Part shown: in pieces, positions 1 through 32,000 of the stretch
Layout of the letters: every line of letters begins with the position of its first letter
How positions within the stretch are numbered: the first letter of the stretch is position 1
NCBI GenBank assembly: GCA_030606485.1
Contig: JAUWGH010000002.1
Coordinates: 1-32,000 of the forward strand
Length of the DNA: 32,000 nt
Origin: Promethearchaeota archaeon
Lineage (GTDB): Archaea > Asgardarchaeota > Lokiarchaeia > Sigyniarchaeales > SOKP01
Direction of reading: 5' to 3'
Program-made: the position numbers and the translations under genes
Notes under the pieces: model-generated
Database searches by the model: none
What the model saw: the letters and a program-made list of their open reading frames with translations, nothing else
What the model was told of the DNA's origin: nothing

Positions 1-40
1 AAGCTTATATAATTTTGCTACGGAGAGATTTAAAGGTAAA

Positions 41-253
41 GTGAATCGAAATAACAACAAGAATATAATAGATTTATCAAATCAATTAATTAGAGATGAT
101 ATTAAAGAGTTATATAAATTATATTTCTATCAAGCTAATTATTATAGATTAGTATTATGGACTCGTAATATTACTATTTATAGCATTCTCTATTTGATAC
201 TTATATTGTTAATTATCACACTTATAATAGTCTTTATATCAATACCAACCTAA
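41..253 (+). CDS. Hypothetical small protein with C-terminal hydrophobic segment
   Basis: 70-aa ORF from a GTG start with one ~25-aa hydrophobic stretch; converges on the LRR gene. No family recognised. Confidence 0.35.
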   Translation: MNRNNNKNIIDLSNQLIRDDIKELYKLYFYQANYYRLVLWTRNITIYSILYLILILLIITLIIVFISIPT

Positions 254-265
254 ATTTATTACAAT

Positions 266-1459
266 TTATTGTTTTTTCACAAGAATTTTTTGATGGCAGA
301 ATTCCACAAATTTTTGCGGGTCTTTAGCCATTCCCTCTTTTAAATCCCCTAATTTATTTAATAACTCTTTAGGAATAGGATTATTTCCTATAACTAATTT
401 TTTCAGTTTTTTAAGTGTTTGCAAACCTTTGATTTCGTAAATTTGATTATTATTTAACCATAGTTCTTTTAGATTTGTGAGATTTTCGAGTCCTTTGATC
501 TCTGTTATTTGATTTTTACCAAGACTTAATAATTCTAGATTTTTTAATGTTTCAAGCCTTTTTATTTCGGTAATTTCATTATCATATAAATATAATTCTT
601 TTAAATTTATGAGTGATTCCAATCCTTTAATTTCAGTAATTTTATTACTTGAAAGAACCAAATTTTTTAGATTAGTTAGTTTTTCAAGACTTTTAATATC
701 AATTATTTGATTCTTTGCAAGATTTAATTCTTCTAATCTTCTTAATGTCTCCAGTCCTTTAATCTCTTCAATATTATGTCCTTCAATTAGAAGATGTTTT
801 AGATCAGTTTGTCTTTTTAAGCCCTTTATTTCGGCTATATCTTTTAACTTTCTTGTTTCTTCTCCTTTAACCCATAATTCGTAATAATCCAAGTCTATAG
901 GATATAATTTTCCCTTTATTATAACAAAATCAAAATATTGCTGTGGTGTGAGAGAACTGAGTTCTTCCTCACTTAAATAACTCATATATCCTTCCTCAAG
1001 TAAATATTCTTGAACTTGTTTGTGCCCATTTTCAAATCTTTTAGCAATCTCTTCCCTAAAAACCTTATTAGCAAGTGGATCCCCAGCTTCCGTTAATTTC
1101 TTTAGTAAAGGAAATGCTAAATCACTTTTAAGAAGCCTAGTATTATAATTACTTTCTGCCCATACCTGTAAATTTGAACAATGAGCCCAGAATTCAGTTT
1201 CTGGAGGGATTTTATATGGATATATTCCATCACCCTCCATTGAACGGTTTAATCTCTCTGCAGCCTCATCAATGGAGTCAATATCATCAAACGATTTAAT
1301 CTTATCAACTGGAATATTCAATAACAAAAACTTACACTGTTTAAACGGAATTTCCTCGATATAAATAACCGTTTCCATGCCATCGATTCCATCCTCTAGC
1401 TGGAGAGTAATATATTCATTTACCTTAAATTTAGAGAAGATTACCTTCGCCTTTTTCAT
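266..1459 (-). CDS. Leucine-rich repeat protein with Lokiarchaeia-type N-terminal domain
   Basis: C-terminal half has about 7 SDS22-like 22-aa repeats (LxxLxxLxLxxNxIxEIKGLE). The N-terminus (FKVNEYITLQLE...EFWAHCSNLQVW...LAFPLLKKL) resembles the expanded Loki LRR family, recognised from memory. Confidence 0.85.
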   Translation of the reverse strand: MKKAKVIFSKFKVNEYITLQLEDGIDGMETVIYIEEIPFKQCKFLLLNIPVDKIKSFDDIDSIDEAAERLNRSMEGDGIYPYKIPPETEFWAHCSNLQVWAESNYNTRLLKSDLAFPLLKKLTEAGDPLANKVFREEIAKRFENGHKQVQEYLLEEGYMSYLSEEELSSLTPQQYFDFVIIKGKLYPIDLDYYELWVKGEETRKLKDIAEIKGLKRQTDLKHLLIEGHNIEEIKGLETLRRLEELNLAKNQIIDIKSLEKLTNLKNLVLSSNKITEIKGLESLINLKELYLYDNEITEIKRLETLKNLELLSLGKNQITEIKGLENLTNLKELWLNNNQIYEIKGLQTLKKLKKLVIGNNPIPKELLNKLGDLKEGMAKDPQKFVEFCHQKILVKKQ

Positions 1460-1702
1460 AATAATAATCTATGATTTATAGTGACCTTTATTTAAGAATT
1501 CCATTACTATTACAGAAAAATCAATCCACTCTTATAAACTTTAGCATAAAAGAGAAGAAGAGACGAACCACAATGGAGCGATTTCGGACCGCGATTTTTT
1601 TTCCAAAAAAAAACTAATTTTTAGAAAGATATTCGATAACCCTAACTAATTTTATCAAAAAAAAAAGAAGAAAAAGTGTTTGTTGTGTCTGATTTCTATA
1701 AT

Positions 1703-2632
1703 CTAGCTATAGAGAATCAATTTTATCTGTTTGGCTCTACTCCTTAATGTGACTTCAGTAACTTTCGCGGTTAGGGCAATATCGGTCTGAGTCTTACGAG
1801 CAGGACCGTTCTTTGCTGCGATGTACAAAACTGCCGCAGCTAAACCTTTTGGGTCTTTCCCAACTCGTTTTAAACCTTTCTCGGAAGCTTTCCTGAGCAT
1901 CTGAACAGCCTGCTTTTGCGTCGCCATGTCAAGATTCAACTCATTTCCAAAACGAAAAATTAAACTCTCCGCTGTAATCGGCTGATACTTCAATTTTAAT
2001 TCCGGCAAAACCTCCCTTACTATCATTCCTAAACTCCTATGAACCGTTCTCCTCGGAACAAGATTATTCTGACAAATTTCGTCTAAAAGTCTCGGGAAAT
2101 CATGAACGCGAATCGCCGCATAAAGCGAAGCCGCTATGAACCCGTTAATTGAACGACCCATAGTTAATTTCTTTCTAGCCACCACGGAATATATCTTCCA
2201 CGCTGTTTCAACGATATATTCCGGAATATTCATCTTAGATGCGAGCATTTTGAGTTTAGGCTTAGCCTCCCAAAAATTCCGCTCTATAGATGAAATTAAT
2301 GAGTTTTGAATCTTTGATAATCGCGAAAATAAGGCTTGCTCTTTTGACCCAATCACACGACCCTTGGAGTCCGTTTTAGTGTTCGGAAGCATTGTTCTTG
2401 GACCAAAATCTCGCCATCTGGGTTCCGTCCGCCTACGCTTTTGAACTTCTTCAATGGTATAAGCTCTTCTTTCACTTCCTACGAGGTTTCTACCGAAGGT
2501 TAATCCGCAGTTTAGGCATACTTTATCTCCATCTCTAACTTCGATATTGGGGTTATCGCAACAAGCTTGTATTTCAGTATTATCTTCAATCGTTTCTTTA
2601 GTTTTTAATCTCTCTCGATAATTTTCACTCAT
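1703..2632 (-). CDS. tfb: Transcription initiation factor IIB (TFB) paralog
   Basis: N-terminal Zn ribbon (CC...CLNC) and two cyclin-fold repeats (GRSINGFIAASLYAA; GKDPKGLAAAVLYIA; TQTDIA..AKVTEVTLRSR). Confidence 0.95.
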   Translation of the reverse strand: MSENYRERLKTKETIEDNTEIQACCDNPNIEVRDGDKVCLNCGLTFGRNLVGSERRAYTIEEVQKRRRTEPRWRDFGPRTMLPNTKTDSKGRVIGSKEQALFSRLSKIQNSLISSIERNFWEAKPKLKMLASKMNIPEYIVETAWKIYSVVARKKLTMGRSINGFIAASLYAAIRVHDFPRLLDEICQNNLVPRRTVHRSLGMIVREVLPELKLKYQPITAESLIFRFGNELNLDMATQKQAVQMLRKASEKGLKRVGKDPKGLAAAVLYIAAKNGPARKTQTDIALTAKVTEVTLRSRAKQIKLILYS

Positions 2633-2770
2633 GGATGGGGGTACCTTTTATTTATTTCAATTATTTTAGGGAAAATATCTTTTGAAAATAGAAAATTTTT
2701 TCACTTATTCTGTAAAAAAAACATCAATATTCGTAATTATATGTATGCTTTTTTAACGATTTTGTAGCAA

Positions 2771-2815
2771 TGGGACAAAAAAGGCTTTTTTTCCCACTTC
2801 CCACAAGCTTCCCAG
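2771..2815. promoter_or_regulatory. TGGGA-N16-TCCCA inverted repeat with additional TCCCA half-sites upstream of tfb
   Basis: TGGGA 2771-2775 / TCCCA 2792-2796 enclose an A6/T-run stem; further TCCCA at 2799-2803 and 2810-2814. Function unknown. Confidence 0.25.
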
Positions 2816-3043
2816 CTTCTATTTCCGAAAATTTTACCTGTATTTTGTTTGTTTAAATTCTTTTTTCTATTTATTTGAATATTGTTATATATCTTATAAA
2901 TACTATTTAAATATTTCGTTATGTAAATAATAAAATTACTTATATAAAAAAATTAAAAGATAAAATAAAGTAATAATATATGCCCAAACTTCTTAAATTT
3001 TAGATTTCAAGCATTTTTTTACTTTAATCGAAAATATTTTTAA

Positions 3044-3224
3044 TGGAATCAGAGAAAAGCATCTAATTTATGAAAATGATCACTTTTTGTTGAAAAATGC
3101 ATAATAAACCAACTTTTATTTTAAGAATTTTTAAAGGATTCAATTATAATTATCAATTTTGAAAGCAGAAAAGATGAGATAAATTAGAGTATATAATTTA
3201 ACAAGGAAGTTTATATGAATAATT
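3044..3224 (+). repeat. 181-bp direct repeat, copy 1 (pairs with 10835-11015)
   Basis: Ungapped alignment at offset 7791 with 5 mismatches (~97%). Ends in a BRE/TATA-like AACAAGGAAGTTTATAT. Confidence 0.95.
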
Positions 3225-3405
3225 TTTATTATTCTGGACAAAGAGAAAAATTTTTGAAGTAAAAATATCAATTTTTGAAAAAAAAATTGCTTCTTTAATT
3301 ATTTTTTTTCTATTAACCTTTTTTATATGATAACACCCTAAATTTTAATAGATAATAATGAAATATAGATTGTGAGATTGAAAATAATCCATCTTTCTTT
3401 TTATT

Positions 3406-4284
3406 ATGAACACTAAAAATTTCTTAAAATTATTTGTAATATTTGGGATTCCTTATGGATTTATCTTTGGTATAATTTTTGGGCTAGGTCGTTATTTTTT
3501 ATCTAATTGGGATTTTCCTTCTTCCTTAGCTTATGGTTTATTCTTTTTTGTCTTTTCTATTTTAACCGGTGGATTATATTTTGCTTATATTTTTACCAAA
3601 GAAACCACATTATCCTTCTATTTTGATGATAATGCAGAATTTTTATCTAACATTACTAAAACTTTAGAAAAATTATATTGGTTTCCTATCTCTTCAATTG
3701 AAACACTCTTAATATCTGATGAATCATGCTTAATTTTCAAACCAAAATCAAAATTTTCAGCTAAAATTATGCCTGAAATTTCTTTAAAATTAGAGTTGAA
3801 TTCAGCAACGATGAAAGGTTCTATGTATTTAGTAAGAAGGGTCGCAAGAAAAAATAAGATTTACATGAAGAATGAGCAAAAAAAACAAAATCAAAAAATT
3901 GGTGTAATATATTTAGTTTGTGCGATCACTTTCTTATTAATGAGCTTTTTACCATTTGCGAACATATATAGTGATTCTAATTCAGAATTACAACATTTTG
4001 GTTTTACTATATTGATTATGGGAGGCTGGTCAGGATTAATTTTAATTTTTCTATCAATTTACTCAATTTTTACTTTCAATATAATAAATTCCATATTTTT
4101 TGGAATTGGTGGCTGTGGTTTAATAGGTATGAACTTAATAACAATATTATTCTTGTATTATCGACGTATTGTAATCTACTCGCAAACTGTGGTCTTATTA
4201 TTTCCTTTTTATATAGATTTTATTATATGGCTTATTTTCTGTGCAGTTAATATCTATATCTATAAACAAAGAGAAAAGTTATGA
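3406..4284 (+). CDS. Hypothetical multi-pass membrane protein
   Basis: 292-aa ORF: two N-terminal TM helices, a soluble middle region, then about four C-terminal TM helices. Confidence 0.75.
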   Translation: MNTKNFLKLFVIFGIPYGFIFGIIFGLGRYFLSNWDFPSSLAYGLFFFVFSILTGGLYFAYIFTKETTLSFYFDDNAEFLSNITKTLEKLYWFPISSIETLLISDESCLIFKPKSKFSAKIMPEISLKLELNSATMKGSMYLVRRVARKNKIYMKNEQKKQNQKIGVIYLVCAITFLLMSFLPFANIYSDSNSELQHFGFTILIMGGWSGLILIFLSIYSIFTFNIINSIFFGIGGCGLIGMNLITILFLYYRRIVIYSQTVVLLFPFYIDFIIWLIFCAVNIYIYKQREKL

Positions 4285-4691
4285 TAACACACATCTTTAT
4301 CTTTAAATAAAGAAAAATTTCTTTTTTAGCAGAAATTTTTTATATAAAAAGGATGGAAAAATAACCCAATAAAAATATTAAAATCATTTTCAAAAATCGA
4401 ATTTTTAAATCTATAAGAGAAAAAAGCAGTCCTGACAAATAAAAATTACGAAAATAGATGATATTTGAAGTCTCTAAAAAACTGCAATCTTTAATTTCCA
4501 TAAAGAATCCTAAAAAAATGGTTATAGATTTTTATATTAAAGGGTTGTCGAGAATTTTAACAATTTAATATTTTTATTACGCTTATACTATATGATAGAG
4601 TGAAATATGAAATTTCCCATCAAGACCATATCAGATTTTAATTTTAAGCGATTCTTTTTAAAAAAAGTATTCCGTTTGGGAATTTGAAACT

Positions 4692-5255
4692 ATGAGTGAT
4701 CAATATAGTGATGACTTAAGATATTATAGAATGAGACACTATTGTGGAAAATCCTGTATTAATGAATTAGATCAACAAGCAAATATAGGATTTAAAATGT
4801 TGATAAACGATTTAGAAAAACAACGAGGTGGTTGTTTATTTTCTACAGATCCTCCTTTAGAATACACTATTATAGTATTATGGACTTTCGTATTTAGTTA
4901 TATCTCATCTAAGAAGGGAGACGATTTTTTAATTAGTGTTGATGAAATACATAATTTAATCGAAGATAATTTTATGAATTGGGGAGGAAAAAAAAAATTA
5001 TTAAGACGGTCTTGGATAGTTAATGCTCTAAATAAAATGGTTGAATTTAATCTTATTTCCAAAGGAGAACAAACCGATACTTTTAAAGTTAAATTTGAAA
5101 GAAAAGGATCTAAAGATATATTGAGAAAAATCGAAATAAAAATTGTTAAAAAATTACAAAAAAAACAAAAACCAAAAATTAAGATAAAATCTATCAAACA
5201 GACTAGACAGACCGATCTTCTTAAATATAAAAAAGAATCAAAAAACGCTAAATAA
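4692..5255 (+). CDS. Hypothetical protein, possible C-terminal winged helix and basic tail
   Basis: 187 aa. ISVDEIHNLI...WIVNALNKMVEFNLISKGEQTDTFKV has a wHTH-like pattern; Lys-rich tail. Confidence 0.6.
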   Translation: MSDQYSDDLRYYRMRHYCGKSCINELDQQANIGFKMLINDLEKQRGGCLFSTDPPLEYTIIVLWTFVFSYISSKKGDDFLISVDEIHNLIEDNFMNWGGKKKLLRRSWIVNALNKMVEFNLISKGEQTDTFKVKFERKGSKDILRKIEIKIVKKLQKKQKPKIKIKSIKQTRQTDLLKYKKESKNAK

Positions 5256-5273
5256 ATTTTTTTATTATTAAAA

Positions 5274-5393
5274 TTAACTTTTTTTTTCTTTCGATTCTAT
5301 GATAATAGAGGCGAGAATATACCCTATTCCAAGAATATGAACCATAATTCCAACGATTCTAACTAAATATTTTACTTCTTTTTTGATTTCCAT
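5274..5393 (-). CDS. 39-aa single-TM peptide (not in ORF track)
   Basis: MEIKKEVKYLVRIVGIMVHILGIGYILASIIIESKEKKS*; the ATG lies 2 nt after the stop of 5396..5698. Confidence 0.4.
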   Translation of the reverse strand: MEIKKEVKYLVRIVGIMVHILGIGYILASIIIESKEKKS

Positions 5394-5395
5394 AA

Positions 5396-5698
5396 TTAAT
5401 AACACACATCCCTATTATAATGAGAAGTTCTGTTGAAATTTCTTGTTTGGTTTAACTCTTTTCTATGTTTAAGCCAATCTTTTAATCTTTTTCCATTTTC
5501 TTTGATAGAATAAACGAAAAAACTGTTAGTTTTCTTTCGAGAGATAAGCCCAAATGAGTAATACCTCTTTAAACAACGCATTAATGAAAACATTGAGTTT
5601 TTTGGGTTCATTCTATTATGAATCTCTCTCGCTTTTAACGGTTTTGTTGATTTATTTAGAATATCTAATACCATTATTTTTGTTTCATTATACTTCAA
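5396..5698 (-). CDS. Winged helix-turn-helix DNA-binding protein (paralog 1)
   Basis: VLDILNKSTKPLKAREI...LKRYYSFGLISR...YSIKENG wHTH pattern; GGTGA SD-like motif upstream of the TTG start. Confidence 0.65.
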   Translation of the reverse strand: MKYNETKIMVLDILNKSTKPLKAREIHNRMNPKNSMFSLMRCLKRYYSFGLISRKKTNSFFVYSIKENGKRLKDWLKHRKELNQTRNFNRTSHYNRDVCY

Positions 5699-5838
5699 TT
5701 AGATTCACCTAACAATAGTCTATATATTTCAAACTCATTCAAACCCAAAATTTTAGCATAGCCTTTTAAAGTGTGATTTATAAAATCGAAAAATGAACTA
5801 TTATATCGTTTCGCAATTCGCTTAACACTAAATACCAT
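5695..5838 (-). CDS. 47-aa hypothetical protein (not in ORF track)
   Basis: MVFSVKRIAKRYNSSFFDFINHTLKGYAKILGLNEFEIYRLLLGESN*. It overlaps the upstream ORF's end, and its TGA overlaps the downstream TTG (TTGA), consistent with translational coupling. Confidence 0.45.
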   Translation of the reverse strand: MVFSVKRIAKRYNSSFFDFINHTLKGYAKILGLNEFEIYRLLLGESN

Positions 5839-6025
5839 TTTCTTTCTTTCTCAAATTATTTTGAATATATTCATCAATTTGATTTTGAAATTTTTTATAA
5901 TATTCTTGTTCAATTTCACAAGCACCGATAACACCATTTCTCACACATCTTGAATTTACGGGATTTATAGGTGTATAAAATTTACATTCCTTATATTTTT
6001 TGTTGCACACGTTCCTCTTCTTCAT
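5828..6025 (-). CDS. Small Cys-rich hypothetical protein
   Basis: 65 aa with four Cys (C-x6-C-x12-C-x8-C); GAGGA immediately before the ATG. Confidence 0.5.
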   Translation of the reverse strand: MKKRNVCNKKYKECKFYTPINPVNSRCVRNGVIGACEIEQEYYKKFQNQIDEYIQNNLRKKENGI

Positions 6026-6082
6026 TCCTCAATCAAATTCCTTTAATCTTTTTTTTAAATCTTCCTTTTTTTAATTTAAAAG

Positions 6083-6095
6083 GTGGGACTCCCAC
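6083..6095. promoter_or_regulatory. GC-rich dyad GTGGGA-C-TCCCAC in an intergenic gap
   Basis: Perfect 6-bp inverted repeat with a 1-nt spacer in non-coding DNA between small ORFs; operator- or origin-like. Confidence 0.3.
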
Positions 6096-6191
6096 TACAT
6101 AGAAGGGGTATAGAGGAAGAGGGCGAAATGGTGCAGATTTAATTCCACACCAACCAAAAGACAAAAATCAATAGTAGCAGGAATCCTTTTT

Positions 6192-6407
6192 TTATTTGTT
6201 TTGAATTTCCTCTAATTTGTCTATTTTATATTTCATTTCCATTAAGAAACTATTAATTTCGCTTAATTCCTTATTAGAAAGATATTTTATTGCATTTTCA
6301 AATTCTGGATATATTTTTCCAGATAATTTCCTCATAGTTGGAATTATGTTGTAAGTTCTAAAACTTAGATTAATTTGTTTATTATCTTTTAAATTATTTG
6401 CATTCAT
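6192..6407 (-). CDS. Hypothetical protein
   Basis: 71-aa ORF co-oriented with the cluster; C-terminus looks helical/coiled-coil. Confidence 0.5.
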   Translation of the reverse strand: MNANNLKDNKQINLSFRTYNIIPTMRKLSGKIYPEFENAIKYLSNKELSEINSFLMEMKYKIDKLEEIQNK

Positions 6408-6577
6408 TTAAAAATCGAGGTTTTTAAGTTTTACTCATATTTTGCCTCAATATAAATATTGTCGGATTGCAAATTTAACTTTTTGGGTTTTAATAAATTG
6501 AAGTCATAAATGATAGGAAAGGATTATTCGTATATAAAAAGAGCACAATTTAAAGATTTGACTCTATATCTTTAATG

Positions 6578-6697
6578 TTAAGCACATACATCCCTATTGT
6601 AGTGAGATATGCAATTAAAATCTTTTGCTTGTTTTTCCTTTTTTCTCTGTTCAAGCCAGATTTTCAATCTTTTCCTATTTTCTTTTTTCTCTTTCAT
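6578..6697 (-). pseudogene. 39-aa mini-ORF duplicating the C-terminal 35 aa of wHTH 5396..5698
   Basis: KENRKRLKIWLEQRKKEKQAKDFNCISHYNRDVCA* vs KENGKRLKDWLKHRKELNQTRNFNRTSHYNRDVCY*: 22/35 aa identical, ~76% nt, ungapped, stops aligned. Confidence 0.55.
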
Positions 6698-6729
6698 AAT
6701 CTAATTAAATTTAATTTGAGTAAATTCTC

Positions 6730-7038
6730 TTAATCTTTATAACTATCGGGATATACTTCTTGATATATCTTATAATCCCCATTTTTAAGAAAGTTCTCAT
6801 ATTGCGAGATACCTTTCTTAGAAAGAGTATATTCATATTTATAATGATTTTCGGGATTTTGGGCTCTTTTTAAATATCCATTATTAAAATAATGCTTAAG
6901 AAGTGTAGCAATTAGATAAAGATTTACTGTATCATCGGTTTCCTCTAAGATTTCTACTATTTCACTTAAGGATAATGGAGTTTCTGCTTCATATAAAACT
7001 TCAAAAATATCATTCATTCTTTCCCATCTATCTTTCAT
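6730..7038 (-). CDS. Winged helix-turn-helix DNA-binding protein (paralog 2)
   Basis: IFEVLYEAETPLSLSEI...LLKHYFNNGYLKR...YEYTLSKKG; same motif spacing as paralog 1. Confidence 0.7.
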   Translation of the reverse strand: MKDRWERMNDIFEVLYEAETPLSLSEIVEILEETDDTVNLYLIATLLKHYFNNGYLKRAQNPENHYKYEYTLSKKGISQYENFLKNGDYKIYQEVYPDSYKD

Positions 7039-7044
7039 TTTTAA

Positions 7045-7320
7045 TCAACTTTTTTTAAAGCCTGAAAATATTTTCCCTCTTTCTTTTGGGCTTAATTTCT
7101 TAAATTGTTCTAAAAATCTAACATATTGTATCAATGGATCTGGTTCTCCCTTCATTATTTTTAACATTCGATAAAACATTGGTTGTGTAATAGCCAAAAA
7201 ATTTTCAATAGATTGTTCTTTTTTGCATTTTATACATATTGGTTTTGAGTTAACTTTTGGATTCTTTAATACCTCAAAAAAAAAAAAAATCCTATAGAAG
7301 AGTATATTATTCCAATCCAA
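7045..7320 (-). CDS. Hypothetical protein with CxxC; true start uncertain
   Basis: Contains CIKC. The 5' end runs through a 14-nt homopolymer shared with the overlapping ORF 7266..7463. Confidence 0.45.
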   Translation of the reverse strand: MDWNNILFYRIFFFFEVLKNPKVNSKPICIKCKKEQSIENFLAITQPMFYRMLKIMKGEPDPLIQYVRFLEQFKKLSPKERGKIFSGFKKS

Positions 7321-7463
7321 ATAAAAGAACCAAATGATAAAATATTGATTAAATTTATATTTTCCCTTCCCATCATCAAAAAATGAATTGGCTCATATGT
7401 TAAAATTAAAATAATCCCCAGACAAGAAAATAAAATAAAATGAAAAAAAATAAAATGGAACAA
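7266..7463 (-). CDS. Small two-TM hypothetical protein (possibly frameshifted)
   Basis: Two hydrophobic segments in T-rich sequence; boundaries doubtful. Confidence 0.35.
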   Translation of the reverse strand: MFHFIFFHFILFSCLGIILILTYEPIHFLMMGRENINLINILSFGSFIWIGIIYSSIGFFFFLRY

Positions 7464-7666
7464 AAAAATCTTCTTATATTAGTTATAAATTCTTTCACCT
7501 TAATTTAAATATAGATTACTTGCATCCATATCATTAGTATCTTCTGATTCTATTAATAAAAAATGTAAAAATTTTAATTGAGGGAGAAAGATTACGCAAA
7601 AGTGGTCCCGTAATGGGGATAGATGTTTAAATGGAAAATATAATTTATAAATGTCAATTTTATCTC

Positions 7667-8002
7667 CAGAAAATAGTTTTACAATTAATTTAAAAGGGAA
7701 AATTATAGTGCTTTATTCCTAATTCTTCTTGCATTATTTTTATATCTTGTTGGAGATCCTCATTAATCGGAATTCCCGTTTTACGTCTTTCCATTTCTGC
7801 TTCAAATTCTTTTTCTCCAGCTTTATATATCCTATCATGACCTGGGGCTTTTTTGGAATTTCTTAAACCTCTCAGAATGTTTCCAGTAATCTTTCTAAAA
7901 GTATCTAATGGAATAAAATTTTTAATATTAATTGCTAAAAAGAAATGTCCAACTTTTAGATATTTTTTACCATTCTCCTCAATTCCAGCTGTATCTTTTA
8001 AA
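7667..8002 (-). pseudogene. Displaced 3' end (~104 codons plus 23 nt after the stop) of the Ldh_2-family gene
   Basis: Ungapped match to 9263-9598 at offset 1596, 14 mismatches in 336 bp (~96%). Frame intact (LKDTAGIEENGKK...HYNFPF*), stop at 7690-7692, no start codon of its own. Confidence 0.9.
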
Positions 8003-8023
8003 ACAATGAACTGAAAGTTTTTT

Positions 8024-9106
8024 TTATCCTTTTAGCGACTTATATCCAAGGAATATAAATATTACGGAAAATATGGCAAAGTACATTCCTATATGCGGGA
8101 TAATCCAAGTACCACAATGTACAAATGCTTTTTCATCGGAGAAGAGAGAAATATATATTAATCCTCTAAAGATTGGGTATGAAAAATCAATTATACTTAT
8201 TATTATTAACAATACTCCCACAAACGTAAATCTTGTCAATTTTTCATAAGATTCGAGTTCAAATGAAGATAATAATGATATTGTCAAACCTATTATTAAT
8301 AATATTAAACTACTCATAAGAAATGAAGATTGATTAAGAAATAAAATTTGATAATAAGAAGTTTTTATATCTTGATTAACAAACGATATATGATAATCAA
8401 CTGTAGTTATTTCTCCAGGAGGGTAAATCCATCTGATATCGATCCAATAAAGCCATGGTAAAAAACAGGAAAATACTCCAAAGATTATGCCAAGGATGCT
8501 TAATTTTGAAAATCTGATATGTTTAGGGAAAGATGGTGAGACATTCTTTGAATCTAATTCATCTCTCATATATAAAGAAACAACTGTTTTAGCTAACTTC
8601 TCATTTTCTCCCTTTAACGATTTATTTCCAAGAAATAATAAAATTATGGAAATTATAGCAAAGACCAAACCAATATGCGGGAAAAGAATAATAATAAACC
8701 ATTTGAATAAAATTATATACATAAAAAAGATTATACTTAATATTATTACTAAAAGACCTCCTATAAATCCAATTTGTGTTAATTTTTCATAACCTTTAAT
8801 TTCGAACGAAAATATTAATGATATTATTAAACCGAGAATTAATAATATTAGAGGGCCTATTAAAAGCCAATTAATTCCTACTAATCCCCAAAATGAATTT
8901 TCTTTATTAACAAAAAAGATGTAATAGTAATTAGTAATTACAGTTCCAGGAGGATAATGCCATGAGTCCATCCTCAAATAAGCCCAAGGTAGAAAAAAAG
9001 AGAAAACTCCAAAAATTATTCCGAAGATACTTAATATTGAAAATTTGATACCCTTATGAGCAGTAAGTTTTGAATTTTTAAAATTGAAATTCTTGTCTAT
9101 CAACAT
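8024..9106 (-). CDS. Membrane protein made of two tandem homologous ~4-TM units
   Basis: FSILSIFGIIFGVFSFFLPW..YPPG..FVN vs FSKLSILGIIFGVFSCFLPW..YPPG..FVN; both units contain PHIG and end in LG(N/Y)KSLKG. Confidence 0.8.
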   Translation of the reverse strand: MLIDKNFNFKNSKLTAHKGIKFSILSIFGIIFGVFSFFLPWAYLRMDSWHYPPGTVITNYYYIFFVNKENSFWGLVGINWLLIGPLILLILGLIISLIFSFEIKGYEKLTQIGFIGGLLVIILSIIFFMYIILFKWFIIILFPHIGLVFAIISIILLFLGNKSLKGENEKLAKTVVSLYMRDELDSKNVSPSFPKHIRFSKLSILGIIFGVFSCFLPWLYWIDIRWIYPPGEITTVDYHISFVNQDIKTSYYQILFLNQSSFLMSSLILLIIGLTISLLSSFELESYEKLTRFTFVGVLLIIISIIDFSYPIFRGLIYISLFSDEKAFVHCGTWIIPHIGMYFAIFSVIFIFLGYKSLKG

Positions 9107-9285
9107 TTTAATGTTTAAAAAATAAGTATCTCAAATATAAAAAATTTCGGTTCAGTTCTCCATTGTAGAAAAAATCACGCCTAATACAAAATTTATAGGA
9201 AAATGGAATGGTTTTTAGTTTAAAATTAAATAATCTAATAATATTAACCATTAAAAAAACGTCAGAAAATAGTTTTGCAATTAAT

Positions 9286-10389
9286 TTAAAAGGGAAAATT
9301 ATAGTGCTTTATTCCTAATTCTTCTTGCATTATTTTTATATCTTGTTGGAGATCCTCATTAATCGGTATTCCTGTTTTACATCTTTCCATTTCTGCTTCA
9401 AATTCTTTTTCTCCAGCTGTATATATCCTATCACAACCTGGGGCTTTTTTAGAATTTCTTAAACCTTTCATAATGTTTCCAGTAATCTTTCTAAAAGTAT
9501 CCAATGGAATGAAATTTTTAATATTAATTGCTAAAAAGAAATGTCCAACTTTTAAATATTTTTTACCATTCTCCTTAATTCCAGCTGTATCTTTTAAATA
9601 AATGCCATCTTGTAATGCTGATGATAATATTTCTACTAATGTTGCATATCCATAACCTTTATGGCCGCCATTTTCTTCTCCCTTTTTGCCAAAAGATAAT
9701 AATGCTGCTGTATTATTACCTAAATTATTTAAAATTTTTGTTGGATCAACTTCGGATTCATCTTTATTATTTATGACTAATCCTTTAGGAAGTGTTTTCT
9801 TAAGGCGGTTGTATACTTCAACTTTACCTCTCTGGATTATTGAAGTTGCACAATCAATAAGAAATGGAAAATTTTCATCAGTTGGACAACCAGCTGTTAA
9901 AGGATTAGTCCCTAATATAGGTTCTACTCCAAAAGTTGGTGGTACAGATGGTCTTGTATTTGTAACAGCGATTCCAATCATGCCTTCTTTTATTGCCATT
10001 AATGAATAATAACCTGCGATTCCAAAATGAGTAGAATTTCTAACAGCCACTGCCCCGAGACCATATTTTTTAGCTTTCTCTATTGCTAATTTCATTGATT
10101 TATAAGCAATAATATGACCCATTCCAAGCCCTCCATCTATGACCGCTGTAGTAGGACCTTCTTTAATAATCTTGATTTCTGTTTTTGGATTATATATTCC
10201 CGCTTTAATTCGATCATAATACATTTTCATTCTTTGAATTCCATGGGATTCAACTCCTCTTATATCCGAAGTTATTAAAACATCTGCACAAACCTCTGCG
10301 TCTTCTTTAGGGACATCCAATCCAATAAAAACATCCTTCATAAAATTTTTAAGTGCCGTTGCATCAATATATACTATTTTATCAGACAT
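9286..10389 (-). CDS. Ldh_2 (malate/L-lactate/L-sulfolactate dehydrogenase-like) family oxidoreductase
   Basis: DIRGVESHG, VRNSTHFG, GTNP, GGHKGYG, GHFFLAI and RIYTAGEKE family motifs. Substrate cannot be assigned. Confidence 0.93.
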   Translation of the reverse strand: MSDKIVYIDATALKNFMKDVFIGLDVPKEDAEVCADVLITSDIRGVESHGIQRMKMYYDRIKAGIYNPKTEIKIIKEGPTTAVIDGGLGMGHIIAYKSMKLAIEKAKKYGLGAVAVRNSTHFGIAGYYSLMAIKEGMIGIAVTNTRPSVPPTFGVEPILGTNPLTAGCPTDENFPFLIDCATSIIQRGKVEVYNRLKKTLPKGLVINNKDESEVDPTKILNNLGNNTAALLSFGKKGEENGGHKGYGYATLVEILSSALQDGIYLKDTAGIKENGKKYLKVGHFFLAINIKNFIPLDTFRKITGNIMKGLRNSKKAPGCDRIYTAGEKEFEAEMERCKTGIPINEDLQQDIKIMQEELGIKHYNFPF

Positions 10390-10834
10390 TATTCCACTTC
10401 CATAAAATTTTAGTGCTATTTAGATTGAGTGATATTAAATCTCGAATTATTTTCCTTAAAAAGTCTTGATATTTTAAACTCTTATGAAACGATTAAATCA
10501 AGTATCTATTTTTTTATAAACCTTTATTTAATTAAATAAAAACTTAATTTAGTTTTTAATATTTAAACTTTATACGAATTATAAGATTATTATAAAAAGG
10601 ACTTTTTGTATCACTCTTTTTAAAGATAGTGATTAAATAAATAAAGGATTAGAATTTGTGTATAAATAGATTTCTTTAATTTATCATTTATTGAGGAAAT
10701 AAATAATAATATAATTTTATAAAGAATAAAGATTTTTATTTTTAAAAGTGGATTTTGGTATTTATTTTAATTATTGAAATATTTGGGAAATTATTTGTGA
10801 TGCCTGAATTATGTCGTTTGGGAGATATCTCTCT

Positions 10835-11015
10835 TGGAATCAGAGAAAAACATCTAATTTTTGAAAATGATTACTTTTTGTTGAAAAATGCATAATAAAC
10901 CGACTTTTATTTTAAGAATTTTTAAAGGATTCAATTATAATTATCAATTTTGAAAGCAGAAAAGATGAGATAAATTAGAGTATATAATTTAACAAGGAAG
11001 TTTATATAAATAATT
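10835..11015 (+). repeat. 181-bp direct repeat, copy 2 (pairs with 3044-3224)
   Basis: ~97% identical to copy 1; ends in AACAAGGAAGTTTATATAAAT, about 110 nt upstream of the nitroreductase gene. Confidence 0.95.
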
Positions 11016-11118
11016 CAATAATGATTAAAATATAATTCACTATTCATAATAACTAATTGTAAAAATCATAATTCATATGTAGCCTAAAAATAAATTATTT
11101 TAAGAATCATAAAAGAGA

Positions 11119-11658
11119 GTGAAAAATATAATGGATTTTTATGAAGTGATTAAAAAGAGAAGAAGTGCTAGGTCCTTTTCAGATAAGATTCCTCCTTTGG
11201 AGGTTGTTGAAAAAATAATTGGTACTGCCAGATTAGCTCCTACTTGGGCAAATATGCAGGGAGTGGAATATATTATTATTAGAGAACCTGGTATGGTAAA
11301 TCAAATTTGGCAAGCAATCGGTCAGGGAAATAAATTTAGTTCAGCACCTATTTTTATTGTGGGTATAATTTCTGAGAGAGGTTCTGGAAAAAATGCTAAG
11401 AGTGGGTTGCAATATTTTATGGTTGATTTTGGCATTTGTTTTGATCATTTAATATTGGCTGCTACTGCGGAAGGTTTAGCCACCTGTTGGATTGGATTTT
11501 TTGATGAAAAGAAGATTAAAGAGATTTTAGAAATTCCAAATAAATTTAGAGTTATAGGTATTACTCCATTGGGATATGCGAAAAAAGAGTATGAACCAAC
11601 TCCAAGGAAAAATCTTGAGAAAATTATGCATTATGAAAGATATAAAGGCAATAAATAA
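11119..11658 (+). CDS. Nitroreductase family flavoprotein
   Basis: IKKRRSARSF, ARLAPTWAN, LAATAEGLATCWIG, LGY motifs. The start may be the ATG at 11131. Confidence 0.9.
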   Translation: MKNIMDFYEVIKKRRSARSFSDKIPPLEVVEKIIGTARLAPTWANMQGVEYIIIREPGMVNQIWQAIGQGNKFSSAPIFIVGIISERGSGKNAKSGLQYFMVDFGICFDHLILAATAEGLATCWIGFFDEKKIKEILEIPNKFRVIGITPLGYAKKEYEPTPRKNLEKIMHYERYKGNK

Positions 11659-11732
11659 AGAAATGGAAGATATTTGAGTGAATATAAGTAGTTAGTTAAA
11701 TGAACAATAAATACGTTAAGAGAGAATTATAA

Positions 11733-13451
11733 ATGAAAGTTATTCGAGTAAATGTTTCAGATGGAAATATTGTCCATGAAGCAATTAATGTTGATTCTAA
11801 ATTTTATCGAGTTGGAGGTCGTGCATTAACATCCTTAGTTGTTTCTAAAGAAGTTCCACCAAAATGTGATCCCTTAGGAGAAAAGAATAAATTAATTATT
11901 TCAAATGGATTGATTACTGGGGGGTCAGCAGCTTGTTCTGCTAGGACATCTATTGGGGCGAAAAGTCCTTTAACTAAGGGCATAAAAGAAGCAAACACTG
12001 GTGGAAACTCAGCTATGATATTAGCAAGACAGGGTGTAAGAGCTCTGATTTTTGAAGGAATTTCAGATATTTTGAGAGTTTTGGTAATAAAGGATGGAAA
12101 CGCAGAGTTAATACCAGGTGATTTCTTAAAAGGTAAGGGAACTTATGAAACCGCTGAAATTTTAAAGGAAAAATATGAAGAAAAAATTGGAGTTTATTCG
12201 ATAGGACCTGCTGGCGAGTTTAAAATGAAAGCAGCTTCGATCTCATCAATAGATTTAGAAGGGTATCCTAGTCGTCATGCTGCGAGAGGAGGATTGGGTG
12301 CTGTTATGGGTTCAAAAGGAATTAAAGCGGTCATTTCTTTTCCAAGTAAAACAAGTGAAATTAAGTTTCATGATTTTGATGGATTTACCAAGGTCGCAAG
12401 ACCGTTTGCAAAAAATTTAGTCGAAACAAGGGAAAAATTTTCTACTTATGGAACTGCAATAATGATTGATTTAATGAATAGTTTAGGAGGTCTTCCTACT
12501 AAAAATTTTTCATCGGGAAGTTTTGATAAAATTCAAAATATAACGGGTCAAAAATTGATTGAACTCATCCAAGAGAGGGGAGGTAAAAATCGGCTTGCGT
12601 GTTCTCCAACCTGCGTAATAAGATGTTCAAATCTTTATAACGATAAAAATGGTAATCATATTACTTCCAGCTTTGAATATGAAACAATTGTAATGAATGG
12701 TTCTAATTTACTAATTGGAGATTTGGATGAATTAGCACAAATTGATCATCTCTGTGATGATGTTGGTGTTGATACAATTGAATTTGGGGCAACAATGGGA
12801 GTAGCAATGGAATCGGGAAAAATTAAATGGGGCGATGCTGAAGCAGTTAAATCCGTATTAAATGAAATACGAAATGGTTCAAAAACGGGATTTCTGTATG
12901 GGAATGGTGTTGTTCATGCAGGGACTATTTTAGGTGTGAAAAGAATTCCTCAAGTTAAGGGACAAGCAATCTCTGCATACGATCCAAGAGTTTTTAAAGC
13001 AATGGCAGTTACTTTCAGCACATCACCAATGGGAGCAGATCATACGGCTGGAGCTGCAATTTATGGAAGGAAAGCGAGAGCAGATAAAAATTATGGTGAA
13101 TTAATCGATCCTAATATGAAAATTGAGCTTTCTTATGAATTACAGATTTTTACTGCGGTTTTGGATGCCATAGGTTGTTGTTATTTTATTGGACCAAGTT
13201 GGGAGAATATGAGTTATGCTGCGAATTTATTAAATACTATGTACGGTTGGAATATGTCAGCTGATGATGTGATAGAATTTGGCAAAGAAATTATAAAAAG
13301 AGAATTAGAATTCAATAGGCAAGCAGGATTATCAGAGGATATGAATGATTTACCCGAATTTTTCCGAACCGAATCATCAGAACCTACAGGATTAACATTC
13401 AATATTAGAAAGGAAGATTTAGTTTCAATCTGGAAAAAATTAGAAGAATAA
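11733..13451 (+). CDS. aor: Aldehyde:ferredoxin oxidoreductase family (W-pterin, 4Fe-4S)
   Basis: AKSPLT, RGGLGAVMGSKGIKAV, CxxxCxxxC (CSPTCVIRC), EYET, DDVGVDTI, GADH and late Cys (IGCC). Confidence 0.92.
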   Translation: MKVIRVNVSDGNIVHEAINVDSKFYRVGGRALTSLVVSKEVPPKCDPLGEKNKLIISNGLITGGSAACSARTSIGAKSPLTKGIKEANTGGNSAMILARQGVRALIFEGISDILRVLVIKDGNAELIPGDFLKGKGTYETAEILKEKYEEKIGVYSIGPAGEFKMKAASISSIDLEGYPSRHAARGGLGAVMGSKGIKAVISFPSKTSEIKFHDFDGFTKVARPFAKNLVETREKFSTYGTAIMIDLMNSLGGLPTKNFSSGSFDKIQNITGQKLIELIQERGGKNRLACSPTCVIRCSNLYNDKNGNHITSSFEYETIVMNGSNLLIGDLDELAQIDHLCDDVGVDTIEFGATMGVAMESGKIKWGDAEAVKSVLNEIRNGSKTGFLYGNGVVHAGTILGVKRIPQVKGQAISAYDPRVFKAMAVTFSTSPMGADHTAGAAIYGRKARADKNYGELIDPNMKIELSYELQIFTAVLDAIGCCYFIGPSWENMSYAANLLNTMYGWNMSADDVIEFGKEIIKRELEFNRQAGLSEDMNDLPEFFRTESSEPTGLTFNIRKEDLVSIWKKLEE

Positions 13452-13514
13452 TTCCTTAGATATATTTCATTAATCCTTTTTTTTACTTGATTCCATTTTT
13501 AATTAAAATAATTA

Positions 13515-13883
13515 TTATAAGAGTGATCCACAATAAGGGCAATAATTAAAATTTTGATTTTTAAAATTTTTCCCACAACTGGGACAATCCATAAAGAAAC
13601 CCTTACCAAGTTGTTGCTCACGCTGTTTTCTATATTTTTTTCTCTTCCATATACTAATAGACATTAAGTAAAATTTTTCAGGATTAGAAAAATAAACAGT
13701 TATGCCCACAAGCCCCCATCCCGTGTAAAAAATCGAAGTGAGAAGAAAAAATGATGAAATGGAAGAAATTAAAATAAAACATAAGGTAATAATTCCAAAG
13801 GATAAAAGTATAAAATACAGTACCAAATAAACTCTTACATCATTTTTTTTAATAGGATATGACTTAACGGGAACTTTTATCAC
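13515..13883 (-). CDS. Two-TM protein with C-terminal zinc ribbon
   Basis: Two hydrophobic helices followed by CPSCG-x9-CPYCG. Confidence 0.7.
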   Translation of the reverse strand: MIKVPVKSYPIKKNDVRVYLVLYFILLSFGIITLCFILISSISSFFLLTSIFYTGWGLVGITVYFSNPEKFYLMSISIWKRKKYRKQREQQLGKGFFMDCPSCGKNFKNQNFNYCPYCGSLL

Positions 13884-14052
13884 ATTTAATTTATTATCTA
13901 TCTAAATACTCTTAATTAATGAATAATTTTTAAGATTTTTATATTTTTGTCTAAATTTTTTAAAATCGAACTATAATATCTAACAGGAACTACCCTTAAT
14001 ATTAAAAAGAAAAATTCAATCTCCGAGTGTAATAGAGTATGTGAATAATTTT

Positions 14053-14598
14053 TTAAATATATTTCATTAAGCCTTTTTTTCTCATGCTTGTTTCCGCTAT
14101 GAAATTACAAGAAAATCCTGCTATAATAATTAATATTGGAATAAATGTATAGATATTAAATTGTCCAATTAGCAAATCTAGTTTGAAGCAAATTGAAAGA
14201 ATTAAATATATCAAAAAAAGGATTACATATGCAATTTTTTCTTTTTTCTTTATTGATAATGTATAGTGCCACGTTAGAAATAATAAAACATTGGCAATAA
14301 TTGTTGGAATGTATTTTATGAAATATTCTTGATTATTTGTGAAAGGGAAAATTATTATGTTAAATATCATATCTACAGTGAAAGAAATCACACAAAAAAA
14401 AAGTCTATGATTTTTAATTAAATCGTAAGGAAATTTTAATGTTATAAAAGCAAGTAAAATAATTAGAAGCAGACCTATAATAAATAATGGGTTCGCTAAG
14501 TAAAATGAATCGATTATTAGAGTAAAAATAAATCCAATTAGAATTATTACCCATCCTAGAAATCGACAAATCGATTGTTTTTTACCGACTATTCCCAT
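14053..14598 (-). CDS. Hypothetical multi-pass membrane protein
   Basis: 181 aa with about six TM segments. Confidence 0.75.
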   Translation of the reverse strand: MGIVGKKQSICRFLGWVIILIGFIFTLIIDSFYLANPLFIIGLLLIILLAFITLKFPYDLIKNHRLFFCVISFTVDMIFNIIIFPFTNNQEYFIKYIPTIIANVLLFLTWHYTLSIKKKEKIAYVILFLIYLILSICFKLDLLIGQFNIYTFIPILIIIAGFSCNFIAETSMRKKGLMKYI

Positions 14599-14700
14599 AA
14601 TAATTCACTAAAATTATCTTATTTATTTTAATTTCTTATTAATCTTAGTTATTTCCAATTATTAGTAATATTTATATTATTCAATAATAAGTTCTTATTC

Positions 14701-15567
14701 ATGAGAATTGGAGCTCATATGTCTATAGCTGGCGGTATATTTAAGGCAATCGAGAGAGGGAACGAGATTGATTGCGAATCAATTCAAATTTTTACAAAAT
14801 CTAATCGCCAATGGGCTGCAAAACCATTAACGGATGATGATCTTAATACTTTCAAAGAAACCAGAAAAGAAATAAAAAGTATCTGGCCTATTTTTTCTCA
14901 TACATCATATTTAATTAATTTAGGGGCTCATAATCAGGAAACCTTACAGAAATCAATTGATTCAATGGAAATTGAGATTAATCGAGCCGAGTCATTAGGA
15001 TTAGAATATATTGTATTACATCCTGGGACTGCTACTGGTAAGGAAGATGGTGAGACTGAAGAGGATGCTCTTAAAAGAATTGCAAATAATCTAAATATCC
15101 TATTCAATAAAACCTCCGATTGTAAATCTATAGTTTGCTTAGAAACTATGGCAGGGCAAGGTAATAATGTTGGATATAAATTTGAGCATCTGAAATTTAT
15201 TATTGACCAAATTAAAGATAAAAATAGAATAGGTGTATGTTTTGATACCTGCCATGTATTTGCAGCTGGTTATGATTTTTTAACTGAAAAAAGTTATAAT
15301 AAAATGTGGGATGAGTTTGACAACATTATTGGATTAAAATATTTATTTATTTTTCATCTCAATGATTCCGAGAATGAGTTAGGTTCCAGGGTTGATCGAC
15401 ATACGCACATCGGACAAGGAAAAATTGGAAAAAAACCATTTAGGTTTTTCTTAAATGATGAGCTTTTTAACGAATATCCTGGTATTTTGGAAACCCCAAA
15501 AAGTTCAAAAGATACAGCTAATGATATTATGAATTTAAAAGTTTTAAGATCTTTAATCAGTAATTAA
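14701..15567 (+). CDS. nfo: Endonuclease IV (AP endonuclease 2)
   Basis: GAHMS, HTSYLINL, LHPG, LETMAGQG, CFDTCH, HLNDS, DRH and ETP metal-ligand motifs. Confidence 0.95.
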   Translation: MRIGAHMSIAGGIFKAIERGNEIDCESIQIFTKSNRQWAAKPLTDDDLNTFKETRKEIKSIWPIFSHTSYLINLGAHNQETLQKSIDSMEIEINRAESLGLEYIVLHPGTATGKEDGETEEDALKRIANNLNILFNKTSDCKSIVCLETMAGQGNNVGYKFEHLKFIIDQIKDKNRIGVCFDTCHVFAAGYDFLTEKSYNKMWDEFDNIIGLKYLFIFHLNDSENELGSRVDRHTHIGQGKIGKKPFRFFLNDELFNEYPGILETPKSSKDTANDIMNLKVLRSLISN

Positions 15568-15639
15568 GAAAAGGGAAAAATTAAAAAGATATCACTGCTA
15601 AATTTTTAATAATTAGCAATTAGAGCATCATCAGGGAGA

Positions 15640-16047
15640 ATGGCTAAATTGACGAAAAACAAGTTTAAAGAAGCTGAACTTTTACTGCGGATTTATGAGA
15701 TGTATTCTTCTGATACTATGGTTGACGCCTTTATTTGGTTCTATAAAGATTTCCAAGTAGAAGACTTAGAAGAATATAATAATTCTTATCCTCTTGGCAG
15801 TGACGGCAGAAAGTACTTCAACCGTATCGGCAATTTTTTCGACCTACTTGGTACATTCATAGAAAGAAAATATCTACCCAAGAATCTTATTATCGAATTT
15901 TGTCCAGATGATGTAGTGTCTTTCTGGAAAAAAGCAAAGGTACTTATCTTTCAAATGAGGAATAAATGGAATGATCCTACACTTTGGACTGGCTTAGAAA
16001 CCTTGAGTAGAGAAATCACAAATTGGCAAGAAAATCTGAAAAAATAA
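15640..16047 (+). CDS. Hypothetical helical protein, DUF4760-like
   Basis: NFFDLLG...FW...MR.KWNDP.LW..LE.L resembles DUF4760, from memory only. First cargo gene after nfo. Confidence 0.55.
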   Translation: MAKLTKNKFKEAELLLRIYEMYSSDTMVDAFIWFYKDFQVEDLEEYNNSYPLGSDGRKYFNRIGNFFDLLGTFIERKYLPKNLIIEFCPDDVVSFWKKAKVLIFQMRNKWNDPTLWTGLETLSREITNWQENLKK

Positions 16048-16592
16048 AAGAATAAGTGGATTAATTAAAAAAAATAAAAATTTTATGAGTTAAGGGATGA
16101 ATAAAGGCCTAGATGGCGAATATAGACCTCTAACCGAGAAGAGATTCTATTTATAATAGATTCTATTTGTAAGATTCTGAAAGTAAGGAATTTATACTCT
16201 ATTCTTACGTGTTTGCTCTATAACCTCTGAGTTATTGTGAATATATTTCTTCATAAAAACAAGCCCAAGCAGCCAAAAGAATCGAAAATTTTCTTAATTA
16301 TTTATTATAGATTTAAAACAATTCTAATTTTATTAATAGTGATTATTTCCAAAATTAAAAAAATCTCATAATTTACAAAATCCGTTATTAAATTTTTTTT
16401 TATGATAGGCTGGTTTTTAATTTGGGGTGGACTTTATAGCCTATACATATTGCTAGTATTGATTATCTTTTTATTATTATGGGCTTTTATTGAAGAGAAA
16501 TATATCTTGGAAAAAAAGTTTATCACCTTGCCTTTATACCCTTGTTTGGACAAATCACTTGCTGCTCCGATCGTCATTTCACTTTCTGCGAT

Positions 16593-16835
16593 TTATCCAT
16601 AAAAATAGTGTTTTATTTCTTCTTCTGGGATATATCTCAATGATTGTCTAAAAATTGCTCTTAATGTTCCCTTATCTAATTCTTTATGCAGAGGGATGGT
16701 TAATGTTTGTTTTGTTCCATCATCTAAAGTTCTTCTTAATTTTATGTGGCTTCCTCTCTGAGAAATTCCTTCAAAACCGAAATTAGAAAAGATTTTTACT
16801 ACGTCTTTTCCACTCAGGGTTTTAAGTTTTGGCAT
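16593..16835 (-). CDS. hicA: HicA-family toxin (mRNA interferase)
   Basis: LSGKDVVKIF..FGF..ISQRGSHIKL..LTIPLHKELDKGTLRAI. Confidence 0.9.
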   Translation of the reverse strand: MPKLKTLSGKDVVKIFSNFGFEGISQRGSHIKLRRTLDDGTKQTLTIPLHKELDKGTLRAIFRQSLRYIPEEEIKHYFYG

Positions 16836-17052
16836 AATAAGGTTCTAATTCAATGTTAATTAAAATAGAAAAGTCGGGAAAAATATCCCATTCCTCTAAA
16901 TTTTCTCCTTCTAAATGAAGGTGTATTGCCTCTTTAACGTTCTCTACCAATTCGTCTAAAGTTTTTCCTTGCGTAACTACTGGTAAATCAATGCATTCGG
17001 CAACATAGTACTTCTCCCCTTTATAAATCTTGACTTGTACGATTTTTTTCAT
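16822..17052 (-). CDS. hicB: HicB-family antitoxin (short, no C-terminal DNA-binding domain)
   Basis: YVAECIDLPVVTQGKTLDELVENVKEAIHLHLE. The ATG at 17052, with an upstream AGGAG, is preferred over the track's 17136; the gene overlaps the hicA start. Confidence 0.88.
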   Translation of the reverse strand: MKKIVQVKIYKGEKYYVAECIDLPVVTQGKTLDELVENVKEAIHLHLEGENLEEWDIFPDFSILINIELEPYYAKT

Positions 17053-17308
17053 GCTTTTAAAGTATCTATACTCCTTTTTATTTTTATGGATTAATATTAT
17101 TTGTTGAAGCTTGTAGTTCACGAGCGATAGTGGCAATAGATAATAATACAGAGGTTGATTCTTTTATCCAGCTCTGTTTTAAGCCGTTATATTTTTGTAT
17201 TCCTGCAGCAAATGCTGTGGATAAAAAAACCCCAAAAGAAAGAGGAGAAGAATGAAAAAATAAGAATATTTTCTAGTTGGGATAAAAATCATATCATCAT
17301 CAATCTAA

Positions 17309-17518
17309 TTACCAAACATATATAGCTATTATTTGCATAATTATCGCTTGCGAAAATGCTAAGATTAATAATTTAGCTTTCTCTACCCGTGGATAACCTT
17401 CCTTCAATAAGTATTCTATTACTGGGATTAATAAGATTGGTAGAATAAACATACATATACGAGCAGTTTCGCCTTTTTTTGGAGCTCCTGCTAAAAACAG
17501 AATTAAAAGGGCAACCCC
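17309..17518 (-). pseudogene. 5'-truncated membrane-protein gene fragment at the island edge
   Basis: Open frame GVALLILFLAGAPKKGETARICMFILPILLIPVIEYLL...QAIIMQIIAIYVW*, hydrophobic with no credible start; abuts the nfo 3' copy. Confidence 0.45.
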
Positions 17519-17588
17519 AAAAAATTCTAAAGATAAAACTAATGATGTGAAGAACTTGAAGATTTTAAGATCATTGATTATAAAATAA
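17511..17588 (+). pseudogene. Second, diverged copy of the nfo 3' end (25 codons plus stop)
   Basis: ATPKNSKDKTNDVKNLKILRSLIIK* vs nfo ETPKSSKDTANDIMNLKVLRSLISN* (15490-15567): 16/25 aa, 60/78 nt, ungapped, stops aligned, many synonymous differences. Confidence 0.82.
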
Positions 17589-17597
17589 AGATCTAAA

Positions 17598-17636
17598 TAT
17601 TAATTTTTATTCAGGTTTTTATTAGAAAAATTAATA
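17598..17636. promoter_or_regulatory. Candidate LysR operator upstream of lysR
   Basis: TATTA-N7-TAATA at 17620-17636 (contains T-N11-A) plus a degenerate site TATTA-N7-TTCAG 22 bp away. Inverted near-copy of 18601-18639. Confidence 0.6.
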
Positions 17637-17685
17637 AATCCGAATAATATACCCTAAGATATATAACAAATAAATTGATTATAAT

Positions 17686-18588
17686 TTGTCCTTAAGAATT
17701 GATTTTTTACGCCATTTTATTTTATTAGCTGAAGAGAAAAGTTTTTCTAATGTTGCAGATAAAATTTCGATAACTCAAAGCGCTTTATCTCAACAAATTG
17801 AGCATTTAGAAAATTATTTTAAATGTAATCTTATTGATCGGAGTACAAGAACATTCAAATTGACTAAACAAGGCGCGATTTTATTAAAATATTCAAAAGA
17901 TATAGTGTCCTTATTTGATAAAAGTCAAAAAGAAATATTTAATCTCAGTAAAGAACTTGTGGGAACAATATCCATTTCTGCATCAACTATTCCCGGAAAT
18001 CATATATTACCAAAATTTATTGCGGATTTTAAGAATAAATATGCTAATGTTACAATCAATATTTGGATAAAAAATAGTAAGCGGAGTTTAATAGATCTAA
18101 AAAATAAGCAGGTTGAATTTGCTGCAATTGGGAGTTTTATAAAGGAGGACCAAGAAAAATTTGAATATTTTCCAATTTTTACTGAGAATTTAGTTTTTAT
18201 TTGTGCTCTTGATCACGACCTGGTTAGAATTAATAAAGGAAAAGTCCTTTTTGAGGATTTAATTAAATATCCTTATATTTCCCGTGAAGATGGTTCTGGT
18301 ACAAAACAATTTGCTATGGAAAATTTAGAAAAGTATGATAAATTAAATCAATTGTTAGAAATGTCAAGCAATGAATCAATAATTTCTGCAGTAAGTAAAT
18401 CAAATGATATATCAATCATTAGTGAGATGAGTGCCAAAAAAGCAGAAGATGCAAAACTAATTAAAATAATAAATATTTCAGATATACCCTTTTTAAGAAG
18501 AGAATTATTTTTTATTAAAAATAAGGGAATAAAATTAAATAAAGTTGCAATAAAGTTTTGGAATTTTATTTATGACAATAGAGATTAA
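17686..18588 (+). CDS. LysR-type transcriptional regulator (CysL/selenium-metabolism-associated type)
   Basis: N-terminal HTH (SFSNVADKISITQSALSQQIEHLE...LIDRSTR...LTKQG), ASTIPG, and REDGSGTK typical of the CysL-like binding domain. Confidence 0.92.
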   Translation: MSLRIDFLRHFILLAEEKSFSNVADKISITQSALSQQIEHLENYFKCNLIDRSTRTFKLTKQGAILLKYSKDIVSLFDKSQKEIFNLSKELVGTISISASTIPGNHILPKFIADFKNKYANVTINIWIKNSKRSLIDLKNKQVEFAAIGSFIKEDQEKFEYFPIFTENLVFICALDHDLVRINKGKVLFEDLIKYPYISREDGSGTKQFAMENLEKYDKLNQLLEMSSNESIISAVSKSNDISIISEMSAKKAEDAKLIKIINISDIPFLRRELFFIKNKGIKLNKVAIKFWNFIYDNRD

Positions 18589-18600
18589 CAATATTAAATC

Positions 18601-18639
18601 TATTAATTTTTCTAATAAATATGAAGAATAAAATTAATA
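18601..18639. promoter_or_regulatory. Candidate LysR operator upstream of dsrE-tusA-selD
   Basis: TATTA-N7-TAATA at 18601-18617 plus degenerate GAAGA-N7-TAATA at 18623-18639. The 19 bp at 18601-18619 are the exact reverse complement of 17618-17636. Confidence 0.6.
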
Positions 18640-18713
18640 AATCTTCTTATTTTTATTTAATGTAATTAAATTTGATTAATTTGAATTAAAAATTATATAG
18701 GGAATTATAAATT

Positions 18714-19061
18714 ATGGTTAAAATTTCGGTTATGATAATGGAATCACCATATGGAAGGGAAAAACCATATACTGCTCTTAGGTTTGCATTAACTGCGATA
18801 TTAGATGGTAATGATGTAATACTTACTTTAATGCAAGATGGAATATATGTTGGCTTGAAAGAACAAAATCCAAATGAATATCCTAATCATTTAGAATATT
18901 TAGAAAGTGCGATTTCAGAAGGATTGAAAGTAATTGTGTGCGGAGTTTGTTGTAAATCTCGTGGGATTAAGCAAGAACATTTGGTTGAAGGTGCCAAGAT
19001 TGTTGGAATGCATGAGATTGTTCAGGCAGTAGGTGAAAGTGAAAATCATATTACATTTTAA
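18714..19061 (+). CDS. DsrE/DsrF-like sulfur-relay protein
   Basis: ESPYG..ALRFA..LMQDG and VCGVCCKSRG (conserved Cys region); 115 aa. Confidence 0.88.
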   Translation: MVKISVMIMESPYGREKPYTALRFALTAILDGNDVILTLMQDGIYVGLKEQNPNEYPNHLEYLESAISEGLKVIVCGVCCKSRGIKQEHLVEGAKIVGMHEIVQAVGESENHITF

Positions 19062-19079
19062 AGTATTAGAGGGATTAAA

Positions 19080-19313
19080 TTGGATTCAGATGATGAATTA
19101 AATGTAGAAGGAAAATCATGTCCCATGCCCTTATTTTTAACGAAGAAAAAATTAAAACCTATGGGATCTGGAAAAACTTTGAAACTTATTGGGGATTTTT
19201 TACCAGCTAAAGAAAATATAGTCGAGTTTTTAGAGAAGGAAGGGCATGATATTTTGGATCTTCAAGAAGTGAATGATCCGTATAAATTTATTATTTACAT
19301 AAAAAAAGCTTAA
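19080..19313 (+). CDS. TusA/SirA (YedF-like) sulfur or selenium carrier
   Basis: LNVEGKSCPMP (CPxP motif); 77 aa; GAGGG SD before the TTG. Confidence 0.9.
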   Translation: MDSDDELNVEGKSCPMPLFLTKKKLKPMGSGKTLKLIGDFLPAKENIVEFLEKEGHDILDLQEVNDPYKFIIYIKKA

Positions 19314-19389
19314 TTTATTTTAGAAAGTGTTTTTTTAAAATTTTTTATATATATTTAATTATAATATAGAAAAATGAAAGGAGGTTGAG

Positions 19390-20415
19390 TTGAAAAGTAA
19401 AGAAGAGTATCGATTAACTAAACAGGTAAAGATTTTCGGTTGATCATGTAAATTAGGTCCAAATAAATTAAAGGAGTTATTAGAAAAAGTCGGGCTTGGT
19501 GGTCTTTCTGAAGATTGTTCAATTACTTCAGTTCCTAATACAGACTTATTATTGCTTCAAAATATCGATATATTTACTCCTATTGTAGATGAGCCTGAGA
19601 TTATGGGAGAAATCGCTGCATGTAATGTAACAAATGATGTTTTTGCAATGAATGTACCTGAGATACATGGAATGCTTGTTTTCCTAGCAATGGATACAAT
19701 GATGCCCATGGAGGTTGCTGAAGGAATTATGAATGGAATAATCAATTTTATGAAAAAGATTAATTCAAAAGTATTAGGGGGGCATACAATTTACTGCGAA
19801 TGGCCACTTATTGGCGGAGAAGCGTCTGGATTTGTGGAAAAAGATAAACTAATCAGAAAGCAAGGTCTAAAAGAGGGTGATAAATTAATAATCACTAAAC
19901 CCACGGGACTTCAACCAGTAATGGCTGCTTATAGAATATTAAAAAATACTCCAGAAATCTTAGAACTTTATTCAACTAATGAGTTAAAAAGTTCAATAGA
20001 TTATGCCATTGAGTTAATGATTACATCAAATCAAAATGTTGTAAAAACAATACATTCCTACGATGATTTTTCATTTGTTCATTCAATGACTGATGTAACT
20101 GGTTTTGGACTTGCAGGTCATACTAGAGAAATGCTTGAGGGTACAAATCTTTCCGCGCTAATTGAAAAAGTTCCGATCATAAAATATGCAAAGGAACTTT
20201 CTGTAGATTTCAATTATCACCTTGATTCATGTGAGGCTTCAGAAACTGCCGGAGGAATGCTTCTCGCTATAAATCCTGAGAATATTGAAGATTTTTCAAA
20301 CCGCTTGACTAGTAATAATATACCAAATTGGTATGTTGGGATAATCGATAAAAAAGAGCCCGGATTAGTAAGACTCTCCAAAAATATTGAATTTGAGGAG
20401 GTTTTAAAAAAATAA
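19390..20415 (+). CDS. selD: Selenide, water dikinase (selenophosphate synthetase) with selenocysteine at codon 18 (UGA 19441-19443)
   Basis: AGGAGGT SD then TTG 19390, in frame with the track ORF: MKSKEEYRLTKQVKIFG-U-SCKLGP, matching the SelD catalytic C/U-x-x-K. Also DIFTPIVD, GGHT, DVTGFGLAGH and ETAGG motifs; 341 aa. Confidence 0.95.
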
Positions 20416-20494
20416 TAATGATGACTATGAAATAAGCTTAAACACTTGTAAGTGGGTGCTTATTGAGTTTTTCACCTGTGAGGTGCCATCATTA
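20416..20494 (+). ncRNA. Eukaryote-like SECIS element in the selD 3' UTR (cis-acting RNA)
   Basis: AUGA (20427-30) / GA (20465-66) core, AAUAAGC/GCUUAUU helix, unpaired AAA (20440-42), apical CACUU/AAGUG mini-stem, outer UAAUGAUG/CAUCAUUA helix. Confidence 0.82.
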
Positions 20495-21985
20495 AAAACC
20501 ATTAAGCTCCTTAATAATTAATCTTAAAAGGTTATATATTAATCCCACATCAGAGATTTTTAATCTTTCACTCGGCGAATGCAAGCTTTCGATTGTTGGA
20601 CCTAGAGAAACCATTTGAAGACCACTTATCCTAGTGCTAATCATTCCAGTCTCTAATCCACCATGAATGACATTAGTTATTACTGTTTTTTTTATAAGAT
20701 TCTCATATTGCTTAACAACATATTTTAAGAACTTAGATTCTAAATTAGGTAACCACTCGGGTAACACAGGCTTTAAAAACACTTTCCAACCCCCTAATTT
20801 CCCTAATTGTTTCATTGAAACACAAAAAGAATCCAATTCACTTCTTAATATACTACGCGGATAAAGCCAAATAATTTCGTCATTTTTTTCAGTATCTATA
20901 ATAGCAAAATTGTTCGAACTTTCTACAAATCCTTCATAAATGTGAGACTTTTTAAGAACACCATTAGGGATTAAATGAGCGGTAGATAATAATATCTGTG
21001 AACCTTCTTCTGAAAGATATTTGTCTGGAAGAGATTGTTTATATTCGATTTTTAAGTTAGACTCAAATTTTTCATAATAATCCTTAATCGATGCAATTTC
21101 TTTTTTAATTAATTTATCAAATACCTTTTGATCTTTTGATTTAATACCAAATTTTGCTATAGATTTAGCAGGTATGACATTTCCTTTAGTACCCCCTTGC
21201 CATTTACAGATATAGATTTTTATTTCTTGGGTAAGAATTGATAATATTCTACCTACTATTTTAATTGCATTTGCTCTTGGTAAATGAATATCTTCTCCCG
21301 AATGCCCACTTAATAATCCTTGGCATGAAAGTTCAAAAAATTGAAGCTCATTACTTTCTTCAGGGGAAATCCAATTAAATTTTTTTGAAAATCCCACCCT
21401 TCGTCCACAAACAGAACCAATTACAACTACTTCGGCAGGTCCTCCATCTAGATTAATCATCAATTTACTTTTTATATTAAGAGTTTTAGGATCTAGATGA
21501 GTTGCTCCATCAAACCCATCTTCTTCATTCACAGTAAATAATACTTCAATGGGTCCATGAGAATCTATCGATTTATCAATTAGGATTGCTAAAGCAAGTG
21601 CTAAGCCAATACCATTATCAGCTCCTAGAGATGTTCCATCTGCGTAAACCCATTCATTATTTTCTTGAATACGTACTGGAATTCCTTTATTGAAAAAATC
21701 AAATCCTTCAGGTTTATCTGTTTCACATACCATGTCGAGGTGAGCTTGAAGCATTATTGATGGAATTGACTCTTGTCCGGATGTCGCTGGTTTTTTGATT
21801 AGGATATTTCCAACTCCATCTTGATAAATCTGAAAATCATTATTAATTGTTTTGCCTGATTCTAATATAAAATCTTTTATTACTTCACGGATTATTTCTT
21901 CATGTTTAGAAGGTCTCGGAGTTTTAGCAATAATATTTTCAAAAATATCCCATACAATTTTAGGTTCTAAATTTTCCAACACCAT
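20492..21985 (-). CDS. pepD: Aminoacyl-histidine dipeptidase (M20C peptidase)
   Basis: LQAHLDMV, GTSLGADNGIG, EEDG, NLDG, GHSG, HGGLE and HSPSE motifs. Confidence 0.92.
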   Translation of the reverse strand: MVLENLEPKIVWDIFENIIAKTPRPSKHEEIIREVIKDFILESGKTINNDFQIYQDGVGNILIKKPATSGQESIPSIMLQAHLDMVCETDKPEGFDFFNKGIPVRIQENNEWVYADGTSLGADNGIGLALALAILIDKSIDSHGPIEVLFTVNEEDGFDGATHLDPKTLNIKSKLMINLDGGPAEVVVIGSVCGRRVGFSKKFNWISPEESNELQFFELSCQGLLSGHSGEDIHLPRANAIKIVGRILSILTQEIKIYICKWQGGTKGNVIPAKSIAKFGIKSKDQKVFDKLIKKEIASIKDYYEKFESNLKIEYKQSLPDKYLSEEGSQILLSTAHLIPNGVLKKSHIYEGFVESSNNFAIIDTEKNDEIIWLYPRSILRSELDSFCVSMKQLGKLGGWKVFLKPVLPEWLPNLESKFLKYVVKQYENLIKKTVITNVIHGGLETGMISTRISGLQMVSLGPTIESLHSPSERLKISDVGLIYNLLRLIIKELNGF

Positions 21986-22011
21986 AATTATGACCTATTT
22001 TTTCTCTCTAA

Positions 22012-22329
22012 AAAACTTTTTATTCGGACATTGGGGCAGGTAGGGCAATTGCATTAGATTCGTTAGAAAACATTTATATTGTAGGAATTACACATAGTTT
22101 AGATATATTTTTTATAAAATTAGATAACCAAGGCTCAGCTTTATTAAATGCTACTTGGGGTGAAAACACTGTGGATTACGGAGCAGCAATTGTAGTGGAT
22201 TTGTCTGATAACGTTTTTATTGCGCAAAATTCAAAAGATTTTATCTATTCCAGTCTTTCTACCTCGAATACAAATTCAGATGATACGGGAGAATACCATA
22301 AGTTAATTAATAAAAAGCCATCGAATTAA
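22012..22329 (+). pseudogene. Start-less fragment of a beta-propeller (SBBP-like) repeat gene
   Basis: Stop-to-stop frame: GRAIALDSLENIYIVGITHSLDIFFIKLDNQGSALLNATWG...DYGAAIVVDLSDNVFI, about 1.5 blades. Absent from the ORF track. Confidence 0.68.
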
Positions 22330-22338
22330 GAAAAAAAT

Positions 22339-22923
22339 TTATTCTAATGTCGCATGCCTTTTATCAATATCAGCTTCAGTTATCTCCAATTGAAACATTA
22401 AAGTTCCACAAATTGAATCCAATACAGACAGTGTTGATATATCAAAAAGGCTTGTATATGGAGCAAGACTTTTTTCACTCATAGCAACATCTTTACTTTT
22501 CCCTTTAATTTCTATGGTAATATTTGAGATTTTTCCAATAATACTATTCGGGTTAGCCGTAAAGAGAGCTAATTTACCCCTAATTTTATTTGATTTCAAA
22601 GCTATTGCTATAGAACTTGTGGTTTCTCCACTTCCACTTATTATAATAAGTAAATCTTCCTCTGTGTATTGAGGGGTTACTGCGTCTGATATAAAACAAG
22701 ACTTTATTCCTAAATGCATTAATCTTTGAGCAAAACACCTACCAATAAAACCAGAACGTCCTGCGCCATATACAAAAATTCTATTGTCATTTTTATGTAT
22801 ATCTAGAATTAGAGTTATTAAATCTAAAATAATAACTTTATCTACAAGTATGGAAATTTTTTCAATTTGTTTTGCAATTTCAGTCATTGTATCATTAAAA
22901 CGTTTATTAATTTCTTTCGACAT
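22339..22923 (-). CDS. hxlB: 6-phospho-3-hexuloisomerase (SIS domain)
   Basis: IFVYGAGRSG, FAQRLMHLG, ISGSGET and RHATLE C-terminus. Confidence 0.88.
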   Translation of the reverse strand: MSKEINKRFNDTMTEIAKQIEKISILVDKVIILDLITLILDIHKNDNRIFVYGAGRSGFIGRCFAQRLMHLGIKSCFISDAVTPQYTEEDLLIIISGSGETTSSIAIALKSNKIRGKLALFTANPNSIIGKISNITIEIKGKSKDVAMSEKSLAPYTSLFDISTLSVLDSICGTLMFQLEITEADIDKRHATLE

Positions 22924-22934
22924 ATAAATCTCCT

Positions 22935-24191
22935 CTATTTTTTTTTATGAAAATAAATCTGACATTTTTCTGGATTAACAAGTTTATGCCATTCAATAAT
23001 TGTTTCTTTAGGTCCTAATCCTATTAATAAATCTCCCTCTTCAAATTTAAAATCACGTTTATAATCGTAAATCCAATTATCTCCTCTCTTTACAGCGATA
23101 ATGTGAACACCTAATTGATATTTATCTAGCATTTCATTATAAGTGATGTTTTTGAATCTAGATTGGTAGGAAACTTGCTCTCTTAATAAAATTTCTGAGG
23201 TTTCTTTTATTGCTTTTACTAAAATTGGATGAGGTTTAAAACCTTTAATTATCATTTCTGCGATGTTAGATGCGGCATCTGATATTAATTCACAACAAAA
23301 CCCAATTCTTAAAATACCAACTATATCCCTTGTATTTGGTACAAATTTAGCTAACTCTAATATTTGTTTTTCGAACATAATATTTAATCCATCCATAAGT
23401 TCCTCCATTTCAAGAACATCCTCTGCCACTTCCCCGTTATTAAAAAAAACTGCGGAGATTGCAAGTTGTATCATAGTTTCTGAAATATCAATCATTTGAA
23501 TATAAGTATTTTTTATTTTAGGCATAATGCTTTCGATTTCTGGTTGTTTTATATCAAATGAACTTTTCTTTTCATCCCCTTCAAATTTAAAAGAGATTGG
23601 TGCATCATCTTTACAATAAGATTTAATTTGCACCAAGGATGGCATTTCTCCTCTAACTAAAATTCTATCATTTTCAAGAATTCTTTCCTCTGCAATTGGA
23701 TTATAGATCCACCGTTTCTCCCTACGTATAGCGATTAAATCAACACCAAATTTTGCTCTAAAATTAATTTCTCCAACTAGACTTCCAGCAATCTCTGATT
23801 CAAGTGAAACTTTTACCTTTATTATAGGTTCAGGAATATATCCCCACAGATATTGTGTAAAAACCCAAATCTCATCATTAATAAAGGTCACTTTAGCAAT
23901 ATCTGCAAGAGCATCAGAAATTTTGTCTATAGCATAACCTACTCTTACTATTAGCTCAATACTTTTTGCATCTTGTAGTCCTGGATGTGCCATCATTGCT
24001 TGTAGGTCAATTAAGAAAACTAATTCATGAATTCTTTCTTCAATTTTGACGACTTCGTTAGCAATCTCTTTACTTTGGAATCGTATGGCGCTATAAGCTA
24101 GATCTATCATTAGATCTAGATTTTCTTTCATTTCAATTAATATTTCTTTAAGAGAAATTGGTTTATATTTAAATCTTTTTAGTTTCGGCAT
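22935..24191 (-). CDS. Tandem (PhoU-like + TrkA-C/RCK_C) x2 protein
   Basis: Two repeats of MK..LDLMIDLAYSA..A.EV..IEE / EKISDA plus TrkA-C (LIAIRR.KRWIY.P...D.IL.RG; IIAVKRGDNWIY..GDLLIGLG). Confidence 0.82.
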   Translation of the reverse strand: MPKLKRFKYKPISLKEILIEMKENLDLMIDLAYSAIRFQSKEIANEVVKIEERIHELVFLIDLQAMMAHPGLQDAKSIELIVRVGYAIDKISDALADIAKVTFINDEIWVFTQYLWGYIPEPIIKVKVSLESEIAGSLVGEINFRAKFGVDLIAIRREKRWIYNPIAEERILENDRILVRGEMPSLVQIKSYCKDDAPISFKFEGDEKKSSFDIKQPEIESIMPKIKNTYIQMIDISETMIQLAISAVFFNNGEVAEDVLEMEELMDGLNIMFEKQILELAKFVPNTRDIVGILRIGFCCELISDAASNIAEMIIKGFKPHPILVKAIKETSEILLREQVSYQSRFKNITYNEMLDKYQLGVHIIAVKRGDNWIYDYKRDFKFEEGDLLIGLGPKETIIEWHKLVNPEKCQIYFHKKK

Positions 24192-24230
24192 TTATTTTAT
24201 TGATTCCTCATAAATTATTTTTCATTTTTG

Positions 24231-24794
24231 TTATATAAAGATTGGTAAAATTATTTGTAAAATTATTAATAGGATAATTGGTGTAATTAAATCTGCTGTT
24301 GAAGTTAAGGTTGGAATCATGATATTGTTTGGGTCTCTTCCATGTTTGAATAAAAAAATTGCACTTATAAAACATATCACGAAAAATACAGCAAATAATA
24401 TTACAATTGTAAATAATAAAATGAAAGTATAAATAACCGGGTTAAGAATTGAAAGTGAATTTGGAGGACTAATAATAATACTTATTATACTTAAAAATAA
24501 AACTGATAAAATTCCGGTAACTAATAATGCGATAAAATTATTCTTCAGTGTTTCAGATTTCTGAATTTTAGGAGGAATTGACCCAATATATAGATAGGTA
24601 GTGAATTTAGATATCAAAATTGTAGATAAATCACCAATACATGCATTTAATGGGGGTATAACCATTATAAAAATAGGAATTGAGCTTAATAAATCATATT
24701 GATCTGATAAATAAATACCAGAAATCAATCCCAAAAAAGAAGTTAATAATACAATTACTATTGATTCTTTAACAATCTTCTTGAAATATTCCAT
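24231..24794 (-). CDS. MgtE/SLC41-type integral membrane domain protein (second half)
   Basis: IPPLNACIGD and GRDPNNIMIPTLTSTAD motifs; five TM segments; ATG directly follows the upstream TAA. Confidence 0.8.
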   Translation of the reverse strand: MEYFKKIVKESIVIVLLTSFLGLISGIYLSDQYDLLSSIPIFIMVIPPLNACIGDLSTILISKFTTYLYIGSIPPKIQKSETLKNNFIALLVTGILSVLFLSIISIIISPPNSLSILNPVIYTFILLFTIVILFAVFFVICFISAIFLFKHGRDPNNIMIPTLTSTADLITPIILLIILQIILPIFI

Positions 24795-25361
24795 TTAAGG
24801 CACCCCCAATAATATTAAAGATAGAAAAAAACCAAAAACCGTAAGAAAATCATCAACGCATGTCATTATTGGGTTTACAAGATTATTTGGATCTAACCCA
24901 AAGCGAAAGCAAGAGATGTTTAGAAATGAAGATAATGGAATAGATATAATTAGATCAAACAGAATTGTGAACAATGGAATTGACAAAAAAATAAACAGAT
25001 TAATAATTTCATTTCCTAATAGAAAACTTACAATCTGAGATACAATTCCAATAAAGACTCCAACAAGAAGTGATATGAATAATGTTGCTCCAATATTCTC
25101 AAGCCAACGTTTTATCGGTTTTAGTGTTTTGGATAATTCACCAGTAAATAAATCTCTTGTTGTTCGAGCAATAAACGTCCCACTTACATTTCCTCGTAGC
25201 GTTAATAGTGCAGGAATCATAATTATTAAATAAGAAAAACTTTCAAAAGGCATTATGAAAAAAAGCATTATCATTCCAGCAAAAAGATCTCCCGTGATTG
25301 ATATTATCTCACCAATTATTGACTCTTTAATAATTCTTGTCTTAGAGTCTTGGGATAACAT
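24795..25361 (-). CDS. MgtE/SLC41-type integral membrane domain protein (first half)
   Basis: IPALLTLRGN and GLDPNNLVNPIMTCVDD motifs; five TM segments. Confidence 0.8.
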   Translation of the reverse strand: MLSQDSKTRIIKESIIGEIISITGDLFAGMIMLFFIMPFESFSYLIIMIPALLTLRGNVSGTFIARTTRDLFTGELSKTLKPIKRWLENIGATLFISLLVGVFIGIVSQIVSFLLGNEIINLFIFLSIPLFTILFDLIISIPLSSFLNISCFRFGLDPNNLVNPIMTCVDDFLTVFGFFLSLILLGVP

Positions 25362-25517
25362 TCAACACACCATGGAGATTTACTCATTTTAGTTAATTTG
25401 AACAATATGTGCTTTAAAATGATATTCTCTTTAAATTCCTGCAATATTTTGTTCTCATTTCAAACTGAAATTGAGTTAAGTTATAAAGAATAGTGTAATT
25501 TAAAAAATTTTAGAAAA

Positions 25518-25661
25518 TTAAAAATCATCTTTTTTTTTTGCAAGATTATAATAAACAATTTTATGATTTGGTGGTTTTTGTTCAGGAATTTCTTTCTCTT
25601 CCGTTCCCATTATAATTGGATGTGGATCATAAGATTGTGAGTCCTTTTTTTTATCATTCAA
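25518..25661 (-). CDS. Possible 47-aa hydrophilic small protein
   Basis: TTG start, MNDKKKDSQSYDPHPIIMGTEEKEIPEQKPPNHKIVYYNLAKKKDDF*, co-oriented between dnaJ and the MgtE genes. No homology evidence. Confidence 0.3.
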   Translation of the reverse strand: MNDKKKDSQSYDPHPIIMGTEEKEIPEQKPPNHKIVYYNLAKKKDDF

Positions 25662-25762
25662 ATTTTTTACCAGGTTTTATATTCTATAGTTAGAATTATG
25701 TGGATTTATTTATTATTAAATTTTTAATACTTGTCTTTTTAAATATAGCCAATTTGAACTAT

Positions 25763-26893
25763 TTATTTCCTTTTATCAAGTTCTTTATACGTATATAACA
25801 ACTCTTTTTGATCTTCAGAAATATTTTTTGGAATCTCAACGATTATTCGGATATAATGATCGCCACGATCCCTGTCATATAAATGAGGAACTCCCCTTTT
25901 CTTAAATCTAAATTCGGTGTTAGATTGTGTTCCAGATGGAATACGTAAATCTTCTTCAACAATTTTTTTATTTTTATGATCAAATGTTTTTACTTTTATT
26001 TTATCTCCTAAAATGGCTGTTATAAAGTCAATATTTACATCCGAATAAATATCATCATTTCTTCTGTAAAAAGTATTCTCTTGCTTTACATTTATCCTAA
26101 TATAGAGTTCTCCTGGGATTGCATCTCGGGTTGGGATATGCCCTGCTCCCTGAACTTTTAAATGAATGCCATCCTCTACTCCAGGCGGAATTGTTATTTT
26201 CAATTTTTTAGATTCAGGTATAACTTTTTCCCCTTTACAAGTTTTACATTTTTTTGTAATGATTTTTCCTTCACCGCCACACTTTGAGCAGGTCGTCTGC
26301 TGGATTATTGTACCCATTATAGTTTGTCTTCTATAAGTCATTTGCCCACTTCCACGACATTGAGGGCAAATTTTAATATTTGAAGGTGATTCTGCTCCGG
26401 TCCCTTCGCATTCATCACATGGAACCATTCTTTCTATTAAAATTTCTTTCTTTTTTCCAAATATTGATTCTTCGAAAGTTATATCTATAGAATCTTCTAT
26501 ATCTCCCCCTCTAACCCTTCTCTTTTGATAGGTTCTTGTTCTTCCTCTCCTTCCAAAACTTCCAAAACCTCCAAATCCAAAATCATCTCCAAAAAAGCTT
26601 CGAAAAATTTCATCAATTCCTGGAATTCCACCAGAAAAAATTTCATCTATGTTTATACTAACGCCATCGAACCCAAATCTATCATATTGGTTTCTTTTTT
26701 TAGGATCTGACAACACTTCATATGCTTCTTGAACCTCTTTAAATTTCTCTACAGCACTGGGATCCGTCTTATTTAAATCCGGGTGATATTTTTTAGCAAG
26801 CCTTCTATAAGATAATTTTATATCATTTTCTGATGCATCTTTGCTAATCCCCAAAACATCATAATAATCTCTTTTTTTCTTTCTGGAACTCAT
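25763..26893 (-). CDS. dnaJ: Chaperone DnaJ (type I)
   Basis: J domain with HPD, G/F-rich region, four CxxCxGx(G/K) motifs and C-terminal domain. Confidence 0.97.
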
Positions 26894-27065
26894 TTTAGTT
26901 GTTATTAATTGCTTTTTTAACTTATTCGATTAACTTATCTGTTATTTATCTAATAAAGAAATAAAACTTATTACTTTTATTAGTTTAATAAAAGGATAAT
27001 AATTAATATTCAAAAATCTCTTTAAAAAAATTATTTAAATAAAAACTAAAAAATTAGAATAGAAC

Positions 27066-29087
27066 TCATTTATCTTCGTCTTCTTCATCCCAATCAACAT
27101 CTACGACTTTCTTTTTATCTTCTTTCTTTTCATCTTCAGGTTTTTTTGTATATTTAGCACCACCAGCTCCTACATCTTGAGGTCCGGCTTGAAAACCTCC
27201 CATTCCCCCCCCAGGCATGCTTCCAGGAAATCCTTGGGCGGCTTTTTGAGCTTGATCAGCTGCTTGTTGATATTGAGTTTGCTGAGCTTGTTGGGCATAA
27301 ATACGTTGAGAAAATCCATGCATTGATGTTTGTAATTTTTCCATACCTTCTTTTATTCTCTGCATGTCATCTGATTTGATATCATCTTGTAGATCTTTTA
27401 TAGCTGCTTCAATATTTTTCTTTTCATCTTCTTGAAGTTTATCTTTATATTCTTCGATCATTTTTTCCGTACTAAAAATTAATGCATCGGCTTGATTTTT
27501 TGTTTGAACCTTTTCCATAATTTCTTTATCTTTTTCTTCATATTTTTTAGCATCTTCAATTTTTTGATTTATTTCTTCTTCACTTAGTCCATGTGCGCCA
27601 GTAATTGTAATTCCAGTTTCCTTTCCTGTCCCTAAATCTTTTGCTTTTACATTAACTATTCCATCTGCATCAATTGAAAAGGTAACTTCAATTTGCGGAA
27701 TCCCTCTTGGAGCAGGAGGAATACCTGTCAAATGAAATTGACCAAGTGGTATATTATCTTTAGCCATGGTTCTTTCACCTTGTAGAACATTGATAGTTAC
27801 TGCTGGTTGATTATTTGCTGCAGTACTAAATATTTGACTTTTATCGGTAGGAATTGTTGTGTTCCTTTCAATTATTTTTGTAAAAACTTCGCCTAATGTT
27901 TCTACACCTAATGATAATGGAGTAACATCCAATAATAATAAATCTCCAATATCACCTGCAATTATACCCCCTTGAATTGCAGCTCCTATTGCAACACATT
28001 CCATTGGATCAACAGAAAGTTCCGGATTTTTTCTAAAAAAGTTTTTAAATCTTTCTTGAACACATGGCATTCTAGTAGGACCACCAACAAGAAGTATTTT
28101 ATTAATATCACCCACAGAAAGCTTCGCATCAGAAACAGCTCTTCGCATTATTGGATCAAGCCTTTTAAGAGTGGGTTCAATCAAACTTTCTAATTTTGCA
28201 CGAGTAAAATCCATTTCTAAATGAAATGGTTCACCTTCTTTTTGAGAAATATAAGGAAGGTCGATTTTTGTGGATAATGTAGTTGATAATTCGATTTTGG
28301 CTTTTTCACCAGCATCTCTAATCCTTATCATGGCTTTACTATCATTTTTCACATCAACTCCGTATTTATTCCTAATTTCTCCAACCATCCAATCAACAAT
28401 GGCATTATCCATATCTGTTCCACCAAGTTGGGTATCTCCGGCAGTAGATAAAACTTCAACCACACCTTCTCCAAATTCCATAATAGTTACATCAAATGTT
28501 CCGCCACCTAAATCTAATACACAAATTTTTAAAAGTTTTCGACTGATTTTATCTAACCCATAAGCCAAACAAGCAGCAGTCGGCTCATTGACCATTCTTA
28601 CAACTTCCAATCCTGCAATTTGACCAGCATTTTTTGTCGCAGTTCTTTGAGCATCATTAAAATATGCTGGAACTGTAATGACTGCTTTTTTAACACTGTG
28701 ACCAAGATATTTTGAGGCGTCGTTTTTAATTTTAGTTAGTATCATCGCTGAAATTTCTTCTGGTGTAAATTCTTTACTATCAGTTCCTACCTTAAGTTTT
28801 GCTTTATATTTAGTACCCATTTTACGCTTAATTGCAGTGATAGTTCCATCTGGATTGGAAACTGCTTGGCGTCTAGCAGGTTCCCCAACTATTTTTTGAC
28901 CATCTTCGGTAAAAGCTACATAAGATGGAAAAGCTTTACCTCCTAAGGTTCGTCCTTCAACAGCTGGTATTATTTCTGGCTTTCCTGTTGGTGTAAGATA
29001 AGCACATGCACTATTTGATGTCCCTAAATCAATCCCTATAATTAATTCTTTCCTTTTAGGTTTATCTTTGCTTTCTGTATCGCTCAT
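27066..29087 (-). CDS. dnaK: Chaperone DnaK (Hsp70)
   Basis: [31 protein letters not shown] and [11 protein letters not shown]. The ATG at 29087 is preferred over the TTG at 29096. Confidence 0.98.
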
Positions 29088-29461
29088 AAATCTCAAGTTT
29101 AAATTGGAATTTTATACGAATTATATTTTATTTAATTATAAAAACCATTAAGATTAACAATTTATGAAATAAGTAGTAAAGAAAAATTATAAATTTTTAG
29201 ATTTATATTTAAATGATCTCTATGTCAAAATAAAATTTCTTTAAGTGGGTACTTTAATTATTAATATCGTTAATAGATTAAGGAAATTTTCTTTCTAGTC
29301 TTATGAATTTCTTAAAAAAATCCAATAATTTCACGATCCAAAATCCAGAAAACAATAAAAATTAAAATATTATCTTATATTATTAAATTAAAGATCTATT
29401 AAATTGAAATAATGTGTTTTTAAGAATAATATCTAATTCAAAAATTTAAAATGATTATTAA

Positions 29462-30190
29462 ATGAAACCAGAGGAAAACAATACTACACCGGATAATGCA
29501 TCAAAAAAGAAAGAAAATGTGGAAAAGACCACAGAAGTGGGAGAAAAATCTGTTGATAAAAAATCTTTAAAAGAAAAAACTCCGCAAGAAACTATTGAAG
29601 AATTAAGATCAGAATTAGATACGAAATTAAAAGAAAAAGATAAATTAATAGAAGATTGGAAAAAAAAATTTATGCTAATGCAGGCTGAATTTGAAAACTA
29701 TCAAAAGCGAATGGAAAAAAATAGAATGCATATTCAAAATATTGAGAGAGCTTCAATTTTAAGAGATTTTTTAAAAATAATGGATTCATTTGAGAAGGCA
29801 ATAGATCACATTGATAATGCCCAAGTATCAAATTTTGAAGATATAAAATCAATTTATAATCAATTATTAAATCAGTTTAAAAGTTATGACGTAGAACAAA
29901 TTCCAACGTCTAAAGGAGACTTATTTGATTATAGGATTCATGAAGCGATTTCACATATTGAAAATGCAGATTTACCCGAAAATTCAATTGTAGATATATT
30001 GCAAACAGGTTGGAAAATGAATAAGGGTATTTTACGGTATTCGAAAGTTATTATTTCCAAAATTCCTAAAGAACCTGAACCTGAACAAGATATAGATAAA
30101 AAAGAGAAAGAGGAGAAAAAAGAACAAAATCTGGTTAGTCAAAATGAGGATAATAATGAAAAAATTAATAGTAATAAAAATACTAACTAA
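29462..30190 (+). CDS. grpE: Nucleotide exchange factor GrpE
   Basis: QAEFENYQKR, FDYRIHEAI and GWKMNKGILRYSKVII motifs; N-terminal coiled coil. Confidence 0.93.
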   Translation: MKPEENNTTPDNASKKKENVEKTTEVGEKSVDKKSLKEKTPQETIEELRSELDTKLKEKDKLIEDWKKKFMLMQAEFENYQKRMEKNRMHIQNIERASILRDFLKIMDSFEKAIDHIDNAQVSNFEDIKSIYNQLLNQFKSYDVEQIPTSKGDLFDYRIHEAISHIENADLPENSIVDILQTGWKMNKGILRYSKVIISKIPKEPEPEQDIDKKEKEEKKEQNLVSQNEDNNEKINSNKNTN

Positions 30191-30229
30191 GGTAATATAT
30201 TTAATTTAATAATATTTGAGGAATAAAAT

Positions 30230-30478
30230 TTGAGCGATGAGCCACAGTTTCCCCCGATTCCAAGTTTAGGAGATGCATTAATTCGGAAAAAAAAGATGGT
30301 AGAGAATAAATACTCCATTATAAAATGTAAATCATGTAAAGTAAAAAATGAAAGATTATTTCAAGAGGGAGATTATGTTTTTAAGAAATTCACTGATGAA
30401 ATATGCTCTTCTTGCAAAGTAAAAACTCTCTATATTTGTGAAATATTCTCAGAATGGAAAATACCTAAGAAAGAATGA
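30230..30478 (+). CDS. Small zinc-finger protein
   Basis: CKSC...FQEGDYVFK...CSSC (two CxxC); 39 nt downstream of grpE. Confidence 0.7.
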   Translation: MSDEPQFPPIPSLGDALIRKKKMVENKYSIIKCKSCKVKNERLFQEGDYVFKKFTDEICSSCKVKTLYICEIFSEWKIPKKE

Positions 30479-30515
30479 ATTTGGAATAAAAATATTTAAA
30501 TTAAATTAATTCTTT

Positions 30516-30917
30516 TTATCGCTTTAAATTTGACTTAATAAATTCAACAATTTTTTGTAGCGGAGTTCCTGGACCAAAAAAGCCAGTAAGCCCATTTTCT
30601 TGAAGAAATGGGATATCTTTTTTTGGTATTATACCTCCAACGACAACTAAAACATCATCAATATTATTTTCTTTTAATAATTTCATAATCATTGGACAGA
30701 GAGTATTATGCGCTCCAGATAAAAGGCTTAGAGCTAAAACATCGGGATCTTCTTGCATTACAGCGTTTACAATGTCTTCTGGCGTTTGATGTAAGCCTGT
30801 ATAAATCACTTCCATTCCTGCATCTCGTAACGCACGCGCTACAACTTTTATACCTCTATCATGCCCATCCAGACCAGGTTTTGTAGCAATAATCTTAATT
30901 CTTCTGTTTTCACTCAT
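30516..30917 (-). CDS. Methylmalonyl-CoA mutase family, cobalamin-binding subunit
   Basis: KPGLDGHDRG (DxHxxG), SLLSGAH, VGGIIP and FGPG. Confidence 0.95.
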   Translation of the reverse strand: MSENRRIKIIATKPGLDGHDRGIKVVARALRDAGMEVIYTGLHQTPEDIVNAVMQEDPDVLALSLLSGAHNTLCPMIMKLLKENNIDDVLVVVGGIIPKKDIPFLQENGLTGFFGPGTPLQKIVEFIKSNLKR

Positions 30918-30949
30918 TTTTTTATCATTTCTAATAATTTTTTCTCCTA

Positions 30950-32000
30950 TTATATTATTTGTTGCTCTTTATAGACTCCAAAAACTTCTTTTAGTGCTCC
31001 AATAATTTCTCCAACAGATGTATATTCTTTAACTGCATCTAAAATGTATGGAATCAAATTTTCTGTTCCTTTTGCTGCTTCTTTCAATTTTACTAATAAC
31101 ATATTTACTCTCTCGTTATCTCTGGTTTTCTTGATTTCATTTAACCTATTAATTTGGTGTTCAGAAACAGCTTCTTCAATGTCTAATAAGTCAGGTAATT
31201 CAAATATTTCTGATTGGAATTTATTAACCCCAATAATAAATCTTTTATTAGTATCAATTTCCCTCTGGTATTTATAGGCTGCATTTGCAATTTCTGTCTG
31301 AAAGAAGTTTTTATGGATTGCGGGAATTACACCTCCCAATTTTTCAATCCTTTTAAAATATTCTTCAGCTTGTTGTTCCATTTTATCAGTAAGCCATTCA
31401 ATATAATAAGAGCCAGATAAAGGATCAACCGTATCTGCAACCCCAGATTCATAAGCAATTATTTGCTGAGTTCTTAAAGCAATTTTAGCAGCTTTCTCTG
31501 TAGGTAAACACAGGGCCTCATCAAATGAGTTTGTGTGAAGTGATTGTGTTCCTCCCAAAACTGCAGCTAACCCTTGTAAAGTAACTCTAACTATATTATT
31601 TTCTGGTTCCTGAGCGGTTAAAGAAACTCCTGCAGTCTGAGTATGAAATCTTAATCTAATGGACTCTTTTTTCTTAGCATTGTACTTATCACGCATGTGT
31701 TTTGCCCATATCCGACGTGCTGCTCTATATTTACAAACCTCCTCAAAAAAGTTATTATGACTATTAAAGAAAAAAGATAATCTCGGGGCAAAGTCGTCTA
31801 TATTTAACCCCCTTTCTATTGCTGCTTCTACATATGCAAATCCATCTGCAAGGGTAAATGCTAATTCCTGAACTGCTGTAGAACCAGCTTCTCTAATATG
31901 ATACCCACTAATACTTATAGTATACCATTGTGGCACATATTTTGTGCAATATTCGATCGTATCGATAATAAGTCTCATTGATGGTTCTGGAGGAAAAATC
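30950..32000 (-). CDS. Methylmalonyl-CoA mutase family, substrate-binding subunit (5' end beyond the window)
   Basis: ISISGYHIREAG, RLSFFF, FHTQTAG, QSLHTNSFDEA, DPLSGSY. The frame stays open to the window edge (IFPPEPSMR). Confidence 0.95.
   Translation of the reverse strand, partial: IFPPEPSMRLIIDTIEYCTKYVPQWYTISISGYHIREAGSTAVQELAFTLADGFAYVEAAIERGLNIDDFAPRLSFFFNSHNNFFEEVCKYRAARRIWAKHMRDKYNAKKKESIRLRFHTQTAGVSLTAQEPENNIVRVTLQGLAAVLGGTQSLHTNSFDEALCLPTEKAAKIALRTQQIIAYESGVADTVDPLSGSYYIEWLTDKMEQQAEEYFKRIEKLGGVIPAIHKNFFQTEIANAAYKYQREIDTNKRFIIGVNKFQSEIFELPDLLDIEEAVSEHQINRLNEIKKTRDNERVNMLLVKLKEAAKGTENLIPYILDAVKEYTSVGEIIGALKEVFGVYKEQQII

Follow-up and report, generated by a model that had tools for sequence, protein, structure and literature searches.

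Can a gene whose predicted start lies downstream of an in-frame stop codon in fact begin before it, with the stop read as an amino acid? This question is raised by selD, the gene for selenophosphate synthetase (selenide, water dikinase), at positions 19390-20415 of the window, by which we mean the whole stretch of 32,000 nucleotides that was analyzed. Our findings make it very probable that this is a Lokiarchaeia SelD in which the UGA at codon 18 is decoded as selenocysteine (Sec) by way of a type II SECIS element and the genome's own tRNA-Sec, PSTK, SepSecS and EFSec/SelB. The locus represents a complete and well-supported instance of the Sec system already described in Asgard archaea, and it introduces no new principle.

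Reading frame and start codon of selD

Standard ORF calling (translation table 11) returns 19552..20415 on the forward strand, a frame of 287 aa that starts with TTG. Read directly from the sequence, the frame is open for a further 54 codons upstream of 19552, as far as the TTG at 19390. The full frame comprises 341 codons, from TTG 19390 to the TAA at 20413-20415, and is interrupted only by the TGA at 19441-19443, which occupies codon 18 within the peptide I-F-G-U-S-C-K. The features of the gene are as follows:

19379-19385, forward strand: Shine-Dalgarno-like AGGAGGT, 4 nt ahead of TTG 19390, read directly
19390-20415, forward strand: selD (selenophosphate synthetase / selenide, water dikinase), 341 codons with predicted Sec at codon 18, matched by TIGR00476, NF010705, Pfam and PDB entries
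19441-19443, forward strand: predicted UGA selenocysteine codon (U18) in G-U-S-C-K, aligned with Cys17 of E. coli SelD, TGA in 31 of 31 fetched orthologues

Directly upstream, the frame is closed by an in-frame TGA at 19375-19377, and no start earlier than TTG 19390 is possible. The GGAGGT of its Shine-Dalgarno-like sequence is kept before selD in orthologues of the same genus, and more distant orthologues carry GAGGTGA followed by an ATG where TTG 19390 stands here, which supports that start. Direct reading of the sequence before 19552 revealed no Shine-Dalgarno sequence. A preliminary description of the locus had given the called start at 19552, the 54-codon extension to TTG 19390 and the AGGAGGT ahead of it, and every one of these coordinates holds. 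It had also warned that automated annotation would truncate the active site. This is indeed the case, as the first 54 codons that the default ORF lacks contain the catalytic Sec/Lys loop of SelD. In-frame TGAs elsewhere in this genome need equal care. A scan for sigma-70 promoters and intrinsic terminators, which is uninformative for an archaeon, found no terminator.

Family assignment and catalytic residues

Judged from its sequence matches, the product of 19390-20415 is SelD, and the family assignment is unambiguous. The read-through product, with 341 aa and an expected mass of about 37 kDa, scores 191.6 bits against TIGR00476, above the cut-off of 125, and 274.8 bits over residues 4-337 against NF010705, just below the 291-bit cut-off of that model, which we take to be the archaeal SelD equivalog and the best NCBIfam model for the SelD of the window. 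Pfam matches to AIRS in the N-terminal part (PF00586, 1e-11) and to AIRS_C (PF02769, 9.7e-11) reveal the PurM-like two-domain architecture. The nearest solved structures are the selenophosphate synthetases of Leishmania, human, Aquifex and E. coli, with PDB matches down to 1e-35.

The catalytic residues of E. coli SelD are Cys17 and Lys20. The BLASTP alignment with SelD of E. coli K-12 runs without gaps over residues 3-33 and places U18 opposite C17, C20 opposite C19 and K21 opposite K20, while in the PDB alignment U18 also stands opposite the first Cys of GCSCKL in Leishmania SelD (5l16). Both alignments therefore put the TGA on the catalytic Cys/Sec column, where the preliminary description had located it. 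Further BLASTP columns pair D60 with D68, N79 with N87, D83 with D91 and D235 with D227; D42 falls one position off E. coli D51 in BLASTP and lies opposite the Asp of MDCS in Leishmania SelD. In E. coli SelD, D51, D68, N87, D91 and D227 are the conserved ATP/metal ligands. The E. coli enzyme (PDB 3u0o) belongs to the same fold family as the protein described here and agrees with it in the catalytic loop and at the aligned Asp/Asn positions, but it carries Cys17 rather than Sec, is 27% identical and involves no recoding.

Conservation of the in-frame TGA

Codon 18 is TGA in all 31 fetched orthologues, which share 64-90% identity with the gene of the window, and the peptide around it is conserved on both sides (YRLT.QVKI.G-U-SCKLG). 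The relatives with named records are MAGs of Promethearchaeia/Promethearchaeota, that is, Lokiarchaeia. On a broader scale, a SelD homologue was found in 112 of the 121 genomes of the same order, and nearly every match contains one TGA. Many genomes of the same family carry two tandem selD copies with one TGA each (e.g., G057:C16:9960-12355 and G100:C26:15721-18271), and the genome studied here has one Sec-selD only.

The DNA is also found in cold-seep and marine-sediment metagenomes. Independent contigs from 4 runs of 3 other studies span 19441-19443, and they include strain variants that are about 89% identical here, with variants listed at 19425 and 19470. No change of the TGA appears among the differences listed for these contigs, a comparison that covers assembled contigs rather than raw reads and leaves 41 more differences outside those listed. 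TGT or TGC at this position, for which the preliminary description had proposed a check, is accordingly listed in none of the independent contigs and occurs in none of the 31 orthologues.

A type II SECIS element in the selD 3'UTR

In addition to the features of the preliminary description, we identified a SECIS element with covariation support in the 3'UTR of selD. Its fold begins directly after the stop codon, about 1 kb downstream of the UGA, with a minimum free energy of -20.3 kcal/mol and a z of -2.6. It consists of the following parts:

20416-20494, forward strand: whole 3'UTR SECIS structure, with a lower stem of 20416-20423 paired with 20487-20494 that encloses the SECIS arm and a second hairpin
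20427-20430, forward strand: 5' half of the SECIS core (AUGA), with U, G and A invariant in 28 sequences
20431-20464, forward strand: type II SECIS arm, with a 7-bp upper stem (20431-20437/20458-20464), the bulge UUAAA (20438-20442) and a ministem (20443-20446/20451-20454)
20465-20466, forward strand: 3' half of the SECIS core (GA), with A invariant and G replaced by A in two sequences (GA_AA)
20473-20485, forward strand: second hairpin CACC-UGUGA-GGUG, 20473-20476 paired with 20482-20485, downstream of the 3' GA and ahead of the lower stem's 3' strand, with a U5 run at 20468-20472 just before the hairpin

The 3'UTRs of 28 distinct selD orthologues were aligned (alignment A1), and RNAalifold yields the same fold from A1 independently. 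The AAA of the SECIS bulge is invariant in these 28 sequences. When pairs were counted in A1 on the written structure, 94.5% of the cells were paired and 16 of the 21 pairs had changed on both sides. None of 500 shuffles reached these values, and the pairing breaks down once the 3' partners are shifted by 1-3 columns. All four helices covary; changes on both sides affect 5 of the 7 pairs of helix 2 and 3 of the 4 pairs of helix 3.

A covariance model built from A1 (R1) scores 92.4 bits at this locus, its sole significant match in the genome. A second match, at C10:206902-206972 (E 0.72), was dismissed as lying inside a coding frame. In five genomes of other families in the order, R1 produced no match among the 150 scored of thousands of candidates.

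None of the Rfam SECIS families reached its gathering score in the window, and none matched at E<=10 over 19300-20700; the sole Rfam matches, to snoRNA and FourU families, are at chance level. SECISearch3 likewise fails on Asgard elements, according to the text of PMC11227280. The criteria given in that text for Asgard type II eSECIS-like elements are a GA_[G/A]A core, an upper stem of 7-15 bp, a bulge of 4-12 nt, a ministem of 2-8 bp and an apical loop of 2-6 nt. The element described here agrees with this definition in its upper stem of 7 bp, ministem of 4 bp, loop of 4 nt, bulge of 8 nt (UUAAA plus GGU), AUGA/GA core and 3'UTR location. The selD 3'UTR element is one that would work like a eukaryotic SECIS, yet it is not a member of an Rfam SECIS family. 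Its assignment as a predicted SECIS is supported by motif, position and covariation.

The gene that follows, at 20492-21985 on the reverse strand, encodes an M20-family peptidase and is convergent with selD. The final 3 nt of the lower stem of the SECIS are shared with its stop codon, at 20492-20494, and the space between the two genes is filled wholly by the SECIS. Another SECIS form was observed in the 3'UTRs of three orthologues (L035, L040 and L049): the core is again AUGA, but the upper stem is longer (8-9 bp in L040) and the apex consists of one A-rich loop, which makes this form type I-like; a small hairpin comes after it.

Selenocysteine machinery and other candidate selenoproteins

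The genome comes from a cold seep and comprises 3.75 Mb in 13 contigs, with 29% GC, an estimated completeness of 100% and a contamination of 4.65%. It contains a single tRNA-Sec(UCA), at C2:189906-190018 on the reverse strand (locus L001), which scores 47.1 bits against Rfam RF01852 (cut-off 47). ARAGORN describes it with a 9-bp acceptor stem, a 7-bp D stem, a 4-bp T stem and a UCA anticodon, and no second tRNA with a UCA anticodon was found in the genome. A 24-nt intron in the anticodon loop is also predicted by ARAGORN. The tRNA-Sec lies immediately upstream of the SepSecS gene (387 bits) and about 3.4 kb from the gene for SelB/EFSec (263.8 bits, cut-off 242). On contig 10, a gene of the KTI12/PSTK family (121.9 bits), a Pfam family that PSTK shares with KTI12, is a PSTK candidate. 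The SepSecS, SelB and PSTK genes contain no internal stops.

Other candidate selenoproteins belong to the FlpD/VhuD family, in which 4 of the 11 matches have two in-frame TGAs each and the other seven have none. The four candidate di-Sec genes are:

C1:58616-58984: FlpD/VhuD gene with two in-frame TGAs
C8:217822-218190: FlpD/VhuD gene with two in-frame TGAs
C12:106298-106666: FlpD/VhuD gene with two in-frame TGAs
C10:156140-156505: FlpD/VhuD gene with two in-frame TGAs

The proposal in the preliminary description that this gene marks the genome as a selenoprotein user, to be examined by a search for the Sec machinery, is supported by the presence of tRNA-Sec(UCA), SepSecS, EFSec/SelB and a PSTK candidate, together with the four two-TGA FlpD/VhuD genes. 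The genome is clearly a selenoprotein user in which TGA is otherwise a stop, and it should be treated as such in annotation. Within the window itself, ARAGORN found no tRNA. In intron mode, it reported a 'tRNA-Stop (tta)' with an 11-nt intron at G000:C5:43871-43976 on the reverse strand, probably a false positive.

In the mechanism that we propose, EFSec with Sec-tRNA-Sec would decode UGA18, directed by the 3'UTR SECIS and presumably by a protein that recognizes it. The loop with Sec18 and Lys21 would then catalyze the ATP-dependent formation of selenophosphate, which would serve as the selenium donor for SepSecS. As the maker of this donor, SelD would at once be a selenoprotein and belong to the Sec machinery.

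Alternative readings of the TGA

The TGA could be a true stop, in which case the product would be the 287-aa protein from TTG 19552 without the catalytic loop, and the 17 codons upstream of the TGA would be a leader peptide or non-coding. This reading coincides with the ORF that standard calling returns, and TGA does act as a stop elsewhere in the genome, as the uninterrupted SepSecS, SelB and PSTK genes indicate. However, the start at 19552 has no Shine-Dalgarno sequence, and in the 31 orthologues the in-frame conservation of residues 1-54 extends both before and after the TGA. These residues line up with the catalytic loop of the E. coli enzyme and with the conserved Asp of Leishmania MDCS. 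Moreover, a covarying SECIS follows the gene, and a SelD without the Sec/Cys-x-x-Lys loop would miss its catalytic residues, all of which makes a true stop very unlikely. Equally improbable, in our assessment, is a full-length gene in which a near-cognate tRNA or general UGA suppression reads the UGA as Cys or Trp, producing a Cys or Trp SelD. Such a reading has a precedent in other systems, where low-level misinsertion of Cys or Trp occurs at Sec UGA codons when selenium is limiting. It is at odds with the complete Sec machinery and the single UCA tRNA of this genome, with a conserved SECIS, and with the strict retention of UGA, rather than UGU or UGC, in more than 100 genomes.

The chance that the gene is a pseudogene, or that an assembly or sequencing error affects 19441-19443, is smaller still and close to negligible; nothing other than the in-frame stop itself speaks for it. 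The identical TGA in every fetched orthologue and the contigs of three other studies, with no listed difference at 19441-19443, exclude this explanation for practical purposes, on evidence that is strong but not absolute. Elsewhere the frame is also unbroken, with every aligned catalytic residue retained. Decoding of UGA18 as Sec in a full-length SelD is the reading that we retain.

Comparison with known selenocysteine systems

The arrangement of a Sec-containing SelD with a eukaryote-like SECIS is already known and documented across Lokiarchaeia and other Asgard archaea, and the preliminary description was right not to present the class as new. In Mariotti et al. 2016 (PMC4989117), the SPS of Lokiarchaeota is deduced to contain Sec, and its distinct, type II-like SECIS is described with a shorter main stem and an extra apical stem. 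The gene of the window corresponds to this Loki-like SPS: it is archaeal-type and has a single in-frame UGA where Sec is placed, and its SECIS combines a kink-turn-like AUGA/GA core and a short main stem with a further stem at the apex. Whereas the 2016 sequence was a gene fragment whose N-terminus was deduced from related metagenome sequences, the gene is complete here. The tRNA-Secs also differ, with a 31-nt intron in the T loop in PMC4989117 and the predicted 24-nt intron in the anticodon loop in this genome.

Huang et al. 2024 (PMC11227280) analyzed over 400 Asgard genomes and found no selenoprotein as widespread as SelD, which occurs in more than 90% of the Sec users. The SelD SECIS elements in that work belong mainly to type II; their core is AUGA_GA, the bulge contains adenines, and the lower stem has G[A/U]G_C[U/A]C pairs. 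The element of the window is likewise of the AUGA_GA type II form, and its lower stem contains GAUG/CAUC. Two tandem selD genes are described for many Loki and Thor genomes in PMC11227280, in contrast to the single copy here.

Among other archaea, the Sec-SelD of Methanococcales and Methanopyrus has Sec at the equal N-terminal position and depends on the PSTK/SepSecS pathway, but its SECIS is of the archaeal GAA_A-bulge type, as opposed to the AUGA/GA kink-turn type found here (PMC4989117, PMC11227280). Eukaryotic SEPHS2 (SPS2) resembles the gene of the window in that its catalytic residue is Sec and its 3'UTR carries a type II SECIS. The differences from eukaryotic SECIS elements are that the Rfam models miss the element of the window and that its upper stem is only 7 bp long. 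In addition, eukaryotes need SBP2, whereas no SBP2 was found in Asgard archaea according to the text of PMC11227280. The eukaryote-like SECIS of Asgard archaea is relevant to the question of how eukaryotic Sec decoding arose from archaea.

A second hairpin and a three-way junction in the SECIS

With the second hairpin (helix 4) placed after the 3' GA and ahead of the lower stem's 3' strand, the selD SECIS is a three-way junction, a layout that we take to resemble a k-junction. In the 28 sequences, all 5 pairs of this hairpin have changed on both sides, and 95.6% are paired. Inspection by eye of selD 3'UTRs from other families in the order showed a hairpin at the equivalent place; the SelD proteins there are only 41-46% identical, and one of these genomes is GC-rich.

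The text of PMC4989117 and PMC11227280, as distinct from their figures and supplements, contains no mention of this hairpin, and the SECIS model in the text of PMC11227280 covers only the core, upper stem and apical region. The second hairpin may be undescribed, and it offers a small lead on how the selD SECIS is recognized without SBP2.

Gene cluster upstream of selD

Three genes directly precede selD on the same strand:

17686-18588, forward strand: LysR-type regulator of the selenium-metabolism subtype, NF040786 222.2 bits (cut-off 250), next family 118 bits
18714-19061, forward strand: DsrE-like protein with a CGVC motif, Pfam DsrE 1.4e-23, C-terminal part of YedF matched weakly (E 0.0016)
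19080-19313, forward strand: TusA/SirA-like protein with a CPMP motif, Pfam TusA 9e-18, match to YedF (TIGR03527) positions 1-57 at 33.5 bits, under the cut-off

The best NCBIfam model for the LysR protein is NF040786 ('selenium metabolism-associated LysR'), yet its score stays under the cut-off. This gene is probably linked functionally to selD. YedF, which combines a SirA-like CPXP and a DsrE-like CGXC motif, is linked to SelD and was reported to be absent from archaea (Lin et al. 2015, PMC5322559). The DsrE-like and TusA-like genes have the same motifs and domains as bacterial YedF, but they are split, and the model matches are weak; judging by these motifs and domains, the pair looks like a split YedF.

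The LysR-DsrE-TusA-selD synteny is kept only in the four genomes of the genus. Outside the genus, a tblastn search (E<=1e-5) for the DsrE-like, TusA-like and LysR proteins in the 1.5 kb flanking selD gave no match, so the synteny is not a general feature of Lokiarchaeia. The LysR-DsrE-TusA cluster beside selD may be undescribed.

These observations can be joined, tentatively, into one reading that we consider possible but rather unlikely as a whole: that the selD SECIS of Lokiarchaeia is a k-junction-like three-way junction whose additional arm may be peculiar to selD and required for recoding or for its regulation, and that in this genus selD stands next to a LysR-DsrE-TusA group, the last two members of which resemble a split YedF. 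The LysR-DsrE-TusA-selD cluster provides a small lead on selenium delivery to SelD.

Follow-up and report, generated by a model that had tools for sequence, protein, structure and literature searches.

The SECIS element that follows the selD gene in the analysed window, a stretch of 32,000 nucleotides of DNA from a Promethearchaeota archaeon, is most probably the type II arm of a conserved three-way junction resembling a k-junction, and its overlap with the stop codon of the convergent pepD gene a by-product of a local insertion or deletion. Judged from sequence comparison, the third arm of this junction is real, conserved throughout the phylum and apparently undescribed hitherto, and it refines the known SECIS model without adding a new kind of element. 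Asgard SECIS elements have been proposed as a link between the archaeal and the eukaryotic ways of decoding selenocysteine. Models that use just the core, the upper stem and the apical loop miss about one third of the conserved element, and the third arm supplies a well-delimited target that pull-down, probing and mutagenesis work could address, together with a testable structural hypothesis, namely that of a k-junction which would keep the kink without SBP2. With regard to the window itself, selD would be a genuine selenoprotein gene followed by a SECIS of a known type, and the comparison gives no support to the pepD overlap as a means of regulation.

The selD locus and its predicted SECIS element

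The selD gene, coding for selenophosphate synthetase, extends from position 19390 to position 20415 on the forward strand of the window and encodes, from a TTG start to a TAA stop (20413-20415), 341 residues that comprise the AIRS and AIRS_C domains of Pfam. When TGA is translated as U, an in-frame Sec-UGA appears at 19441-19443 (codon 18) within the motif FG-U-SCKLG. Orthologues of selD were found in 40 of 41 related genomes, and nearly all of them contain exactly one in-frame TGA. In many members of the family, selD occurs as a tandem pair, each copy being provided with its own Sec-UGA and a complete three-way SECIS (loci L007, L009, L051, L057, L061, L065, L066, L068, L083, L089 and L101). 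Directly upstream of selD and on the same strand (17686-19313), genes for a LysR-type regulator, a DsrE-like protein and a TusA-like protein could form, together with selD, a candidate sulfur/selenium relay module. The gene convergent to selD (20492-21985, reverse strand), taken from the list of open reading frames and recognized by the Pfam families Peptidase_M20 and M20_dimer, encodes a pepD-like peptidase of the M20 family; it is a neighbour of the SECIS junction and no component of the element.

The host genome amounts to 3.75 Mb distributed over 13 contigs. Its selB gene (C2:193372-194265) scores 263.8 bits, compared to a curated cut-off of 242, and lies 3.4 kb from a tRNA-Sec candidate (C2:189906-190018) scoring 47.1 bits, compared to an Rfam gathering score of 47. 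The candidate measures 113 nt, to be compared with the 91 positions of the Rfam model, and may contain an insertion or an intron; run with default settings on the host genome, aragorn reported 15 tRNAs, tRNA-Sec not being among them, although the Rfam tRNA-Sec model finds one. DNA runs containing the selD/SECIS stretch originate from cold-seep and marine sediment. The nearest named relatives are metagenome-assembled members of the Promethearchaeia (Lokiarchaeia), and the cultured MK-D1, which belongs to the same order as the host, possesses a SelD protein of 44% identity, its selD sharing the layout described here.

The whole element occupies positions 20416-20494 of the forward strand. Its outer helix, i.e., the lower or C-like helix of the junction, consists of the 5' strand UAAUGAUG (20416-20423), the first base of which directly follows the selD stop, paired with the 3' strand CAUCAUUA (20487-20494), the last three bases of which (20492-20494) double as the pepD stop. 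The 5' junction strand ACU then leads to the AUGA core (20424-20430 as a whole, AUGA at 20427-20430), which begins 11 nt past the selD stop and is continued by the seven base pairs of helix II, formed by AAUAAGC (20431-20437) and GCUUAUU (20458-20464). The apical part, of type II, comprises the unpaired AAA at 20440-20442 and a mini-stem associating CACU (20443-20446) with AGUG (20451-20454) under a UGUA loop. On the 3' side of the core, the GA at 20465-20466 is the partner of the GA of AUGA, with which it would form tandem G.A pairs, and the linker GUUUUU (20467-20472), including a run of five U at 20468-20472, connects the core to the side hairpin CACCU-GUG-AGGUG (20473-20485), which constitutes the third, T-like helix. 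Read in the register of the family, this side hairpin consists of a stem of 4-5 bp capped by a pentaloop UGUGA of the class YGYRA. The element of the window contains a spacer of 1 nt (C20486), and its side hairpin carries a U-C mismatch at the base, two features that count against the junction reading. Every coordinate and every base that the initial annotation had given for these parts matches the sequence.

Folding of 20416-20494 by RNAfold, one of the checks proposed along with the initial annotation, returned the three-way junction exactly as drawn, both as the MFE structure (-19.5 kcal/mol) and as the centroid, and the junction persists upon addition of 20 and 36 nt of flanking sequence. 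The fold signal of the single sequence is modest (z = -2.08, 9 of 200 shuffles folding equally well), and the above-chance status of the junction is due to the comparison with its relatives, beyond the single-sequence fold. Four in-frame stops succeed one another at 20413-20424 (TAA TAA TGA TGA), the last three of which make up the 5' strand of the outer helix; a terminating ribosome would therefore sit on the junction and open it.

A distinct SECIS located downstream of the Loki selD (SPS) gene, resembling the eukaryotic type II but with a shorter stem and an extra apical stem, was described by Mariotti 2016 (PMC4989117), where the existing SECIS tools are also reported to fail on Loki genes. 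The type I and type II 'eSECIS-like' models of Huang, Xiao & Zhang 2024 (PMC11227280) were built from the core, the upper stem and the apical region, type II being the main form on selD genes. According to their type II rules, a core (A/G)UGA...(G/A)A flanks an upper stem of 7-15 bp, above which come a bulge of 4-12 nt with unpaired A's, a mini-stem of 2-8 bp and an apical loop of 2-6 nt. The selD element conforms to these rules with its AUGA (20427-20430) and GA (20465-20466), its 7-bp stem, the unpaired UUAAA and GGU, a 4-bp mini-stem and a 4-nt loop. In addition, it is found in a 3' UTR, near the stop codon of a gene with a Sec-UGA, exhibits compensatory changes among its orthologues, and occurs in a genome that contains both selB and tRNA-Sec. 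The GAA_A bulge between the lower and upper stems, which according to Huang 2024 marks, together with G/C pairs in the upper stem, the methanococcal and Methanopyrus elements (eaSECIS), is absent from both the fold and the sequence of 20416-20494. No Rfam family matches the element at the gathering score over the whole window, and no SECIS family was found up to an E-value of 10 in the region 20300-20620, in agreement with the tool failure on Loki genes reported by Mariotti 2016. As initially annotated, the type II-like, eukaryote-like Lokiarchaeota form, and not the methanococcal one, fits both the text of Mariotti 2016 and the rules of Huang 2024. The element is, as a prediction, the SECIS of the selD mRNA, which would enable UGA codon 18 to be read as Sec, and it belongs to a kind already published.

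Conservation of the third arm in selD orthologues and other Asgard SECIS elements

The comparison relied on the selD loci of 40 relatives and on 80 further loci gathered from public genomes. A plain MAFFT alignment (A1) of 17 family-level selD 3' UTRs, nearly gap-free and unfitted to any structure model, displays invariant columns for the GA of AUGA, the apical A's at 20441-20442 and three side-hairpin positions, one of which is the loop G; in the 3' GA, the A is invariant as well and the G nearly so. The AUGA/GA core, the lack of which in orthologues had been put forward as a ground for abandoning the SECIS reading, is accordingly present throughout the 17 sequences as far as its GA and its 3' A are concerned. 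When the four-helix structure is laid upon A1, 90.2% of the cells pair, compared to 29-48% with partners slid; double changes affect 18 of 23 pairs, and the observed score was reached by none of 500 shuffles. From the MAFFT alignment A2, likewise not fitted to the structure model, RNAalifold recovered the same junction de novo, with compensatory changes in 17 of 20 pairs.

A covariance model built from the selD elements recovers a copy behind selD at nearly every locus, and behind both genes where selD is duplicated in tandem. Applied to the host genome, model R1 gave 90 bits (E = 2e-20) for the element of the window, which is the only strong match among the best 150 of 1541 candidates. Among 86 distinct selD elements, 93.6% of the cells pair, double changes are found in 19 of 20 pairs and no shuffle out of 500 matches these values, it being understood that the large alignments (A4, A9) were fitted to the covariance model and lean towards the structure, and that the sequences behind the selD and vhuD covariation counts are related and not independent. 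The outer helix is paired in 94.8% of the cells, with double changes in four of its five conserved pairs, and the side hairpin in 95.1%, all five of its pairs covarying; the seven pairs of helix II and the three counted pairs of the mini-stem also covary. The outer helix and the side hairpin, for which covariation had been proposed as a decisive check, thus covary in the 86 elements, and RNAfold, RNAalifold and covariation concur in supporting the claimed three-way junction. One part of the claim has to be narrowed, inasmuch as the inner five pairs of the outer helix (UGAUG/CAUCA, 5' strand 20419-20423) are conserved family-wide but the outer three are limited to the nearest relatives. G.U pairs account for 56 cells in the 86 elements; on the opposite strand these would be A.C mismatches, which assigns the structure to the sense strand of selD.

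In the selD elements the side hairpin is short and rich in G+C, and its loops follow the form YGYRA, the most frequent being UGCGA (18), UGCAA (15), CGCAA (10) and UGUGA (8). In 82 of 83 selD elements the side hairpin passes into the outer helix without any spacer, compared to the single nucleotide C20486 in the copy of the window. In nearly all selD orthologues the 5' junction strand reads N3 followed by AU; as to the 3' linker, GAAUU prevails among the relatives. The stem CACCU/AGGUG was also considered as a mimic of a Shine-Dalgarno/anti-Shine-Dalgarno pair, an idea that was dismissed on the ground that covariation has turned the stem into unrelated sequences in other families.

In the initial annotation, the extra branch was regarded as special to this one element. 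Instead, it turned out to be a general architecture of Asgard SECIS elements, encountered in the genome, in the order and in other families. Type I lokiSECIS, associated in Mariotti 2016 with the hdrA-vhuD, vhuU and PrxL genes, were sought in the genome by a strict pattern scan and by locus-wise cmsearch; the first loose scans, yielding 916 matches and then 455 compared to 242 in the control, had been dropped as too unspecific for an AT-rich genome. The strict scan gave 15 matches, compared to 2 in the reversed control. The 9-bp stem and the 11-nt loop that are canonical for type I occur in five of the 15, and these five follow three hdrA-vhuD pairs, an operon for a NiFeSe hydrogenase and a gene for a 51-residue membrane protein. 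Together with the selD element they make six, and in all six the MFE fold consists of a lower stem, a SECIS arm and a side hairpin, the loops of the latter being mostly YGYRA-like. In the vhuD SECIS of 30 related genomes the junction layout is kept and the stem sequences differ; in a set from more than 20 genomes, aligned to the model and made of related sequences, all eight lower-stem pairs covary, 86.8% of the cells pair and the score is equalled by none of 500 shuffles. In alignments that mix type I elements (A5, A6, A8), MAFFT does not bring the side hairpins into register.

Beyond the family, 20 selD 3' UTRs were sampled from five other Asgard families. By eye, an outer helix and an abutting hairpin can be drawn in all 20, the loops including CGCAA, CGCGA, UGCGA and UAGCA. 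The junction is recovered by a strict parse in 10 of the 20, compared to 0.25% of shuffles, and by a loose parse in 15 of the 20, compared to 20% of shuffles. The scaffold shared with the type I lokiSECIS thus runs through lower stem, core, linker, side hairpin and again lower stem, but type I differs by a 9-bp stem, an 11-nt loop ending in AG and the lack of a mini-stem, and its linker past the core is usually CU or AGAA instead of the GAAUU of the selD type II. In some genera of the family, selD itself is followed by a type I SECIS in which the lower stem and the side hairpin are retained (L014, L016, L021, L022), and it appears that the apical form has switched there upon a constant scaffold.

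A loop that is conserved while its stem covaries is typical of a recognition hairpin, and the side hairpin is carried by all the selenoprotein mRNAs found in the genome. These features would suit an independent site for a regulatory protein, placed in the internal loop of the SECIS and serving for example in selenium control, without any part in a kink-turn structure. That 82 of 83 elements lack a spacer, and that the hairpin has a fixed place opposite the kink, rather suggests that it is structurally integrated, and we hold the independent site to be quite unlikely; it nevertheless overlaps the recognition-surface part of the junction reading, and computation cannot separate the two.

The 51-residue protein deserves a separate mention. 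It is a single-pass membrane protein ending in GGG-U-C-stop, encoded outside the window at C1:355016-355171 (equivalent to L037:157-312, reverse strand), with a type I three-way SECIS beginning 36 nt downstream of its gene. Residues 1-49 are 92-98% identical in three relatives of the genus, and the (G)n-U-C end and the SECIS were confirmed in one of them. No Pfam family matches the protein, and it is absent from the selenoprotein families named in the text of Huang 2024 and of a 2026 review. It is a candidate for a new small selenoprotein.

Transcript ends and the overlap with pepD

Oligo-T tracts serve as a termination signal in archaea. A run of at least five T (T5+) occurs inside the element in 2 of 79 distinct selD elements, and within 150 nt downstream in 62 of the 79, at a median distance of 33 nt; being rare inside and frequent downstream, such runs indicate that transcripts normally include the whole junction, and selD transcripts probably run through the whole element. 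The run of five U in the linker (20468-20472) is peculiar to the genome of the window and might, as a possible termination signal, stop some selD transcripts short of the side hairpin and of the 3' half of the outer helix. As a conserved terminator this run was rejected, relatives carrying GAAUU at its place. In one family of the order (L028, L030), the side hairpin bears a GGUAA loop and is followed at once by T7-8, the lower helix looking minimal; in that form the transcript may stop right after the third arm.

The junction takes up the 3' UTR from the stop codon onwards and closes it, a position that could also be accounted for by a 3'-end module made of the outer helix and the side hairpin, acting in termination, processing or protection from exonucleases, and merely enclosing the SECIS with no part in the decoding of Sec. 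A T5+ run within 30 nt of the element in 30 of 79 relatives, directly past the lower stem in several order-level relatives, would be in keeping with such a module. In the window, however, no U run directly follows the hairpin on either strand. Hairpins with YGYRA loops are not enriched genome-wide (36, compared to 42 in the reversed control), on which count the side hairpin was rejected as a general 3'-end motif, yet it is present in six of the six SECIS found. Its conserved loop and its fixed position, 2-6 nt past the core GA and in direct contact with the lower helix, point to a role within the junction, and a 3'-end module is in our opinion improbable.

The overlap with pepD is a matter of the window sequence itself, in which the outer helix has the pepD stop (TTA on the forward strand, 20492-20494) within its 3' arm. 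In a relative of the same genus, the SelD of which is 90% identical, about 350 bp separate the element from pepD (L002:1130-1420, reverse strand), and the pepD product ends in ...NGIA* compared to ...NGF* here. The breakpoint of this difference (20495-20500 in the window) falls within the last pepD codons. A second relative of the genus contains the start of the same spacer sequence, and in more distant relatives unrelated sequences follow an unchanged junction. The overlap noticed in the initial annotation is present in the sequence but it is not conserved, and it is best read as the by-product of a local deletion or insertion that would have replaced the last pepD codons as well.

The competition of antisense pepD mRNA with the folding of the junction, as suggested initially, has no comparative support, the overlap being absent from the same-genus relative; it is possible as a local physical effect and is not the purpose of the extension. 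The stronger proposal, that the extension couples selD and pepD through a convergent antisense RNA opening the outer helix and thereby tuning Sec insertion, finds in its favour the pepD stop inside the 3' arm, together with the fact that the first T-run met on the reverse strand past the pepD stop (the complement of A7 at 20406-20412) lies beyond the element, so that a pepD transcript could span it. Against it stand the gap of about 350 bp and the different pepD end in the same-genus relative, the other relatives that keep the junction next to a different downstream sequence, and the five other SECIS of the genome that possess the junction with other neighbours. Such a coupling appears extremely unlikely.

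Proposed mechanism and comparison with known systems

The AUGA/GA cores of eukaryotic SECIS elements form a kink-turn-like motif, and we know of no SECIS-binding protein in Asgard archaea. By its topology, the Asgard SECIS would correspond to a kink-turn with a third helix inserted in the non-bulged strand, that is to a k-junction-like arrangement. Coaxial stacking of the side hairpin and the lower helix would produce a single uninterrupted rod with the YGYRA loop as its cap, and the SECIS arm would kink away from this rod, the third arm stabilising and fixing the kinked geometry. The conserved YGYRA loop could then act as a second recognition surface for a stand-in for SBP2, the candidates being an L7Ae-type protein, aSelB or some other factor; no SBP2 is reported in Asgard archaea in the text of Huang 2024 (PMC11227280) and Sun 2021. 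A wider reading, tentative and in our view rather doubtful, would make k-junctions of all Asgard SECIS elements, with the YGYRA helix docking the binding factor or the ribosome, and the internal loop of the eukaryotic SECIS a remnant left after takeover by SBP2. If true, it would provide a structural intermediate and an RNA bait for studying the transition from archaeal to eukaryotic Sec decoding.

With respect to the k-junction layout, the side hairpin follows the 3' GA in the secondary structure and precedes the 3' strand of the lower helix, as expected. The bases required for tandem sheared G.A/A.G pairs are invariant or nearly so, with the proviso that sequence cannot show non-Watson-Crick pairing. 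The contact between the T-like and C-like helices involves 0 unpaired nt in 82 of 83 elements, which permits stacking, and 1 nt in the copy of the window.

Compared to the k-junction of the TPP riboswitch (Wang, Daldrop, Huang & Lilley 2014, PMC4005666), the Asgard element is likewise a three-way junction based on a kink-turn, in which GA/GA stands 3' to the loop and the third helix abuts the C helix, as coaxial stacking requires. The functions differ, a riboswitch on the one hand and a recoding signal on the other hand. The junction strands are longer here, with 5 nt before the G.A pairs and a 3' linker of 5-6 nt; the three-dimensional geometry may therefore differ, and the likeness is one of topology only. 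A link between SECIS elements and k-junctions was found in the literature texts solely as a citation in Huang 2024, where a k-junction paper is cited for the GA_AA pairing and the region below the core is called 'internal loop and lower stem' only.

In relation to the selD lokiSECIS, alias the Asgard type II, the element of the window shares the same 3' UTR site, the AUGA_GA core, the 7-bp upper stem, the unpaired A's and the mini-stem. The region under the core is treated in the text of these papers as 'internal loop and lower stem' or left untreated, and a hairpin or junction below the core is mentioned in none of the main texts of Mariotti 2016, Huang 2024, Sun 2021 and the 2026 review. The statement of the initial annotation that the junction lies outside the canonical SECIS model agrees with the absence of the third arm from the text of Mariotti 2016 and Huang 2024. 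Here, the 3' strand of that 'internal loop' consists of a conserved, covarying hairpin with a YGYRA loop.

With the eukaryotic type II SECIS, finally, the element has in common the AUGA...AA...GA logic, the kink-turn-like core, the mini-stem, the location in the 3' UTR and a helix I under the internal loop. It differs by a helix II of 7 bp, shorter than the eukaryotic one (Mariotti 2016), and by its third helix, the eukaryotic consensus, as presented in the text of Huang 2024, being composed of two stems.
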